A DNA stretch of 64,000 nucleotides, taken from Planctomycetota bacterium. GTDB taxonomy: Bacteria; Planctomycetota; GCA-002687715; DRQF01. The position numbers and the translations under genes are program-made. The stretch covers positions 96,001 through 160,000 of the forward strand of contig JAZGFI010000103.1 of the NCBI GenBank assembly GCA_036479435.1, given 5' to 3'. The notes under the pieces are model-generated. The model saw only the letters and a list, made by a program, of their open reading frames with translations, ran no database searches and had not been told where the DNA came from. Within the stretch, counting starts at the first letter, position 1. Each line of letters begins with the position of its first letter. Positions 1 to 64,000 of the stretch are shown here, one piece after another.

Positions 1-255
1 GTGAAAGGCAACCCGGCGCGGAGCCCGCGGGCGATGGGCGAGCTTGCCGCCAAACTGATAACCGAGAGCTAAGGCGAACAGAATAACGCCGATGACGTTC
101 GTCCAGACAAAGCTGGAGCTGCCGAAATAGGGCTGCATGATGCGAGGTGCGGTGAGCTCAAAGAGCATGGTTCCCGCGCCCGCCGCGAAGGCAACAAACA
201 GCCAGCTCGTCAGCGACGGGCTGGCTTGAGAATCGCTTGACGTTGGTTCGCTCAC
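1..255 (-). CDS. N-terminal fragment of a fused MFS/spermidine-synthase-like membrane protein (runs off the window edge)
   Basis: Manual translation from GTG at 255: MSEPTSSDSQASPSLTSWLFVAFAAGAGTMLFELTAPRIMQPYFGSSSFVWTNVIGVILFALALGYQFGGKLA. The E..A.R...PYFGSS..VW..VIGV.L..LALGY..GG pattern is typical of that family's N-terminus. Confidence 0.75.
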   Translation of the reverse strand, partial: MSEPTSSDSQASPSLTSWLFVAFAAGAGTMLFELTAPRIMQPYFGSSSFVWTNVIGVILFALALGYQFGGKLAHRPRAPRRVAFH

Positions 256-277
256 GACGGCTGAGGATCGCAAGAGC

Positions 278-1867
278 CTAGCTCTTTTCCTCTTCCTTTT
301 TCTCATCGCCCTCTTCGGTTTTGGCGTTCTGCTCTGCAGGTGACAGCTCGGTCACGACGATTGTCGTCGTCTTAAAACGCACCGTATCGTAGGGGCGGCC
401 GCGCATCGACCTGATCATTTCCGACACTGATCGCGCCGGGATTTTGGCGATTACAGGGATTCCGTTGGCAAAGATCCGCACGGGGCGATCTAAGTCCAAT
501 ATCTCATCGTTCAAGAAGAAGGAGAGGCTGTGCACGCCGTCACCGGTCACGCGAATGGTATTCGCTTCCTTGTCGATCTCGAACAAGATGTCGATCGCAC
601 CTTCGTTTTTCTCGCGGCCAATGTCGTGCCCGTTGATGCGGACGTAAGAAGCAGATCTGAAGATCGGGTTGTCGGTCACAATCCGCATTTTGGGCGGATA
701 GGCTTCGAGTTTTTTGCCTTCAATGAAGGCGGCAATTTTGTCAGCCGCGTCCCACACGGGGTCAATGATCTGCCCCCCTAAGACCTTGGTGTTGAGCTTT
801 TCAGGCGCGTCGAGCTCGAGAATTTCGGCATTCCACTTTTGCTCCACAACGATCTTTTTGAAGGCGGCCCATTCTTCGGCGCGGGTCTTACCGTCGCGCT
901 CCTTTTTGTGCGGCTTGCGGTGGATCAGCAGCGTGGGCAGCTGGGCTAAACCGGGAAACAACGCCTTTTTTTGCAAGACGCCCTGTCGCGCAATCACTCC
1001 AGCGAAACTGTCGATGCCAAAAAGAGCGGCCAACTCTAATGCCATCGTCGCGCCTCGGCCGCTGCCTTCGACGAAAACCCGCTCAATATCGATGTTGAAG
1101 GACTGTTGCACCGTCCGTAACGGCCTGACCATCGCTTGGGCGTGCAGCGCATCGAACCACTTAAAATCGCGTTCCGCGGCGTTCTTGCTCTTTCTACTTT
1201 TGTCGGAAATAGTCGGCGCGATGATGATGAACTTGTCAGCAACGGCCCGAGTAGCTTTGTTCGCGAGCCAGACTTTGTTGATGTAGTCTTTGCCCGTGCC
1301 GTAGACGCGTGCAGATTTTCGGTCGTGGAAGCAGAGGATGACCGGCCAGGAGACCTTAGGGTCGTATTTTTTGGGAACCGAGACCGCATATTCAAACTCG
1401 ACGGCTTCGCCCTGGACTTTGAAGCTGACGCGGCTGACCGAAACGCCCTTTTTCATTTTCTTGGCTTTCATGCGCGCCGTGTGATGCTCGGCGTGCAGGG
1501 TATTCCAGGCTTCCGTGTCGGCGAGCGCGTCGCCTACCCCCTTTTTCTCGGACCATTTCTCCAAGGCCTCGCGGAGTTTTCGTACGCCGCTATTGTTCCC
1601 CTTTTCCATCGCCTTTAGGTAGAGCGGACGGATCATCTTCAGGTCGCCTTTGGAGAGTTTGGCTTTCGGTTTCGATTCCGATTTTTCTTGGTCCTGAGCC
1701 CTTAGGGTCGTGGCTGCCAACATGAGACCAGCCAGCGCTAGCCCTAGTGAAAACAAGCTGAACCATCTCGGCTGGCAAGGCGATGAGTCTGGGGTTGAGT
1801 TTGAGTCTGAGTCTGAATTCATTGGGAACGATTCGCCCTGGCGGTGTGCGGTGAAGGCGCTGGTCAT
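278..1867 (-). CDS. Exported alpha/beta-hydrolase-fold protein (esterase/peptidase-like), nucleophile elbow degenerate
   Basis: Signal-peptide-like segment (LFSLGLALAGLMLAATTLRA). Motifs 'YAVSVPKKYDPKVSWPVILCFH', 'IDIERVFVEGSGRG' and C-terminal 'LNDEILDLDRPVRIFANG'. The true start may be the later Met (MNSDS). Confidence 0.65.
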   Translation of the reverse strand: MTSAFTAHRQGESFPMNSDSDSNSTPDSSPCQPRWFSLFSLGLALAGLMLAATTLRAQDQEKSESKPKAKLSKGDLKMIRPLYLKAMEKGNNSGVRKLREALEKWSEKKGVGDALADTEAWNTLHAEHHTARMKAKKMKKGVSVSRVSFKVQGEAVEFEYAVSVPKKYDPKVSWPVILCFHDRKSARVYGTGKDYINKVWLANKATRAVADKFIIIAPTISDKSRKSKNAAERDFKWFDALHAQAMVRPLRTVQQSFNIDIERVFVEGSGRGATMALELAALFGIDSFAGVIARQGVLQKKALFPGLAQLPTLLIHRKPHKKERDGKTRAEEWAAFKKIVVEQKWNAEILELDAPEKLNTKVLGGQIIDPVWDAADKIAAFIEGKKLEAYPPKMRIVTDNPIFRSASYVRINGHDIGREKNEGAIDILFEIDKEANTIRVTGDGVHSLSFFLNDEILDLDRPVRIFANGIPVIAKIPARSVSEMIRSMRGRPYDTVRFKTTTIVVTELSPAEQNAKTEEGDEKKEEEKS

Positions 1868-1932
1868 TTTTTGCTTACTCCTCGTGCGAGAGTCGAAATT
1901 CTATCGGGGGCGGTGTGAAGCCGCAAATCCCC

Positions 1933-3564
1933 TCAACTTCCGCGCTTTCGGTTCTTGATTTGACCCAGATAATACAGGCTGCGCCAACGTGGGCTCTTTG
2001 CTCCCGCTTTCCGTGACCGCCTCACGACCTCCTCGAAGGCTGCGGCGGCCAAAAGGTCACGGTTTTGGCCAAAGTAAAGGACTCCGAGGTTTTCACGCGC
2101 ATCGAGATGGCTCACGTCGTGGTCCAAGGCCATCACAAAGGCCGCTTGAGCATCCTTGATACGTTTCACTCCGTTTAAGCAGAGACCATAGTCGTTATAG
2201 AAACTGGACAAACGATCAGGGGTATCCCTGGCGGTCCGACAGAGGCTCTCGAAGATGGCGACGGCGTCATCGAGTTTTCCGAGATTTTTCAACAAATTGG
2301 CGTAATTGGCCCGAAAACTCGCATTCTCGGGCGCGGCGGCTTGCAGGAGTTCCTGCACGGAAACCGCCGCGGCGTAGTCTCGCTTGTCGACATAGGCTTT
2401 GACGACCCAGTTAGCACTGTCTTGGAGGTTTGTGTCGCCGGGGTGATCGCCAAGAGCCTTGCGGATCACGACGTGCGCTTCGGCCTGTTGGCCCAATTGA
2501 AGCAGTGCCGTCACCAGGTATCGCGGGGCGCTGGCGTTTTGGGGCCAACTTTTCAACACCCTTCGAGCGCTGGCCGCGGACTTTTCGAAATCGCTCGCCA
2601 ATCCGTAGGTAAGGCTGAGGTAAAACTCAGGTAGCGGATCGTCAGCGCCTTTTCGCGCCTCGGCTTCAAACGCCCTTCTGCGGGCGGCAAGAGCATTCCC
2701 CTGGAGCCAGTAGCGCTCCAAAATTGACCAAGGTTCGTAGCGCCCCAACTCGGCCGCCTTGGGTACAAGCTCGGCGAACATCTCGCCGGCAGCCTGGTAC
2801 CGCTCTAGCCTCACGAGCACTTCGAGCCGGCGGATGAGATGTTGGTAACGGCGATCACCTATTTGGATGGCCGCATCGCTAACCCTCAAGAAGCGATCGA
2901 ACTTCCCGGCCAAAAAGCAACTGGCCAACTCCAAGTTGAGCAGGGCTTTTGCATCGTGTTGGCCCTTGGCTTCGTCGACTTCAGCTAAGGCGCGCGCGTA
3001 GCGCCCCGCGGTCAAAAAACAGGTCGCAGCTTCAGCGTGATAAGCGCCCGTCGCCCCACTCTCTCCGTTCTTCAGAGCCGCTGACCGTCGCGCCGCATCT
3101 TGAAAGTGGATGCCCGCCTCAATGAGGTCGGTTTCATAGCCGGCACGGTTTTCTCGAAACTTGAGCATGCCCTTTCTTTGCTCAATGCGCGCGACCATTG
3201 CCCAGGGCTCGGCACGTTCTTCGTGGATCTTGGAGGCCTCGTAAAAAAGGCCCATGGAACGGCTCGACTCGTGCTGCGCAAACAGGGCCCTCCCGAGGCC
3301 CATGAGGTCATCGTAGCTTCGGCCAGCACTATGGATACGACGCTCAAAGGCGACAACGGCGTCGGCGAAATGGCCCGTCTCAAGCAGTGCACTTGCCGCC
3401 TTGTACGAAGGCGCTTGGACTTGTCCTGAGACCGGCAGAACGCCCGCCGCCAAGCCGGCGAATACCAAGATGAAGGGGACGAGGGTCCCGGGTTGTCTGG
3501 GCCTCAACATCGTCCAAGCCTCCCGCAAATTTGACTTGCTCACCTCGCCGGCAGATCTTGCCAC
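1933..3564 (-). CDS. Exported tetratricopeptide-repeat (TPR) protein
   Basis: Hydrophobic signal segment and multiple TPR-like helices (e.g. NYANLLKNLGKLDDAVAIFE, ARENLGVLYFGQ). The start may be ATG at 3510. Confidence 0.75.
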   Translation of the reverse strand: MARSAGEVSKSNLREAWTMLRPRQPGTLVPFILVFAGLAAGVLPVSGQVQAPSYKAASALLETGHFADAVVAFERRIHSAGRSYDDLMGLGRALFAQHESSRSMGLFYEASKIHEERAEPWAMVARIEQRKGMLKFRENRAGYETDLIEAGIHFQDAARRSAALKNGESGATGAYHAEAATCFLTAGRYARALAEVDEAKGQHDAKALLNLELASCFLAGKFDRFLRVSDAAIQIGDRRYQHLIRRLEVLVRLERYQAAGEMFAELVPKAAELGRYEPWSILERYWLQGNALAARRRAFEAEARKGADDPLPEFYLSLTYGLASDFEKSAASARRVLKSWPQNASAPRYLVTALLQLGQQAEAHVVIRKALGDHPGDTNLQDSANWVVKAYVDKRDYAAAVSVQELLQAAAPENASFRANYANLLKNLGKLDDAVAIFESLCRTARDTPDRLSSFYNDYGLCLNGVKRIKDAQAAFVMALDHDVSHLDARENLGVLYFGQNRDLLAAAAFEEVVRRSRKAGAKSPRWRSLYYLGQIKNRKRGS

Positions 3565-3775
3565 CGGAACGGCTGGCCGAGCGATTTCTTGCCACCTTGT
3601 TACCCGGGGGTGACGCCAATTGCCAATGGTGGATTGGCTGAGGCCTCAGCCCCCGGGAACCTTCCTTCCTCTCTGTTGCCTGTGAGCGCCGCCAAACGCT
3701 CTACTTCCCCGTTCTTCGGGGCGCTTTGACCGGCGTCACCGCCGAGAAAGCGCCAGACCGCGGAGTTTGTCCGGG

Positions 3776-3934
3776 CTTGTGCACTCGGGAACTAAGCAAG
3801 CGGCGTGCCGCGTTGCCCCTGTTTTGAGCTTGTGCACTAAGGAACTGAGCAAGCGACGCGCCGCGTTGCCCCTGTTTCAAACTTGTGCGCCAAGGAACTG
3901 AGCAAGCGGCGCGCCGCGTTGCCCGATTTAGAGG
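3776..3934. repeat. Tandem repeat, 3 imperfect copies of a 53-bp unit
   Basis: Units start at 3776, 3829 and 3882 (cttgtgcactcgggaactaagcaagcggcgtgccgcgttgcccctgttttgag and two variants). Each contains the near-palindrome GCAAGCGGCGCGCCGCGTTGC. Confidence 0.95.
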
Positions 3935-3946
3935 CCGTGCTATACT
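3919..3946 (+). promoter_or_regulatory. Putative sigma70 promoter of the dxr operon
   Basis: TTGCCC (3919-3924), 16-bp spacer, extended -10 TGcTATACT (hexamer at 3941-3946), about 80 bp upstream of the dxr ATG. Confidence 0.55.
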
Positions 3947-4028
3947 TTCTTTCAAGTTTCCGCGCGGAAACCGCCTGCAAACAAGCGCTTACGAATTTTC
4001 CGGAACCTATCAGGATCGACACCAGGCG

Positions 4029-5177
4029 ATGAAAAACATCGGCCTCTTTGGATCGACGGGATCCATCGGAACGAACACCCTCAAGATCGTCGACGACCAC
4101 GGCGATCTTTTTCGCTGCGGTGTGCTCGCCGCCGGACGCAAGGCTGGCGACCTCGCTAAACAAGCTCTGCGTTACCGGCCCGACACCCTGGTCATGGGCG
4201 ATCCCGAAGCCCTCCCCGAGTTGCGGGAACAGCTCGGAGCGGAAGCCTCATCCTTCAGGCTCTTGGCGGGACCCGAGGGCCTGCGCGAAGCGGCAGCTGA
4301 TCCCCGATTGGACGTCGTCCTCTCGGGTGTCACGGGAGCTCAGGGGCTCCCCGTCAGCCTCGGTGCTCTGGACGCCGGGACGCGTTTGGGATTGGCGAAC
4401 AAAGAATCCATGGTCATGGCGGGGCCCTTGTTGAACGCGCTCGCCAAGGAAAAAAACACGGAGATCATCCCGGTCGACAGTGAGCATTCAGCTCTTTTTC
4501 AGTGCCTGTTGACGGGCGAACGCGCCGACGTCAAAAAACTCATCCTAACGGCTTCGGGCGGACCTTTTCGCGAACTCCCCAAAGAGAAGTTCAGCGAGGT
4601 CACGGTCGAACAAGCCCTCAAGCACCCCACCTGGGACATGGGCCCTAAGATCACGGTCGACTCGGCCACGATGATGAACAAAGCACTCGAGATCGTCGAG
4701 GCGCGTTGGCTATTCGGACTGCCGCGAGAAAATCTCGATGTCGTCGTCCATCCCCAGTCCATCGTGCATTCGATGGTGCTGTGGCAAGACGGCAGCGTCA
4801 TCAGTCAGATGGGGGCACCCGACATGCGCATCCCCATTCAATACGCGCTCAGCTATCCAGACCGTTTGGACAGCCGTGTCGAAACCTACAGCCCCGCGAT
4901 CTTTGACGGCTTGAACTTTTACGAGGCCGACCTCGAACGATTTACGTCCATTAGGTTGGGCTTTCATGCGGCCGAACACGGCGGCACCTACGGGGCCGTC
5001 CTCAACGCTGCCAACGAAGCCGCGGTCGAGATGTTCTTCGCCCGCGAACTCGGTTTTCAGGGCATCTTCGATCGAGTCGAAGCCGTTATGGAAAAACACA
5101 TCCCCATTGCCGAACCCGATCTCGAGTCGATCCTCGAGGCGGACGCATGGGCCCGTGAGGAAATTCATCGATGCTGA
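4029..5177 (+). CDS. dxr: 1-deoxy-D-xylulose-5-phosphate reductoisomerase
   Basis: GSTGSIG, LANKES, PVDSEH, LTASGGPFR, HPTWDMGPKITVDSATMMNK and NAANE motifs. Start trimmed to ATG at 4029 (MKNIG). Confidence 0.97.
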   Translation: MKNIGLFGSTGSIGTNTLKIVDDHGDLFRCGVLAAGRKAGDLAKQALRYRPDTLVMGDPEALPELREQLGAEASSFRLLAGPEGLREAAADPRLDVVLSGVTGAQGLPVSLGALDAGTRLGLANKESMVMAGPLLNALAKEKNTEIIPVDSEHSALFQCLLTGERADVKKLILTASGGPFRELPKEKFSEVTVEQALKHPTWDMGPKITVDSATMMNKALEIVEARWLFGLPRENLDVVVHPQSIVHSMVLWQDGSVISQMGAPDMRIPIQYALSYPDRLDSRVETYSPAIFDGLNFYEADLERFTSIRLGFHAAEHGGTYGAVLNAANEAAVEMFFARELGFQGIFDRVEAVMEKHIPIAEPDLESILEADAWAREEIHRC

Positions 5178-7003
5178 CCATTGTCTACAGCCTTATGGTG
5201 GTCATCGCCGTAGGCTTGCTCATTTTTGTCCACGAACTCGGGCACTTTTTGGTCGCCAAAAAAGTTGGCATCCGAGTCGAGGCCTTCGCATTGGGTTTTG
5301 GCCCCCGGATCTTCGGCTTCACTCGGGGTGATACCGAATACAAACTCTGCGCCGTGCCATTGGGTGGCTACGTCAAGATGTTTGGCGAAATCCCCGGCGA
5401 AAGCGATGTTCGTGACCCTGGAGCCTTTAACAACAAGACGATCTCACAGCGTGCCTGGGTCATCTCGGCGGGCGTGATCATGAACGTGATCTTTGCCTTC
5501 ATTCTCTTTCCCTTGGCCTTCAGCATCGGCGTTCCCTTCGACGCGCCCATCGTCGGTGCGGTGACACCAGGCGGGCCAGCTTGGCAGGCAGGTTTGCGCC
5601 GCGGTGACGAAATCGTTGCCATCGATGGCAACGAAGTCTACGGCTTTAACGACATCCGTGTCGCGGTGGCCTTCGGCGACGGACCGAGTGAATTTAAGGT
5701 CAAACGCAAAGGTGTGGAACTCGTCAAGACCGTGACGCCAATCTATAACGATGGCGCTGGCTACAACGTGATCGGAATCAGTGGCCAACGAGGGTTGCCG
5801 CGATTCGCAAAGAACGCGAAAGCCCTTGACGCCGGAATCAAAGAGACCGACGCCGTGGTCGCGATCAACGGGGTGTCGCTGACGAACGTCAGTTTCTTTG
5901 AGCAAATGGCCGAAGGACTCATCGACCCCTCGGCGAGTTCATTAGTTTTTACCGTGCGGGATGCCGAGGATGAAAACGCCCCCACGCGCGACGTGGAAGT
6001 CCCGGCCGATCTTGGCCCTATTGGTGATCGGCCCTCTTTTTGGGCTGGAGTGCGGTTTTCATTGTTAAGGGTCAAGGCCCTAGCCGAGGTCGACAAGCGC
6101 GCTGGCTTCGCCGCGTCGCTGGGCCTTAAGCCCAAGGACATCTTTCGAAGCGTCAACGGAAAACCGGTGTTCAGTCCTTATTCTCTGCGCCGAGCCATCG
6201 AAGGTCTATCTGACGCAGCGGTGGCCAAACTCGACGTTGAGCGCGATGGCACCGTGAGAGAATTCACCTTTGTTAAGGCTGCGGATAGCGCCGACGAGTT
6301 GTTGGATTCGATGTCCCTCGATGCGGACGGCGTTCGAATCGAGATCATTCCCGACGGGCCGGCGGCAAAAGGTGGCTTGCAGGACGGCGACCGTATCGTC
6401 GCCGCCGCCGGTGAGGAACTAAGCCAAGACAATCGCGGCAAAGAAGCCTTCGCCGCCGCGATAGGGGCTTCGAGAGGATCACCGCTGGCCGTTCGCGTCG
6501 AACGCAATGGCGAAGTCCTCGACCTCACGATCCCCGTAACCGAACGTCTCTACAACCGAACCCTTCAAGATCTGCAATCACCGCCGCTCCATCGCAAAGT
6601 GAAGGTTCCCTTCCCAGAGTCGCTCGCCGTTGGCAGTAAGCAAACCTGGAATCAACTGGTCAATATCGTGTTGTCCTTGCGCTCGCTCATCACCGGCAAG
6701 GTCGCGGCCAAAAACATGGGCGGGATCATCTCGATCGCGGTCATCAGCTATTCTTTCGCCGAACAGGGAATTGCCAAGATCTTGTTTTTCATGGCGATCT
6801 TAAGCCTCAATCTCGCCATCTTGAATATCTTGCCGATCCCGGTATTGGACGGTGGGCACCTCATGTTCTTGATCTTGGAAAAGATCAAAGGTGGTCCCTT
6901 GAGCGATCGCGCGATGGGAATGGCCAACCTCGGCGGCATGGTGCTCATCGTGGGCTTGATGGTGTTTGTGACCTTCAACGACGTCATGCGCCACTTCTTT
7001 TAG
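5171..7003 (+). CDS. rseP: RIP metalloprotease RseP (M50) with several PDZ domains
   Basis: HELGH zinc motif, PLGGYVKM, NILPIPVLDGGH. Overlaps the dxr stop, the canonical dxr-rseP synteny. Confidence 0.93.
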   Translation: MLTIVYSLMVVIAVGLLIFVHELGHFLVAKKVGIRVEAFALGFGPRIFGFTRGDTEYKLCAVPLGGYVKMFGEIPGESDVRDPGAFNNKTISQRAWVISAGVIMNVIFAFILFPLAFSIGVPFDAPIVGAVTPGGPAWQAGLRRGDEIVAIDGNEVYGFNDIRVAVAFGDGPSEFKVKRKGVELVKTVTPIYNDGAGYNVIGISGQRGLPRFAKNAKALDAGIKETDAVVAINGVSLTNVSFFEQMAEGLIDPSASSLVFTVRDAEDENAPTRDVEVPADLGPIGDRPSFWAGVRFSLLRVKALAEVDKRAGFAASLGLKPKDIFRSVNGKPVFSPYSLRRAIEGLSDAAVAKLDVERDGTVREFTFVKAADSADELLDSMSLDADGVRIEIIPDGPAAKGGLQDGDRIVAAAGEELSQDNRGKEAFAAAIGASRGSPLAVRVERNGEVLDLTIPVTERLYNRTLQDLQSPPLHRKVKVPFPESLAVGSKQTWNQLVNIVLSLRSLITGKVAAKNMGGIISIAVISYSFAEQGIAKILFFMAILSLNLAILNILPIPVLDGGHLMFLILEKIKGGPLSDRAMGMANLGGMVLIVGLMVFVTFNDVMRHFF

Positions 7004-7036
7004 GTCGTTCCAAGACATGAAGGTCGTGACCCATAC

Positions 7037-7936
7037 ATGAAGACTTGGTTTCGCCTCGTCCGGCTTCCCAACGCCCTCACTACGGTGGCGGACGTGTTGG
7101 TCGGGGCATCCCTGGCCGGAGTTGGCCTCGAGGCTTTGGGCGCTGCCCCTAAGTTCATGGTCTTCGCCGCGCTGACCACGGTCTGTCTTTATGCGGCGGG
7201 GATGGCACTCAACGATCTCGCGGATATCGAGAAAGACCGCGACCTTTACCCCGAGCGTCCCTTGCCTTCGGCGGCTCTTTCACTGGGCACGGTGCGCTTG
7301 GTCATCTTGTTGTTGACCGCGATCGCTTTCGTTTGCGCCGCCGTCATTTCGACCTCCGCGATCTGGGTGGTGGCCGCACTTTGTTTAGCGATCGTTAGCT
7401 ACGACTTGTGGTGGAAGGACCGGGTTTGGCTGGCCCCGCTCTCAATGGGAGCCTGCCGTGCTTTGTCGATGGGCATGGGTGTCGTGGCGGGGATGGCAGT
7501 GAATGCGTCCACGGCCTCAGGCCCCAGCCCTTTTCCAAATGCCTGGTGGCAGGGATGCGTAGCCTACGGTTACCTCGTTGCCGTCATCACTTTCGTCTCT
7601 TCTTTTGAGGACCAAGAGCCCGACCCGCAGCGCCGTGATTTAGCCCGCGGAGCTCTGTTCGCGGCTTGGCTGTTCCCGATTTTCCTGAACCCGGGCGGTC
7701 CTTTTGGGATGGCAATTGTGGTCGTGGGCGTTGTTGCCGCAACCTGGGTGCTGAGTCCTTCCTTCAAAAAGCCCGTTGTTTGGGGTCTCGTCGTTCGCAA
7801 CGGAGTCTTCACGCTGGTGTTTTTTGGCGCGCTCTTGGCGTTTTCAGTTGAAGCTCCAGTGTTGGCCCTCGCCGCGGCGATCGTCTTTCCCATCGTGCGC
7901 CTTTGCGCAAAAAGCTTGGCGCAAGTCGGATCTTAG
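7037..7936 (+). CDS. UbiA-family prenyltransferase (EboC-like)
   Basis: RLPNALT.VADV, NDLADIEKD Asp-rich motif, PERPLPS, MGACRAL and multiple TM helices. Confidence 0.8.
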   Translation: MKTWFRLVRLPNALTTVADVLVGASLAGVGLEALGAAPKFMVFAALTTVCLYAAGMALNDLADIEKDRDLYPERPLPSAALSLGTVRLVILLLTAIAFVCAAVISTSAIWVVAALCLAIVSYDLWWKDRVWLAPLSMGACRALSMGMGVVAGMAVNASTASGPSPFPNAWWQGCVAYGYLVAVITFVSSFEDQEPDPQRRDLARGALFAAWLFPIFLNPGGPFGMAIVVVGVVAATWVLSPSFKKPVVWGLVVRNGVFTLVFFGALLAFSVEAPVLALAAAIVFPIVRLCAKSLAQVGS

Positions 7937-7947
7937 TGGGCTGCAGT

Positions 7948-9270
7948 CTAGTTGTCGGTAGCGAGTCGGTCCTTGACGTAGGCCACCGCATCGTGGTGAT
8001 CCGCCAGCTTGCCTTCCAACTGAAGAAATCGGATTCGGCGCAGCCAAGCACCCAAGGCTCTGCCCTTGGGAATCCCCAAGGCAATCGCTTCATCGCCCCG
8101 CAACAAGGGTTTGGGAAGTTCAGTCCAAGATAGGCTCGACAAGGTCGGGGTCGGTGTCGCCTCAAGAGCACCGTCGCCGGGTGAGGCTCGCAACTGCAAC
8201 TCGCGAAACAGCATGAGCTCCGCAAAACTGTCCGTGGCGCTGACGATCTTGAGCCTAGCTTTCGAGGGTCGGAGAGCAAACAAGAGTCGATCCCGCATGC
8301 CGATGAGCCGTCCCACTTCTTGTTGGAGTTTTTTGGGAGCTCGCAATCGGTTCAGGACGGCTCGGGCCGCTTTGGCACGTTTCGTCGGATAGTCATCGAT
8401 GAGGTCATCGAGCATTAGCGCCCAAATCACGGTGGCCGGCAGGGGTTTTTCACTGGGGGTCAAAGTTCCAAGAATAAACCGCAATCGATCCAGGGGTGAA
8501 GGCCATCTTGGCACGCTTGGAGAATCTGGGCTGGGCTGCAGCCGTTCCTCCAAGACAACTTCACCCTTGCGCGCGACCTCGGGCAAGACCACCTTCAAAA
8601 CTCGGTGTTCTTCCAAGATTCGAAGTGCCGCTGAGGGATCACGTTCACAAAAAAGGCGATCGATCTCGGAGAAGACTCGCTCGGCACTAGGATCGGCGGC
8701 GTGACTCGCCATGTCTTGAATGGCTGCCGCGGTCTCCGCCTCGATTTTGAAATCGAGCCGCGTCGCGAATCTGAGAGCTCTCAAGATTCTCAATCGGTCT
8801 TCGCTAAAGCGCGCCTTGGCGTCACCGATAGCGCGGACGACGCCCGCCGCGAGGTCTTTTTTCCCGCCGACATAGTCTAGGACTTCCCCGGTCTCAGGCT
8901 TCATGAGCAGGCCGTTGATCGTGAAGTCCCGACGTTCGACGTCCTCACGAGCGGTGCTAAAAGTCACTTCGACCGGACGGCGTCCGTCGATGTAGGCGCC
9001 GTCGTTGCGAAAAGTCGCCACTTCAAACGAGTGCTCGCCGGAGCCCACGACAATGACGCCGAACTGTTTCCCGACGGCAATCGTCCGGCGAAACAAGCGT
9101 TCAACTTGTTCGGGGTGCGCCGAGGTCGCCAGATCTAGGTCATTCGGCTCGCGGCCCAGCAGGAGATCGCGCACACAACCGCCGGCGAAAAAGACCTCAA
9201 ATCCGTTCTCGGCCAGTTGAGCTGCGACTTTGCGAGCTTCGCGAAACAAATCGGTATCGGGGACTTCCAT
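7948..9270 (-). CDS. cca: tRNA nucleotidyltransferase (CCA-adding enzyme / poly(A) polymerase family)
   Basis: GGCVRDLLLG, DLDLAT, EVATFR, RRDFTIN and EDRLRILRALRF motifs. Confidence 0.88.
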   Translation of the reverse strand: MEVPDTDLFREARKVAAQLAENGFEVFFAGGCVRDLLLGREPNDLDLATSAHPEQVERLFRRTIAVGKQFGVIVVGSGEHSFEVATFRNDGAYIDGRRPVEVTFSTAREDVERRDFTINGLLMKPETGEVLDYVGGKKDLAAGVVRAIGDAKARFSEDRLRILRALRFATRLDFKIEAETAAAIQDMASHAADPSAERVFSEIDRLFCERDPSAALRILEEHRVLKVVLPEVARKGEVVLEERLQPSPDSPSVPRWPSPLDRLRFILGTLTPSEKPLPATVIWALMLDDLIDDYPTKRAKAARAVLNRLRAPKKLQQEVGRLIGMRDRLLFALRPSKARLKIVSATDSFAELMLFRELQLRASPGDGALEATPTPTLSSLSWTELPKPLLRGDEAIALGIPKGRALGAWLRRIRFLQLEGKLADHHDAVAYVKDRLATDN

Positions 9271-9371
9271 GCCAAGATGATAATAAGGCCGGGTCTTCCG
9301 GCCCAGATGCAGAAACCGCCTTCGCGATTCACGGTTCGAGTTTTCTGCTGAAATCGTTATTCTGACGGGAC

Positions 9372-10007
9372 ATGTCTCTCATCAATTCTCAACCAGCTCC
9401 GCGGGATTCCCGCCAAAACGGTACGGTTCTCATCGAGGCCGTCATTGTGGTCTTGCTGGCCTTTGCGGCGACGTTTTTTTGGCGTAGTGGCGGCAAAAGT
9501 GATCGGATCTTGCGCAACGAGGGCAACGCAATTGAGGATTTGCGAGCCTTGGTTCGGGTACAGACGGCCTATCGAAACTCACACTCACGCTTTGGATTTC
9601 TGGACGAACTCGATGAGAGCCAGACCGGATGGCGCGTCTACCCGCGGAGACGCGGGGAATCCGGACCGTCAGCGATTCGCGGCGGTTATTGCCTGGCGCT
9701 CTATCTGTCGAGCGACGCCGGAGAAGAGATGGGCCTGGTGACGGGGGAGAAACCCCGTGATGATTTTTGGATTGCCTACGCTTGGCCCCTAGAGTTTGGC
9801 CTTACCGGTCGGCGTCTATTTTCCATCGATTTGGACGGCACCTTACGAGCCTGGGAAAACCAGCTCGGCACTTTCGACGGTCCAGATCGACGTCCGGCGG
9901 CCGCCATGGCTCCGGACACTGAGTCACGACAGTACCCGTTCCACCGCGGCAATCAGGGCTACCTTGGCAAAGTTCGTTGGCGTCCGGTGGAAGGGACACG
10001 ACCTTGA
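9372..10007 (+). CDS. Type IV pilin / pseudopilin-like protein
   Basis: Prepilin-like N-terminus 'QNG|TVLIEAVIVVLL' with Glu at +5, then 'NEGNAIEDLRALVRVQTAY' and 'AYAWPLEFGLTGRRLFSID', typical of pilin-like/DUF2950-type proteins. Confidence 0.6.
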   Translation: MSLINSQPAPRDSRQNGTVLIEAVIVVLLAFAATFFWRSGGKSDRILRNEGNAIEDLRALVRVQTAYRNSHSRFGFLDELDESQTGWRVYPRRRGESGPSAIRGGYCLALYLSSDAGEEMGLVTGEKPRDDFWIAYAWPLEFGLTGRRLFSIDLDGTLRAWENQLGTFDGPDRRPAAAMAPDTESRQYPFHRGNQGYLGKVRWRPVEGTRP

Positions 10008-11695
10008 GCGGCGACGAGAAAGCACAATCCGCTGACTCACATCGCAGCGCTGCTGATTCAAATCGCAGCGCTGCTGCGATTGCAAACTTGCGAACCTTAC
10101 TGGAAGACCTCGACTGGAGCGGCTTGGAAGATACCGAAAGTCGAGAGAGACTCATCGAAGAGGCCGCGGCTCTCGGCTACTACTTAAGCCGAAAAGAAAA
10201 CCCGGACCTCCCTCCCCTCGACCTGATTTTCGGCCCTTCTGGCGCGGGCAAAAGCAGCTTGTTCAATCTGCTTTCCGGCGGCGATCACGCGCATACTTCA
10301 AGCGTTGAGCGCCCCGCCAGCCGCGGCGCTCTTTTGGGAAGCAGCGCCGAAATCTTGGAAGAGATCGAGTCCTTGGATCTTTTTCCTACTTTTGAGATCG
10401 GCCGCGTCAAAGGCCAACACGCGCAAAAAGGCGAGGAGGGTCGCGTCGGGCTGCTCGCCATGTCCCAAGCACCTTCAGGCGGCGGGGTGCTCATTGATTG
10501 TCCCGATTATGACACCCGCGTTGACGCCAATCGCCGCATCGCAGAGCGTCTAATTCGTTGGGCCGACCGCATCGTGTTTGTGACGTCATTGGAACGCTAC
10601 GCCGATCGGAGCGCCCAGCCCTACTTGAGCGAAATCGCCGAACGCCAAGTGCCGGTGTTTTATTTGCTCAACAAGGCTGAAGGCGATGCTGCACAACTCG
10701 CGAAGGACTGTTTGAGCCAACTCATGCAGCTGGGGGGGCCCAAGGCCAAGGTTGGCATCATGCCCCGGGCGGAACCAGCTGCTCTGGGCCAGGCCGAAGT
10801 CCTTGAGGAGATCCGTGCTTTTCTTGCCTCCTCGCCAAACGACGACCGCCACCAAGCGAGCCTAGGCCGCTTCGTGGCGGACTGTAGAAAGTCCATCAGC
10901 GCGCCTTTAATTGCCTGGGCGGAGCGCCGCGCCGCCCTTCTGCGCAGGCTCGACGAAGTGCTCGCGCAGAAAACAGAGTTCGATCACGGTCCGAACTTGA
11001 GCCCATTTGAGCGTTTTGAAGACGACACGAAGTTTTGGCTGCGCTACTCGCCACGTTCAATGTGGCGCGGCGCCAAGGACCTCATTCGTCGCCCCAAAAG
11101 TCTCTTTGAGGCGCCAAAGATTCCGCGGGAACCGGATCGCAACGAGATTGCAACCTTGGTTGTTGATCAGGCTTGGAGTGCTTTTGATGAGCTGCAGATT
11201 CGTACCCGCGAGACCATGAAAGCCGACGCACTCGGTCGACAAGTCGTCGCCGATGAACAGTTCGCCGCCTCCGACTTCGATCGCGACCATTTACGCCGAC
11301 ACTTTGGCCCCTTGATTGATCGGCTAACACAGTTCAGCCAGAAAACGCTCGAGAGGTTTCGCTCTGAGCACGATGCACGTCGAGGAAGCTGGGTCGCTCA
11401 GTTTCGATTTTGGGCCGTCGACAAAGTTCTGAAGCTGCTGTTTTTGTCCGTCCACTTCACCGTTATTCCCATCGTGGTCTACACGCTTTTGGAGAAAATC
11501 GGAATGGAGTCCTTTAGCAATGAAGTCAAAAATGAGTTTCGAGAAGACCAAGAGCTCTACCGCGAGTTGCTCCATCAGGGGCTAAAAGAACAGTTCGACG
11601 CCTACGTGCAACGCGTCGATGCCTTGGGGCCGAATCCCAAATTGGCCGTTCACCTTGAGCTTTTATTGCAAAGCATCGAGGAGGAGCTCACTTGA
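10004..11695 (+). CDS. Dynamin-like / TRAFAC GTPase with C-terminal helical and hydrophobic region
   Basis: G1 GPSGAGKS, G3-like DCPD, G4 NKAE. The TTG start at 10004 overlaps the upstream stop (TTGA); the ORF track starts at 9977. Confidence 0.75.
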   Translation: MSGDEKAQSADSHRSAADSNRSAAAIANLRTLLEDLDWSGLEDTESRERLIEEAAALGYYLSRKENPDLPPLDLIFGPSGAGKSSLFNLLSGGDHAHTSSVERPASRGALLGSSAEILEEIESLDLFPTFEIGRVKGQHAQKGEEGRVGLLAMSQAPSGGGVLIDCPDYDTRVDANRRIAERLIRWADRIVFVTSLERYADRSAQPYLSEIAERQVPVFYLLNKAEGDAAQLAKDCLSQLMQLGGPKAKVGIMPRAEPAALGQAEVLEEIRAFLASSPNDDRHQASLGRFVADCRKSISAPLIAWAERRAALLRRLDEVLAQKTEFDHGPNLSPFERFEDDTKFWLRYSPRSMWRGAKDLIRRPKSLFEAPKIPREPDRNEIATLVVDQAWSAFDELQIRTRETMKADALGRQVVADEQFAASDFDRDHLRRHFGPLIDRLTQFSQKTLERFRSEHDARRGSWVAQFRFWAVDKVLKLLFLSVHFTVIPIVVYTLLEKIGMESFSNEVKNEFREDQELYRELLHQGLKEQFDAYVQRVDALGPNPKLAVHLELLLQSIEEELT

Positions 11696-13455
11696 GCCTC
11701 AGCGAAGACATCTTTCAACTTGAACGCCGGTTGCAGAAGTTCGAAGCACAGTTGGAATCCCGTTATCCAGACCGGATTCGTCGTTTGGCTTTGGCATCCC
11801 GGCGGGCAGGAGTTCCCGAAGACCTTTTGACCGTGGGCTTAGTCGGCGGTACCGGGGTCGGCAAGAGCAGTCTCATCAATGCCCTTGCCGGGCGCGAGAT
11901 TTCCGCGACATCTTCGCGGCGGCCGACAACAGATCGCATCATCCCCTACCTGCATCGCGATCGGATGTCGGCCGTCGATCACATGGATTCCATCGTCAAA
12001 AACCTCAGTCGCGAGCGGGCAGTTCACGACGTCGAAGGCCTGCGCTACTTGGCGCTGTTCGACCTTCCGGACATCGACAGTTCGGCAGAAAAGAACGCCA
12101 CAGTCGTGCGCGAAGCGCTGCAGAGCCTTGATCTCGTGGTCTGGGTGACGTCGATTACCAAATTCGCTGACCGCGTATTTCACGACTGGATTGGCGAGCA
12201 AAGCTCGGGCATGAACCTCGCGAATTTCGTCTTTGTTTTGAACAAAGTCGATGAGATCGCCGACCCCGATCCCCAAGCGGCCGCCCGACAACTACACGAG
12301 AACTTTCGATCGAGCGTCATGGAGTCCTTGGGCGCAGGAGGCTTGAGCGCCGAGCCTCGCTTTTTCCTCGTCTCCGCTGCTCCCAGGGCGGAGCGGTCCG
12401 CCGCGGATCAGTTCGAGGCCTTTCGCGACTTTTTGCTGACCGAGCGCGACCAGCGTGAAGTCGCCAAAATCAAAAGCTCAAACCGTGGTGCCGAGTTAGA
12501 GAGCCGGCACCAGCACTTGGTTGAGGCTTTAGCCTTCGACGAACGCTTGGAGTGGATCGACGGCGACTCGACGTTTACTGAGGAGCGAGTGTTAGCAGAA
12601 CTGGATCGCGAAGACGTCCAAGACGCCTTGCAGAAGGTACTTCGCGAAAGCCCGGTTCAAGCGGCTATGGCGCGCGACGACTTTAGAGCCTCCCTGGCCT
12701 CCTGGCCGATCCTGCCCCAACTCGGTTTTCTCCTCGCGCCCTTTCGCGGAATTCCCAAGCTGCTGCAGCAGATAGCACTCTTGGCGCGACTCGAAGGGAC
12801 CGGTGAGTCCGCGCTCAAAAAGCGCCGGGATCCCCTATTTGAAGCCATGCGGCGGATCGAGGATGACCGCCGGCGCCGGCGAAGCCGCATCAAAGACCCC
12901 CGTTTAGAGGCGGTCCTAAGCAACAAAAATGATGCCGCCATCGAGACCCACCGAACGCGGCTTCAAAACGAATGCGATGCGAAACTCGATGAGGCCTTAG
13001 CGGAAAAACGGCCCGACAGCAGGTCCCAGCGAAAGCCGAAAAAAGGCTTTGTCAAATCGGTCTTGATCTGGCTGCCTCTCATTTGGTTTCCGCTGCTACA
13101 ACCCTTGCTGCAGACCATCCTCAATCCTGAGCACGACCTATCTACTCTGCCGCTAAGACTCGTACACCGTCTCGTTCGGATCACGGGAGCGACTCATCTG
13201 CTCGTTTCCTTGCTATTCGTGGTGGTCTTGTACGCAGCCTACGTCCTTATTTTGCGCGCCCTCTCTTGGGCCCGCGCCGCTCGCGAATGCCGCAAGCTTC
13301 TTGAGACCGATTGGTGGACGACCACCCTACGAGAACGCTTCCACGCCGTTTTGACCAGTGAGAACAAGAGTCTCAGATCATCGGTTAACGAAGAGCAGAG
13401 TGAAGCCTCCCAGATATTGGGCGAGCTCAATGCGCTCAAAGAAAAGACCGGCTAA
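11692..13455 (+). CDS. Second dynamin-like GTPase with C-terminal TM segments
   Basis: G1 GGTGVGKS, G2 RRPTT, G3-like DLPDIDS, G4 NKVD, two hydrophobic C-terminal segments. 4-bp overlap with the upstream GTPase. Confidence 0.8.
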   Translation: MSLSEDIFQLERRLQKFEAQLESRYPDRIRRLALASRRAGVPEDLLTVGLVGGTGVGKSSLINALAGREISATSSRRPTTDRIIPYLHRDRMSAVDHMDSIVKNLSRERAVHDVEGLRYLALFDLPDIDSSAEKNATVVREALQSLDLVVWVTSITKFADRVFHDWIGEQSSGMNLANFVFVLNKVDEIADPDPQAAARQLHENFRSSVMESLGAGGLSAEPRFFLVSAAPRAERSAADQFEAFRDFLLTERDQREVAKIKSSNRGAELESRHQHLVEALAFDERLEWIDGDSTFTEERVLAELDREDVQDALQKVLRESPVQAAMARDDFRASLASWPILPQLGFLLAPFRGIPKLLQQIALLARLEGTGESALKKRRDPLFEAMRRIEDDRRRRRSRIKDPRLEAVLSNKNDAAIETHRTRLQNECDAKLDEALAEKRPDSRSQRKPKKGFVKSVLIWLPLIWFPLLQPLLQTILNPEHDLSTLPLRLVHRLVRITGATHLLVSLLFVVVLYAAYVLILRALSWARAARECRKLLETDWWTTTLRERFHAVLTSENKSLRSSVNEEQSEASQILGELNALKEKTG

Positions 13456-14018
13456 AGTTCCTCCATCGCCTCCACGACGATGTCGGCGAAGCCGATGATG
13501 GCGATGGCGTTCAGCATGCCGACCACGATGGCGGCGGCAATGATGAGGCCTAAATTGAAGCCCGCGACTCGCCCCGCTACGGCAACGAGGACGGTCGTGG
13601 TGATGACATTGAAGATCATGGCCTGGTTGACGGGGCGCCGGAGGCGATCGAGGCGTCGTTGAAGCTCGCGGCGCGTACCCGTCGCGAGATAGTGTCCGAG
13701 GTTCTCGGCTTCGAGGCGAAAATACTGCCGGTCAATGCGCGTGAGCACACGTAGAAAAGGCCGACAATCGTAGCGGACAAAAACACTCTGCTGACGCCTG
13801 CTACTCTCATCGGTCATCCCCGGCTTTACTTCTACTACGACTGGCAGTTTTTCGATTCGCGATGACATGGCGGCGCGAAGACCAGCTTTCTTCTCGAAAC
13901 TGATGACATCTCCGGAGACCTCGCGTTCGGAGTACCCCTCACCGAGGAAAAAAGCGCGCACCCCCTCTTGGGCGAGCTCTGGCCGTTCGTCGATTTGAAT
14001 GCGAGTGGCGTACCTCAA
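13452..14018 (-). CDS. Hypothetical membrane protein (two C-terminal TM helices)
   Basis: TTG start at 14018 overlaps the stop of the upstream HEAT gene. C-terminal hydrophobic hairpin. Confidence 0.6.
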   Translation of the reverse strand: MRYATRIQIDERPELAQEGVRAFFLGEGYSEREVSGDVISFEKKAGLRAAMSSRIEKLPVVVEVKPGMTDESSRRQQSVFVRYDCRPFLRVLTRIDRQYFRLEAENLGHYLATGTRRELQRRLDRLRRPVNQAMIFNVITTTVLVAVAGRVAGFNLGLIIAAAIVVGMLNAIAIIGFADIVVEAMEEL

Positions 14019-15424
14019 GATAGTTTTGCCAGCCCGAGGTCCAACTGCCGCAAGGCCATACGCTGAAAGATAAGGTCTCCTCGCTTTTGCCGAGGCGGCA
14101 GTGATTCCAACAACGCCCTTGAATCTTGGTGATGGATGGACGCCAAGATTGCAACGAGTCGTTGCCAAGATGAGGTGTCTTTGACCTTCTCCGCGATCTC
14201 GGCGAGATAGGGTACGGCCAGATGACCGTAGGACTCAAAGTTTCGTTCGGCAATGAAACGGTAGGGCTCGCCAGCGAGGTACAGGTCGCGTAAAAGTGGG
14301 AGCGCCTCTACGATGCCCGCTTGCGAAAGACCGGCCATGAACGCACCCAGCTCATTGGCGTGGTAACGTCGCCAGTTGAGGCGCATTTCTCTCAGCGCGC
14401 CGAGGTCGCCGATGCGCCCAAGCACACTCAGCGCCTGAGACCTCCGCACCAGGTCGTCACCGGCTAAGTCGCGCATGACGCGTCTTCGACCATCTTCATG
14501 ACCGCATTTCAGCAGCGAAACGAGGGCTTCAAATCCGAGGTTGGGAAGGTCGCCTCGAGCCCAGCGGTCGTAGATCAGGAGCGAATCTAGGCCGGTGGCA
14601 AGATAGAGATAGTGGAGAGCTTGGGCTCGGCTTGTTTCTTTCAGGCTCTCATCCGCGACATCGTCTTTTAGGTTGCGAATGCCTTCAGATAGACCGAGTG
14701 AAGCACAGGCCCAGGCCGCGAGGACGCGCACGTCGACGTTCTCGTGGTTTCGCAAAGCTCGAAACTGTGGAATAGCCTCCTTCAGTTTTCGGTTTGCAAG
14801 GGCCGGCATAGCACTGAGAAGACACTCGCGATCGAATCTTGTGAGCCGGAGCCGCAGTGCGTCGAAAGCCTCGTCGTTGCCTAGGGCGATCAGGGCGTCC
14901 ACGACACTTCGGTCACTACCCTCTTCGCTTTTGTCCAAGAGGGTTAGGAGCGGAACGACCACATTCGAATGCCGTTGGGTGAAGACGGCACGCTTGGCGT
15001 TGCTGATGGCTTCGTAATTTCGACTCAACAATCCGTAGCGCACCAAAGGCGCGAACTTCGGGTGTTTTTTGCGAGCAAAGATCTCCATGAATGAAGACAA
15101 AGGAGCGTCGGCTTTTCGGCGCTGGTGAAAATCGTCAACGATGAGATCAACCACGGCTTCATCGCGACAAAGCAAGGCAAGCTCGTCCTTGACGGAGCCG
15201 GTCGAGGTCGCCGCAATGGAAGTGTTCGCCATGACGTCCAACCGCAGCCTGGCTCGTTCCAGGCGCTCTGTGGAGGATATATCGAGATAGAACAGCGGGT
15301 CGTCGAGCTTGGAGACCTTGGCCCCCGTAGCACCCGAGTTCGGTGACACCGCATCATGAAACAAAGTCCAGGCCATGAGCCCCGACCCGAAGGCAACTAG
15401 GATGTAGATAAGAAGAGTTTTCAT
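14015..15424 (-). CDS. Membrane-anchored/exported HEAT-repeat protein
   Basis: N-terminal TM or signal segment. HEAT-like repeats (DVRVLAAWACASLG, VRRSQALSVLGRIGD). Confidence 0.72.
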   Translation of the reverse strand: MKTLLIYILVAFGSGLMAWTLFHDAVSPNSGATGAKVSKLDDPLFYLDISSTERLERARLRLDVMANTSIAATSTGSVKDELALLCRDEAVVDLIVDDFHQRRKADAPLSSFMEIFARKKHPKFAPLVRYGLLSRNYEAISNAKRAVFTQRHSNVVVPLLTLLDKSEEGSDRSVVDALIALGNDEAFDALRLRLTRFDRECLLSAMPALANRKLKEAIPQFRALRNHENVDVRVLAAWACASLGLSEGIRNLKDDVADESLKETSRAQALHYLYLATGLDSLLIYDRWARGDLPNLGFEALVSLLKCGHEDGRRRVMRDLAGDDLVRRSQALSVLGRIGDLGALREMRLNWRRYHANELGAFMAGLSQAGIVEALPLLRDLYLAGEPYRFIAERNFESYGHLAVPYLAEIAEKVKDTSSWQRLVAILASIHHQDSRALLESLPPRQKRGDLIFQRMALRQLDLGLAKLS

Positions 15425-15477
15425 ACGTTCATTCTCGAGGCCAAATGCGCTCCGACCTTTTGCGAATAGAAAAGAGT

Positions 15478-17175
15478 CTAACTCAATGAAGCGGTGATTG
15501 CGGTACGGGTAACGATGTCACCCAGACGCTGTCGCTTGGGGCCCAGAAGCAAAAAGAACGCCGTGCAGAAGCCCAAGTCGATCGTCAGCAGCGCACGTCG
15601 GCCCAAGGCACGCCAAAAGCTGAGTTCGGAGCGACCATCTTCCATACTGACTTGGATGCGGAGGACTTTTTTTCCGGGCGTGACTCGATACTTCCACTCA
15701 CACCATGCTCCCACGATCATCAATATCAAATGGGTGACGACGAGATACCCGTAGACACCATCTTCGATTTGGTTGAGCCGCAAAGCGGCGTCCGCGGCGG
15801 GGTCTGCCAAAAAAAGCTCATGGAGCGTCGCCCGGCCACTCGCAAAAGGCAAGAACAGCACTATCGCCACCGCCAAGGCGAGACCCATGTCAATACCCAA
15901 AGCGAGAACGCGGCGCCAAATGGTAGCGGGCAGCACCGCCACGACGCCAGCGGGCAAGCCGGGGCCCTGCAGGCTTTCCACGAACCCTGCGAGCAAGGCC
16001 ACGATGGCCGGACCATGAATGAGGAGTAGCAACAAGGCGCCAATAGCGAAGGACTGCTTCAATGAATCGAAGCGATCGAGCCTGACTAGCTCGGAGTCGG
16101 AGCTAGTGTCGACTTCGATGAGAATAGACTCGTCGGCATTGAGCGCCAGGTATCGTCCTGCGCCGAGGTGTTGCAGCTCGACAGTTGGCAGAGGGTCATG
16201 GGCGCGAATCACTGAATCCCGCCGCATCAAGGCTTGGCCCTGTTCGCCGTCAAAGATCTGGAGAACCAACTCATCCTTCGGCGCGGTGAAGCAACCGACT
16301 GAGATTCGACCGGAGTCTGAGTTTTCGCCACGGTAAAGCGCCAAGACGGAGTGAGAACCCGACAGACTGTGGTCAGGGAAGAGAGGCCTCACCAAGGCTC
16401 CCTCTAACGCGATTCCGCGCAGTGTTCGTTCTGACTTAGTACTCGAAGCGTCAGAATCGGATTTCTCGACCCAGAGGACTTCGGTTACGGGCGCTGTCTT
16501 CGACAAATAGAAGGCCTCGATCGAGGCCGTGGCCAGCAGCTTTGAGATTATGCGCGGACTCCAACCGCCCAAAGACGGCTCCACGAGCACCAAGTTTTCG
16601 TCCTGCAGCGCTAACACGCGCAATCCCCTCGCGCCGAAAGTCGCGGCGAGTGGCACAACTTCTAGTCTTCCAAATGACTTGTCGCTTCGAGTCGCAGCGG
16701 ATTCAGGCTGGCTAAGATCGAATTCCTCGACTTGGGTCTTGTCGACGATGGCGAGCTTGCCGTCGCCAAACGCGGTGACGTCGGCAAAACGTGGCCCTTT
16801 TCGAATTTCAGTTTTTAGGTGCCTGATGTCCGCGAGAGACCAGGTTCCCGTCAAACCCGCAGCATCGGCGCCTTCGAACCCGCTCAATTCGCTGGCACGG
16901 GTCTTCAAGACCAAAAGGCGATCACCGTCGTAGCCGACGTGAACGTCCTTGGACACCTCGGATTTCTTCGCCATCTCCAGGCCCAGGGAGATAAGGATGA
17001 AAAGTGCCACCAACCCGAGAACAATGGGATGGCGCAGAGGATGCAGGCGAAAAGGCCAAAGTGGTCCGGACTTTGGCGTCTGAAGTTCCCCGCCTTCGTC
17101 GTGAGAAGAGGAGTCCTCGGGCGGCTTGCCGTCACCGTTAAGCTCAGAATCGCTTGAAGAGAGCAAGGAGGTCAC
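15478..17175 (-). CDS. Membrane protein with large extracytoplasmic region and C-terminal RDD domain
   Basis: ATIWRRVLALGIDM, TPGKKVLRIQV and KRQRLGDIVTRT are RDD-family signatures. Confidence 0.75.
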   Translation of the reverse strand: MTSLLSSSDSELNGDGKPPEDSSSHDEGGELQTPKSGPLWPFRLHPLRHPIVLGLVALFILISLGLEMAKKSEVSKDVHVGYDGDRLLVLKTRASELSGFEGADAAGLTGTWSLADIRHLKTEIRKGPRFADVTAFGDGKLAIVDKTQVEEFDLSQPESAATRSDKSFGRLEVVPLAATFGARGLRVLALQDENLVLVEPSLGGWSPRIISKLLATASIEAFYLSKTAPVTEVLWVEKSDSDASSTKSERTLRGIALEGALVRPLFPDHSLSGSHSVLALYRGENSDSGRISVGCFTAPKDELVLQIFDGEQGQALMRRDSVIRAHDPLPTVELQHLGAGRYLALNADESILIEVDTSSDSELVRLDRFDSLKQSFAIGALLLLLIHGPAIVALLAGFVESLQGPGLPAGVVAVLPATIWRRVLALGIDMGLALAVAIVLFLPFASGRATLHELFLADPAADAALRLNQIEDGVYGYLVVTHLILMIVGAWCEWKYRVTPGKKVLRIQVSMEDGRSELSFWRALGRRALLTIDLGFCTAFFLLLGPKRQRLGDIVTRTAITASLS

Positions 17176-18890
17176 TGACCCGCAACGCGCCAGTTTAGGA
17201 CTTCGGTGCTCGAACCCATGGCAAAGGCTAGTTCAGCCAAAGCAACCCGATGATCAACCAGCGCTCGTATGAGTTCGCTTTGACGAAGCGCCAAGTCCTC
17301 TTGAACCTGTGTCACCTGAAAGTTGGTCGAGACTTTGTTCTCGAGTTTGATCTGCTCATTGTTGAGTTCTTCTTGCTTAAGTTGCGCCGCACGTTTGCGA
17401 GAGACAATGGTCTTTTCGGCCAGCTTGACCTTGCGATAGGAAATGCGGACCTCTTCGACGCGATTCACTTTGAGGTCACGGTAGTTGAGAATCGCCCGGT
17501 CTCGCTCAAGGCGGCGCTGCACCAAACGAGCGCGCGCGGCCTTGTTGCCGAGGGGTACTTCAAAGACCAAGCCGACGTTCCAGGTCTCGGCGCCGCGCGG
17601 GCCAAAGGACGACTTGAAAGTCTCTCCGCCGATTTCCCCCAATCCTACCCAAGAAGCACTTCCCGTTAGATCTAACTTCGGCAACGTTGAGGTGTCGGCA
17701 ACCGCGACGGCGACCGCTCGGCTTCTAAGGCCGAGCCGCGCGTCGCTGAGGTCCGGTCGCTCCTTGAGCGCGATCTTGATGCACTGATCGAGATCGGGAA
17801 TGGGGATCGACGTCTCTTCGGCGCGGTTCTTAGCGCTTATTTCGATATCCCAGTCGCCTTCAGACTCGAAGTCGAGGATGACGCGTCTTAGACCGTCCGC
17901 CCGGTCCATGATGGTGTTCTCGCCCACCAAGACATCCGTAACGCGGTTGGCGACTTCGGACTCCGCCGACGCGATTTCAATCGGCGCAAAAACCCCGGTT
18001 TCTACTTTCACTCGATTGATCGCTAACAAGGTGTTGGCGCGATCGTAGGATTGCTTTTTTACCTCGAGATCTTGAACCGAAAAAACGTACTCCCAGTAGG
18101 CACGGTGTACGTCGAGGATCTTCTGAAGAACTTCTAGTCGGTATTGCTGCCTGGATTGGGCGGCGCTGTACTTGGCTTGGGTGATGGCTGCGAGATTGAA
18201 CTGTTCCCAGGCGTCTCGCAGAATCGGCTGAGTCAAGGTCAGCGATGTATTGGTGTTCCAACTCGGGTTGACCAGCCCGCCGGCTTCGCGGTCGCGATAG
18301 TCGGCATTCATGTTGAGCTGGTAAGTCGCGCCGGTGGTAAACTTGCCGCGAATGCCAACATTGAAATTCGCCAGGTCACTACTGTCGTTGACGATGGTCT
18401 GGAAGAACTCGGGTGAGCCGTCCGGGAGGATGATGCCCGTCGGAAAAATCTGAGGAAAGACGACTTCGGATGTCCCAGCATTAGTGCCCGCAAACAAGGT
18501 GGGATCGAATTCGCCCTTGGCTTCCTCGATGCGTCCCTGCTCGATGAGGTGATCGTAGTAGCGGGCGCGCAAGGCAGTGTTGTTGCTTGTCGCCAACTTG
18601 ACGGCCTCACTGAGGCTCAAGACGAGTCGGCGCGGCGACTTTGGGGTCGTGATTTTGCCGGGCCGCGATGGCAGCGCCCTTGATGTCGCAGTTTTGGGCA
18701 AGGCCTGGGATTTGACCGCGGGGTTAGTCTCCGATTGCGCAAGACCTCTGGTCGCCAGCGCGACCAAAAAGACAGCCAATGCCAGCATCAAGCTGGTTGG
18801 TCGATATTGAGCTCGTCTCAAGGGTCCCCTCCCTATTTCACCGCTGCGTCCAGACCCTTGGCGTTCATGGACTTCGTTTGAAAATAGCAT
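17172..18890 (-). CDS. TolC-family outer membrane efflux protein
   Basis: Signal peptide, LSLSEAVKLATSNN, LTLTQPILR, RPDL...LPKLDLTGS, FEVPLGN. The true start may be downstream (MLALAV). Confidence 0.88.
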   Translation of the reverse strand: MLFSNEVHERQGSGRSGEIGRGPLRRAQYRPTSLMLALAVFLVALATRGLAQSETNPAVKSQALPKTATSRALPSRPGKITTPKSPRRLVLSLSEAVKLATSNNTALRARYYDHLIEQGRIEEAKGEFDPTLFAGTNAGTSEVVFPQIFPTGIILPDGSPEFFQTIVNDSSDLANFNVGIRGKFTTGATYQLNMNADYRDREAGGLVNPSWNTNTSLTLTQPILRDAWEQFNLAAITQAKYSAAQSRQQYRLEVLQKILDVHRAYWEYVFSVQDLEVKKQSYDRANTLLAINRVKVETGVFAPIEIASAESEVANRVTDVLVGENTIMDRADGLRRVILDFESEGDWDIEISAKNRAEETSIPIPDLDQCIKIALKERPDLSDARLGLRSRAVAVAVADTSTLPKLDLTGSASWVGLGEIGGETFKSSFGPRGAETWNVGLVFEVPLGNKAARARLVQRRLERDRAILNYRDLKVNRVEEVRISYRKVKLAEKTIVSRKRAAQLKQEELNNEQIKLENKVSTNFQVTQVQEDLALRQSELIRALVDHRVALAELAFAMGSSTEVLNWRVAGQ

Positions 18891-18918
18891 GGGCCATGAG
18901 CGTCATCAATCGAAGTGA

Positions 18919-20145
18919 CTAAGGCGCGTAAAGCTTTAATCTCGCCGCGCGCGCCCTTAAGAGCTCATCGCGGAAATCCGCACTGAGTAGATAATCCAGG
19001 GATTTCAGATCCTTGGGATTCAAATCCGGTTTCTTTGTTAGTTCGCTTCGATAGGAACGCAAAAATGCGACGGCATCTTTGCCCCCAATGGAAGCCACCA
19101 ACCTCAGGGCGTCCGGACCCAAATCGGGATGGGAGACTAAGGATTCTGCGAAAGTCAAAGATCTTGGCGAGGCGATCTTCGCCAGTGCCGTCAGCGCTTC
19201 CTTGCGTACGCCGAGGTCCGAGCCTTGTAAGGCAATGCTCTCGAGATCGATCGCAGCAAAACTCGATTCGAGGTCTCCCAACAAAAAGACGGCATGCCGT
19301 CTCAAAGCAAGCGAGTCATCGCTGAGGCTTCTGTGAAACAAGGGAGCGGCTCGCCGGCCGAATCTTTTCGCGACACGATTGAGAAAGTCCTTGCGCTGCT
19401 TTTCGCCTCCGCCGCGCTGAAAGCTGGCGAAGTCGCGCAAAAAAGCTGCTTTGGCTTGAGGCGACGGAAAAGTCAGACGATCCTGTGTCCAGCCTACGGC
19501 GTTGGTCGATTCGATCTTCGTCAACGATTGCCGGTGCATCCCCTGCTCTATGGCGGGTAAGTCGCGGACGCGCAGTTTTTGCAGTGGCAACAAATCGCCA
19601 CCGTCAAATAGCGAAGCGCGAGCGAAAACCAGAGCATCGAGTTCCCGAACCACGACGCGTCTTACCCAGGGGCTAGCGCTCTTGATGTTCTTCAAGATCA
19701 GGCTCTTTACCGATTGCAGGCGCCTTAATTCCAAAGGCTCCTGAATCGCCGCCAGGAGGCCGCGGACGAATACGAGGCGAGAACTGCCGCCGAACTCGGG
19801 AAGGTCGACAAAGTCGACGAGCCGATCGATACGTCCTTTGGGAGAGGGTCTTAGAAAAAAGAGCTTGCTGAGTTTTGGACGCACCCCTAGGTTTTTCGTT
19901 CCCGCCAATAGTAATCGCGTCGCGCGACGTTCGCCTTTTAGGGTCTCGATCACCGTGATGCGGTCGACTCGTTCGCCGTTCGGAAGGCGCGAACTCATGC
20001 TAAGGCGCCCCCTCACGATCAGCGGAGCTTCGCCGAGCAACACACGGTCTAACCAGGGGCGATAGGATTTGGCACGCGACTCTTGCGCCAGCAAAGTTGT
20101 GGCAAGCAGGCTCAAGGTAAAGGCGACGACACAGATTCGAGGCAT
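18919..20145 (-). CDS. Exported HEAT-repeat protein
   Basis: Signal peptide from ATG at 20145 (MPRICVVAFTLSLLATTLLA). HEAT-like repeats (LRRHAVFLLGDL, VRKEALTALAKI). Confidence 0.7.
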   Translation of the reverse strand: MPRICVVAFTLSLLATTLLAQESRAKSYRPWLDRVLLGEAPLIVRGRLSMSSRLPNGERVDRITVIETLKGERRATRLLLAGTKNLGVRPKLSKLFFLRPSPKGRIDRLVDFVDLPEFGGSSRLVFVRGLLAAIQEPLELRRLQSVKSLILKNIKSASPWVRRVVVRELDALVFARASLFDGGDLLPLQKLRVRDLPAIEQGMHRQSLTKIESTNAVGWTQDRLTFPSPQAKAAFLRDFASFQRGGGEKQRKDFLNRVAKRFGRRAAPLFHRSLSDDSLALRRHAVFLLGDLESSFAAIDLESIALQGSDLGVRKEALTALAKIASPRSLTFAESLVSHPDLGPDALRLVASIGGKDAVAFLRSYRSELTKKPDLNPKDLKSLDYLLSADFRDELLRARAARLKLYAP

Positions 20146-20295
20146 TGAGGGGACCCAAACAAAAAATCGAGAATCGCATGTAGCGACTCTCGATTCTATC
20201 TGGTTCTCAAAGGAAACGAGCCTTAGTTTTGGCAAGGGTTCCTTGGGGCGCTCAGTCTTAGGCCCGAATCTGGCGCTAAGAAGCGCCAGAGGCTC

Positions 20296-20589
20296 TTAAC
20301 TGGCGCGGGAGGCCTTATCCATCGCCATGCGCATGAGGATCTTCTCGTTGTGGATGCTGATGAATCGTTTGCACTCACCCAGGGTCCCCGTGAAGATGTC
20401 GTCATCCTGATTGACGACTTCGTAGTAGCGAACTCCCTTGATCGAAGTGTTGTAGCGAATGACCATGGTTGGCGTCCTCTTGTAGTGTTCGGCCAGTTGA
20501 CCGACTTGCTCTGTGACACCTCCATCGGAGCAAGCGCCATGCCTTCTTCGCTGATTCTTTCGCTCCTTCGTGGTTTTTTTGGACGCCAC
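20296..20589 (-). CDS. Small basic hypothetical protein (97 aa)
   Basis: Fills an intergenic gap on the operon strand, has host-like codon use, and is followed by the hairpin TCTGGCGCT-AAGA-AGCGCCAGA (20269-20290). Confidence 0.6.
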   Translation of the reverse strand: MASKKTTKERKNQRRRHGACSDGGVTEQVGQLAEHYKRTPTMVIRYNTSIKGVRYYEVVNQDDDIFTGTLGECKRFISIHNEKILMRMAMDKASRAS

Positions 20590-20764
20590 ACTCTTAACCC
20601 TTTCGGGTCAGGCACTTAGATCCACAAACTTTGGTCGTTCTTTTCGCCAGTCCCTGCGGCCAACAGGTCTCTTCGGGACACCATTGACGTTTTCGTGCAG
20701 ATCCCGGCAAAAATACTCACCGATTGGTCGAATCTATTGGGCCCTTATTCGAGGCATGTTGGCC

Positions 20765-21304
20765 TCATCGCGGCTTGCGAGGGGACGTCTTGACCTTGGG
20801 GATGGGGTCCGAAGGAGGGCCGAAGTCGGCCCTATAAAGCAATTCCGCCGGGACTGGCGTCACCACGGCTTCTTCGACTTGCTTGTCCTCTGCCGCGCGC
20901 GCCCCGCTTTCGAGGCCCACATGCACGATGCCGGCGAAAAAAACACCAACGCCGAGAGCGAGGGCTCCCTGGCTGGCCCAGCGAAAACTTTTCGACGTCG
21001 CCGTCAACTCTCGCCAACTCACAGACCATGCCTGCAGGCGCCGTTTCAGGCTGGATCGTAGTGACTGCCGACGATGCTCTTTGGCAACGTCTTCGCGCAC
21101 CAAGTCGACAAGCGTTCGCTGCAAGGCCGCGGCCGCAGCGGCGGACGGCTCTTGGAGCGCCAGAACTTCGTGCTCATAGCGCGACACTTCGGGTTCAATG
21201 GTCTGCCAATGATCGGTCAACTCGGTCGATTCCTGTCGATGTAACAGGAAATCGAAGTCGTCGTCCGATGGCCTCAAGTGGGATTTAGGTTCAGATTCGT
21301 TCAT
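20765..21304 (-). CDS. Putative transmembrane anti-sigma factor
   Basis: Directly downstream of an ECF sigma gene, with a single TM segment (ALALGVGVFFAGIVHVGL). Confidence 0.55.
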   Translation of the reverse strand: MNESEPKSHLRPSDDDFDFLLHRQESTELTDHWQTIEPEVSRYEHEVLALQEPSAAAAAALQRTLVDLVREDVAKEHRRQSLRSSLKRRLQAWSVSWRELTATSKSFRWASQGALALGVGVFFAGIVHVGLESGARAAEDKQVEEAVVTPVPAELLYRADFGPPSDPIPKVKTSPRKPR

Positions 21305-21340
21305 GGGAATAGGTGCTTTCTGCGCCGCTCTCGCGGCTTA

Positions 21341-21952
21341 TCAGAAATCCTCCAGGTCTTTTTCCAACAGTTCTCGTAAGCGTCGAACTGCGTTGAACAT
21401 TCTCGATTTCACCGTGCCCACGGGAATCTCCAAGATCTCGCCGATTTCAGCGTATTTCAGCCCCTGAAATTCGGCTAGCACGAAGACATCGCGATGCGTC
21501 TTCGACAGCCGTTCCAAGGCAGCCTCGATGAGATCCTTGATTTCCCGTTTGGCCAGTGCTTCCAATGGCGTCTCCTCATCGCCGGGTAAGAGTTGGGCCA
21601 AAGAAGTCGATGCTTCTCCGCCTCGCCCCACTACCGCGCGATCCAAGGCAACTTCCGCCGGATGTGACTTTTTTGACCGGTAGGAATCGATCCACAAGTT
21701 TCTCGCGACCCGAAAGAGAAAGGTCTTAAAAGCCGCGCGGGGCTCGTAGGCAGCGCGCGACCGAAAGATCTTCCTCCAAGCCTCCTGGCTAAGGTCCTCC
21801 GCCTTTTGCCGGTCACCCGTAAAACTGAAGAAGTACTGGGTCAAGGCCAGCTGGTGACGGTCTACCAGCGCCGAGAACGCGTTGTAGTCGCCCCGCTTGA
21901 ATGCGAGCATCAACTGCACGTCGTCCTCAGGCATGTGGTCTCCAACGGTCAA
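21341..21952 (-). CDS. ECF sigma-70 factor (RpoE/SigW-like)
   Basis: AEDLSQEAW, FKTFLFRVARNLWID (region 2) and GLKYAEIGEILEIPVGTVKSRM (region 4). Confidence 0.93.
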   Translation of the reverse strand: MTVGDHMPEDDVQLMLAFKRGDYNAFSALVDRHQLALTQYFFSFTGDRQKAEDLSQEAWRKIFRSRAAYEPRAAFKTFLFRVARNLWIDSYRSKKSHPAEVALDRAVVGRGGEASTSLAQLLPGDEETPLEALAKREIKDLIEAALERLSKTHRDVFVLAEFQGLKYAEIGEILEIPVGTVKSRMFNAVRRLRELLEKDLEDF

Positions 21953-21956
21953 TTCA

Positions 21957-24900
21957 TCAACGCGTTCGCTGCTCTCGGGTTTTTTTCTTCAAGACGACCC
22001 GAATTTCTTGGCGCCCTAAGCCCTCGGTTTTGCCTTCGTAGACTACCGGTTCCCAGCCCAATGCTTCGACCACAATCTTATAATCCCCAATTGGAAAGGG
22101 GTTTAGCTCAATAAATCCACGACTATCACTGCGGTTGGGGAGTTCGTCGGCCCCGGAGGCCCCGATTTCGAACAAACGCAGCCCACCGGCTTGGGAGCTG
22201 ATGGAGACCAAGGCCCGCGCCACGGGTCGTTTTCCACTGTTGACGACTTCAAGACGCAGGGCGACGCCGGGGGTCAACTGGGCATCAATCTGCCCTTCCC
22301 CGCCTGGATTCAACTCGACTTCTCCCACGAACTGCGGCGGATGATCGGCCGACTGGGCAAAGACCGTGTGAACTCCGGAGGCCAAGCCATCGATTTGTAA
22401 TCGACCTTCGGCGCTGCTGCGAAGCCGCTGTGATTCGAGCGCTTCGGCGTTCTCAGCGTCGTATAAAAAGAGCTGAGCGTTCTGCACGGGCCTGCCGTCG
22501 GGGTGATAAAGGTAAACCGAAAGACTCGCGCCTAGGTCCAACTTGATTTCGAGATCGCGTCGTCGACGTGTTTCGTCGACCGTGACGTCTTTGAGAATCG
22601 TCTCCCCAAAATCCCAACTGGACACTTTAATGTCGTAGACGCCATGCGGGACCGCGGTCAGCACTAAGCGTCCCCGTCGGTCCGTGTATCCGTCGACCAC
22701 GAGTGCCGCGTCTCGTTGATAGGCGCTAGCTGCGGCGACGCCACGAAAATCAGCTCGGTACAAGCGCACCAACGCGCCAGCAACCGCCTGCTGGTTCGTC
22801 GGATGTTTGATCGCAATCGGGAGTTCGTTGGTGACCACTTGGAAGGCCTGTTGGTGCCGCCGACGTCTCACCGCGAAAGTGAAGGGCTCGTGGTAAGTAT
22901 ATTCGTGCCCTCCCGAGTCCAGGTAGCGCAAACGCATGGTCCAGCCGCCACCGTCGAGTTTGTCGACGTGTAGCCGGCCAAATTCATCGCTGAATCCTGA
23001 GACTTCGTCGGAGCCGAGGCGGTAACCACCCGCGGTCAAGGGGATCAACTTGAAGGGCCAATTCGGCATCTTATCGCCGCCGACCCTTAGACTCCCGGTG
23101 AGTCGGCGATCGCTGCGACGCCTAACTTTTGCGGCAGAGTTTTCAGTCGCGGATCTGATCCCGAAGAACTGGCTTCGGTAGCTAAGCAAAGGCTGATCGG
23201 TGAATCGCAGTGAATCAAAAAAGCTAACTTTGTAGGTTCCAGGACGCCAAAGCGCGCCGCGGATTTGATCATCCAATCTGAAAGACGCCTGCTGCGGGTG
23301 GCGAAGGTCCAGCCGCCGCTGCATCTTGCCGTGCAAGAGCGTCGAAGGCCTCAATTGGTCTTGGAACTTCAACCGCCCGTAGTCGACAAAGTCGTTACCT
23401 CGCCCGTAGGTCGCGAACCCGAGGCTGAGCTGTTGGCCTCGAAACTGAATGTGCCCCGGCCCGGCGGGCAGATTCAGGAATTCGAGACCTCCGCGTCGAT
23501 CCAAAGTCGTGAGCAGGGGCTTAAGTCTCCAGGGCAACAGTGACTTTTCAGTTCGCGGAAACATCTGAATTCTGAAGCCACCCGAAGCCAAGAGATGAGA
23601 TTCTCGAAGCTGCGTGTAAGCCGCCGCGCGATAGAAGGAATCTACCTCGAGTGGCAAGTTCAAAACTCTTGACTCCCCCGCGTTGATGCCCACCCGAAAC
23701 GGCGGCGAAGTCGCGGCGCCAAAGCCTGGAACTGCAACGTGGACGACGTAGGTTCCGCGCGGCCAAGCCCACTCGTAGCGCCCGTTTTTTTCGAAGGCCT
23801 CAATACGCTGAGGCAGAGCACCCGCCGGCCCCGAAATCGGAAAGCGAGTCAGCACCACCGGTCTATCGCCAGGAGCGCGACCGCCGATTCGTAAAAGAGC
23901 CCGCACGTTTCCGTAGGGAACAACGCTGTCTTCAGAATTTGCGGTGATGACCGCATTGGAGATCTTGATCGATCGACTGCCCTCTCGGCCAAACGCTCCC
24001 GGATAGGCGCGGATATTGCGGGTCGCCTCGGGTGGCTCCTCAAATAGCCATAGGGGTTCCAATCTGTACTCGCTCGGCGAAAGGCCCGAAATTTTCAGGG
24101 GATCGGAATTCTCCGCCCGGACCAACCATCGTTCTTCAAGCCCGGGAGATTTTGGAAGCAAGCGATAAGGACGCGTCGGCACTAGATCGAAAACGGTCTC
24201 TAAAGGTTCCGGCAGGCGCCAATCCAATCCGATGCGGTTATCTCCCGCGGCGAGGTTGATCGGTTTTGTAACGTAGGTCGCGAGATCGGGGCGACGAAAC
24301 ACCATTCGGTAAGAACCAGGAGGTACTCCCGAAAAGCTGAACCCGCCTTCCGGGTCAGTCATCGTATGGCCAACGAAAAACCGTCCCCAACGCGCCTTGA
24401 GGTCTGGGCCCAACAAGATGTCAGCGTCCAGCGAGTCGGTCGCAATGTACACATCGCAACCGCCGACAGGGCTGCGGTCACTCAACTTGACGCGCCCGTA
24501 GCCGCTCGCCATCTCTGAAGTAATAAGGTCAACGATATTTTGGTTGCCACTGAGCTCCCGGCTTCGCGGCCGCACGCCTCGCTCGCCATCCAGAGCCATG
24601 CCAAAAATCTGAGTGATTCCGGGGTGCACGATGGACGCGTCAAACTCACCCTTGCCGTCCGTGCGGGCGTATACCTGGAATCCAGCGAGATCGACTTCAT
24701 CCTTCGAGCCAAACCCCACTACGAGCGCGCCGGGGAGGGCCTCAAGCCGTCGGCTCCTGACGCGGCCCTTGACCCGCGCACTGGGCGCCATAAACAGGTC
24801 GATGTCCGCGATCGACTCTTTGGCCCGCACGACGACGGGGATCGCTTCGACCGGAAGAAAACCGGTTCGAGTCACGGTCAGCCGATAGTCGCCCGGCAAA

Positions 24901-26003
24901 AGGCCGCCCAAACGAAAGTCGCCCTTAGCGTTTGTGGTGGTTTTGAGATTCCCGATCCGCACTTCTGCTTTCGCGACGCCATCGCGAGTCCCGGCGATGC
25001 GGATGCGACCTTTGAGAGCAGAGCTTGTCACCAGCTCCCGAGTCTTCAATTGAAAGCCCGGAGCCGTACTGAACTTGAGCCCCTCTCGGCCGCGATCGTC
25101 TTCAATTCGAAGTATCGCAACCCCGTCGCTGAGGTTTTTGGCAATGGTCTCAAAGCGTAGCGGCCCGATTTTCTTGGCACCAATGCGCCACAAAAACTCG
25201 TACTCAGCGCCCCCATCTGGATCAAAAACTCCAGAGCCAAAACGATATTGCACGGTGAGGTGACGGCTTTGTTTTGCCCTTACGGTTTGTCGAATCGAGA
25301 GACCCTCGCCGACCGCAATGGGACCAAGTTCAATGTTTTCTGGACCCATCCTCCAGGCGATGAGTCGCGGGGCGATGGACCTGAAACCATCGCTAATCAA
25401 AAACAACACCGGCCCCGCCGGCACGTTGTTGAGACGAGCTTCCAACGAAGAGTTGAATGAGGCCACCGCCAAGGGTTTCGCGTCCAAATCAACGAGCTTT
25501 GAATCAGGCCATGGAAGGCGCAACTGCACCCGCGCTTTTGAAAGATCGAGACCACTGTCCTTCGCTAAGCGAAAGAGAACCGATGCACCACGGTCGAGGA
25601 TGTAGTCGGGCAACAACAGACCTTCGCCGGAGGGAGTTCGTTTCAAAGCAATGCAACGCGCCGCATGGCCACGCGCAAGGATCTGTAGTTGGGGATACTC
25701 GACGGTGAGAGGCAGGCCAAATTCATAGCGGCCCTCTTCATCGCTGCGCCCTTGGGCAATGGTGATTTCGCGACCGTCGCGCCGGACCACGACGCGTAGT
25801 TCAGCCCCGGCGATGGGACCCAAGCCGTATGCCGTCAGAATTCGGCCGGCAATAAGCCCAGGCCCTTGGCTCAACAAGACCGGGGAGGCGAGCAACAAGA
25901 TCAGCCCGGCGAAGCAACCCGGCGATAGCCATAAGAGCCGTTGCCACCCCCGGCGGTCTTTGCCGCTCGTCAAGGCACGCGGCTGCGGAATTTCAGCCCC
26001 CAT
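21957..26003 (-). CDS. Large exported protein with repeated carboxypeptidase-regulatory-like (prealbumin-fold) domains
   Basis: Repeated 'T.TD..G.F...GL.PG.Y.L' beta-sandwich motifs and an N-terminal hydrophobic segment. Start set at ATG 26003, overlapping the thiL end (the ORF extends to 26078). Confidence 0.78.
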   Translation of the reverse strand: MGAEIPQPRALTSGKDRRGWQRLLWLSPGCFAGLILLLASPVLLSQGPGLIAGRILTAYGLGPIAGAELRVVVRRDGREITIAQGRSDEEGRYEFGLPLTVEYPQLQILARGHAARCIALKRTPSGEGLLLPDYILDRGASVLFRLAKDSGLDLSKARVQLRLPWPDSKLVDLDAKPLAVASFNSSLEARLNNVPAGPVLFLISDGFRSIAPRLIAWRMGPENIELGPIAVGEGLSIRQTVRAKQSRHLTVQYRFGSGVFDPDGGAEYEFLWRIGAKKIGPLRFETIAKNLSDGVAILRIEDDRGREGLKFSTAPGFQLKTRELVTSSALKGRIRIAGTRDGVAKAEVRIGNLKTTTNAKGDFRLGGLLPGDYRLTVTRTGFLPVEAIPVVVRAKESIADIDLFMAPSARVKGRVRSRRLEALPGALVVGFGSKDEVDLAGFQVYARTDGKGEFDASIVHPGITQIFGMALDGERGVRPRSRELSGNQNIVDLITSEMASGYGRVKLSDRSPVGGCDVYIATDSLDADILLGPDLKARWGRFFVGHTMTDPEGGFSFSGVPPGSYRMVFRRPDLATYVTKPINLAAGDNRIGLDWRLPEPLETVFDLVPTRPYRLLPKSPGLEERWLVRAENSDPLKISGLSPSEYRLEPLWLFEEPPEATRNIRAYPGAFGREGSRSIKISNAVITANSEDSVVPYGNVRALLRIGGRAPGDRPVVLTRFPISGPAGALPQRIEAFEKNGRYEWAWPRGTYVVHVAVPGFGAATSPPFRVGINAGESRVLNLPLEVDSFYRAAAYTQLRESHLLASGGFRIQMFPRTEKSLLPWRLKPLLTTLDRRGGLEFLNLPAGPGHIQFRGQQLSLGFATYGRGNDFVDYGRLKFQDQLRPSTLLHGKMQRRLDLRHPQQASFRLDDQIRGALWRPGTYKVSFFDSLRFTDQPLLSYRSQFFGIRSATENSAAKVRRRSDRRLTGSLRVGGDKMPNWPFKLIPLTAGGYRLGSDEVSGFSDEFGRLHVDKLDGGGWTMRLRYLDSGGHEYTYHEPFTFAVRRRRHQQAFQVVTNELPIAIKHPTNQQAVAGALVRLYRADFRGVAAASAYQRDAALVVDGYTDRRGRLVLTAVPHGVYDIKVSSWDFGETILKDVTVDETRRRRDLEIKLDLGASLSVYLYHPDGRPVQNAQLFLYDAENAEALESQRLRSSAEGRLQIDGLASGVHTVFAQSADHPPQFVGEVELNPGGEGQIDAQLTPGVALRLEVVNSGKRPVARALVSISSQAGGLRLFEIGASGADELPNRSDSRGFIELNPFPIGDYKIVVEALGWEPVVYEGKTEGLGRQEIRVVLKKKTREQRTR

Positions 26004-26946
26004 GGTCGAATCCTCCCGCAACAAGAGGCTGCACCTCGCCCCCGACCTCCATCGAAAGACGAAGGTCCCCTCGCTCATCTGTCACCAGGCCTATGACGGA
26101 AAGCGCTCCCGTCGAATTCCCATCCTTTTGTAAGCGAAGCCAAGTTTCTTCGCTCATCGTGAAAACGAGTTCAAAATCCTCGCCGTCGTGAAGGGCATGC
26201 TCAAGGGGCGTTCGCCCGGACTGCCTCGACAGGAGCTTCGCGTCGGCATGAATGGGGATCGAGGCGGCGTCGAGCTTGGCCCCGACGTCACTGGCTTCCA
26301 GGATGTTCAATAAGTCCCGGCTCAAGCCATCGCTGATGTCGGCCATCGCCGTCGGCGGGCCCCAACGCATCAACTCTTCCGCCAGTTCGATGCGAGGTTC
26401 AAAATCCAGATGCCGGCCCAATATCGAACCTCCGAGGGCGCCGCTGACCACCACGAGGTCTCCAACTTGGGCCCCGCTTCTTGAGCAGGGCCGCGACCAG
26501 GCTCGTCCGACCAAAGTCCCGGACAACCACAAGCCACCGTCCCCGACTACAGTGTCGCCACCCGCCAAAACACATCCGTAGCGTTCGCACTCCGACTCGA
26601 TCGTTTCGATGATCGCCTGAGCGTCTGCAAGACTTGCCCCTAAACCCAACTTCAGCGACAAGAAAAAGAGCTCGGGTTCACCGCCCATGGCGGCCAGATC
26701 TGAAACATTGGACCGCACCACCTTGCGCGCCAGTTGCGGCCCGATCAAAGGACCGCTTTCCGCGTGCCGACCCTCCAACACCGCATCGTTCGCAATCAAA
26801 ACGCAGCTGGGTCCCGACAAATCCCAGGCCGCCGCGTCGTCACCAATTCCAAGAGTCAACGACGCCGTCTTCAACGGACCCGTCCGAGTTTGGGACCGAG
26901 AACGCAGCCATGCCAAAAAACGATGTTCAGAAAATGCCTCGGTCAT
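25993..26946 (-). CDS. thiL: Thiamine-monophosphate kinase
   Basis: GIGDDAA, NVSDLAAMGG, GGDT, DISDGL and GEDFELVFT motifs. Confidence 0.95.
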   Translation of the reverse strand: MTEAFSEHRFLAWLRSRSQTRTGPLKTASLTLGIGDDAAAWDLSGPSCVLIANDAVLEGRHAESGPLIGPQLARKVVRSNVSDLAAMGGEPELFFLSLKLGLGASLADAQAIIETIESECERYGCVLAGGDTVVGDGGLWLSGTLVGRAWSRPCSRSGAQVGDLVVVSGALGGSILGRHLDFEPRIELAEELMRWGPPTAMADISDGLSRDLLNILEASDVGAKLDAASIPIHADAKLLSRQSGRTPLEHALHDGEDFELVFTMSEETWLRLQKDGNSTGALSVIGLVTDERGDLRLSMEVGGEVQPLVAGGFDHGG

Positions 26947-27161
26947 TCCCCTACCTTAGCAGCGGAATTTTTCGTCGTCAGCAATCGAGGATTCAAGATT
27001 GGCTTTGGCCACATCAAGCAAGAGACTGAGGACTGTCGACCCGAACAACCAGTGTGCCTGAGTCTCTCTCCGGTGCCCTAAGCGAGGGAGACCTCAGAAC
27101 GGAAGACCAAACGCCAATCTTCAGACGTCGGAGCAGTCTTGCCAGGTCGCTGGAGTCGGAC

Positions 27162-28538
27162 CTAGTTGTGAGATATCCACAACTTGATCGAGTGATTGCC
27201 AATCGGCTGAAGAGTAGACCTGTCGCGTACTCGAAGCCTCAAGTATTTCAGTTTATTGAGAGGCGGAGTCGCACCAGTCAGCCCGAAATCGGGAATGGTG
27301 ACCGCCAACTGCGAAGTGCTTTCAATTTTCGACGGAAAGACAATTTCGGCCCCATTTAACGTGCAATAGAGTTCGTGATTCGGGGCGAACTGTCCCACTT
27401 GCAGTTTAAATGAGCTTAGCTCTTTGATGGTTTGCTTGGACGGTTGAAACAACGCAGGCCCCACTGATCCGCTTACAGTCCTCCAACGCCGCAATGGCAG
27501 GTTCTGTGCGATCGCTCGAATTTCCCAATTCGCCATCAATGGGGTTGTTAAGTCGATCACAGCACTCGTGCTAGTCGGTAGCGTCCAGGTTTTTGAGATC
27601 TTGACGTCGCCAGCCGGATCTTTCCGATAGATTTCGAAGGACTTGCCCGGAACGCCTGCTACCCAAACGCGATCTTGGCCAGAAGAGAGGTATCCATAGA
27701 CATGGAGCGTCGTGGGAATTGCCTGGGCCTCTGACAAAGATCCAAGTCTCACTAGATCCCAACCACCTTGGCCATTTGCCATGATCACCGCCGCGCGGGT
27801 ATCCGCGAAGTGCAAATGATTCAGGAGGACCTCCTCGCCAGGGCTCTCAGCGCCAACTGAGCCGAAACCGAGGAACGGATTTAGGTCTGTAGCGTCTTGA
27901 TTGCTGGGGTCATTGGGGTCATCCTCGAAAGGGACCGCCACAGAAAACCCCGCTTCTAGTTGGTCAAATACTTGGTCATTGTTCGAATCGAGCATTCTGC
28001 GGACAGCATGGATTTCAAGGTCGAACAGATACAGTTTACCACCCACAATCCCTGCCCGGACCCAGATAGGTCCAACGGCTGAAACACTTGAAACCGGAAC
28101 CTGAGTTACAATACCGTTGGCCGCGACTACAATTCTAACGACCTGATTCGACTTCGAAGTATTGTTCCAACCGACAATGATGAAGGCATCCGGAAGCGCT
28201 GAATCTGACTTGTCCCTGTCGACAAACAAGATTCGATCGAACCCGGTTGTCCATCCCGATTTTAGCGGTGGTTCAGTTCGTTGATCCACAAGTCCGATTA
28301 CTCCGGAACTAACAGATGTTTCCAGAATACAGTCCTTGGAAGAGGCGGAGAAGTTGTCAAAAATGAAAAATTTGGCCACGTCAGCATTGGGGCCACTGTA
28401 GTCGGGGTGATTAAAATATGAGGCCGCAACCGCAGCCCGCCCGGGATAGGGAACAGCCTGAGCGGCCAAGAAGTCTTGCCCGACTGCGAAACACGTAAAA
28501 ACCATCGCCATGGACAGCATCGATTTGCTCAACATCAT
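27162..28538 (-). CDS. Secreted hypothetical beta-rich protein, possible C-terminal IPT/TIG-like domain
   Basis: AAGGAG RBS before ATG at 28538, signal peptide, Dx[N/D]xD-like motif (DSNNDQVFD), visibly more AT-rich than the flanks. Confidence 0.7.
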   Translation of the reverse strand: MMLSKSMLSMAMVFTCFAVGQDFLAAQAVPYPGRAAVAASYFNHPDYSGPNADVAKFFIFDNFSASSKDCILETSVSSGVIGLVDQRTEPPLKSGWTTGFDRILFVDRDKSDSALPDAFIIVGWNNTSKSNQVVRIVVAANGIVTQVPVSSVSAVGPIWVRAGIVGGKLYLFDLEIHAVRRMLDSNNDQVFDQLEAGFSVAVPFEDDPNDPSNQDATDLNPFLGFGSVGAESPGEEVLLNHLHFADTRAAVIMANGQGGWDLVRLGSLSEAQAIPTTLHVYGYLSSGQDRVWVAGVPGKSFEIYRKDPAGDVKISKTWTLPTSTSAVIDLTTPLMANWEIRAIAQNLPLRRWRTVSGSVGPALFQPSKQTIKELSSFKLQVGQFAPNHELYCTLNGAEIVFPSKIESTSQLAVTIPDFGLTGATPPLNKLKYLRLRVRDRSTLQPIGNHSIKLWISHN

Positions 28539-28566
28539 GAACTCCTTTTCGTCGCAATGGTAATCA

Positions 28567-29304
28567 CTAAAATAGGTGCCCAAACAGCGCCTGAACTTCA
28601 AGGCCGATTAGGCAATTCCTCACGGAATGCAAGTCATCGTAGTTCGAGTCATTAGGCCCTACTCTGCGGGCTTCATTGTCGGCCATTGCCCGATAGAATA
28701 GGGCAGATCTCGCCGCAGCGTTGTAGGCATCACGCTTACGTCTTCCTGACAGTGACCCATTTATCACTCTCCGGGAGAATCTCTCTAGGGTCCTCTTAAT
28801 TACCTCATATTCTTTCTTGACTCGCCCTAACTTGCCATCTGCAGGACGATGAGGCCCCTGTCCCGTATGTAAGCCTTCGTGAACTACTTGGTGGAGCAGC
28901 TCACCATCAGAACTGTCACAGAGTTCGTGATAGTTGAATGACAAATCTGGGGATCCAGGGGTTGAGAACGCACCCTTCTTCCTCGTGTGTACCCAAACGA
29001 TGACAAAGCAGAGCTCTCGTGCGTCAAGTATGTCTTCTTCTGTCGGTACTCCGCTCGGGGGATCCAAGAGGTCCCCTTTTTCGTCGTCGATTGTGTCTAT
29101 GACAGCGTTCTTTTTCTCATCGATAAGATCGTACTTGGCAGTACCCGACAGCGTAGGATTGAATAGGCACACCATGTGTTCAATGGTTCTTGAGGAAAGC
29201 CCATCCAAAGGGCCGTTACCGCCGCTCGGAAATACCTGCGCGAAACCACAGGGGCATAGGACCGCGATCGAAAGGGCCAAAAGGGCCGTTGAGCGCAACT
29301 GCAT
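28567..29304 (-). CDS. Secreted hypothetical protein with HExxH zincin-like motif
   Basis: GGAGA RBS before ATG at 29304, signal peptide MQLRSTALLALSIAVLCPCGFA, LLHQVVHEGLH followed by a downstream Glu (KKEYEV). Confidence 0.65.
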   Translation of the reverse strand: MQLRSTALLALSIAVLCPCGFAQVFPSGGNGPLDGLSSRTIEHMVCLFNPTLSGTAKYDLIDEKKNAVIDTIDDEKGDLLDPPSGVPTEEDILDARELCFVIVWVHTRKKGAFSTPGSPDLSFNYHELCDSSDGELLHQVVHEGLHTGQGPHRPADGKLGRVKKEYEVIKRTLERFSRRVINGSLSGRRKRDAYNAAARSALFYRAMADNEARRVGPNDSNYDDLHSVRNCLIGLEVQALFGHLF

Positions 29305-29496
29305 GCGGTATTCTCCAAATCGTGTCATTGTCTGCACCCCAATGTCTCCTGCGAAGTAGGCGTGCCATTTGCCTGACTCACGCGAGCAAGGTACCCCCCC
29401 CCCTCTCGATGACGTCAAGTCCCATCATTCGCACAGCCGCCTGCTCGCAATCCCTGCTTGAGATTCCCGTGGTCCTCTGGTCCCTTGATCACGCCA

Positions 29497-30039
29497 CTAT
29501 AGGAAGTAGAGGCTGGAGATGATCTTGGCTTTGATCCAGTCGATTGAGATCAAGCCCAGTTGTCGGCTGTCGGGATGGCTGGCGCCGCTACGCAGGTGAC
29601 GGTCGCCGAGGAGGACCAAAAAATAGCCATCGGGAATGGCGCCCGCGGGGATCTTGTGGCCCGGTGGCAGACCGATTTCTTCGGGTCTCCCCGCAACTTG
29701 CATGGCGGCGGCGCTGGAGTTTTTATCGGCGAAACTGACGATGTCACCGGCAAGACCCGCGATAACCCCGTAGGTCATCGCGCCCCCACCCGAGGGCGGT
29801 GCATAACGGATGACGCTGCCAATGCCCAAGGGAGTGTTGGCGTCGCAGGAGATGGAAACGACGCGCGTCCCGGCGGGCATGCTCTGCGGTTCGAGGTGGC
29901 CGTACCCTTGGGGAATGGACTCTAAGTCGTAACGCCACAGCAAAAAGGTGATGCCGAGGATGACTAAGGTGTAGACGACGTATCTCACGGTCTTTTTGAT
30001 GCGTCGGATCTTCGAAAAAGTTCTGCCCTTAGTTCCCAT
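29497..30039 (-). CDS. Signal peptidase I (S26)-like membrane protein, catalytic residues degenerate
   Basis: One TM segment, then 'IAGLAGDIV', 'IPDGYFLVLLGD' and 'DSRQLGLI', matching S26 boxes D/E. The KR motif is absent. Confidence 0.6.
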   Translation of the reverse strand: MGTKGRTFSKIRRIKKTVRYVVYTLVILGITFLLWRYDLESIPQGYGHLEPQSMPAGTRVVSISCDANTPLGIGSVIRYAPPSGGGAMTYGVIAGLAGDIVSFADKNSSAAAMQVAGRPEEIGLPPGHKIPAGAIPDGYFLVLLGDRHLRSGASHPDSRQLGLISIDWIKAKIISSLYFL

Positions 30040-30673
30040 GATGGCCCCAGCTCCTTCGAAGGCTGACCGCCGCTTGCTGCGGATCGGCGGCATCAAAAAT
30101 GAAACGCATGACCGCGAGCCCGGCCGCGCCAGTGCGCGCCACAGCTTCAGCGCGGCTATCGTCGACACCGCCGACAGCGACCACGGGACAAGTGACGTGC
30201 TCGCAAACCGATTCTAGTTCATCTAGGCCGCGCAGCGAAACCAGCCCTTTCTTCGAGGGAGTTTCAAACACCGGGCCGTAAATCAAAAAGTCAGCTCCGG
30301 CCTCGGCCCGTTTTTGAGCTTCGGCTGGGTTGTGAACGGAGACGCCAATGGGAAGGTTCGCGCCGTAACGTTTTTTGACTTCGGACAAGGGCGATGAGCG
30401 GAAACTGAGCTGCAAGGCGCAGGCTTCGATTTCGCCCAGTAGATGGTCGCGTTCGTTCAAAATGAAGCAGGCCCCGGCATCGACGACGACTTTGCGCAGC
30501 TCTTTTGCGCGGCGGATAAACACGTCATCCGCTAAGGACTTCTCGCGAAACACCACGGCGCTGACACCACCTTGAATCGCCTCCGCGACGGCCCTTGCGA
30601 GCTGAGTGAAGGAGATGTCGGCGCGATCCGGGGTGATCGCCAGTAGCTCCAAGGGTATCGTGAAGTTAGGCAT
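30029..30673 (-). CDS. thiE: Thiamine-phosphate synthase (ThiE/TenI family)
   Basis: FREKSL, FILNER, GVSVH, GPVFETPSK and VAVGGV motifs. Start at ATG 30673. Some canonical ThiE residues are altered, so TenI-like is possible. Confidence 0.78.
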   Translation of the reverse strand: MPNFTIPLELLAITPDRADISFTQLARAVAEAIQGGVSAVVFREKSLADDVFIRRAKELRKVVVDAGACFILNERDHLLGEIEACALQLSFRSSPLSEVKKRYGANLPIGVSVHNPAEAQKRAEAGADFLIYGPVFETPSKKGLVSLRGLDELESVCEHVTCPVVAVGGVDDSRAEAVARTGAAGLAVMRFIFDAADPQQAAVSLRRSWGHHGN

Positions 30674-31766
30674 GAGGACGGCGAGTTGAGACGCGGCGGT
30701 GCCCCATTTCAATCAAGCGATCAATGAGCCCCGAGAACCCGATGCCGGCGACCTTGGCGGCCAAGGGTGCCAAGGATTGTTTGGTGAGACCGGGAATTGT
30801 GTTGGTTTCTAGGATCAAAGGACCTCGTTCCTCGCACAGGATGAAGTCCGTTCGGGTGATGCCATCACAGCCAAGGCGCTCGTGAACTTCGAGGCTCATC
30901 GACTGGACCAAGTCACTGAGGGCGACATCGACGGGAGCCGGACAGATTTCTTGGGCGCCGCCGATCTCATACTTGGCGGCATGGTCGAACCAAGTCGCCG
31001 CCAGCGGGCGGATCTCGACCAAGGGAAGGATCTCAGGTTTTTCCGAATGAGCATCCTTCAACACCGCGCAAGTAAACTCCCGGCCGGGGATAAACTTCTC
31101 AGCCAAGACCGCATCACAGCTCGCGAACTGCGACGCTAAGGTTTCGCGCGCGGCCTCGGCATCGTGAACAATTTGAACGCCAACGCTCGACCCCGAGTCT
31201 TTGGTTTTCAGCACCAGGGGAAATCCTATGCGCTCCTGCAGAGCCGCGAGGACTTGCGCCGGCTCGTTGAGCCATTCGCAACGTCGAAAGGACAAAGAAT
31301 CCGCGCAAGGTAGTCCCGCATCGCGCAGGAATGCCTTGTAGAGAGTTTTGTCCAAAGCCAAGGCGCTGCATTCGGGGCCCGCCCCGGTGTAAGCCAAATC
31401 TGACCATTCGAAAAAGGCCTGAAGGCTGCCGTCTTCACCCGGATGTCCGTGCAAGGCGATGAAGACGATGGAGGTGCCCCGCTCTTTGAGGGTCTGCACG
31501 GCGTCCAAAGGAGACTGCGGAGCTTCGAAAGCATCGTCCGCGCCCGAAGCGGCAAACACGGGGTCCTCAATGAATCGTTTTTTGAGCTGAGCCGCCTCAT
31601 CAATGCTGGTGATCAGACGACCAATACGAAAATCGGCGCGTTCGTTGAGAAGGACCACTCGAACTTGTTGACCGCGCGCGACGAGATCGCCAACAACCTC
31701 GCAACCCGACAGCAATGAGACCGCCGATTCGCCGGAAGGCCCTCCCATAAGCACTGCCACTGTCAT
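30666..31766 (-). CDS. ddl: D-alanine--D-alanine ligase
   Basis: GGPSGE..VSLLSG, LHG.PGEDG, GSSVGV, EKFIPGREF and ETNTIPGLT motifs. Confidence 0.93.
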   Translation of the reverse strand: MTVAVLMGGPSGESAVSLLSGCEVVGDLVARGQQVRVVLLNERADFRIGRLITSIDEAAQLKKRFIEDPVFAASGADDAFEAPQSPLDAVQTLKERGTSIVFIALHGHPGEDGSLQAFFEWSDLAYTGAGPECSALALDKTLYKAFLRDAGLPCADSLSFRRCEWLNEPAQVLAALQERIGFPLVLKTKDSGSSVGVQIVHDAEAARETLASQFASCDAVLAEKFIPGREFTCAVLKDAHSEKPEILPLVEIRPLAATWFDHAAKYEIGGAQEICPAPVDVALSDLVQSMSLEVHERLGCDGITRTDFILCEERGPLILETNTIPGLTKQSLAPLAAKVAGIGFSGLIDRLIEMGHRRVSTRRPHA

Positions 31767-31790
31767 GGTCGTTCTTGGCTCCCTTTGTGA

Positions 31791-33185
31791 TCAGTCGAGG
31801 TAGAGATCCTGATCGGTACTGAGCCCATCGACGAAGTCCGCTGTCAGGTCCGACGCTTCAATCGCGCAGGCCGGGGAGATTTCGATGCCAATGCTCGGTG
31901 TCCCATCTGCGGCGCGCGGGATGATGAGCCCAGCCGCCTCCAGCCAGCTCGCAAAAAGAGCCTGCTGAGCCGCAAAGGAAGACTGCGGGGAGTCCTCCCC
32001 TTCGGCGTTTTTGATCGGCGCGAATTCCTCGTCGCGATTGACTGCTAGCAGCACCGACTTTTGGCAGCGAGCCAAGGCATCAAAGACGAAAGTCTCGAAT
32101 TTCACGCCGTCAATGCGGCTCGGTTCTCCCGTTTCTGGATCCAGAGCAGGGATTTGTTTGCGCGCGAGGTGATAGGGCAAGTCCAGGCCGTGCTCGGTGA
32201 TCGACTCAACGAAATCGCGACGGATCGCGTGCACCGCGATGTTGCCGGCGTTGAATTTGAGTTGCCCGCTCTCTGTCGTCGCCTCGAGCTCCTCCGAACT
32301 GAGGTCCGAGTATTCGATGACGCCGTAGCGGCCGTTGACGAGGCCAACGACACCAACTTTCTCTTGAGGATTGCGCTTCGATACGACCTTAGTCGACATC
32401 TCCGCGCCCTCGAGAACGTGATGCCCGAGGAACTCAGGGTCGCCAATCTGAACTAAGGGGTTGTCGACTTGGAAGTAGAAAATTTGCTCGACGCCCTCGT
32501 CGCGCATTTCGTCCAGAGCCCCGCTTTCGCGCAATCCCAAAAGAGATCCGCCATGGCCGTTGGGACTAAGGAAAAGTTCTCCCGGACCCTGCAGCAAGAT
32601 CCGCCCCTTGCGGTCTAAGGCCGGCAGCATGGCTTGGGAAAAGAACTTCACGCGGCCAGAATCGAGACCGAAGTAGGACTCTTTTGCAAAAAAGGCGCGC
32701 GTTTCCTCGTCGTTGGCGCGACTCGTCATCACGTACCACAAAGGCGTACGGCCGTAGCGAGTGCCCAAGGCCGCGACTTTTTCGGCGAAGACCTGAAACA
32801 GGCTCTTTTTGCGAAGCGGAGTGGCGGGATACATACCTTTGGGGCCGTCGAAACCCAAGCGCGATCCCTGTCCGCCGGCGACGACAAATACCGCGACTTT
32901 GCCGGCACGCAGTAGTGCCTCGCCTTGTTCGCGAGCGTCTCGGTCCTCTTTTTCGTCTCCGCCTTTGGTCTTGGCGGCTGCGGGCTCAAGGCTGGTCGTC
33001 GACCCGCCTGAATCCGCAGCGAGCAAACTCTTCAAATTTTCGAGCAGCTCCCAGTTGAGGTCGAAGAGCTCTTGATAGAAATCGCGTCCTGCGACCTCGC
33101 CAAGCTGGTCGACACCCTCCAAGAGGTGTTCTTGCCCACGCTGCGCCAACAGGGCGCGAATTCTTGACTCCTCGCCTCCCGCCAC
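31791..33185 (-). CDS. Eukaryote-type UDP-N-acetylglucosamine pyrophosphorylase (UAP1/UDPGP type 1 family)
   Basis: AGGQGSRLGFDGPKG, PNGHGG, QVDNPL, EKVG...IEYSD, KFETFVFD and EFAPIKN motifs. GTG start at 33185, just after the fabF stop. Confidence 0.9.
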   Translation of the reverse strand: MAGGEESRIRALLAQRGQEHLLEGVDQLGEVAGRDFYQELFDLNWELLENLKSLLAADSGGSTTSLEPAAAKTKGGDEKEDRDAREQGEALLRAGKVAVFVVAGGQGSRLGFDGPKGMYPATPLRKKSLFQVFAEKVAALGTRYGRTPLWYVMTSRANDEETRAFFAKESYFGLDSGRVKFFSQAMLPALDRKGRILLQGPGELFLSPNGHGGSLLGLRESGALDEMRDEGVEQIFYFQVDNPLVQIGDPEFLGHHVLEGAEMSTKVVSKRNPQEKVGVVGLVNGRYGVIEYSDLSSEELEATTESGQLKFNAGNIAVHAIRRDFVESITEHGLDLPYHLARKQIPALDPETGEPSRIDGVKFETFVFDALARCQKSVLLAVNRDEEFAPIKNAEGEDSPQSSFAAQQALFASWLEAAGLIIPRAADGTPSIGIEISPACAIEASDLTADFVDGLSTDQDLYLD

Positions 33186-33190
33186 TGGTA

Positions 33191-34435
33191 TCAGTCCTTC
33201 AGGTTTCTGAAAGCAAGGCAGAGGTTGTGGCCGCCAAATCCAAGCGAGTTGGAAATGGCAATGTCGATCGCGAGGTCGCGAGGACCGCTTTGGACGTAGT
33301 CCAGGTTGCAGTCGACATCGGGGTGGTCGCAGTTTTTGGTTTGGTGGACAACGCTGTGCTGGATCGACAGCGCACAAACAACCGACTCGACGGCGGCCGA
33401 GCCACCCAATAGGTGTCCAATCATGCTCTTCGTGCTACTCACGGCTAACTTTTTGGCGTGGTCACCGAAGACCGCTTCGATCGCCAGGCTCTCGTTGGGA
33501 TCGTTGATCGGCGTCGACGTGCCGTGGGCGTTGACGTAGCTAACGTCAGTGAGGTCGGCCTTGGCATCGCGCAGGGCGAGACGCATCGCGCGTTGGGCAC
33601 CTTCGGCTCCCGGCGCGGGCTGGGTGATGTGATGGGCATCGCCCGTCATGCCGACACCTGCCAACTCACAGTAGATCTTGGCTCCGCGAGCCTTCGCAAA
33701 CTCGTACTCCTCGATCACCAGGACGCCGGCGCCTTCGCCCATTACGAAACCGTCGCGATCGCGATCGAAGGGCCGCGAGGCCGCTTCGGGATCGTCGTTG
33801 CGAGTCGACAGAGCCTTCATGTTGCCAAAGCCGCTCATGCCTACTGGCGTGATGGTCGCTTCCGCCCCGCCGGTCAAGACGATGTCCGCTTCGTCGTACT
33901 GAATCGCACGTAGGGCGAGACCAATCGCGTGACCGGCCGAGGCACAGGCCGAAGCGGTGGCGAAGTTGGCGCCCTTTAGATTGTAGATCATCGACAACTG
34001 GCCAGACATGGCGTTGAGCATGATCTTGGGAATGAGGAAAGGCGAGACTCGCTTGGGGCCCATTTCCAGCAGGCGTTTGTGCTGGATTTCGGTCTCCAAC
34101 AGTCCGCCGATTCCCGAGCCGGTGATGACGGCAGCTCGTTCGGCAATCGCATCGTCGACGACGAGACCCGAATCGGCCATCGCCTCAACGGCCGCGACGA
34201 GACCAAAATTGACCCAGCGATCCTGTCGTCTAGCGACTCGAGCATCGATGTACTGGGAGGGATCAAAATTCTTGATCTCACCCCCAATCGTCGCGGGGAA
34301 ATCGGTCGTATCGAAATGCTCGATGCTGGAGAGTCCGCTGCGGTTTGCGAGCAGGCTTTCCCAGGTGTCCGCGGCGTTCATGCCAACGGGGGTGACACAC
34401 CCCACGCCGGTGACGACGGCTCTGCGCATGGTCAA
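33191..34435 (-). CDS. fabF: 3-oxoacyl-ACP synthase II
   Basis: ASACASA catalytic Cys, [26 protein letters not shown]. Confidence 0.97.
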
Positions 34436-34480
34436 TACCTCTATCTCTTTGCGCCTCGGCGCAAAGACCTCGGTCTCACG

Positions 34481-34520
34481 AAAAAGGCCGTGAGCCGCAC
34501 GCGACGGACTTCACGGCCTT
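34481..34520 (-). terminator. Intrinsic terminator-like hairpin between acpP and fabF
   Basis: AAGGCCGTGA (34484-34493) and TCACGGCCTT (34511-34520) inverted repeat, followed by a U run on the minus strand. Confidence 0.6.
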
Positions 34521-34647
34521 CAGATTCGGTCGATTGGCTTCGGAGACTCATTAAACGAGTCGCCGCAAAGCCGGTGCCCCGAAATTGCGTTGCGGTTAAG
34601 GACGCTAAGTCTTGGCGCGCAACGCCGGAGCTCTCGAACGCAATGGC

Positions 34648-34884
34648 TTACTTGGTCGCTTCCTCAATGTACTTAACCGCGTCGCCGACCGTTTGGATCT
34701 TCTCGGCGTCGTCTTCGGGGATGCTGATTTCAAACTGCTCTTCGAGCTCCATGACAAACTCGACGGTATCGAGCGAGTCGGCGCTCAGGTCGTTCACGAA
34801 GGAAGTTTCCATCGTGACGCGATCGGGGCTCGCGCTCAGTTTGTCACAAACAATGGACTTCACCTTTTCGGCTACGTCGGACAT
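34648..34884 (-). CDS. acpP: Acyl carrier protein
   Basis: [11 protein letters not shown] phosphopantetheine site, 78 aa, acidic. Confidence 0.97.
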
Positions 34885-35080
34885 CTCAATTCCTCTAAAT
34901 CACTGGTCGTTCGGAAACTCCGAGTCGAATCCTCGGGGCCGCCGTTCGAGGGGCACATGACCCTCATGGAGATCGTCTCCGAGGGCCAGAATTAATACCA
35001 CGAAGACGAGACGTCTTCAAACTGAGGCCAAGGTGGTTTCAACCCGGCACTGATATTCCAAGTCCTTTTCCCAAACAGGC

Positions 35081-35827
35081 TTAGATCGCAATGCCGCCGT
35101 CAACAACCAGGGTTTGCCCCGTGATGTAGGCGCCACTACGGCCCGCCAAGAACACCGCTGCCGCGGCAATGTCGTCGCCGCTCCCAAAACGTTTCAAGGG
35201 AATGGAGTCGCGCATGGCATCCCTTTGCTCACCTTGAAAGCCCGAGGTCATGTCGGTTTCGATGAATCCAGGGGCGATCGCATTGACGCAAACCTGACGC
35301 GACGAAAGCTCGCGAGCGAGGGCTTTGGTGAAGGCCACCAGCCCGCCTTTGCTCGCGGCATAGTTGACTTGTCCCGCGTTCCCCTGCAAGCCGACAATGC
35401 TCGCGATGTTGATCACACGGGCACCACCGCGCTTCATCAGCGTCCTGGTAAAGGCCCGGCAGGTGTTGAAGGCACCCTTCAAGTTGGTGTCGATAACCAG
35501 ATCCCAGTTTTCTTCGCTCATGCGAAGAAACAGACCGTCGCGCGTGACGCCAGCGTTGTTGACCAAGATGTCAATCTCGCCAAAGTCGCCGAGGATCTCT
35601 TTGCCCAAGGCCTGGACCGACTCGAAATCAGCGATGTCGGCCCCGTAGGCCTTCGCGCGAACCCCCAAAGATTCGACGGCAGCCACGGTGTCGGCCACAC
35701 GTTCGGCTGCGGTGGCCACGGCGGCGATCTGGCAGCCTTCGCGCGCTAATCCCTCGGCAATGGCGCGGCCGATGCCGCGACTCGCTCCGGTGACGACGGC
35801 GATCTTATCTTTCAATTCAAAATCCAT
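35081..35827 (-). CDS. fabG: 3-oxoacyl-ACP reductase
   Basis: TGASRGIG, NNAG and YAASK motifs, in a fab cluster. Start at ATG 35827. Confidence 0.95.
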   Translation of the reverse strand: MDFELKDKIAVVTGASRGIGRAIAEGLAREGCQIAAVATAAERVADTVAAVESLGVRAKAYGADIADFESVQALGKEILGDFGEIDILVNNAGVTRDGLFLRMSEENWDLVIDTNLKGAFNTCRAFTRTLMKRGGARVINIASIVGLQGNAGQVNYAASKGGLVAFTKALARELSSRQVCVNAIAPGFIETDMTSGFQGEQRDAMRDSIPLKRFGSGDDIAAAAVFLAGRSGAYITGQTLVVDGGIAI

Positions 35828-35838
35828 GGATGGACCTT

Positions 35839-36783
35839 TCAGGCTTGAGCCGCGTTTTCGAGATCGGTGACGGCGTTGAAGCTCGTACAAACCGCATCGC
35901 GATCGATTTTCTTAAGGAGGCCGGTCAAGACTTTGCCGGGGCCAGGCTCAACAAAGGACGAGACTCCCGAGCCAAGAACCGTCGTCATGGCGTCCACCCA
36001 CAACACGGGCTTCAGCACTTGCGCTTCAAGGCAGCGGCGAATCTCACTCGCGTCACGCATGAATTGCCCCGTGACGTTGCCGGCAACGGGTATGCGAGGT
36101 GCCACAATCTCAGTTGCTTCCAACTCGACTCTCAGCTTGGCCGCGGCGGGCGCCATGAGCGACGAATGGAAAGCGCCCGCAACGTTGAGGACAATCGCCC
36201 GACGAATGCCCTCTTCCTTAGCCACCACCACAGCACGCTCAACCGCGGTTTTTGTTCCCGACAGAACGATCTGGCCCGGCGACAAGAAGTTCGCGACGGT
36301 CAAGACTTCCGATTCAGCCGCCTTGTTGGCGACTCTTTCCGCCTGTTCAGGTTCGGCACCGACGAGCGCCACCATGCCGCTGGGCGGATGATCGCTGGCT
36401 TCCTGCATGAAGGTGCCGCGTTTCGAGACCAGCCGAAGACCGTCTTCAAAGGAAAACGCACCGGCGTACCACAGCGCGGTGTACTCGCCGAGGGAAAGCC
36501 CCGCTGTCGCCTTCACTTCGCTGCGATTCAAGATGCCCTCGTTTTCCAAAACGGTGACGATGGCAGCGCTGGTCACGAAAATCGCGGGTTGGCAGTGTTT
36601 GGTCGCCGTCAGATCTTCGCTGGGGCCGTTTTGGCAGAGCCCCGGTAAGTCATACCCGAGCAGGTCGGCCGCACGATCGAAGAGTTCTTTGGCCGCCGGA
36701 TAGCTCGCCATGAAATCCACGGCCATGCCGACTTTTTGGGCTCCCTGCCCCGGGAACAAGATGGCTTGTGATCGGGAAGTCAT
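35839..36783 (-). CDS. fabD: Malonyl-CoA:ACP transacylase
   Basis: FPGQGAQ, GLSLGEY and GAFHS motifs. Confidence 0.96.
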   Translation of the reverse strand: MTSRSQAILFPGQGAQKVGMAVDFMASYPAAKELFDRAADLLGYDLPGLCQNGPSEDLTATKHCQPAIFVTSAAIVTVLENEGILNRSEVKATAGLSLGEYTALWYAGAFSFEDGLRLVSKRGTFMQEASDHPPSGMVALVGAEPEQAERVANKAAESEVLTVANFLSPGQIVLSGTKTAVERAVVVAKEEGIRRAIVLNVAGAFHSSLMAPAAAKLRVELEATEIVAPRIPVAGNVTGQFMRDASEIRRCLEAQVLKPVLWVDAMTTVLGSGVSSFVEPGPGKVLTGLLKKIDRDAVCTSFNAVTDLENAAQA

Positions 36784-36798
36784 ACGCGATGTTCCTAA

Positions 36799-37788
36799 CT
36801 ACCAGCGAATAAGGGCGGAGCCCCAGGCCAGACCGGCGCCGAAGGCGACCATGCTGATCAGGTCACCTTCTTTGAGACGTCCGGCGCGTTTCACTTCATC
36901 AAAAGCAATCGGCACCGATGCGGCAGAGGTATTGCCGAAGCGATCGAGATTGATGTAGACCCGGTCCATCTCGATGTTGAGCTTGCCGCATGCGGCTTCG
37001 ATGATGCGTTGGTTGACCTGATGAGGAACCACGAGCGCAAGATCAGCCGTCGTGTGTTGAGTTTCTTCGAGGGAGGTGTTGATTAAGTGGCGGAACTTGT
37101 TGACCGCAAACTTGAATACATCGCGCCCCTTTAGGCTCATGAGGTGTCGACGTTCTTCGATGATGGGATGAGACAAGGGCTCGCGGCTACCGCCGGCGTT
37201 TCTTTGAATCGCCTCCCATTGCTTGCCGTCTAAACCGGAAGTGAGGTGTAAGGCACGGCCACGTTCGGCACCTGCCTTCAGGATCATGGCTCCGGCGCCA
37301 TCGCCAAACAGGATGCAAGAAGCGCGGTCTTGATAGTTGAGGATACTCGACAGCACTTCAGCGCCGATGACGAGCGCATTGTCGATGATGCCCGCCGCAA
37401 TCATGCCCTGTGCGGCCATAAAAGCGCTCAGAAAACCCGTGCAAGCATTGGTGACGTCCCAACCGCCGGCTTGCGTGGCACCCAAGCGGTCTTGAACTAA
37501 GGCGGCGGTGTTCGGCAGCATGTAGTCCGGTGTCACCGTGGCCACGATGATCATCTGAATCTCAGCGGCTTCCATGCCTGCATCTTCGAGCGCCGACTTG
37601 GCGGCGTTGATGCAAAGGTCCGAACAGGCCTCGTGTTCCGCCGCAACGCGGCGCGCCCTCATGCCCGTGCGCTGAAAGATCCACTCATCCGTCGTGTCGA
37701 CAAGCTTCTCCAAATCGGAGTTCGTCATCACTTTTTCTGGGACGTAGTGGCCGGTGCCGACAATACCCACGTCGCGAATGGTATTCAT
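36799..37788 (-). CDS. fabH: 3-oxoacyl-ACP synthase III
   Basis: NACTGF, FGDGAGA, PHQVN and GNTSAAS motifs. Confidence 0.96.
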   Translation of the reverse strand: MNTIRDVGIVGTGHYVPEKVMTNSDLEKLVDTTDEWIFQRTGMRARRVAAEHEACSDLCINAAKSALEDAGMEAAEIQMIIVATVTPDYMLPNTAALVQDRLGATQAGGWDVTNACTGFLSAFMAAQGMIAAGIIDNALVIGAEVLSSILNYQDRASCILFGDGAGAMILKAGAERGRALHLTSGLDGKQWEAIQRNAGGSREPLSHPIIEERRHLMSLKGRDVFKFAVNKFRHLINTSLEETQHTTADLALVVPHQVNQRIIEAACGKLNIEMDRVYINLDRFGNTSAASVPIAFDEVKRAGRLKEGDLISMVAFGAGLAWGSALIRW

Positions 37789-37865
37789 GTTGATCTCCTC
37801 GTGGTCCCCGCTGAACTCGACAGCAAAGCGATGAGCGTCGCCACCGCCGACTCTCTGCGGTCTCT

Positions 37866-38888
37866 CTAAGATTCGCCTTCTTGGTGGGCCGCGACGCCTT
37901 CTTGAATGGTCTGGACGACATTCGCCTTCACGAAGCGCCCTGCCAATTTCATCGCGTTGCCGAGCGCGCGCCGATCGGAACGGCCATGGCAGATAAGGCA
38001 GGTACCGTTGACGCCCAACAAAGGTGCGCCGCCGATTTCCGCGTAGTCCGTGGCGCGACGAAAATCGGCGATCGCTTCGGCCAGGGCTGGACTAGGGTGG
38101 GTCTTGACGATCTTGCCAACGATGTCTTCAAAACGCGCGTGCAGAGTCGCCGACAAGCCCTCGCTCACTTTGAGCATGACGTTGCCGACGAATCCCTCGC
38201 AAACCACCACATCAGCGCGATGGTCGAAGATGTCATTGCCTTCAACCGAGCCGATGAAATTCAGCGGAGCCTTCGTCAACAGCTGCATGGTCTCTTTGAC
38301 GAGGGGATTGCCTTTGGCTTCTTCGGCCCCGATGTTGAGCAGGGCGACCTTGGGGTTTTTGTGGCCGAGGGCCAACTCCGCAAAGATCGAAGCCATGATG
38401 CCGTAGTGCAGCAAATGGATGGGCTTGCAGTGAACATTCGCGCCGACATCGACGAGAACGGTGTGTTGATCTTTGGTGCCCACGGCGACCGCAATCCCCG
38501 CCCGCCGAATGCCTGGGATCATGCGCCAAATGAGAGTCGCAGCCCCGACCACCGCGCCGGTATTTCCCGCACTCACGACGGCATCGGCGTGGCCCTCTGC
38601 CACGAGCCCAAAGCTCTTGACGATGCTGTTGTCTTTCTTTTTGCGAAGGGCTTCGAGGGGGTTTTCGTCGCAACCGACGACTTGCTCGGCGTGCACGATG
38701 CTCAAACGTTCGCCGACGGCTGGAAATTCAGCCTCGGCTTTGGCTGCCTCGATCTCGACGCGTATTTCCGCCTCACGTCCGACGAGCACAACGTTCAGTT
38801 CTGCCTCTTCCGTCAGGGCGCGGATAGCCCCTCGGACGACTTCGAGGGGAGCGTGGTCCCCGCCCATTGCATCGACGGCGACTCGCAT
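37866..38888 (-). CDS. plsX: Phosphate acyltransferase
   Basis: DAMGGDHAP, SAGNTGA, LLNIGAEEAKG and GGAPLLG motifs. Confidence 0.96.
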   Translation of the reverse strand: MRVAVDAMGGDHAPLEVVRGAIRALTEEAELNVVLVGREAEIRVEIEAAKAEAEFPAVGERLSIVHAEQVVGCDENPLEALRKKKDNSIVKSFGLVAEGHADAVVSAGNTGAVVGAATLIWRMIPGIRRAGIAVAVGTKDQHTVLVDVGANVHCKPIHLLHYGIMASIFAELALGHKNPKVALLNIGAEEAKGNPLVKETMQLLTKAPLNFIGSVEGNDIFDHRADVVVCEGFVGNVMLKVSEGLSATLHARFEDIVGKIVKTHPSPALAEAIADFRRATDYAEIGGAPLLGVNGTCLICHGRSDRRALGNAMKLAGRFVKANVVQTIQEGVAAHQEGES

Positions 38889-38901
38889 GCCCCGGTGAGG
38901 C

Positions 38902-39087
38902 TCAGGCCGTCAGGTCGAGATGAAGGATGTCGCGGCCGCGGTAGTGACCGCAGTTGCCACAAACCCGATGCGGCACGACGGCCGTGCTGCAGTTCGAGCA
39001 ACGAATCATCGGCACCGCCTTGATGGCTAGGTGTGAACGCCGCATACGTTTTCTGGACTTTGAAGTCCGTCGTTTGGGAACCGCCAT
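38902..39087 (-). CDS. rpmF: 50S ribosomal protein L32 (zinc-ribbon form)
   Basis: MAVPKRRTSKSRKRMRRSH, CSNC...CGNC, AAGGAG RBS. Confidence 0.97.
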   Translation of the reverse strand: MAVPKRRTSKSRKRMRRSHLAIKAVPMIRCSNCSTAVVPHRVCGNCGHYRGRDILHLDLTA

Positions 39088-39280
39088 GGCTCTCCTTTAC
39101 CCATCTGATCCGTTGATTGCCGTGTTCGGCCGCCGTAGATCAGCTTGTATCGTGATCGAGTTTTTCCGCCGCCTCAGCTGCGGAGCCAATGCCGCTCAGA
39201 GGGGTCAGACCTAAAGCTTGACCCGACGGTCAGTTGAAGGTTGGGCCCGGCCACCAAAAGGCAGCCCCAAGCGAGGCGGG

Positions 39281-39309
39281 ATTGTATGGTGCGACCCGAT
39301 CCTTCACAA
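39281..39309 (-). promoter_or_regulatory. Putative sigma70 promoter of the rpmF-plsX-fab operon
   Basis: Minus-strand TTGTGA (39304-39309), 17-bp spacer, TACAAT (39281-39286). Confidence 0.6.
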
Positions 39310-39476
39310 CGCCTCAAACTGCCTTTCTCCTGGCTCCTGCCCCGCCGTTCGTTGAAGCGAAGTCTTGGCCTTTATTAACTTTAGGGCTTGGCAAGGCCTG
39401 CGGTCAGCCGAAAGCGCTAAAAGGGCTCGAGCGAGACGAGGGGTGAGCCCCGCCCCGCTCGATGACCTGCTCTGGG

Positions 39477-40631
39477 CTAAGAGGCGGCGGCTTTGGGGCC
39501 CGTTCGCGGACTTTTGGCGCCCTTAGAAGGCGATGCCGGTTTGCTGGCTGCCGTCGCCTTGGGCCCGGCCGCCACTTCGTTCTCAGCGGCTTTTTGGCGC
39601 CGTGGGTCAAGCTTGTCGAGAAGCTGCTCTTTTACTTTCTCGACGACGTCCGGGTTCTCGCGGAGAAACTCCTTGGCGCGTTCCCGACCCTGCCCGAGGC
39701 GGGTTTCGCCGTAGCAGTACCAAGATCCCGATTTTTCGAGGAATTTATGCTCGACGGCGAGATCGAGGATGTCGCCGATGGCCGAGATGCCTTCGTTGAA
39801 GATGATGTCGAACTCGACCACCCGGAACGGAGGAGCGATCTTGTTTTTGACCAGCGAGACCTTGGTGCGGTTGCCCACCACGGTGTCGCGGTCGCTGATC
39901 CGGCCGATGCGACGAATGTCGTAACGCTGTGAGGCGTAAAACTTGAGGGCGCGACCCCCGGAGGTTGTCTCGGGGCTGCCGAACATGACACCGATCTTTT
40001 CGCGAATCTGGTTAATGAAGATAATCGACGTTTTGCTCTTGGACACCACGCCCGTGAGTTTGCGGAGCGCTTGTGACATCAAACGTGCCTGCAGCCCAAC
40101 GTGGGAATCGCCCATATCTCCTTCGATCTCGGCTCGGGGCACCAAGGCGGCTACCGAGTCGATGACCACGACGTCAACCGCATTGCTGCGCACGAGCATC
40201 TCAACGATCTCAAGCGCCTGCTCGCCGGTGTCGGGCTGGGAGACGAGAAGGTTGTCGAAATCAACTCCCAACTTTTTCGCATATTGCGGATCGAGCGCGT
40301 GCTCGGCGTCAACAAAGGCGCAGATGCCACCCTCTTTTTGAGCACTGGCAATGACATGGAGCGTCAAGGTTGTCTTGCCGGAAGATTCCGGGCCGTAGAT
40401 CTCAACGATGCGCCCGCGCGGAACCCCACCACCCGCTGCCAAATCGAGCGAAAGGCAGCCCGTCGAGATGCACTGGATGGGCTCATGATGGGCCTGCCCC
40501 ATGCGCATGATCGCGCCCTTGCCGTACTGTTTTTCGATTTGCTGAAGCGTGAACTCCAACGCTTCGCGCCTTTTACCGTCGTCTTCGTATCGCGGCGGAA
40601 GGCCGGCGCTTTTTGCTGTATTTTTGGCCAT
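39477..40631 (-). CDS. recA: Recombinase A
   Basis: [23 protein letters not shown] and GGRALKFY motifs. ATG at 40631 with GAGGAG RBS. No intein. Lys/Ala-rich C-tail. Confidence 0.98.
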
Positions 40632-40758
40632 GGAGCCAATCTCCTCGTCTTCGAGCCTCAGATCACATCGACCTAAGCACCGCAAGGTAGAAGACGAGGG
40701 GGACGGCGTCGCGGACCTGAATTCTTGGACCAGGCTGCGACTTTTCAGATCGAGAGCT

Positions 40759-41976
40759 TTAGGCGCCGGCAGCATTTTTACTAGCGGACGCGATGAAGGC
40801 GCCGATGCGCTCGTAGGCCTTTTGAAGCGTCGCTTCCGGGGGCAAGAAGACGACTCGGAAATGGGCGGTACCGGGTTTCTGGCCGAAGCCGCTGCCGTGT
40901 ACGACCACGACACCGGTGGCGCGGATCAAGCTCGCGATGAAGGCTTCCTCGTCCTCGGGTCGGACGTTTTCGAGCCGGGGGAAGGCGTAAAAAGCACCCT
41001 TGGGGGCCACGCAGCTCAGGCCCTCGATGGCATTCAATGCCTCGTAGGTGAGGTCGCGGCGAGCGGTGACCTTTTGGCGCAAAGCGGGAAGGTGGCTTTT
41101 GTCGCCGAGGACCACGGGGATCGCGTACTGCTCAGGATGATTGGAAGAAAGGCGCGCGCGCTGGAGCTGTTCCATGGCGGCGTTGAAGTCGCGGACTTTT
41201 TCGGCCGGACCGGACAGGATGCCCCAGCCAATGCGAAGTCCTGGAGCTACGTAAGCTTTCGAAAGGCCATCGAAAGTCAAGATCGCGACGTCGTCGGCGA
41301 GACTCGCCAAAGGAACGTGGACCGCGCCGTCGAGCACCAACTCGCTGTAGATCTCGTCCGCGATGATGAGGAGGTTGTGTCGGCGCGCCAAGTCCACCAC
41401 GCCCTCGAGCGCTTCGCGTTTTGCCACACTCCCGGTCGGGTTGTTGGGATTGATCACGACGATGGCGCGGGTCTTGTCGTCGATGGCCGCCGCCATGCTC
41501 TCAAGATCCGGTTGCCAGTCGTCGTCCTCGTTCAGATAGTAGGCATTCTCGACCAAGCTCAGCTTCGCGGCCAAGGCGGTGTAGAGCGGATAGCCCGGCG
41601 AAGGCGTCAGGATGTTTTCACCCGGATTGCAAAGTGCCGTCAGGGCGATCTCAATGCCCTCACTACAACCGTTCGCGATGTAAACATCCTGGATGGCGCG
41701 CAGCCCCTTCCCTTCGGCGTCGGCGCGAATCGCGTCCAGAGCCTGGGGCACCCCATCGCTCGGCGCGTAACCATTGCGATTGTCGCGCAGAGCTTTGACG
41801 ATGGCTTCGATCGCAATAGCTGGCGTCTCGTAGTCGAATTGATTGGGGTCGCCAACATTGAGGTAGAGCATTTCACGCCCGGCCGCGGCCGCTTCCTTGG
41901 CCACGCTCAAAATATCGCGGACCGCGTATTTGATGTTGACGATTCGCCGTGCGGGTTCGATGCGTTTGGACACCAT
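40759..41976 (-). CDS. PLP-dependent class I/II aminotransferase (AlaA/tyrosine aminotransferase-like)
   Basis: LNVGDP, NPNNPTG, DEIY, GLSKAY..PGLRIGW (PLP Lys), GSGFG. Confidence 0.9.
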
Positions 41977-42092
41977 AGGCTATTGGCTCAAGGCGCCTGA
42001 GCGCCTCTGAGACCCCTTATTGCAAAGTCATGAATTCAGAGTTCGGAGGCTACCAGAGGGATATCCGCCAGGCAATCTAGACCGTTTCGGCA

Positions 42093-43046
42093 TCAGCCGG
42101 TGACGATGCGGTGCCTTGAGACTTCGCCTCGGCAGAAGCTCCGCAGGGGAAGGCCGCTGAAGCCAGTGCCTCGCGAGGTGTAGCCCACCATGCCGTCGAG
42201 TTGCCAATGGTCTCGAATCTGGGCGCGAGGGCTGCGGCAGTTTTTGAGCAGAGGAAATCCACCGGGCAAACAGACCTGGCCGCCGTGGGTGTGGCCGCAA
42301 AGGTAAAGATCAACTCCCTGAGCCGCGGCTTCGAAGGCTAGCTCGGGACTGTGCGCGAGAAGGATGCGGGGGATCTCGACGGGCGCCGCGGCCAAGGCCG
42401 TCTCCAAATCGTCGGTGCCGAACCAGTGGGGGTCATCAACACCGGCTAACCAGAATTGGCCACTGTCGTGGGTGATCAGTTCGCCTTCGTTGAGCAGGAC
42501 GCGGACGCCGAGCTCCTCAAGAGGCAGCACGATGTCGAGCGGATCGTGATTGCCGAGAACGGCGTAGCATCCAATTTTGGGTTGCAGCGCAGCCACGACG
42601 ATCGCCAGATTCTCGACGGCGGCATCAATTGATCCCTTAACGTCGAAGCGAAAATCCCCGGTCATGGCCACGAGGTCGTAGCTCCCGGCCCAGGGGCGCA
42701 GCACACTCGCGAGTCGTTCTCCTTGACCCGGCCAAGCATCAATGTGCAAATCGGACAGGTGGAGAACGCTCAGATTGCAGAGACTCTCAGCCCGCGCGCC
42801 CACTGTTAGCACACGGTCTCGAAACTCAAGACTCAGCGCGCGGTCGCAAAGCCAAGGCAAAAGCCCCACAAGCCCCAACAGATGGCTTGCTCCGTGGAAA
42901 ATCGGCTCGAGCTGCTGTAAGGGGAATCGAAACCTCGCCGCACCCGGGATTTCGCCGCGCTCACGTTGACGCCGGAGAACCGCCAGATCTGGCCCTAATC
43001 TCTGCTCGACGGAATTCGGGCGCAAATCAGTGATCTGTGCCCTCAT
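42093..43046 (-). CDS. Calcineurin-like metallophosphoesterase (YkuE-like)
   Basis: SDLH, TGD, GNHD, H-S-P and GHTHGGQ motifs. Start set at ATG 43046; the ORF's upstream extension overlaps the next gene. Confidence 0.88.
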   Translation of the reverse strand: MRAQITDLRPNSVEQRLGPDLAVLRRQRERGEIPGAARFRFPLQQLEPIFHGASHLLGLVGLLPWLCDRALSLEFRDRVLTVGARAESLCNLSVLHLSDLHIDAWPGQGERLASVLRPWAGSYDLVAMTGDFRFDVKGSIDAAVENLAIVVAALQPKIGCYAVLGNHDPLDIVLPLEELGVRVLLNEGELITHDSGQFWLAGVDDPHWFGTDDLETALAAAPVEIPRILLAHSPELAFEAAAQGVDLYLCGHTHGGQVCLPGGFPLLKNCRSPRAQIRDHWQLDGMVGYTSRGTGFSGLPLRSFCRGEVSRHRIVTG

Positions 43047-43301
43047 AGGCCCCGGCGTGACGATCTGCGGCAAGTGTGCATCCTCCCACCCCCTATCGAC
43101 TTCCGCTAATTTTCGCTTGACCGTTCGGTCGAAGAAGGCAATGGCCGCAGCGCTGGGAAAATAACCAGCAAGAAATGGCCCCTTCGGGGGCCGTAACGGT
43201 CTATGCTGGGGGCGATCCCAATTGGGTTCCATCTGCCGATCCTTCGGCGGAAGGAGCTTGAGATCTACACGTGTGATTTTTTTACTAAAGGGAGACTGCG
43301 C

Positions 43302-44492
43302 ATGAAGATATTCAGCGCTTCGCTCCTGGTTGCTTTGACCTACTTGATGCTCAGTCCTTTTGCTCTCGGCGACGACGACGATGCCAAGGGTGAAACGATC
43401 AAGCTCAAGTTCAAAGCGGTCCAGAAGTGGAACATCGTCCTTCCGAATGAAGAGTTCACCAAAGCTGACGGGAAAATCGCGATTCCCCACGCCAATGGTG
43501 ACGGCTTCGTTACGGAGTTGGACGGCATGTCCCTCGCTATCGACAGCAATGGCGATGGCAAAGTGGACACGAAAGCTAAAGGAGTCGGAGGCTTTGCCAC
43601 CCTAAAGGGCAAAAACGCCAACGGCGCCAAATTTAGGTATGCCATCCGTCTCGTCAACAACGGTGGTTGGCAATACGCCACCAGCGGTACGATGAACGGA
43701 AAACTCGGCGGCCAGGCCATTCGCCTGATCGACCAGAACAACAACGGCATCTACAACGAGTACGGCAAAGACGCGATGGTCATCGGCAAGAGCAAGACCG
43801 CTAGCTTCTTGTCCAAGGTCGTCAGCGTCAAAGGCAAGCTCTTCAACATTGAAGTGTCGGCCGATGGTCGCCAAATCACGGCGACGTCCTTCACCGGCGA
43901 AACCGGCACGATGAACCTCGCCAAGAATTTCGAAAGCAAGGGCGCCAAGCTTGTTGCTGCCGTAGTGAAAAGCGATGACGGTGAGATCTCTTTCAACCTC
44001 GCAGGCGCCCAAAAGGGACTTCTCGTCCCCGCCGGTAGCTACGAGCTTGTGAGTGGACTCATTGCCAAGGGTCGCGAGTCGGCGAAAGTCAAAGGCGGCG
44101 ACCGCAGCATGAAAGTGACGGCGGACGGCAACTTTGAACTTACTTGGGGCGGACCTCTTCGCGCCGAGTTTGAGTACGACATGAACGGTACTGAGGTCAC
44201 CCTCAGTCCTGAGAAAGTCTGGTACTACGGCCAAGCTGGCGAAGAGTACTACGACTGGATTCCGAAATCCGTGTCGCCGAAGTTCACTATCCGCGATGCT
44301 ATGTCGAAGCGCGAAATCTCTGATGCGCGCTTCGGAGGCTCATGATGAGGAGCTCTAACCCCGGTCACGGTTCGTGTACCGAAAAAAGAGATCACCGTCA
44401 GCATGAAGCAGGAACGCAAGATCTTCGGTGGCATCACCGGAGCGCTCAAGGGCTCTAAGCCTCAGGGTGGTGTGACTCAGTCCACCAACTAA
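43302..44492 (+). CDS. Secreted hypothetical protein, probable selenoprotein with two adjacent in-frame UGA codons (FGGS-U-U-GA), 396 aa if both are read through
   Basis: AAGGGAG RBS, ATG at 43302, signal peptide, DxxGDG-type motifs. TGA at 44343-44345 and TGA at 44346-44348 are followed by 47 sense codons to TAA at 44490-44492, a SECIS-like hairpin and a terminator after the TAA. The coding status of 43302-44342 is secure; the readthrough is inferred. Confidence 0.75.
44357..44372 (+). promoter_or_regulatory. Putative bacterial SECIS element
   Basis: AA-CC(bulge)-CCG-[GUCA]-CGG-UU. The stem begins 11 nt after the first UGA and the apical loop starts with GU. Confidence 0.6.
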
Positions 44493-44517
44493 GCTTCCCG
44501 CTCCGCTAAAGAGCTCA

Positions 44518-44553
44518 AGTGGCCTGAAACCTGGTTTCAGGCCACTCTTTTTT
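44518..44553 (+). terminator. Rho-independent terminator
   Basis: Perfect 13-bp stem AGTGGCCTGAAAC-ctg-GTTTCAGGCCACT followed by cTTTTTT. Confidence 0.88.
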
Positions 44554-44659
44554 GCCCCGTCGGGAAGACTTTTCCAGATCGGGCGTAGCTTGTGAATAAC
44601 CGTGACCACTTGGGGTCGGATCGGTTCTCTTCGTATTCCGACACCATGAGGTACCTGCC

Positions 44660-47600
44660 TTGTTGTTTCATCGCCTTGGACTCACCGGCTTCGTCTTCAC
44701 CGTCCTATCTCTTGTTGGAGGCGCAGCCCTTGTGGCCCAGGTCCCCGAGGGCGCAACCGCGATTCAAATGGTGTCGGATCCGGCCCTGAGTCCGGACGGC
44801 GAGCTTTTGGCCTTTTCGTGGCGCGGTGATGTCTGGCTGGTCGACTCCGCAGGAGGCAGAGCCCGCCCCTTGACCCGGCACCCTGCCCGCGACCGATTCC
44901 CGGTCTTTTCTCCCGACGGCCGCCGCGTGGCTTTTACCACGACGCGGGACGGCAAGCGGCTGCTGATGAGTCTCACCATCGAAGGTGGCGAGCCGAAAAT
45001 CCACGGTAGCCATTCCGAAGGCTACCGACCGATGGCTTGGCGAAGCGACGGAATCTTGACGCAATCGCGAAGGGACCATTTTTGGCGGCACGCAGACCGC
45101 GCCATCTTGCGCCCTCTCGATCCCAAGCGGGCTGAGTCGAGCATTGTTGATGCCAACGTCGAGCGACCGGACTTGTCCGCGGACGGGCGTTTTTTGCTTT
45201 ATCAGCGCGAAGGCACCAAGACCTGGCGAAGAGGCTATCGCGGGCCGCAAGAAGCACAAATCTGGCTCTATGATCGTGAAAAGGGCGGCCACCGCTTACT
45301 GCACTCCAAAGAAGGCGGAAGTCGCTACGCGCGATGGATCACCGGCAGTGTGCGCTACGTCTACGCTTCGCGAGCATCGGGCACTTTCAACTTGGTTTCC
45401 ATCGACCTTGAATCAGGCGAAAAGAAAACACTGACAGCTTTCGAAGACGACGGGACGATGTTCATTGCCGTCGCCGCCGACGGTTCCAAGATCGTTTTCC
45501 GCCGTGGCTTCGACCTCTACTCCTTGAATCCCAACCGGGCTAGCGCCGAAAAGCTCGTCGTCTACACCAACGACGATACCGCCCTCTTGGACGAAATGAG
45601 AAAAGTCCTCGACCGAGCCAGTGCTGTCAGTTTTTCCAAAGACGCGCGCGAGATGGCCTTCGTCTCTGGTGGTGATCTTTGGGTCATGGATACCGTTCTC
45701 AAAGAACCGGTGCGCGTCTCAACTGAAGTTGAAGAGGAACGATCTCCCCTCTTTGTCGGCAATGACCGGCTGCTCGTCATCAGCGACCGCGACGGGCAAA
45801 CCGACATTTGGCAGCTTGAACGAAAAAACAAGACGGCACCATTTTGGCGCAACACGGAATTTTCATGGAAGCGTCTCACTGAAGACGCCGCCATCGAACG
45901 TAACCTGCGGGTCGTTCCTGGGGCTGACCGAGTCTCCTTTTTGGTGGACCGCGGCGATCTGCGTTGGATGAAGAACGACGGCAGCGAGGTCAAGACTCTG
46001 TTGCCGGCTTGGAATCAACCTCAGTACGCCTTTTCGCCCGACGGAAAATGGCTGGCGTACTCCCTGCAAGATGACAACTTCAATGCCGACATCTGGATCG
46101 TTCCGGTCGACGGTTCGCGCGAAGCCTTCAACCTGTCTTGTCATCCCGACAACGATCGCAACCCGACATGGTCGCAAGACGGCAGCATCTTGGCCTTCAG
46201 TGGCAGGCGTTGGGGCCGCGAAACAGATATTGGATACGTCTATCTGCAAAAAGAAGAGAGCGAAGAAACAACTCGAGAACGCAAGCTCGAAGAGGCGATC
46301 AAAAAGATGAAAGAGCGCGACAAGAAGAAGCAATCCAAATCGAAATCCAAAGGAAAAGGCAAGAAAGAAAAGGCCGAGGATGACGACGGCAAGCCTGATG
46401 AGACCGACGACGAAAAACCACAGGACGAAGACGACAACAGCGACAAGGAAAAGAAAAAGGACAAACCGACGCTGATTGACTTCGATGGCCTGCGGGACCG
46501 CATTCGCCGCATTTCGATCGCCAACAGTTCAGAACGAGGGCTCGTTTTCGCGCCCAAAAAGAACCGCCTTTTCTTCAACACCCGCATTAAGGGCAAGTCT
46601 GGAGTGTATTCGGTTGAGTTTCCCGACAAGCTCCAGCCCAAGTTCTTTGCCGAATCCATGCCGCGCGCTGCGCGCGTTCACGCCGGACCGAAACTCTTCG
46701 CTGGCTTGCTAGCTGGCGTCCCCGGTACGCTCGACCTAAAGGGCAAAAAGAAGACCTTCGCCTTTAAGGTCAAACAGAACTATCCCGTTGGTCCCTGGTC
46801 GAAAGCGGTTTTTGAACAGGCCTGGGCCGCGATGAAGGTCGGTTTTTACGATGGCCGTTTTGGCAACAAGGATTGGGACGCCATTCGAGTGAAGTACGGC
46901 GCGATGGCCGAGCGATGCCTCGACGTCGCCACGCTTTCCGAAGTCTGCAACATGATGTTGGGCGAACTCAACGGATCACACCTCGGTTTTTCGATGCGAA
47001 CGCTGCAACCGGCCTTCGAAGCCAAGGCGGCTTGGACGGATCGCACCGGGCACTTAGGCCTTTGGTTTGACAAAACGCGTCGCGGTGAAGGCTGGAAAGT
47101 CAGCCGGGTTCTTCGCGATGCTCCCGCTTGGCGTGAAAAATCTCGAATTCGGGTAGGCGACATATTGAAGTCAATCGATGGCGTGGCCCTAAGAGCAGGC
47201 TTGGATGTGTCAGTCGTGTTGACCGGACCGGCCGACCACGATTACATGATCGAGGTCGAGGATGCAGAAGGCGAGACGCGGACCGTCAGCATCCGGGCGA
47301 GTTCCTACGGCGCAATCCGGAGCCTGATGTACGAGGCCTGGTTGGAGCAAAGCCGCGAGAAGGTGAAAGAACTTTCGAACGACAAGCTCGGCTACCTCCA
47401 CATTCGCGCCATGTCGACGCCGAACTTGCTGCGCTTTGACGCCGAGCTCTACCGCATCGGCGATGGCAAAGAGGGCTTAATCATCGATGTTCGCGAAAAC
47501 GGCGGCGGCAGTATCACGGATCACTTATTGACTTGTTTGTGCCAGCCGACCCACGCGATCACCCGCCCCCGCGGTGGAGGCCTGGGCTATCCTCAAGACC

Positions 47601-47992
47601 GCCGCATCTATGCATCTTGGGACCAGCCCATCATTGTTTTGTGCAATCAAAACTCGTTCTCGAACGCGGAGATCTTCGCCCACGCCATAAAGACTCTAAA
47701 GCGCGGACGTCTGGTTGGCGTCACCACCGCGGGCGGGGTCATCTCCACCGGACGCCGCCGGCTCATGGGCGGAGCCTCCGTGCGCATGCCCTTCCGTGGC
47801 TGGTACCTGCTGGATGGCGAAGACATGGAATTAAATGGTGCCGTCCCCCACGTCGAAATGTGGCCCGAGCCCGGCGCTTGGCCCGCCGCCATCGACCGCC
47901 AACTTGAAAAAGCCATCGAACTCCTCCAAAAAGACGTCGTCACCTACCAGCAACGCCCCACTCCCAAGCTCAGAAAGTCCAGCGAGCGCTAA
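44660..47992 (+). CDS. Tricorn-protease-like S41 peptidase (PD40 beta-propellers, PDZ, S41 domain)
   Basis: Signal peptide, repeated SPDG propeller motifs, MLGELNGSH, GYLHIRAM, IIDVRENGGG, SFSNAEIF. Confidence 0.92.
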   Translation: MLFHRLGLTGFVFTVLSLVGGAALVAQVPEGATAIQMVSDPALSPDGELLAFSWRGDVWLVDSAGGRARPLTRHPARDRFPVFSPDGRRVAFTTTRDGKRLLMSLTIEGGEPKIHGSHSEGYRPMAWRSDGILTQSRRDHFWRHADRAILRPLDPKRAESSIVDANVERPDLSADGRFLLYQREGTKTWRRGYRGPQEAQIWLYDREKGGHRLLHSKEGGSRYARWITGSVRYVYASRASGTFNLVSIDLESGEKKTLTAFEDDGTMFIAVAADGSKIVFRRGFDLYSLNPNRASAEKLVVYTNDDTALLDEMRKVLDRASAVSFSKDAREMAFVSGGDLWVMDTVLKEPVRVSTEVEEERSPLFVGNDRLLVISDRDGQTDIWQLERKNKTAPFWRNTEFSWKRLTEDAAIERNLRVVPGADRVSFLVDRGDLRWMKNDGSEVKTLLPAWNQPQYAFSPDGKWLAYSLQDDNFNADIWIVPVDGSREAFNLSCHPDNDRNPTWSQDGSILAFSGRRWGRETDIGYVYLQKEESEETTRERKLEEAIKKMKERDKKKQSKSKSKGKGKKEKAEDDDGKPDETDDEKPQDEDDNSDKEKKKDKPTLIDFDGLRDRIRRISIANSSERGLVFAPKKNRLFFNTRIKGKSGVYSVEFPDKLQPKFFAESMPRAARVHAGPKLFAGLLAGVPGTLDLKGKKKTFAFKVKQNYPVGPWSKAVFEQAWAAMKVGFYDGRFGNKDWDAIRVKYGAMAERCLDVATLSEVCNMMLGELNGSHLGFSMRTLQPAFEAKAAWTDRTGHLGLWFDKTRRGEGWKVSRVLRDAPAWREKSRIRVGDILKSIDGVALRAGLDVSVVLTGPADHDYMIEVEDAEGETRTVSIRASSYGAIRSLMYEAWLEQSREKVKELSNDKLGYLHIRAMSTPNLLRFDAELYRIGDGKEGLIIDVRENGGGSITDHLLTCLCQPTHAITRPRGGGLGYPQDRRIYASWDQPIIVLCNQNSFSNAEIFAHAIKTLKRGRLVGVTTAGGVISTGRRRLMGGASVRMPFRGWYLLDGEDMELNGAVPHVEMWPEPGAWPAAIDRQLEKAIELLQKDVVTYQQRPTPKLRKSSER

Positions 47993-48077
47993 AACTCCTT
48001 CAGCCAACACCCCAAACCCTGATCACTTGGGTCAGACCAAAGTCACCACCCTTTCCTCCTCCAAGATGACAACTCGC

Positions 48078-49124
48078 TCAAAAACGGTACTCCAATCCTG
48101 CGGTCACCAGCCAGTCCAGGTTCTTGGCACCGGCCGCGGGTCGTCCTTGGTAGGTCAAGACGATGGAGTTGCGAAAGCTCCAGTTGTCGTAGATCGGCAC
48201 GCTCAATACTGTTTCGGAACGAGCCAGCCAACTCGCGGGATCAGAGAGGGGGACGATGACTTCTGCCAGTTGGTGAAAGTCTAGGTTCGACCAAAAAAGG
48301 TCGTCGTAGATGAGCGCCGCGCGGCCGGTGATGTCCTTGCGAGATGCGGTGTCAGAGCGAAAACTCTCGTGACGGAATCCGAGGCCGGCTTCTGTTTTCA
48401 AAAACTCGTCGTCGCTGTCTTTCCAGACCGTGTAGCCCGCACCGAGGTTGACGAAAACCCGCGCTTCGATCTCCTGCACCAAGTCCCGCCCGATCTCGAC
48501 GCCGGCGAAACTATAGAAACGACCGCTGTAGTAGTGCTCCCATTTACCGCGCAGAAGTTGGGCGTCGGCGTTGACTTCGCCATTGCTTTCGCCGTAGACC
48601 GCGCGGAATCCGGCTTCGATGCGATCGTGACTGAAGATCCGCTCGATAGAGGCTTCGAGGTTTCCGGTGAAGGTGTCGCTGTTGCCGCCGGTGGCCGTGA
48701 GGCCCAAAGCAACCTTGCCGGACCAAGGTTTCGGCGTGAGCGGTGTCTTCTGCGCGGGAGCCGCAAGCTCAGGGGCGAGCGGAAGGCTAGAAGTCTTCAA
48801 GCGCACTTGGCCGAGGTCCGCGCTTTGCACCACTAAAGTCGCGCCCTCGCGACCGATGATAACGCCGCGAAGGACCTCGTCTTCGCCGTAATTCAGCCGG
48901 AGCGGATCCAGGCTGCGGATATCTTGAATCTCGTCCCAGCGCAGATCAACCGTACCGAGCTCGGGAGTCGACAGGCGCACAAGATCGGAATAAACCCCGA
49001 GGCTGCGACCCGCTTTTTGCCCGGCATTTTTGGTCTCGACTTGTATTTGTTGTGCGTTACTCGGCGCCACGAGCCACAGAGCCCAAAATCCGACCAACGC
49101 AATCACCAACTTCAATCTTGTCAT
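48078..49124 (-). CDS. DUF481/YdiY-family outer-membrane beta-barrel protein
   Basis: Signal peptide, WSGKVALGLTATGGNSDT, alternating beta strands, C-terminal GLEYRF beta-signal. Confidence 0.82.
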   Translation of the reverse strand: MTRLKLVIALVGFWALWLVAPSNAQQIQVETKNAGQKAGRSLGVYSDLVRLSTPELGTVDLRWDEIQDIRSLDPLRLNYGEDEVLRGVIIGREGATLVVQSADLGQVRLKTSSLPLAPELAAPAQKTPLTPKPWSGKVALGLTATGGNSDTFTGNLEASIERIFSHDRIEAGFRAVYGESNGEVNADAQLLRGKWEHYYSGRFYSFAGVEIGRDLVQEIEARVFVNLGAGYTVWKDSDDEFLKTEAGLGFRHESFRSDTASRKDITGRAALIYDDLFWSNLDFHQLAEVIVPLSDPASWLARSETVLSVPIYDNWSFRNSIVLTYQGRPAAGAKNLDWLVTAGLEYRF

Positions 49125-49133
49125 GCTCCACCT

Positions 49134-49937
49134 TTAGTTCGCAACATCGCCGCGCTTTTCGCGAGCGATGCGATCGTAGATTTCCGGTCGTCGGTCTTCC
49201 AGGAAGGAAAATCGCTGGCGGCAGGCGGCTACTGCCTTGCGGTCCGCTTCGCCACTCACGATGCCTTCGCTGCCGACCAAGGTCGACGCAACGTTTCCGA
49301 AAGGGTCGACGAGGGAGCTATCTCCCAAGTGAGCGATACCCCCGGCTTCTCCAATGCGATTGACGCCCAAAACGTAGGCTTGGTTCTCAATGGCGCGGGA
49401 CCTTAGCAGGGTCATCCAGGCTTCGCTACGCCGCTCAGGCCAATTTGCAATCACCACGAAGAGGTCGGTGTCATCAGCTGCGAATCGGAAAATCTCGGGG
49501 AACCTTAAGTCGTAGCAGACAAAAGGCGTCACTCGGAGTCCCTTTATTTCGATCGTCGAAACCGAGCGGCCAGCGTCGTAGTGCTCGGGCTCCCCGGCCA
49601 GCGAAAAGGGGTGGATTTTCTCATACCGCAGCTGCTCGGCACCGCTGGGATCGATGACGAGTGCGATGTTTTTGGGCCGTGGCTTCTGAGCGGCCGCAAG
49701 GCCTGCGATCAGCCACACGCCGGCCGCTTTCGCCGTGGACGACAAAAACTCGCGAATCTCGTCCTCAAAGGGAAGGATCTTGGCGGTGTCCATCGAAAAG
49801 GCGGTGGCGAACATCTCAGGCAAGACCACCAAGTCTGCCCCGGCGTCGGCGGCGCGCTCGATGAGTCCTCGAGCTACCTTAAGATTCGTGCCCGGGTTCT
49901 CCCAAGCGATGTCAAACTGAATTCCGGCAACTTTCAT
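49134..49937 (-). CDS. Nitrilase-family carbon-nitrogen hydrolase (omega-amidase/YafV-like)
   Basis: E-K-C triad motifs LPEMF, YEKIHPF and VCYDLRFPE, plus RAIENQ. Start at ATG 49937. Confidence 0.9.
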   Translation of the reverse strand: MKVAGIQFDIAWENPGTNLKVARGLIERAADAGADLVVLPEMFATAFSMDTAKILPFEDEIREFLSSTAKAAGVWLIAGLAAAQKPRPKNIALVIDPSGAEQLRYEKIHPFSLAGEPEHYDAGRSVSTIEIKGLRVTPFVCYDLRFPEIFRFAADDTDLFVVIANWPERRSEAWMTLLRSRAIENQAYVLGVNRIGEAGGIAHLGDSSLVDPFGNVASTLVGSEGIVSGEADRKAVAACRQRFSFLEDRRPEIYDRIAREKRGDVAN

Positions 49938-49996
49938 GGGCTCGAACTGTCCTTGATTCACGCGCAATTTTGACCGAATGCCGATACGATGTAGCC

Positions 49997-50830
49997 ATGC
50001 ACCCAGTCCTCGACGCCTACCTTAGATTCCTTCGCCGCGCTGGGCTTGAGTTTTCAATCGCCCCAGACCTCGTGCACGAAGACGATTTTACCGGGGACCT
50101 GCGACCATCGACAGCCAAGCGCCACCACGTCTTGAGCGATGGATTTCAACTCGTCGAAGCTCTCGACGCCTCGCAGTCCATAGGCGCGGATCACGCGAGT
50201 CTGTCGGTCAGCACCATCCTTGAACGACACGCGGTAGAGCTCAACGGTCGCCGCGTCGTCGATGTCGGCTGTGGTAGCGGTTTTTTGGCGCTCGTGGCCG
50301 CTCACCACGGGGCGCGCGCCAGTGGCACCGAGATAGACCCTAGGGCTCTTGAACTCGCCGCTACGAACGCCGCCGCCAACGATCTGCAGGTGGATTGGCT
50401 CCTCAGTTCACTGGTGGATTCGATTCCCACCCGTCCGCCGATTGACTGCTTTGTCGCCAACTTGCCCCACAAGCCCAGCGATATGGATTCAAGTGGCGAG
50501 TTACCTCTCGCGCAAGCCGGCGGCGAGGGTGGATGCGCCCTCTTTGAGAAGGCTTTCCCGGCGATGGCGGCAAGGCAAACGCCGGGGGGGCGGGTTGTCT
50601 TTTTCCTCCATTCGCTGCCAGATCCTAGACTCCTTTGTGGCGCGGCCAAGCTCTATGACCTCGTTCTTGAGAGTTGGAAGCTAAGATGGCTCGGGGTCTC
50701 AGAGTTTGAGACGAGTCGTGCCTTTTTTCGCGAGCGCGCGAAATCAGGGCGCTCACACCTCCACCGAGATTCGGCGCGCAACCTTGAAGCCTTGGTTTGC
50801 GGCGTGTGGGTCGGAACCAAGAAGAATTGA
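49997..50830 (+). CDS. Class I SAM-dependent methyltransferase (HemK/PrmC-like fold)
   Basis: VVDVGCGSG motif I, EIDP, NLPH in place of NPPY, and AGGEGG. Confidence 0.85.
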   Translation: MHPVLDAYLRFLRRAGLEFSIAPDLVHEDDFTGDLRPSTAKRHHVLSDGFQLVEALDASQSIGADHASLSVSTILERHAVELNGRRVVDVGCGSGFLALVAAHHGARASGTEIDPRALELAATNAAANDLQVDWLLSSLVDSIPTRPPIDCFVANLPHKPSDMDSSGELPLAQAGGEGGCALFEKAFPAMAARQTPGGRVVFFLHSLPDPRLLCGAAKLYDLVLESWKLRWLGVSEFETSRAFFRERAKSGRSHLHRDSARNLEALVCGVWVGTKKN

Positions 50831-51648
50831 TGACATCCCAAAAGGCCTGTCAACTTGTGGTCTCAGGCGATGACGGCGGCGCCGCCCCGGAAAGTGATGC
50901 CGCGCTTCTTCGCGCCTTTGACGAGGGTCCTTTGCGCAGCGTTTCCGTTTTGGCCAACGGGCTGACGACCGAACCCTTCGCGGCCAAAGCGCTGGCACGC
51001 AATTTGTCGGTAGGCCTCCACATCAACTTTTCTGAGGGCAAAGCCCTTGGCGGCCCGATCCTGGGGCTGACGAATGACCGCGCCGAGTTTCCCGGCCAAA
51101 AACAAGAGACCTGGCGGCGACTCGCCGAGGGGAAGATCTCTGAGGCGGCATTGGCGCGCGAGATCACGGCCCAATGGGAGGCTTTGGTCGCACTGGGACT
51201 CCGCCCCGACCACGTCGACGGCCACAATCACGTGCAGATGTTTCCAAAAGTCTTGAGCGCTATGACGCTTGCCCTGGGCCAAGAATCGATTTTTGTTCGA
51301 GTCCCCGATGAACCCGAATGCCCCCGGGACTTGGTGCCGGAGTTTCAGAGCCTATCCTTATCGTCGGCAGAGTTTCGTCGGCGTCTTGAAGGGACGGCGT
51401 GGCGTGCGAGCGACCATTTCGTCGGGTTTTGCTTCAGCCTAAACCCTCGCCAAGAAGCGCTCGCGCATCTTTTTCCCGCACGACCGGGTCTTACTGAATT
51501 CATGGTTCACCCGGGGGCACGCTGCGGATCGCAGTTCACCGAAAGCAGCCTTCGCGACCGAGAACTCAGAACTCTCCTTGACGAAACCATGACTCAAAGC
51601 TTTCAATCTGCGGGCTACCAACTCGTCTCCTTTCGCGAAGCTCAATGA
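50830..51648 (+). CDS. ChbG/HpnK/YdjC-family carbohydrate deacetylase
   Basis: GDDGG, SVSVLAN, GLHINFSEG, HVDGHNHV and EFMVHPG motifs. The ATG overlaps the upstream TGA. Confidence 0.88.
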   Translation: MTSQKACQLVVSGDDGGAAPESDAALLRAFDEGPLRSVSVLANGLTTEPFAAKALARNLSVGLHINFSEGKALGGPILGLTNDRAEFPGQKQETWRRLAEGKISEAALAREITAQWEALVALGLRPDHVDGHNHVQMFPKVLSAMTLALGQESIFVRVPDEPECPRDLVPEFQSLSLSSAEFRRRLEGTAWRASDHFVGFCFSLNPRQEALAHLFPARPGLTEFMVHPGARCGSQFTESSLRDRELRTLLDETMTQSFQSAGYQLVSFREAQ

Positions 51649-52661
51649 AAATTGGAATTGTGGAACCAGCCCTCGCCAGCCCGGCACGAGGGAACACCGT
51701 TAGCGTCAAGCGCTGGCGCACTTGCCTTGAGAGGCGCGGGAAGTCGGTGCGCGTACTGTCGCCCGACGAACTTTCGCTCAAAGACGCTCTTCAGGGCTTG
51801 GATGTGCTGCACGCCCATCACGCGATCCGGACCGGCCCTCACGCGGCCAAAGCGGCGGAGAAAGCGGGTATCCCCTGGGTGCTGAGCATCGGAGGCACAG
51901 ACCTCGCCCTGGACGAGAACGGCAAACTCGATCCCAGGGCCGCCGACTCATTTTCTTCGGCACAACTCGTGATGGGCCCGAATTGGGCGGACGCGGAACG
52001 CCTCAATGCCTTCCTCGACAGCGGGGTCGCTTTTCAACGAGTGCGACGCGGAGTTGTGGTTCCACCGCGTGCTCTAGGGGTTCGGCCCCATGGATTGCGC
52101 GGCCTTTTGGCCGGCGGCATACGCGAGGTCAAAGGCCAAGACATCGCCCTCGATTGGTTCGATGCGATGGACGCCAAGGACACCTGCCAGCAACTCAATC
52201 TCGAACTGTTATTCGCAGGTCCGGTGATCGAAGAGGACTACGCCACCACGTTCTCACGCCGCATTGAAAGACGCAATCGCCTCGCCTGGCTGGGCTCGGT
52301 CGAGGCCTCCAGAATGCCAAGGACTTTTGCCCGCTCTGATTTCCTTCTCAATAGTTCCCGGCTTGAGGGCGGCTCGAACGCAATCCTTGAGGCTTGGGCT
52401 CACGGTCGACCCGTCGTCGCGAAAAGATCTCCGGGCAATGTCGAGATGCTGGAATCGGCGCCACCTTCTATCGCCCATTTAGTCGCCGACAGACCTGAAG
52501 CCATGGATGCCCTTTTTGAGTGGCTGCAACGACTTGCCGCGGCGGACAGCAAAGAACGTCAACGCCGAGCCCGCCTCGCGCGCGACTACGTCTCCTTACA
52601 CCACGATTCCGAGGTCGAAACCGACGAATTACTTCGCGCCTACGAACGCGCGCGTTCTTGA
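51645..52661 (+). CDS. GT-B (family 4-like) glycosyltransferase resembling the selenosugar synthase SenB
   Basis: IVEPAL...GN..S..RW, HAIR, GGTDL, IREVK, SRLEGGSNAILEA and PGNVEML follow the SenB motif order as recalled. 4-bp overlap with the deacetylase. Confidence 0.8.
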   Translation: MKIGIVEPALASPARGNTVSVKRWRTCLERRGKSVRVLSPDELSLKDALQGLDVLHAHHAIRTGPHAAKAAEKAGIPWVLSIGGTDLALDENGKLDPRAADSFSSAQLVMGPNWADAERLNAFLDSGVAFQRVRRGVVVPPRALGVRPHGLRGLLAGGIREVKGQDIALDWFDAMDAKDTCQQLNLELLFAGPVIEEDYATTFSRRIERRNRLAWLGSVEASRMPRTFARSDFLLNSSRLEGGSNAILEAWAHGRPVVAKRSPGNVEMLESAPPSIAHLVADRPEAMDALFEWLQRLAAADSKERQRRARLARDYVSLHHDSEVETDELLRAYERARS

Positions 52662-52737
52662 CAGCATTACCCAATTCCACACTTGGTCCGCTAGCTGAAA
52701 AAGCGCCGGGCCTGCCGCGACTTGCGAGAACAATAGT

Positions 52738-53004
52738 TTGAAATCCCCTGAAAAAGTCACGTTGACGTTATCGCGCCTTGATCGTGTGCTACTCCAAGCT
52801 CACGGCTACCCTTTCTCAGAGGTTGAGGCTGAGCTTAGTGGCGTGCCCGCCACAGTAGACTTAGCCGAGCTTGCTTTTGAAAGATTCGATATCGAACAGA
52901 TGCTCGGCGACCTCGCGTGGTCGATCAACCACTGCAGCAACCGAGACTTGCAGGAACGACTGGATGAACTCTACGAGTGTATTGAGCTGGATTCATCTCG
53001 TTAG
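52738..53004 (+). CDS. Small acidic hypothetical protein
   Basis: 88-aa ORF filling the gap, same strand as its neighbours, TTG start. Confidence 0.5.
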   Translation: MKSPEKVTLTLSRLDRVLLQAHGYPFSEVEAELSGVPATVDLAELAFERFDIEQMLGDLAWSINHCSNRDLQERLDELYECIELDSSR

Positions 53005-53026
53005 GCACTAGACCGGACCCACGCGC

Positions 53027-54532
53027 ATGGCCACCAATCGCTATTGTGAAAAACTTGGTATCAAGGTCCCTCGACTAGAGGAGGTCATCGGCCATCGCGA
53101 GGCCAACATCTTTTCACTCATGATGGTGACTTTGATGGAGCGAGGGCATTCCATGTCGCTCGATCAAATTGCAGAGCGCTTCGAAGAAGTTGGGTTTAGG
53201 CCAAGGGCCCAGGCCCTTGCATCTCTCAAGCGTTGTCGCCCCAATCGCGATCCCATCTTTCGCGACGGCGATCTGTACGCGCTCGACCCCAACAGCCACG
53301 AGGCTGACCTGTGGGCTTTTCGCCTCGGGCTGAGGCCGCCGCGAGCCGTGCTAAAGCTCGTCAGAGAGCCGGATTCGCCACTACCCAATTCCGACACGGC
53401 TCTAGGCATGGACGAGTTGAAAGAGTGCTGGACCGCGATCAGCCTTTGTAACGGTTGGTCAACCAGACGGATTATCCTCGCGGTACTCGACGCAAGACAG
53501 GCCCCGATGCTTCCGGCGGAGATTAGCGCTTGCGTCGCCAGCTGGACTTCCCATTTTCGCCTCGGGTTCGAAGATGCTCATTTCGAGCGTCGCGGTTCTC
53601 CCATTCATGAAGCTGAAGATGGGCGCCTCGAGGTTTCAGACCCAACGGCTCTCATCCCCGTCCGGTTGGCAGTTCGAGCCCGCATCAAAAAGATGCGGGC
53701 CTTCCATCCTCGCCGCAATGATGAAGCTCACTATCGAGTCCAGGCCGAAATCGCCAAGAAACGCCAAGAGCGTGAAATCGATGAACTAGCTTCGCTTCGG
53801 CGCGTCTTTCTTCATGCCTACCCAATGAAGAATCCAGAAATCGCGATACTCATCGACGCGACAAACCCCACCATCAGATCTTTCCTAGCTTCGGATTTCG
53901 CAAGCCTTCGCTCCGCGTTGTCTGGCTATGATTTAATCGCTGCGGTCAAAGTTCGCGAAACACTAAGCAAACTCGGGTTTGATTTTCAGGACAAAAGGCT
54001 GTCCGAACTCAGTCCACCGCAAAAATCGATGGTGGTGGGAACTCGTGGGCACATCCTAAAGATAACACTGGAGATGCTCATTCAATCGTCTTGCCGCATC
54101 CGCCGGCCTCTTAGTGACCCCAAGAAGTTGAAAGAGCATCTAGGTAAGAGGCAGCTTGACCAGCTCCTGCGCCGCCTTGAATCCGACGCTAAGTCCATTT
54201 TTTCCTATTTTCAGTATGGCCGTCTCCACGGGGTCGTCTTGGTTCGCAAAGGCGCCGTCAACGAAAGTCTGCTGGCACCTTGGCGTCACTTTCTCGAGCC
54301 CCATTTCCATCACCTAAAAAAACAAGCCTACGACGCGGGGCGACCCCTTGAGGTGGTTTTTGAAACACCCGCATGGGACAAACCTTGGGCCAGCGCGCAG
54401 CTTGTCGCCGTCGACAAGATGGATATGCGAGGAGACTCGTATTGGCTTATCGACCAAGACTGGACCATCGTTGATGAATCCGAGATCCAAGCCGCACGTA
54501 TCACCCCTGAGACGGACCAGCCATGCAGATAG
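53027..54532 (+). CDS. Hypothetical protein, possible N-terminal winged-helix domains
   Basis: 501-aa ORF with 'MSLDQIAERF...LASLKRC' and 'ILAVLDARQAPMLPAEIS' helix-turn-helix-like segments. No enzyme motif recognised. Confidence 0.7.
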   Translation: MATNRYCEKLGIKVPRLEEVIGHREANIFSLMMVTLMERGHSMSLDQIAERFEEVGFRPRAQALASLKRCRPNRDPIFRDGDLYALDPNSHEADLWAFRLGLRPPRAVLKLVREPDSPLPNSDTALGMDELKECWTAISLCNGWSTRRIILAVLDARQAPMLPAEISACVASWTSHFRLGFEDAHFERRGSPIHEAEDGRLEVSDPTALIPVRLAVRARIKKMRAFHPRRNDEAHYRVQAEIAKKRQEREIDELASLRRVFLHAYPMKNPEIAILIDATNPTIRSFLASDFASLRSALSGYDLIAAVKVRETLSKLGFDFQDKRLSELSPPQKSMVVGTRGHILKITLEMLIQSSCRIRRPLSDPKKLKEHLGKRQLDQLLRRLESDAKSIFSYFQYGRLHGVVLVRKGAVNESLLAPWRHFLEPHFHHLKKQAYDAGRPLEVVFETPAWDKPWASAQLVAVDKMDMRGDSYWLIDQDWTIVDESEIQAARITPETDQPCR

Positions 54533-55473
54533 GCGGACACCTTCGCACCATCTTGCCGACGCTTTGGGCAAATGTCTGGAGCCCTTCGGAACCCTTGGGC
54601 ACGGTGCCTTGGCGCGGGAGCGTCGAAGATTCACAACACGGGACTTTGCCCTTGGGAGGCCAGTATCACGATCTTCGCGCCGCCGATTCGCTGGTGGTCA
54701 TCGTTCACGGCTTGGGCGGCTCACCCGACAGTTTCTACACCAAAAAAGCTGCCACCGAGGCCGCCCGCGCGGGCTTTAGTTCCCTGCGGCTTGCCCTTCG
54801 CGGAGCCGATGGCTTAGCGGCTGACATCTACCACGCGGGTTTGACCGACGACTTGCTGGCGGCCATCGCCGCTCCGGAGTTCCGGCGCTACCGCTCCGTA
54901 TTTGTCTTGGGCTACTCGATGGGTGGCAACCAGACCTTGGTCTTGGCCAGTCAAACCCCTCCCCCTCGATTAGCCGCCGTCGCCGCCGCCTGTGCGCCGG
55001 TTGATCTCGGTGCCAGCGGCAGGCACCTCGATGAGTCGCGCCGCTTCATCTACCGCTATTGGATCTTGCGGAGTTTGAAACAACACTACGCCAGCGTTGA
55101 ATCGCGACGGAAAATGGCGCTGCCTTCTTCTGCGGTGAAATCGTTGGGAACTTTTCGGGAGTGGGACGCCCAAACCGTGGTGCCGCGCTTTGGATTCCGC
55201 GACGTCGACAGCTACTACGATTTCGCCTCGGCAAAAAAACGGCTGGCGGAACTCACCACGCCATCTCTTTTGGTCATGACCGAAGACGATCCCATCGTAG
55301 CCGCTGCCGCTTGCCGCCCCGTCTTGCGTGACATCCCCGAGGCCCTAGACCTCCGCTGGCTGCCCCACGGTGGGCATCTCGGTTTTCCGCGCGGCCTGGA
55401 CTTAGGCTTTAGCCCGAGGCTCGGCTTCGAATCTCAGGTGATGGCTTTCTTTGCGCGACACCGAAATGAATGA
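54523..55473 (+). CDS. YheT-family alpha/beta hydrolase
   Basis: GGHLRTI, HGLGGS, YHAGLTDDL, GYSMGG, DDPIV and GGHLGF motifs. Confidence 0.88.
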   Translation: MQIGGHLRTILPTLWANVWSPSEPLGTVPWRGSVEDSQHGTLPLGGQYHDLRAADSLVVIVHGLGGSPDSFYTKKAATEAARAGFSSLRLALRGADGLAADIYHAGLTDDLLAAIAAPEFRRYRSVFVLGYSMGGNQTLVLASQTPPPRLAAVAAACAPVDLGASGRHLDESRRFIYRYWILRSLKQHYASVESRRKMALPSSAVKSLGTFREWDAQTVVPRFGFRDVDSYYDFASAKKRLAELTTPSLLVMTEDDPIVAAAACRPVLRDIPEALDLRWLPHGGHLGFPRGLDLGFSPRLGFESQVMAFFARHRNE

Positions 55474-55482
55474 TCAGCAGAG

Positions 55483-56277
55483 CTAAAGCGGCTTGACCCC
55501 TGCGCGCCGCAATAAGTCCGTTACCATGGCGAAGAATTCCGGCAGGGAACTCTCCCATTTGGCCATTGTGGCTTCGGGTCCCGTCGCTTTGATGAAGTAG
55601 CTGCCTCCAGCCGCCTCTACGACGCCGCCAATAAGGCGCCACTCCGGTTTGTTGTGGCGTTCTGGGTCGCCGGGGACCACCTGAGCCACAAAACGGCCCT
55701 TTACGTCGACAGTCTCCAAGTCGAAGCCGCTCGACTTTTGCCGCTCACGAGTGACGATCGGCGAAGACTTGGCATCGTCTCGGCCTTCGAGCTGGCCCAC
55801 CCAGCGATTGATGTTGCTCGCCGTGGTCCCACCCGCACTCGGAAAATGAAAAATCACGACTTGTCCATCTTCAGTGTCCTTGCCGACCTTGGGAAGCAGG
55901 AACTGGGCCACCCGCATGTTGTTGCTGGGGGTCTCTCCAATCCAACCTTTGGGAGCCGAAAAGGCACCGGACTTGTTGGTCGCCGCGTTCTTGGGCCGGG
56001 ACGTTGGCTTGGTGGCATTCGCCAGCGTTGGTCGACTGGTACTTCGATCACCGCCTGGATTCCCGTAGGCCTCCATGACGTCCGACCTTGGCGGCATCTG
56101 CGCGGCGGAGCGGCCACTCTTGGTCGCTCTTGGTACTTTTCCTTGTGGCTGGGATGCCTCGACCCGCGCCGAGTCGTTGTTCTTACTGGTCTCTTTTTCC
56201 GCGTTCTTGAAGTAAAAGGCCACGACGGCCCCCCCGACGATCATCGCAACCACGGCTACCGCAATCGTTCGCATCAT
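55483..56277 (-). CDS. Membrane-anchored hypothetical protein
   Basis: N-terminal TM, low-complexity linker, conserved-looking core (MRVAQF, GG...NINRWVGQ, YFIKATGP). Confidence 0.75.
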   Translation of the reverse strand: MMRTIAVAVVAMIVGGAVVAFYFKNAEKETSKNNDSARVEASQPQGKVPRATKSGRSAAQMPPRSDVMEAYGNPGGDRSTSRPTLANATKPTSRPKNAATNKSGAFSAPKGWIGETPSNNMRVAQFLLPKVGKDTEDGQVVIFHFPSAGGTTASNINRWVGQLEGRDDAKSSPIVTRERQKSSGFDLETVDVKGRFVAQVVPGDPERHNKPEWRLIGGVVEAAGGSYFIKATGPEATMAKWESSLPEFFAMVTDLLRRAGVKPL

Positions 56278-56416
56278 GACTAGTTCTCCATTCCAAAGGA
56301 CCGTTTACGGTAACCTCAGCTACATTTTGTAGCAGTCCTGGGCTCTATAGTCTATGGCTTGTGGCGCTAGCGCCAGGCCGCTATTTTCTGCCAAGCCTAA
56401 TGTGGGAGATGATGGC

Positions 56417-56992
56417 CTGCTAAACCTCAAATCTGATACCGACCTAGAGTGGGCGACACGTGCCCTCGCTGGTTTCGACGAAGTTCTCCTGGACCACGCC
56501 CACTGCGAAAAGAAGGCCGCATCAACGGCCCTCAACTTGATTTTTCGCTACACCCAATTCCCCGAGTTTATGCAACCTTTGTCTGAATTGGCGCGCGAGG
56601 AGTTGGCTCACTTTGAACTCGTCCTCGACCACTTGAACCGCCGCCACATCCCCTTTCGTCGCCAAGACCCCAGCCCCTACGCCGCCGACCTAATGACCTG
56701 CATCCGCAAAGAAGAGCCCCACAAACTGCTCGATACTTTTTTGTGTTGCTCGCTCATCGAAGCGCGCAGCTGCGAACGCATGCAAATCCTGGCGGAAGTC
56801 TTGGAGGACCAAGAGCTAAAGAATCTCTACAGTGGACTGTTAGCGAGCGAAGCGCGCCACCACTCCACCTACATCAATCTTGCGGCCTGCAAATTTGACC
56901 GCGAAGAAGTCATGACGCGCCTGGCCGAAATTGCCGTGCACGAAGCCGCGGTGATCGCCGCGGCTCCCAAGATCCCCCGATTCCATACCTAA
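56417..56992 (+). CDS. miaE: tRNA-(ms2io6A)-hydroxylase (ferritin-like di-iron enzyme)
   Basis: DHAHCEKKAA, EELAHF, IEARSCER and SEARHH motifs. Start uncertain (CTG 56417, GTG 56402 or ATG 56354). Confidence 0.92.
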   Translation: MLNLKSDTDLEWATRALAGFDEVLLDHAHCEKKAASTALNLIFRYTQFPEFMQPLSELAREELAHFELVLDHLNRRHIPFRRQDPSPYAADLMTCIRKEEPHKLLDTFLCCSLIEARSCERMQILAEVLEDQELKNLYSGLLASEARHHSTYINLAACKFDREEVMTRLAEIAVHEAAVIAAAPKIPRFHT

Positions 56993-58551
56993 TCGCAATT
57001 GACGGGAACTGGCATGCGCCCGGCCGCGGCGAGATCTCCGGCTAAGCAGTCCACCATCGCTTCAAGCTGATCCTGCCGGAATCCGAAAGTCGTCAGCGAT
57101 GTGATGCCGTTAGGTGTTAAGGACTGATCGCAGGGATTTCGGAGGTGAACGACGATGAGTTTCTCGCCGAACTCAACGCAGGCTCGCTTCAAGAATTCTT
57201 GGGCTTGCGGCTGAGTCATGAATCCCCAGGTCAACAACAGCACTCGGTCTGCGGCCCTAGCGTCGACGGCGAAGGCGTTCCACAGCTCAAGCGAGCGACT
57301 CGGCGTCCCTGCGTCAAATTCAAGCAAGTGAACGGCGACGTCTTCAAACCCACCCTTTTGAAAAAGTTCGCCCAGTTGAGTTTTCCATTGCTGCGGTCCC
57401 TTGTCTTCAACCTTAACCAGTGCAGGTGTTGGCGGGGACACCACGAGGAGTTTGGCGTTGCGTTCGATAGGCAATAGCCCACGAGAGTCGCCAAAGCAAT
57501 GAAGGGCACTACGGGCGATCTCGCGCGCCACGGCGTCGCCATGGGTCGTGCCAATCGGCCCGACTGAACACCGTTCACGATTTGCCATTGCCGCGATTCG
57601 AGAGAGGCTCTCTTGGTGCTCTTCAGAATCCAACACGCCCGATGCAAGCGCTCGCTCAAGTCGCTCCGCAGCGGCCAACTGGCGATCGGCGCGATGACAA
57701 ATCGGTATGAGATCGTGGCCCGCCTGAGCTGCCGCCAGCGAAGCCTCAGCCACGCCCCAATGTTTGACAATGGCGCCCATCTCCATGCAATCGGCCAGGG
57801 TCAGGCCAGTGAAGCCGATCTGTTCGCGCAGGATCTGGGTTATCACCCTTCGAGACATCGTGGCGGGTCGGTCGGGATCAAGCCCCTTCACCACGATGTG
57901 CGTACTCATCACCGCCGTGGTGGCGGGGTCACAGGTCTTGAGTACCTCGCTGAACATCTCCACATGAGGGTGCCAGAAACTGTCAAGGTCGTCGCTGAGC
58001 ACCGGGAGGTCTAAATGTGCGTCGATACCAGCGGCCCCTTTGCCGGGAAAATGTTTCAGGCAACAAGAGATGCCGGCCTCGGCGTGGCCCAAGACGTAGG
58101 CCTTCGCCAAGAGCAACGCGGCCTCTAGTTGTGAACCAAAGGACCGAATGCCGATCCCAGGGTTTTTGGGATTAGTCTGAAGATCGATGACGGGGGCCAG
58201 GTTGAGATCGAAGCCGAGAGCTCTCAGCTGGCGACCCGACCACAGTCCTTGCTCATAAGCGAGCTTAGGATCAGCGGCGGCCCCCAAAGCCATGTTGCCG
58301 GGGAAGACCGTGATCCCCTGCGTCAAACGTAATACCGCCCCACCCTCTTGATCGACGGCGATGATGAGGGGCCAATCAACGGGGTCTCTTATCGCTGTGA
58401 TCAAGTCGTAGGCTTGCGCGGCGTGAACTAAGTTGCGGGAGAACAGGATGACCGAACCCGCCCCGGTACGTCGCAAGGTTTCGATGAAAGATGCCGACGG
58501 TTCCAAGCCGTCGAAACCGATCATCAGGCGGCGACCCGCCTTAGTGCTCAA
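56989..58551 (-). CDS. nagZ: GH3 beta-N-acetylhexosaminidase
   Basis: ILFSRN, VDQEGG, NLAPVID, KHFPG.G...D.H and DCMEM motifs. TTG start at 58551 overlaps the symporter end. Confidence 0.88.
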   Translation of the reverse strand: MSTKAGRRLMIGFDGLEPSASFIETLRRTGAGSVILFSRNLVHAAQAYDLITAIRDPVDWPLIIAVDQEGGAVLRLTQGITVFPGNMALGAAADPKLAYEQGLWSGRQLRALGFDLNLAPVIDLQTNPKNPGIGIRSFGSQLEAALLLAKAYVLGHAEAGISCCLKHFPGKGAAGIDAHLDLPVLSDDLDSFWHPHVEMFSEVLKTCDPATTAVMSTHIVVKGLDPDRPATMSRRVITQILREQIGFTGLTLADCMEMGAIVKHWGVAEASLAAAQAGHDLIPICHRADRQLAAAERLERALASGVLDSEEHQESLSRIAAMANRERCSVGPIGTTHGDAVAREIARSALHCFGDSRGLLPIERNAKLLVVSPPTPALVKVEDKGPQQWKTQLGELFQKGGFEDVAVHLLEFDAGTPSRSLELWNAFAVDARAADRVLLLTWGFMTQPQAQEFLKRACVEFGEKLIVVHLRNPCDQSLTPNGITSLTTFGFRQDQLEAMVDCLAGDLAAAGRMPVPVNCD

Positions 58552-60091
58552 GCGGTGGCCTCCTGGGGTCCGCGGGAAACGCCGCCGCGACGGCGAAGGC
58601 AAAGGCACAACCTAAAAGGCTGTTCCAAGTCCACGCGAAGGGAGGTGCGGAGGAGAAAAAACTCGACCAAAACTCTACGAAAAGCAGCCCAGAGATCCCG
58701 CCCAGCAAGGCAACGACGTTGCCGAGGTCACGGCCCCGTTTGGTCAAGACTCCGACCAAAAACACTCCCAAGAGCGGTGGGAAGATCCAAGTCAGAACTT
58801 TGAGTCCCAACATCAACACGCCGAAGCCTTCACGTTCCCCTCCCGAACCTTGTGAGAGCCACACGAAAAAGGCAACCGCTGACAAGAGCAGCCCGAAAAA
58901 GATCGACATCCAACGCGAAACCTTGAGGTAGTAAGCCTCGTTGCGCCCCGGCGCCAAATAGGGCTTCCAAAGGGAGGTCACACCCGTTGCGGCGAGCGCG
59001 GTGATCGCCGAATCCAAACTCGACATCGCGGCGGCAAAGATCGCCGCCACGATCAGACCTCTGATTCCAGCGGGTAAAGTGTCAACGACATAAAAGGGGA
59101 AGAGGTAATCAAATCCCTTCTCGGGATTGCTCTCTCCGGCGCGCTCCGCCAGTCCCGCTGCGGCCGAAGCTGCGCCCTCGTCCCCACCGAAGTGAATCCA
59201 CAACATCGACCCAATGGCCAAGAAAATCGTGACGACAGGCAGTGCGAGCACCGCGCTCAACCACAAACTACGGCGCCCATCCTTTTCGCTTTTGCAGGTC
59301 AAAGCGCGCTGAATCATGTCCTGATCGGTGCCGTGCGTGGCCATGGTCAAAAACATCGACCCAATGATTCCCGCCCAAAGCGTGTAGCTCTCTCGAGGAT
59401 CGAGGGAGAAGTTGAGTACGCGCAGTTTTGATTCGCCCGCGCTGCTCTTGGCTTCGCGGAGCTTTTCGTAAGCCTCCACGAACTCAAATCCGCCCTCGGA
59501 AAAGAGATACCAAAGGGCGACCAGGGCGCCGCCCACCAAAAGGACTCCCTGTACGATATCTGTCCAAATCACGGCCCGGATACCACCGCCGATGGTGTAG
59601 AGCACTGCGACCACGGCGATCAAGGCAATGGCGAGGGGAAAGTCAAGGTCCGCTACGACCACCAAGGCGATCGCCGCCCCGTAGAGTCTCACTCCGCTTC
59701 CGAGTGACCGGCCGACAAAGAACAGAAAGCTGGCGAGATTTCTCGACCAGGGGCCGAAGCGCTGTTCCAAAAACCCGTAGACCGTCACGACGTTCGCGCG
59801 GTAGTAGGCGCCGATCAAGATCCCCGCCACCGCAAAGCGAGCCAAGACTGAGCCCAAAGCTAATTGAAGATAGGTCCAGTCGCCGCGCAGAGACTGAACC
59901 GGCGCCCCGATGAAAGTAAGCGCACTGGTTTCAGTGGCGATGATCGACAAACCGGCGGCCCAAAAGGGAATCTGCCGTCCGCCTAGAAAGTAGTCGTTAG
60001 TATTTTTTTGGCCGCGGCCAAACCAAAGGCCAACGGCGGAGACGAGCGCCAGGTAGGAGCCGATTACAAAGTAGTCTAGGGGACTGAGCAC
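58541..60091 (-). CDS. Sodium:solute symporter (SSS family)
   Basis: DYFLGGR, SIIATETSALTFIG, GGIRAVIWTD, GTDQDMIQR and AAAMSSLDS motifs, about 13 TM helices. Confidence 0.93.
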   Translation of the reverse strand: MLSPLDYFVIGSYLALVSAVGLWFGRGQKNTNDYFLGGRQIPFWAAGLSIIATETSALTFIGAPVQSLRGDWTYLQLALGSVLARFAVAGILIGAYYRANVVTVYGFLEQRFGPWSRNLASFLFFVGRSLGSGVRLYGAAIALVVVADLDFPLAIALIAVVAVLYTIGGGIRAVIWTDIVQGVLLVGGALVALWYLFSEGGFEFVEAYEKLREAKSSAGESKLRVLNFSLDPRESYTLWAGIIGSMFLTMATHGTDQDMIQRALTCKSEKDGRRSLWLSAVLALPVVTIFLAIGSMLWIHFGGDEGAASAAAGLAERAGESNPEKGFDYLFPFYVVDTLPAGIRGLIVAAIFAAAMSSLDSAITALAATGVTSLWKPYLAPGRNEAYYLKVSRWMSIFFGLLLSAVAFFVWLSQGSGGEREGFGVLMLGLKVLTWIFPPLLGVFLVGVLTKRGRDLGNVVALLGGISGLLFVEFWSSFFSSAPPFAWTWNSLLGCAFAFAVAAAFPADPRRPPLEH

Positions 60092-60102
60092 CTGCGTTCA
60101 GT

Positions 60103-61926
60103 CTATCCGAGTAGCAGAGGGACGGGTCGTCCCCACTGTTGGCTGGGATCTTCGACGCGAACTTCGTCATCTCCACGATCGCGGAATAAATGGAGAACGC
60201 GGGCACGCCCAACACCGTCGTAGTGGGGCTCAGGATAGACCTTCGATGCAAAAGGCTCATCAAAATCGAAAACGTGGAGGATCGCTCTCATGCCGGGAAC
60301 CCCGCTAAGATCGCGCTCACTGAGCCCCCTTTTCCCGCCGTGCATATCGTAGACGTCAAACATGATGCGAAGAGCCCTCCGCAAATGTCGATACTTAACA
60401 CCGCGTTCGACGTAGATAATGTCGATCTCAAGCGCCTGCATCACCTCATAAAAGTGTCGCCGAGCTCCGATGGGCATCGCCTTGCGATACTCCGGGCCCA
60501 GGGTCTGCGATCTCCAGGTGAGTTTGTCATCGCCTACCCGTTCGCGACCTTCGTCGCGCGTGAGCCCAGGAGAAAACCAGTGGTGAGGCGCCAATAGCAC
60601 TCCTTCTCCAGATTCGAGCTGCGCCTGCGGCACACTTTTCCACAGTTTCTCGAGGCTTCTAAAGAACGACCGCCGGCGCAGGATTTGGCTGCGCCGCAAC
60701 AGGCGTTCTCTCAGTTTGGGATTGGCGCAGTCCTCCAGAGACACTCTTAGAGGCCAGGACTCTTGAAACTGAAAGTCCTCCGCCGCCGATGACAAAACAA
60801 ACTCGACTTCATCCTCACGGCGATCGGCTCCGTCAACTCGAAATTTCATTCCGAGTTTGTCCAAGGCCTTTTCGGCGTCGGCCACTTTCAATCCTGGCTC
60901 AACAACGCAGCGTAGCGATGGCGGGTGGGCATTAGCTGGGTTGTGTCGTCGGCCTGGCAAGACCATCCTCACCACGACTGAACACCACAACACTGAGGTG
61001 GTGGCGGCGACCCAAGCGAGGATCATCCCGAAAAATGAGGTCACGGGCATCACTGGAAAGACCTGACTATCCCAGCCTCTAAGGAGAATGTGCCCGCTAC
61101 CGAGGAGGGCGACAACCAAAGGCACCGCAACCAAAATCGTACTATGCAGTGCCAAGAACCAGCTCCAGTCGGCAACGCAGCGCGAAGCCCCTTCACCCTC
61201 CTCAGTCTTTTTCCAAGCGAAATCGAGTTTCGGGCCGCCCGGCAACAGCAACATGGCCATCGTGGCAAGCCACGCGACCGCGGAAACCAGCGGTGCCACG
61301 GTCGGTACCAGCACAAATCCCACAAAGGCGATCATCAACAAAAAGGCGGGCGCTATCCAACTGGGGACTTTCGACTTGGCGGCACCGCGCTGGTTTTCAT
61401 ACTCGCGCAACAAAGTCAGGGAAAACAACAAGGCGACACCAGCACAGCCAACCATGAGCGTCCATAGAACGAGGAGCAGGCTTAGGTAGCCGACGTAAAA
61501 AATGTCGCTAATCCCCGTCCGCAAATCGACCGGCACCCAGAGTGCGTAGGCATAGAGAACGGGGACCGCCGCTAAAAGAATGGCGGTCGGCTTCCACTGG
61601 CCGGGCGGCAATCCGCGCTCCAGCTCGGGCTGTCGCCGCAAATCGGCCTCCAGATCGCACCATTTTTGAGCGACCCTCAAGGCTTTAGTTTGGAAACGAT
61701 TTTTGGCCGCGATGAGCAAACGGCGGCTCCGCCTGCCGTCCCGAAACAGGAGCGCTGAAAACAGGAGGCCGAGGCAAATGGCCGCCAATCCGTCTTCAAA
61801 ATCGTTTTCGGCGAACCTCCCGAGGACCTCAAGCGCGGCGAGGCCGAGGGCAAAAAGCACCCAGAAGCCGCTCTTGCCTCGAACCTCTTTGGGCCAGCTC
61901 AAAATAAGATCGGGAAGGACTTTCAT
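60103..61926 (-). CDS. Hypothetical polytopic membrane protein with soluble C-terminal domain
   Basis: About 8 TM segments in the N-terminal half and a roughly 280-aa soluble C-terminus. Start at ATG 61926 (ORF extends to 61947). Confidence 0.7.
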   Translation of the reverse strand: MKVLPDLILSWPKEVRGKSGFWVLFALGLAALEVLGRFAENDFEDGLAAICLGLLFSALLFRDGRRSRRLLIAAKNRFQTKALRVAQKWCDLEADLRRQPELERGLPPGQWKPTAILLAAVPVLYAYALWVPVDLRTGISDIFYVGYLSLLLVLWTLMVGCAGVALLFSLTLLREYENQRGAAKSKVPSWIAPAFLLMIAFVGFVLVPTVAPLVSAVAWLATMAMLLLPGGPKLDFAWKKTEEGEGASRCVADWSWFLALHSTILVAVPLVVALLGSGHILLRGWDSQVFPVMPVTSFFGMILAWVAATTSVLWCSVVVRMVLPGRRHNPANAHPPSLRCVVEPGLKVADAEKALDKLGMKFRVDGADRREDEVEFVLSSAAEDFQFQESWPLRVSLEDCANPKLRERLLRRSQILRRRSFFRSLEKLWKSVPQAQLESGEGVLLAPHHWFSPGLTRDEGRERVGDDKLTWRSQTLGPEYRKAMPIGARRHFYEVMQALEIDIIYVERGVKYRHLRRALRIMFDVYDMHGGKRGLSERDLSGVPGMRAILHVFDFDEPFASKVYPEPHYDGVGRARVLHLFRDRGDDEVRVEDPSQQWGRPVPLLLG

Positions 61927-62056
61927 CGGCCTTTGCCTGGGACCCAATTGACGTTGAAGAATCTTACTCTAAGTGCCAGGTGGGTCGTAAAGTAAATTCG
62001 CGTCCTCGCGAAGAGACCCAGAGATAGGCCGCGGGCCGCGATGCGCGACCCATTAG

Positions 62057-62638
62057 CTAACGAGGTAACTCAACCGGCGAACCACTTCCCACATTGATCG
62101 TCGGTCTGAGCTCGACTTTAACGACGACCCAAGTTCCGTCTCTCTCAACAATTTCGGCGTTTACGAGCCAAGTGTCCACCAAGGGGACGGTATTGGATTT
62201 CTCCAAATTGCCCCGAGCCCAAGTAGCGAAAAAAGACACCCAGTGCCCCTTGGCCGACTCACCGAAACGATGCGGATGAGTGGCAAAGACCGGGAGTCGG
62301 TCGCCTCGTTGCTGCAGAAAAGAGATCAAAGACTTGGCGTCCGTGACTTCAGCGGGGCCGCCGATGACTTTGAGATCCTCGGCAAGGAGTGGCTCAATGT
62401 CCTCCCATTTTCCTTCTCGCATCATCCACGCGATGTTTTTTGGATGTTCAAACCACTTGGTATCGACATTCGTGAAGTGGTCGAAGGCGACTTTGGCGAC
62501 TAGTACCGCCGCCAATATTGCCGCCATGATCAGTAACTTTTTCCAAAGAAGGCGGTTGCCTTTGTCCTTGCGTTCAAAGGCCTCAAGTTTTGCCCTTGCT
62601 GATCCGGATCGAGGGTCTGGTTTTTTGGCTTCGTTCAT
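62057..62638 (-). CDS. Membrane-anchored hypothetical protein, possibly NTF2/SnoaL-like
   Basis: One TM segment, 'WEDIEPLLAED' and C-terminal 'ERDGTWVVVKVE'. 4-bp overlap with thiD. Confidence 0.6.
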   Translation of the reverse strand: MNEAKKPDPRSGSARAKLEAFERKDKGNRLLWKKLLIMAAILAAVLVAKVAFDHFTNVDTKWFEHPKNIAWMMREGKWEDIEPLLAEDLKVIGGPAEVTDAKSLISFLQQRGDRLPVFATHPHRFGESAKGHWVSFFATWARGNLEKSNTVPLVDTWLVNAEIVERDGTWVVVKVELRPTINVGSGSPVELPR

Positions 62639-63429
62639 TGCAGTCCATCAAAAACTAAGACGCGGCGACCTTGGCCGGCCGCGTCTAGCGGGCGCGCGCG
62701 GCCGATCGCATTCGAAACGTATGCCTTCGCCGCCTTGAGCGCCGAAAAAGGAGACTGACCCGGTTTCAAAAATGCCGCCGTCGCGGCGGAAAAAGCACAA
62801 CCGGTACCGTGCGGAGACGGTCCGGGGTGGCGCTCGCCTTCCATGTATTCCGAGACTCCAAGACCCGAAACGAAGTCTCGAGCTTTGGGTTCATTGCGAT
62901 CACCGCCCGTGATACAAATCCAATCAGCTCCGGCTTTTTGAAGGGCCGCGGCGCATTCCTCATGGGTTCCCGCCGCCGAAGCGACCTGGAGACTAAGTCT
63001 CACCGCCTCGTCCCAGTTTGGCGTCAACACGGTGGTCCGTGGCAGGAGTCTTTTTAGCAGCACACGCAGCCCGGACGGCTCAAGCAAGTGAGTTCCTGAA
63101 GAAGCCGAAAGCACCGGGTCGTGTACTAAGGGGATGTTCCCCGCCCAGCGTTGCAAGCCTTCCGCTACGGCCTGCGCGACGTCGGCGTTAGCCACCATTC
63201 CCAGCTTGATCACCGACGGCGGATGGGCCTCAAAGAGCGCCTGCATACGGTCGGAAACCAGTTGAGGGTTGACGGGCTTCACATCTTTGACTTCGTCGGC
63301 ATTCTGAACGGTCAAGGCCGTCGCGATCGCCATCCCGTGAATTCCAAGGGATTGCCATACCCGAAGGTCTTGCTCGATTCCGGCTCCCCCTGACGGGTCC
63401 GAACCAGCGATGGTCAAGGCGAGTTTCAT
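62635..63429 (-). CDS. thiD: Hydroxymethylpyrimidine/phosphomethylpyrimidine kinase
   Basis: TIAGSDPSGGAGI, TALTVQN, DPVL, TPN..EA and HGTGC motifs. Confidence 0.93.
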   Translation of the reverse strand: MKLALTIAGSDPSGGAGIEQDLRVWQSLGIHGMAIATALTVQNADEVKDVKPVNPQLVSDRMQALFEAHPPSVIKLGMVANADVAQAVAEGLQRWAGNIPLVHDPVLSASSGTHLLEPSGLRVLLKRLLPRTTVLTPNWDEAVRLSLQVASAAGTHEECAAALQKAGADWICITGGDRNEPKARDFVSGLGVSEYMEGERHPGPSPHGTGCAFSAATAAFLKPGQSPFSALKAAKAYVSNAIGRARPLDAAGQGRRVLVFDGLQ

Positions 63430-64000
63430 GGCTTTTCGATTCCCTCTTCTTCAAACAGTGGTGCCGCGTCCTCGTGGACCGGATCAAAACATTTGCGACA
63501 GCGGGCCTCGTAGGTGTCGACTCCGCCCAAAACAACAATGTCCCCGCCGGCGCGCAAACGTTGATTGCGGTGTGCGGGGTTGCCGCAGCACATGCAAATC
63601 GCGAGATTTTTGGTGACATACTCAGCCTCGACCATCATACGCATCATCGTCTCGAAGGGGACGCCGAGAAAATCCTGATCGAGACCCGCCACGATGACGC
63701 GCCGACCTTCGGCGGCCAGTTCTTTGGCGACGCGGACCGTGTCAAGGTCGAGGAACTGCGCTTCATCAATAGCCACAATTTGGACGTCGTCATCCAAGTG
63801 ATCAAAAATCTCGGCCCCGCGGGTCACGACGGTCGATTCGATAGCACGACCGTTGTGAGAAACAACCTTGGTTTCGTCGTACCTCACATCAATCGACGGC
63901 TTAAAGATGTGGACGCGCTGTTTTGCGTACTGGGCCCGCGTGATGCGTCGGATGAGTTCTTCGGTCTTGCCGCTGAACATCGAGCCGCAAATCACCTCAA
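63426..64000 (-). CDS. tdk: Thymidine kinase (5' end beyond the window)
   Basis: CGSMFSGKTEELIRR, AIDEAQF, AGLDQDF and zinc-binding C..C / YEARCRKC motifs. Confidence 0.96.
   Translation of the reverse strand, partial: EVICGSMFSGKTEELIRRITRAQYAKQRVHIFKPSIDVRYDETKVVSHNGRAIESTVVTRGAEIFDHLDDDVQIVAIDEAQFLDLDTVRVAKELAAEGRRVIVAGLDQDFLGVPFETMMRMMVEAEYVTKNLAICMCCGNPAHRNQRLRAGGDIVVLGGVDTYEARCRKCFDPVHEDAAPLFEEEGIEKP

Follow-up and report, generated by a model that had tools for sequence, protein, structure and literature searches.

A coding sequence whose apparent end is formed by two consecutive in-frame TGA codons, and whose frame stays open beyond them, raises the question of whether these codons terminate translation or are read as selenocysteine (Sec), and, in the latter case, of how two neighbouring codons could be served together; bacterial Sec insertion is held to need, for every UGA, a downstream hairpin at a set distance. 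Such a sequence occurs in the window, the whole stretch of 64,000 nucleotides of Planctomycetota DNA that was analysed in the present work. The preliminary description of this DNA interpreted the gene as a read-through selenoprotein, and proposed looking for conservation beyond the TGA codons, for Cys at the UGA site of homologs and for the sel genes of the genome; the interpretation is supported by each computational check that had been named. The preliminary description contained neither a SECIS nor any recurrence of the adjacent Sec pair (UU), both of which were found here, the hairpin with covariation between its partners. Judged from sequence comparison, it is nearly certain that at least one of the two UGA codons is read as Sec, and it is likely that both are, with one SECIS serving the pair. 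The gene belongs to an uncatalogued family of Planctomycetota selenoproteins, and its product is most likely an exported, all-beta protein in three parts.

Positions 44331-44366 of the window read ttc gga ggc tca TGA TGA gga gct cta acc ccg gtc, and the TGA pair does lie, as had been claimed, inside a longer frame: the full coding sequence (43302..44492, forward strand) specifies 396 amino acids when both TGA codons are read as Sec, with UGA1 (44343..44345) encoding Sec348, UGA2 (44346..44348) encoding the probable Sec349, and a further 47 codons running to the true stop, TAA at 44490-44492 (tail and stop together 44349..44492). The start at 43302 is favoured over the longer ORF start at 43203 because a Shine-Dalgarno-like stretch read from the sequence, AAAGGGAG (43287..43294, forward strand), sits 7 nt upstream of the ATG. 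The protein has no Cys or Sec other than U348-U349, and its database copies are unnamed and are cut at 347 or 380 amino acids. The position given earlier for the terminator was also correct: a strong intrinsic-terminator-like hairpin of 13 pairs (44518-44546), which together with its T tract occupies 44518..44554 on the forward strand, begins 25 nt past the TAA and 169 nt past the second TGA, but with three terminator-like sites in the region versus 2.2 in shuffles this is weak evidence when taken alone. Sequencing error at the TGA pair was ruled out, because contigs from all four of four sequencing runs span the pair without a differing letter (these runs represent at most three samples from two studies, and one of them is possibly the source). 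The pattern itself is near chance in this genome, in which a second TGA follows 38 of the 1,254 TGA-ended frames of at least 300 codons; many of these 38 sites are TG-ATG start overlaps, and several have at least 40 open codons beyond them. Because the TGA-TGA pattern alone does not exceed chance, the case for read-through rests on the family.

Conservation continues past the TGA codons in all 11 genes that were found to have a UU pair. The 40 residues after UGA2 of the window match a profile built only from the tails of single-U and Cys homologs with an E-value of 6.5e-15, while 19 control read-throughs, taken from other TGA-TGA sites of this genome, match the same profile at E 1.8 or worse, so the pattern exceeds what chance produces. 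All 11 UU tails likewise match a profile made without them (E 1.6e-19 to 3.1e-6), and they are 36-55 codons long, as compared to 36-189 codons (median 41) in the single-U genes. The window gene is 43-65% identical to its relatives past the hairpin (after UGA2), versus 44-55% upstream. After the hairpin, pN is lower than pS in most pairs that involve UU genes, for example 0.13 versus 0.46 for L244 and L200, 0.21 versus 0.63 for L249 and L228, 0.12 versus 0.37 for L013 and L011, and 0.30 versus 0.76 for the window gene and L011. The tail signal is short, and it is weak in some pairs, with pN barely below pS in three of them (window gene and L010, 0.33 versus 0.35; window gene and L017, 0.36 versus 0.39; L241 and L080, 0.43 versus 0.51).

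The family to which these tails belong was delimited by profile searching, which returned 2,065 representatives at E 0.001, including 267 at E 1e-30 or better; a single-protein search of the genome contigs returned no related loci. All 40 of the non-self proteins in the first homolog search stop at the UGA column, 34 of them in Cys, and among the best 150 of the 2,065 representatives 108 end at this column (68 in Cys), 21 read through it (8 with CC and 4 with a single Cys), the remaining 21 being fragmentary or distantly related. The family has a match in 20 of the 23 genomes of the order and in 73 of the 401 genomes drawn from the phylum, and its named records belong to Planctomycetota, are labelled ‘hypothetical protein’ and are stored cut at the site. 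A census of 70 genome loci, comprising the DNA of the stronger matches with Cys or UGA at the site and excluding distant and long paralogs that lack the motif, gave CU 48, UU 5, CxxU 4, lone U 4, UC 3, lone C 3, CC 2 and CxU 1. A metagenome pattern scan gave CU 60, SU 5, TU 2, UU 2 and GU 1 among the 70 matches listed, figures which are not frequencies, since the scan selects one hairpin type; chance matches, amounting to 50 of the 120 metagenome stretches listed and 7 of 13 genome-scan stretches, were dropped on the basis of their profile score. The homologs with CC, CU and UC that the preliminary description had suggested looking for thus all occur, and together with the lone-C homologs they place the in-frame UGA in alignment with Cys, as is expected of a selenoprotein. 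No Pfam or NCBIfam 20.0 family matched the window protein below E 0.09, none matched the members P0003 and P0012 at E 1 or two CC homologs at E 0.01, and a sequence search of the PDB gave no useful match to the family.

The genome also carries the machinery that decoding as Sec would require, in that selA, selB, selC and a Sec-type selD are all present. The selA gene (E 1e-138), a tRNA-Sec that scores above the cut-off and selD lie in one cluster, selB (above the cut-off) lies on another contig, and selD has an in-frame UGA at its own catalytic position (U20). Genome-wide reassignment of UGA was rejected, because ARAGORN found no tRNA with a TCA anticodon in this genome other than tRNA-Sec and because 36 of the 70 family loci have TGA as their genuine stop. 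All 64 of the genomes picked from the family match lists have selA, versus 289 of 401 in the phylum draw, where the 64 were picked by hand and are related to each other rather than independent. The homologs with Cys at the site occur in genomes that retain selA and tRNA-Sec.

A SECIS-like hairpin lies within the coding sequence at 44362..44381 (forward strand), with a stem of 7-8 bp in which the U at 44377 is bulged; a G-C pair closes its loop, GUU at 44370-44372. UGA1 stands 18 nt before the Val codon of the hairpin, the spacing found in 48 of the 52 scorable family genes, and UGA2 stands 15 nt before it; measured to the GUU loop, the distances are 24 nt and 21 nt. The bacterial SECIS model in the available part of PMC13188914 specifies G followed by G or U at the start of a loop of 3-9 nt, located 16-37 nt from the UGA on a stem of 4-16 bp, and the hairpin of the window agrees with this model for both UGA codons. 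The inner pair of the hairpin is Watson-Crick in all 52 scorable U genes (GC 33, AT 15, TA 4), one of its partners being a synonymous third codon base, whereas a shuffle control, which ignores relatedness, gave a mean of 25.5 and a maximum of 37 of 52. The 52 are those of 65 U loci in which the peptide pattern could be placed, and six of the 13 loci dropped (L080, L097, L101, L108, L114 and L115) show the same pairing with a Gly variant. Pairing in a seven-row alignment is 100%, versus 14-55% when the rows are slid. The GU loop is lost in both CC homologs, and in one of these, L079, comparison with a CU sister of 87% identity (L072) shows TGA replaced by TGC and the loop GTG by GCG; the lone-Cys homolog L077 has an intact hairpin. 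The loop of the window, GGUUC, is unique among the 126 U genes scored. Without the UGA codons the folding energy of the hairpin is ordinary (z -0.58), and the bare consensus is unspecific, a de novo SECIS scan of the genome giving 9,200 candidates. A family-shaped scan gave at least 178 rows, most of them spurious.

The UU pair is not confined to the window. Eleven distinct UU genes were found in the family: the window gene and its paralog L054, the paralogs L013 and L047 of genome G002, L080, L241, L249, two metagenome genes, and both paralogs of the cultured Rohdeia mirabilis Pla163. These fall into two registers. In seven of them UGA2 stands 18 nt from the Val or Tyr codon of the hairpin, as if CU had become UU, and in the other four (the window gene, L013, L241 and L247) UGA2 stands at 15 nt and UGA1 at 18 nt; both spacings are present in R. 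mirabilis, in which L244 has 21/18 nt and L247 has 18/15 nt, and which also has selA and tRNA-Sec. Among genes with a single UGA, one has it at 15 nt (L075) and one at 21 nt (L095). In gap-free register, the UGA2 column of the window gene is the one in which the UC homologs L101 and L103 have their Cys, and the UU of this gene can be read as UC-type or can equally be read as a CU-type UU that has lost one codon before the hairpin. When the nearest relatives are aligned without gaps, UGA2 falls on a nearly invariant Gly, such that a single change, GGA to TGA, would produce it; the branch of the window gene is long (0.46-0.51), and the change can be dated neither on it nor from the tail. In quick trees, the second of which was built without the motif and the tail, the UU label changes six times, with at least five and four changes forced by well-supported branches. 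A single UU clade is rejected (p-AU 9e-6), as is a clade of the window gene and L013 (0.003), and in two UU groups the pair has been retained across deep branches. The alignments and trees thus indicate that UU arose or spread several times within the family. Over the UU site, 15 bases are identical between the two paralogs of G002; local gene conversion or patch transfer may explain part of the spread, and the number of UU origins may therefore be lower.

Adjacent UGA codons also occur in this genome outside the family. An unrelated exported protein (G000:C55:7257-8111; L260:1758-2609), for which there was no family match above cut-off, has UU directly after its signal peptide, and the 20 loci of its own family have CU in 9, UU in 5, lone U in 4, UC in 1 and CxxU in 1. 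A lipoprotein encoded on the minus strand of G000:C75 has the candidate UU motif A-A-P-U-U-A-I-P-D-C-K near its C-terminus.

The 396-residue product is predicted to be exported and to consist almost wholly of beta structure. Residues 1-23 (43302..43370) form a probable cleavable signal peptide without a lipobox, as judged by inspection of the sequence, by similar hydrophobic leaders in homologs and by low pLDDT. An N-terminal all-beta region follows at about residues 29-200 (43386..43901; alignments, and a model with pLDDT 96), and contains two DxNxDG-like loops, at 81-89 and 144-157, with D144, G149 and D157 invariant; the Dx[DN]xDG motif presumably marks possible Ca2+ sites in these loops, and an EF-hand match to the protein is sub-threshold (E 0.094). 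The best structural match of this region has Z 5.0 (rmsd 2.8, 80 residues aligned), and Foldseek gave none at E 0.001. The middle of the model is a beta-sandwich at about residues 198-284 (43893..44153), which matches 4ecn_A with Z 6.1 (rmsd 2.8, 85 aligned), a common arrangement, and the C-terminal part is an Ig/FN3-like domain at about residues 285-383 (44154..44450), with many FN3 and Ig matches at Z 4.3-5.4 (rmsd about 2.5-3.5, 74-92 aligned), again a common arrangement and below the level of kinship. In the AlphaFold model, for which U was folded as C, the mean pLDDT is 92.5 and values exceed 90 across the UU site. The UU loop comes after the strand at 338-343, and the strands at 355-358, 364-372 and 376-382 are encoded past the UGA codons. 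The model is all-beta with no helix of four or more residues, and does not have a thioredoxin fold. With the whole protein as query, no fold search found a clear global match (the best Foldseek hit had E 8.7e-5 with TM 0.14, the best VIA hit Z 6.1), a result which does not show that the fold is new.

A tricorn-like S41 protease is encoded downstream of the window gene (44660..47992, forward strand), and a homologous gene also comes after the relatives L010 and L015, although it follows only some of the close relatives. One CU member, L075:1030-2613 (G145), is fused to a C-terminal TlpA/AhpC-TSA domain with the sequence WCGPC (E 4e-24); this is the only such fusion among the 70 loci. In genomes G269, G178 and G398, which account for all three such loci fetched, a family gene lies directly before selD/selA or selA/selB. 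The paralog L054 (G000:C119; L250:5901-8240 onward), which has the motif S-U-U-G, heads an operon that encodes a 780-residue secreted protein, a 504-residue membrane protein, a MoxR AAA protein, a DUF58 protein and two large proteins, and that has the same order in five other genomes. The 780-residue protein is encoded beside 31 family loci (two of which are duplicates or were not counted apart), and its C-terminus shows a weak likeness, below cut-off and without UxxC, to Omp28-related selenoproteins.

After export, the C-terminal Ig-like domain would carry the Sec-Sec pair in a Gly-rich loop. The conserved reactive residue would be one of the Sec residues, and the partner, a Cys or Sec found at -3, -2, -1 or +1 or missing altogether, would have a resolving or protecting role; members with a lone U show that the family can do without a vicinal pair. 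The site would most likely cycle between the selenol and vicinal diselenide states in extracytoplasmic thiol-disulfide chemistry, with re-reduction by a TlpA-type thioredoxin. Given that both UGA codons are read as Sec, this role as an exposed redox loop, to which the variation of the motif and the TlpA fusion point, is on balance the favoured one. It is possible, if less probable, that the loop is instead a ligand for soft metals (Cu, Hg or As), a surface carrier or store of selenium, or a sensor, rather than a redox catalyst. This would accord with the lack of a thioredoxin fold around the motif, with the position of the gene directly before sel genes in three distant genomes, with the distant members that join an anti-sigma-like N-terminus to the domain with a lone U, and with the operon headed by the paralog, MoxR/DUF58 operons being of a type that assists metal or cofactor loading. 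CU motifs occur, moreover, in organometallic systems such as SaoL and HgcA (PMC13188914, Table 1, in the part available). A fixed metal site is nevertheless a poor fit to a partner Cys that roams from -3 to +1 and is absent in some members, two Se atoms per 40 kDa would make a poor store, and the TlpA fusion points to reduction by thioredoxin.

Reading of both UGA codons from one hairpin can be accommodated within the known insertion system. SelB carrying Sec-tRNA binds the GU loop of the SECIS hairpin. In the window gene, this complex would serve UGA1 at the usual distance of the family; the ribosome would then advance one step, and a second SelB complex would reload on the same hairpin to serve UGA2, which is one codon nearer. 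That the hairpin tolerates one codon either way is suggested by the spacings of 15, 18 and 21 nt in single-UGA members. The yield of the Sec-Sec product would probably be low and selenium-dependent, and chains that end at either UGA would lack three strands of the last domain, and would probably fail to fold and be unstable.

The two codons are at unequal distances from the hairpin (18 and 15 nt), and the spacing is strictly 18 nt in 48 of 52 genes. It could be that Sec is inserted at only one of them, leaky suppression or a near-cognate tRNA (Trp or Cys) dealing with the other, which would leave one Se per full-length chain. In E. coli, UGA codons placed at least two codons away from the fdhF hairpin were reportedly suppressed without selenium in the work of Chen, Fang and Inouye in 1993, which counts in favour of this explanation. 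It is nonetheless improbable: members with a single UGA have it at 15 nt (L075) and at 21 nt (L095), homologs have Cys, and never Trp, opposite both positions (CC, CU and UC), and if TGC or TGG were the better codon there would be little reason for TGA to have been kept across deep UU clades.

A similarly low probability attaches to the explanation that UGA2 is a stop, either as a recent nonsense change in a decaying gene or as the end of a shortened protein that terminates in Sec (…GGS-U). The single change GGA to TGA at a nearly invariant Gly would be sufficient for this, and the long, undatable branch of the window gene (0.46-0.51) and its unique loop variant also count in favour. One nonsense change leaves unexplained, however, that adjacent codons have changed together with it (C to S, G to A and F to L), and the 15-nt register is found again in L013, L241 and L247, with tails intact in all 11 UU genes. 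Termination at UGA2 would, according to the model, delete three strands of the last domain, and no variant is seen in the contigs of the four runs. An ordinary double stop, translational coupling through TG-ATG to a small ORF, or genome-wide UGA reassignment is highly improbable, for while TGA-TGA ends 38 of 1,254 long frames here and the ATG within TGATGA opens a frame of 37 codons, the ATG frame varies from 12 to 50 codons and is unconserved over the 11 UU genes, conservation following the gene's own frame, and the coupled ORF and the plain double stop were rejected on that account.

The insertion system proposed for the window gene is thus of the known SelB/SECIS kind, while its apparent use on adjacent UGA codons was not found described for a natural bacterial gene. 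An engineered tandem UGA (positions 0 and -1) in E. coli fdhF is said to have been decoded in a selC- and selenium-dependent manner at about one sixth of the normal level, again by Chen, Fang and Inouye in 1993; that construct was an artificial reporter, and its register is like the 18/21 nt of the paralog and not the 15/18 nt of the window. Mammalian thioredoxin reductase bears a C-terminal Gly-Cys-Sec-Gly arm, which is likewise a vicinal chalcogen pair in a flexible Gly-rich segment, and most members of the window family are similarly G-C-U-G. The window protein differs in having an internal Ig-like loop and Sec-Sec rather than Cys-Sec, in lacking a flavin domain and in being exported.

Among the 119 prokaryotic selenoprotein families of PMC13188914, Table 1, as far as the table was available, none has a UU motif among those listed and nothing could be matched to the window family; no natural bacterial UU was found in the literature covered, which included the available parts of PMC13326102 (BSepDB, whose family list was possibly missed) and PMC12013277 (deep-Sep). 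SaoL (NF040728), SaoB, SaoC, HgcA, KCU-star and MbdU resemble the window family in having a UGA after a Cys, a SECIS within the coding sequence and CC homologs, and proteins of the SaoL type with CU or UC are likewise cut at the aligned Cys in databases (bioRxiv 2022.07.06.499078 and PMC13188914, in the parts available). The window family differs from these in having no NCBIfam or Pfam sequence match, an exported all-beta scaffold and adjacent UU. Consecutive Sec-Sec has been predicted in the algal protein PDI_e (GUGUU), which its authors call the first such case in the available text of PMC7539508, but according to the same source PDI_e is eukaryotic, has a thioredoxin-like fold and relies on a 3'-UTR SECIS without a spacing constraint, whereas in the window family one bacterial in-frame hairpin must serve two neighbouring codons. 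Two close Sec residues per bacterial chain also occur in the UxxU and UxxxxU proteins (Prx-like, NF041115, FmdB family and TsoB) described in the accessible part of PMC13188914, in which, unlike the adjacent pair of the window family, they lie 3-5 codons apart and in other folds.

Taken together, these observations permit a broader reading, which is put forward tentatively and as a little short of an even chance: that the decoding of tandem UGA codons from a single in-frame SECIS, at either of two spacings, is routine in Planctomycetota; that Cys-Sec has repeatedly become Sec-Sec in several unrelated exported proteins (the window family, the family of the C55 protein and the lipoprotein); and that a natural vicinal diselenide is carried on a non-thioredoxin beta scaffold in an undescribed surface system for redox or selenium handling, which one paralog would link to a MoxR/DUF58 operon and to an Omp28-like partner without a UxxC of its own. 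Because natural genes with adjacent UGA codons in two spacings are found in a cultured strain whose genome is closed, it becomes directly testable whether one hairpin can direct two successive Sec insertions, and at what cost, which has a bearing on the mechanism of recoding and on the engineering of multi-Sec proteins. Gene callers are cutting a widespread family, of which 267 representatives match at E 1e-30 or better, in mid-domain, and its natural series of CC, CU, UC, UU, CxU, CxxU and lone U on one scaffold offers a comparison of sulfur and selenium chemistry.

Several further observations were made in the course of the analysis. The occurrence of selA in 289 of the 401 Planctomycetota genomes drawn stands beside the fact that the phylum is not mentioned in the available part of the selenoprotein review PMC13188914. 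Where a family gene lies directly upstream of sel genes, as in L257, L258 and L259, the adjacent selD of L257 and L259 has a catalytic Cys and not Sec. In the window itself, a divergent gene for a calcineurin-like metallophosphoesterase lies on the minus strand at 42093-43196, and is not conserved as a neighbour in the clusters of genes around family loci that were compared. G000:C27 (L251:3244-5547) and many relatives are paralogs of 700-900 residues that share the beta domains but have an N-terminal half that is helical, and have no Cys/Sec motif and no Pfam match. Genome G038 has seven distant paralogs (L031, L055-L059), two of which have a UGA in the loop (C-F-S-U and G-U-C) and the rest none. 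The N-terminus is anti-sigma-like in the distant members L102, L113 and P0175, whose Gly-rich loop is expanded and contains a lone in-frame UGA (G-A-G-U-G), which makes this a possible selenocysteine sensor domain.

Follow-up and report, generated by a model that had tools for sequence, protein, structure and literature searches.

What metabolite is made by a methyltransferase, a deacetylase and a glycosyltransferase resembling SenB, encoded together in a planctomycete genome, and does that metabolite contain selenium? We addressed this question for the cassette at positions 49,997 to 52,661 of the window, that is, the whole 64,000-nucleotide stretch of contig JAZGFI010000103.1 that was analysed.

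Organization of the Locus

The following genes were located at the cassette and directly beside it.
49134..49937, minus strand: nitrilase-family amidohydrolase, a divergent flanking gene outside the pathway (Pfam CN_hydrolase, 129.9 bits)
49997-50830, plus strand: methyltransferase (MT) ORF, 277 aa, a class I SAM methyltransferase by Pfam
50830-51648, plus strand: YdjC deacetylase ORF, 272 aa (Pfam YdjC, 134.9 bits)
51645-52661, plus strand: glycosyltransferase (GT) ORF, 338 aa, with Pfam GT4/GT-B domains

The coordinates bore out the first-pass annotation in its description of three coupled plus-strand genes: the MT and YdjC genes share a TGATG overlap (TGA at 50828-50830, ATG at 50830-50832), and the YdjC and GT genes share an ATGA overlap (51645-51648). 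All three genes and their coupling were thereby confirmed, and each gene is intact. One public contig covers the region without any difference, although this DNA may itself derive from that contig. A promoter scan at the cassette gave no signal above chance. The divergent nitrilase gene was close to the cassette in five loci from the family to which the host belongs, and in one further locus, but was missing elsewhere; like the flanking aminotransferase-like gene and MiaE, it represents synteny at the family level only.

The Glycosyltransferase Falls outside the SenB Clade of a Larger Family

When the GT was compared with PDB sequences (E<=0.001), only four matches were obtained, all of them SenB proteins (E 4-5e-13), and its identity to SenB was 24%. 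SenB, the glycosyltransferase of the senABC selenoneine pathway (PDB 8JJN, 8JJT, 8JJQ, 8FBX, 8RZ3 and 8K5U), also has the GT-B fold; unlike it, the window GT is encoded next to a deacetylase and a methyltransferase, its genome lacks senA, and selD does not adjoin it. The first-pass annotation had matched the motifs of the GT to SenB. On the SenB model TIGR04348, where the cut-off is 300 bits, the window GT reached 90 and the true SenB controls P0016 and L042 reached 417 and 337, and the trees excluded the window GT from the SenB clade (100% SH-aLRT); identity with SenB was ruled out by this score together with this position. A place outside the SenB clade is the first half of one outcome that the first-pass annotation had named as refuting its proposal. 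The resemblance itself stood, as the predicted pocket is intact and SenB belongs to the same larger family. In trees with a small outgroup (12-13 rows) and with family rows gathered by a profile made from the window protein's relatives, SenB and the GT family occupied one branch, BshA and other GT4 rows fell outside it (99-100% support), and SenB was nested within the larger family.

Other measures also set BshA apart: the window GT scored 27.6 bits on the BshA model (cut-off 273.7), the BshA proteins L239 and L240 lay on a separate branch, and the His that precedes GTD in BshA is missing from the window protein. The top NCBIfam model was NF038229, "GPMC system family 4 glycosyltransferase", for the window GT (162.4 bits, below the cut-off of 400) and for 41 of the 43 proteins scanned, the remaining two being true SenB. 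A true member of NF038229 (L217, 459 bits) lies within the same larger family; unlike the window GT it has no neighbouring YdjC or MT gene, and an MBL-fold hydrolase is encoded upstream on the opposite strand. No characterised activity was found for NF038229. The window GT, of GT-B (GT4-like) type, therefore belongs with SenB to a larger family that is so far unstudied, but lies outside the SenB clade.

The Predicted Selenophosphate Pocket

All GT motifs quoted by the first-pass annotation were present in the translation, namely PALASPARGNTVSVKRW, HAIR, GGTDL, REVK, EGGSNAILEA and PGNVEML. The selenophosphate-pocket residues of SenB have been named previously (PMC10891094; PMC10702425). Six of seven pocket or catalytic residues (N20, H58, R61, T83, T85, R155 and K158) were identical in the window GT, where N17, H59, R62, T85, R160 and K163 align with all but T83, which is replaced by Gly; SenB D86, V157, E231 and E239 were also identical (D86, E241 and E249 in window numbering). 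The substitutions of T83 by Gly and of Q131 by Arg were shared by most of the 22 nearest rows. Among the sugar-donor residues N20, T23 and E231, the Asn and Glu were unchanged and T23 was Ser. The EGGAHV motif of SenB reads EGGSNA in the window GT, and Asn at the His position was also the majority residue in SenB-clade rows (13/16). Across 99 non-SenB family rows, N20 was kept in 89, H58 in 88, R, K or H at position 61 in 94, T85 in 85, and R155 and K158 in 98 each; among 13 generic GT4 rows, neither N20 nor H58 was one of the top residues, and R155 occurred in four. The His, Asp and Lys that the first-pass annotation took to be catalytic in SenB are all matched, with one correction: His58-Asp86 is reported to form no catalytic dyad in SenB (PMC10891094), in which K158 is the critical residue. 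K158 and E231/E239 are general to GT4 (Lys in 13/13 generic rows). We regard the enzyme as a candidate selenophosphate:UDP-HexNAc Se-glycosyltransferase.

The same pocket also bears on a non-selenium explanation, in which the GT would use a phosphate-bearing or anionic acceptor and form an O-glycoside on the way to a bacillithiol- or mycothiol-like amino-sugar metabolite; the link to selD would then reflect host lifestyle, and SenB would be the one branch that switched to selenophosphate. Such a scheme is consistent with a pocket that binds phosphate and has been compared to the phosphorylated co-substrate site of MshA (PMC10702425), with a fold comparison that tied SenB, BshA and MshA without separating them (Z 32.4, 32.2 and 31.9), with the T83G and Q131R changes, and with the nested position of SenB, whose activity may be derived. 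Against it, no kinase, phosphatase or acceptor-making gene recurred beside the GT across families, and we consider it somewhat improbable, also in view of the distribution described below. If instead the GT used thiophosphate or sulfide, the cassette would yield thiosugars. SenB does take thiophosphate, with 10-20-fold discrimination (PMC10702425), and T83G may change this selectivity; nevertheless, a published assay saw no thiophosphate from sulfide with SenC/SelD, no sulfur-transfer gene recurred beside the GT, and the GT gene tracks selD, so that a thio analogue is very unlikely.

The YdjC Protein Is a Predicted De-N-Acetylase

The YdjC protein reached 134.9 bits on Pfam PF04794, above the cut-off of 29.7. 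It aligned with ChbG (PDB 7VI8) at E 1.3e-10, with D14, D15, H64 and H132 placed on ChbG D10, D11, H61 and H125, whose active-site roles are described in PMC9402603; H227 and R242 were matched to H206 and R223 from motif position only. All six residues were invariant across 10 homologues. The protein is therefore predicted to be a metal-dependent de-N-acetylase with an intact active site. It shares the fold family and the metal and catalytic residues with the chitooligosaccharide deacetylase ChbG and with HpnK, but it scored below the equivalog cut-offs of both (79 vs. 227 for ChbG; 80.3 vs. 232.6 for HpnK, TIGR03473), and neither chb nor hpn genes were found as neighbours.

HpnK was nonetheless the top NCBIfam match of the deacetylase, squalene-hopene cyclase is encoded in the host genome and its family, and the cassette YdjC was the sole one found in the host genome, all of which would suit a cassette that glycosylates, deacetylates and methylates hopanoid or other lipid head groups. 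Against this reading, besides the low HpnK score, the cyclase was found in just 17 of the 79 GT-bearing Planctomycetota genomes, the set covered by the cyclase and senA searches, and was not found in the triplet-bearing G046, G119, G132, G136, G167, G276, G331, G365 and G374; the cyclase gene of the host is on a different contig, next to an HpnG-like gene. HpnI, moreover, is a GT2 enzyme. A hopanoid role for the cassette, which the first-pass annotation had named among the outcomes that would overturn its proposal, is unlikely, and we consider lipid head groups the least probable of the substrates weighed here.

The Methyltransferase and Its Target

The MT matched Pfam PrmA/MTS and NCBIfam HemK2-like models, with every NCBIfam score under its cut-off. 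Housekeeping PrmA (38.6 bits, cut-off 183), PrmC (50.1, cut-off 199) and HemK2 (50, cut-off 87) were rejected on these equivalog scores, and a better PrmA candidate was found elsewhere in the host genome (122 vs. 39 bits). Motif I reads GCGSG, and N-L-P-H follows strand beta-4; its residues N155 and P157 did not vary among 10 aligned homologues. HemK-like amino (N-) methyltransferases carry a (D/N/S)-P-P-(Y/F/W)-type motif at this position; N-L-P-H would be a degenerate version of it, and N-L-P aligns with the N-S-P of GenN (N-S-P-T). By profile and fold, the closest solved proteins were PrmA, GenN (the gentamicin N-3'' methyltransferase), HemK2/N6AMT1 and apramycin N-methyltransferase (19-23% identity). 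The MT is predicted to be a HemK/PrmA/GenN-like class I small-molecule methyltransferase, with amine N-methylation favoured.

The first-pass annotation had ordered the products as Se-HexNAc, MeSe-HexNAc and MeSe-hexosamine. A sequence in which the acetyl group is removed first and the freed amine is then N-methylated appears more likely, because the closest solved relatives of the MT are N-methyltransferases and the MT gene adjoins the deacetylase gene in 35/36 loci. An enzyme that methylated selenium on the same Se-glycoside would give methylseleno-HexNAc and methylseleno-hexosamine, inert compounds for storing or excreting selenium, and it would share all the evidence for a selenium route. 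It would also account for 12 loci in which the MT occurs together with a ligase without rivalry for the amine; in addition, the S-methyltransferase MmtN was among the fold matches (rank 40), G059 has the MT beside the GT with no YdjC there, and 1-beta-methylseleno-GalNAc is given as the major urinary selenosugar in rats in a passage of PMC12623734. On the other side, a capping enzyme would need no deacetylase, G059 carries a YdjC homologue elsewhere in its genome, and the best sequence and fold matches remain N-methyltransferases. TPMT and TehB are known Se/thiol methyltransferases, and the MT family matched neither in Pfam or NCBIfam. Capping of selenium is therefore an unlikely role for the MT.

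Recurrence and Variation of the Cassette

A survey of neighbourhoods, as the first-pass annotation had proposed, found the triplet again. The MT-YdjC-GT order recurred in other genera and families and in a second phylum (Planctomycetota and Desulfobacterota), and thus reflects more than chance. The carriers include uncultured Planctomycetes and relatives of sulfate reducers. In six-frame profile searches, which were used because gene calling by composition had overlooked genes in GC-rich loci, YdjC adjoined the GT in 63 of 104 related loci, and the MT was found in only 1 of 41 loci without YdjC. Because of this adjacency, and because a PIG-L/BshB-like de-N-acetylase follows the GT in place of YdjC in L259, we infer that the substrate is probably an N-acetyl sugar. 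A natural GT-MT fusion with the same MT family (P0110) supports a single pathway, and a related MT clade, with T-P-P-Q rather than N-x-P-x, is fused to an ATP-grasp ligase.

An optional CxC Ddl-like ATP-grasp ligase was beside YdjC in 18/18 loci. In G223, whose genome has selA and selD, the second Cys codon of this motif is TGA (CxU), and CxC was kept in 15/15 other copies. Ligase and MT were both present in the 12 Desulfobacterota loci noted above, so the two enzymes cannot simply use the same amine. SECIS hairpins were not counted as evidence, because a simple and weak test passed 4/5 in-frame TGAs and also 530/1422 random positions. TGA or TAG codons in five f46 GT matches were dismissed, as they fell at the match ends and interrupted none of the matches.

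Association with Selenium Genes

The host genome encodes selD, selA, selB and tRNA-Sec outside the cassette, with selD on another contig. The co-occurrence with selD that the first-pass annotation had asked about proved tight in Planctomycetota: selD was present in 69/70 genomes with a non-SenB GT and in 217/322 without a GT match, although kin genomes are not independent in these counts. Conversely, a GT was found in 1/106 selD-negative and 78/295 selD-positive Planctomycetota, the non-SenB type being spread over 24 families, and selD was found for 59/61 YdjC-adjacent loci with searched genomes; this distribution argues against a non-selenium acceptor. Within the host's order, the link is confounded by kinship, because 22/23 genomes have selD irrespective of the GT. 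Nearly all Desulfobacterota have selD (25/26 with GT vs. 211/225 without, p=1), which leaves no usable contrast in that phylum. Acidobacteriota gave GT matches in 6/231 genomes, of which two were of the window type, both with selD, too few for a contrast.

The gene for selD adjoined the GT in only one of the loci examined, G430, where YdjC, GT and selD are consecutive on one strand. This arrangement and the CxU ligase of G223 suggest a selenium link for the cassette and count against a non-selenium product. Two GT-bearing genomes, G192 and G434, had no detectable selD, selA or selB, which favours a non-selenium product; the YdjC gene of G192, however, is broken by TGA, and a truncated product would be expected without Sec machinery.

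As the first-pass annotation had stated, senA is absent from the host: senA/egtB was not found in its genome (best tblastn match E 3e-7, partial), and a selenoneine pathway split across this genome was rejected on that ground. The further statement that MT and deacetylase replace senA was misleading, as four genomes (G100, G119, G128 and G159) hold a true senB besides the window-type GT, in three of them directly beside a senA-like gene. Together with the absence of senA from the host, these genomes point to a route separate from selenoneine; they also suggest different jobs for the two enzymes, as a non-selenium acceptor would predict.

Proposed Pathway and Its Relatives

On balance, we lean modestly toward a selenium product, the N-methyl route and its Se-methyl variant being taken together. 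More tentatively, we propose that the cassette is a three-step tailoring route to an N-methyl seleno-hexosamine, separate from selenoneine. In the first step, SelD, whose gene lies outside the cassette, would provide selenophosphate, which the GT would couple with UDP-GlcNAc (or UDP-GalNAc) in the manner of SenB, releasing phosphate and forming 1-seleno-beta-HexNAc. YdjC would then strip the N-acetyl group to leave 1-seleno-hexosamine, and the SAM enzyme would methylate the freed C2 amine. The resulting N-methyl-1-seleno-hexosamine would retain a free selenol and might serve as a low-molecular-weight selenol or a selenium store; in relatives, the Ddl-like ligase would acylate the amine and extend the core.

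Bacillithiol and mycothiol are made by GT4-type GlcNAc transfer and de-N-acetylation, then acylation of the amine. The cassette would follow a similar order of GT, deacetylase and amine modifier to those pathways (BshA-BshB-BshC; MshA-MshB-MshC) and to that of N-methyl-bacillithiol, and the BshB-like deacetylase of L259 adds to the likeness. In contrast to them, its deacetylase has the YdjC fold, its optional ligase is Ddl-like ATP-grasp, and the chalcogen would be brought in by the GT and not by cysteine. N-methylation in the N-methyl-bacillithiol pathway is assigned to NmbA in a passage of PMC6336425. A bolder view, which we hold to be rather doubtful, is that SenB is one offshoot of a much larger selenium GT family. 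In Planctomycetota and Desulfobacterota, the main body of that family would supply a modular bacillithiol-like pathway, with the deacetylase followed by the N-methyltransferase, the CxC/CxU ligase or both, whose products would be dedicated low-molecular-weight selenols of the N-methyl- and N-aminoacyl-1-seleno-glucosamine types; selenocysteine codons would gate some of its enzymes.

In the published accounts surveyed, SenB is the sole characterised selenium glycosyltransferase, and its product is only an intermediate toward selenohistidines; a literature search that covered few subscription papers found no description of this cassette or route. If its end product is a selenosugar, the cassette would be a further bacterial route for selenium into small molecules, reaching Desulfobacterota as well as about one sixth of sampled Planctomycetota genomes (70/401). 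A GT family without an assigned function, a YdjC subfamily and a CxC/CxU ATP-grasp family would each gain a role, and the cassette would offer enzymes for preparing modified selenosugars. Even with a non-selenium acceptor, it would predict an undescribed amino-sugar metabolite and show the evolutionary origin of SenB. A metagenome scan with the MT alignment added eight short loci, four of them with YdjC directly downstream on contigs that end before a possible GT.

Organization and Conservation of the Cassette

The three genes analyzed here form a real, conserved, and undescribed cassette built on a relative of SenB, the selenosugar synthase of selenoneine biosynthesis:

49997-50830, + strand: class I SAM methyltransferase (MT; Pfam)
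50830-51648, + strand: YdjC protein, a putative de-N-acetylase (Pfam)
51645-52661, + strand: GT4-type glycosyltransferase (GT; Pfam)

The first-pass annotation had described the genes as translationally coupled, which was borne out by the TGATG (MT/YdjC) and ATGA (YdjC/GT) overlaps, and every motif it quoted was present. A search of freely accessible main texts found no description of the cassette, and the words "methyltransferase" and "deacetylase" do not occur in the main text of the discovery preprint (10.1101/2022.04.13.486033); PMC13674229 describes ATP-grasp enzymes beside sulfoxide synthases. The host genome is 92% complete, and its phylum name was adopted from its closest named homologues, which are Planctomycetota. 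Directly after the GT, 88-aa and 501-aa ORFs (52738-54532, + strand) showed no Pfam or NCBIfam match and no homologues recurring beside the GT in relatives; the 501-aa ORF has a GC content of 55% versus 59-61%, and the pair may be an insertion. Upstream, about 60 bases (49937-49997) separate the starts of a divergent nitrilase gene and the MT, where relatives in the family carry a gene of about 385 aa (aminotransferase-like, judged by eye) that is missing in the window.

The GT was found in all eight other genomes of the host's family and, by profile search, in at least 79 of 401 Planctomycetota genomes, a count that may miss some carriers since five candidates per genome were scored. In the phyla to which a Desulfobacterales and an Acidobacteriota record belong, 26 of 251 and 6 of 231 genomes, respectively, carried it. 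We mapped the neighbors at 104 loci, one per genome and not counting the window, after removing duplicates, genome G508, nine loci of the SenB clade, and the second part of a gene split in two. Genes adjoining the GT were YdjC (63 loci), MT (36), and a Ddl-like ATP-grasp ligase (18) whose N-terminal part holds a CxC; no other neighbor recurred across families in the mapped loci. YdjC was present in 35 of the 36 MT loci and in all 18 ligase loci, and the 41 loci without YdjC (7 of them cut by contig ends) held one MT and no ligase. The neighborhood survey suggested by the first-pass annotation showed that MT-YdjC-GT recurs, G119 being among the genomes with the full triplet.

In Desulfobacterota the usual order was ligase, MT, YdjC, and GT (12 loci); the five full-length proteins that were scanned each join ligase and MT in one chain, and L234 encodes the two separately. 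This undescribed fusion of about 555 aa, which heads the Desulfobacterota form, joins the CxC Ddl-like ATP-grasp to a HemK-like methyltransferase (L216:5333-7006, - strand; also L218, L226, L227, and L229). Protein P0110 is a natural GT-MT fusion whose GT part matches locus L145, where YdjC lies upstream. At L259 the role of YdjC would fall to a PIG-L/BshB-like de-N-acetylase gene located after the GT, YdjC itself being absent there. No cassette-type ligase was found in the host genome, where the best match (window gene 30666-31766) scored 68 bits versus at least 123 for full-length cassette ligases. Among other arrangements, the YdjC-GT pair of family f82 (L141, L144, L147, L153, L157, and L158) is apparently divergent from an operon upstream of YdjC, assigned as xanthine-dehydrogenase-like by eye from translated frames. 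L228:3738-6798 (- strand) may be another tailoring variant: after a near-GPMC-type GT come a fusion of O-methyltransferase and DUF2284, weakly matching two selenoprotein families, and a B12 radical SAM gene.

Relationship of the Glycosyltransferase to SenB

The GT matched only four PDB sequences, all SenB (E 4-5e-13), and on NCBIfam scored 162 bits on NF038229 (cut-off 400) and 90 bits on SenB TIGR04348 (cut-off 300), below both cut-offs. For its AlphaFold model (pLDDT 94), Foldseek ranked SenB first (24% identity, TM 0.78); however, a second aligner tied SenB, BshA, and MshA (Z 32.4, 32.2, and 31.9), so the fold carries little information on GT identity. A FastTree tree of 128 rows and an IQ-TREE tree of 55 of those rows, one long branch omitted, agreed in placing the GT outside a SenB clade supported at 100%, with SenB nested within the GT's family. 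In both, a branch at 99-100% joined SenB and this family and left out BshA and 10-11 other GT4 rows, an outgroup that is small, the family rows having been gathered with a profile built from the GT's relatives. On sequence grounds, the GT is SenB-like but not SenB; the likeness proposed by the first-pass annotation stands, and the identity does not.

The selenophosphate pocket is largely retained. In SenB numbering, the aligned GT keeps N20, H58, R61, T85, D86, R155, V157, K158, E231, and E239, and has Gly, Arg, and Ser in place of T83, Q131, and T23, respectively. Of the 99 family rows outside SenB, 89 have N20, 88 have H58, 94 have a basic residue at 61, 85 have T85, and 98 have R155; among 13 generic GT4 rows, the common residues did not include N20 or H58, R155 was present in 4, and K158 is not diagnostic because all 13 have it. 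At the T83 position, where the GT has Gly, BshA has a His that presumably serves its retaining mechanism. According to PMC10891094 and PMC10702425, SenB contacts selenophosphate through N20, H58, R61, T83, T85, and R155, K158 acts in Se-P bond cleavage, and His58-Asp86 is not a catalytic dyad.

Residues of the Deacetylase and Methyltransferase

D14, D15, H64, and H132 of the YdjC protein align with ChbG D10, D11, H61, and H125, whose roles are described in PMC9402603; H227 and R242 lie at the motif positions of ChbG H206 and R223. All six are invariant across 10 homologues, and the protein scored far under the NCBIfam ChbG and HpnK cut-offs. The MT (METHYLTRANSFERASE) carries N-L-P-H, of which N155 and P157 do not vary among aligned homologues. 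Its best solved matches by profile were PrmA, GenN, N6AMT1/HemK2, and apramycin N-methyltransferase; GenN, an amino-sugar N-methyltransferase, matched at E 2e-17 with its N-S-P aligned to N-L-P. GenN and N6AMT1 also led the fold matches of the predicted model (pLDDT 91), the S-methyltransferase MmtN ranking 40th. The host genome encodes a better PrmA candidate at another site.

Association with Selenium Metabolism

In the host genome, contig C117 carries selA, tRNA-Sec, and a selD gene that contains an in-frame TGA; selB lies on C237. Across the 401 Planctomycetota genomes, selD was present in 295, and comparison of the lists placed it in 78 of the 79 GT-bearing genomes, 9 of which were SenB-clade in the tree. 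With two partial GT genes entered as non-SenB without tree placement, selD occurred in 69 of 70 non-SenB GT genomes, spread over 24 families, versus 217 of 322 genomes with no GT match (Fisher p 1e-9, overstated because kin are not independent). The host's order has selD in 22 of 23 genomes regardless of GT, and in Desulfobacterota the test was empty (25 of 26 with GT versus 211 of 225). Two loci tie the cassette to selenium directly. G430 encodes YdjC, GT, and selD consecutively on the same strand, with 126 bases from the GT match to the selD match. In G223, where selA and selD are also present, TGA stands exactly in place of the second Cys codon of the cassette ligase's CxC, a motif retained by the 15 other copies; this gene (L143:7922-8878, - strand; one genome only) reads C-L-TGA, followed by a hairpin, and is a candidate new selenoprotein family, a Ddl-like ATP-grasp with CxU.

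The selD association, G430, and G223 argue against a non-selenium phosphorylated acceptor for the GT, a rather unlikely alternative that draws on genomes G192 and G434, which carry the GT and in which selD, selA, and selB were not found. In G192 a TGA interrupts YdjC, and the YdjC of G285, a Sec-competent relative, has one at that codon too; the G434 GT closely resembles the GPMC type and has no YdjC beside it. We consider it somewhat more likely than not that the cassette makes a selenium compound.

In-frame TGAs also occurred at non-conserved positions in two YdjC and two GT genes (L148:5164-6045, +; L161:7115-7963, -; L047:4363-5334, -; L127:71-1087, +), the two YdjC TGAs sharing one codon position across two genera of family f81. 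The 237 cassette gene matches contained five internal stops, every one a TGA. Sec-gated translation is possible, although these positions lack a Cys counterpart and the SECIS test was weak.

Separation from Selenoneine and Hopanoids

The cassette route is separate from selenoneine. No senA/egtB was found in the host genome, in agreement with the first-pass annotation, and SenA/EgtB-like genes occurred in 12 of the 79 GT-bearing Planctomycetota genomes. Four of these genomes (G100, G119, G128, and G159) combine the GT with a near-cut-off senA and a further gene that TIGR04348 scores at 270-329 bits, which adjoins the senA-like gene in three; G119 holds both that pair and the full triplet. SenB-clade genes of eight Planctomycetota genomes (L173-L175 and L177-L180, family f51; L181) had no senA/egtB found at E<=1e-40, and that of f51 is preceded by an LpxA-like acyltransferase. 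The cassette is likewise separate from hopanoids: hopanoid tailoring would fit the squalene-hopene cyclase of the host, but this enzyme occurred in only 17 of the 79 GT-bearing genomes, host included, and was not found in nine triplet-bearing genomes, making that role extremely improbable.

Proposed Pathway

We proposed that the GT would convert selenophosphate and UDP-HexNAc to 1-seleno-beta-HexNAc, that YdjC would release 1-seleno-hexosamine, and that the MT would form N-methyl-1-seleno-hexosamine. MT and ligase are nested within the loci that carry the deacetylase, a pattern suggestive of chemistry on the amine that this enzyme would free. Such chemistry would resemble that of bacillithiol synthesis and of N-methyl-bacillithiol synthesis (PMC6336425). 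An N-methylated selenosugar is our tentative preference. The first-pass annotation had instead proposed a Se-methyl cap, which has a real animal precedent (PMC12623734). In loci that have both ligase and MT, the MT would have to methylate either the amine of the added residue, as NmbA does, or selenium, so such a cap is possible; the same nesting speaks against it, and we consider it unlikely. A thiosugar product seems very improbable.
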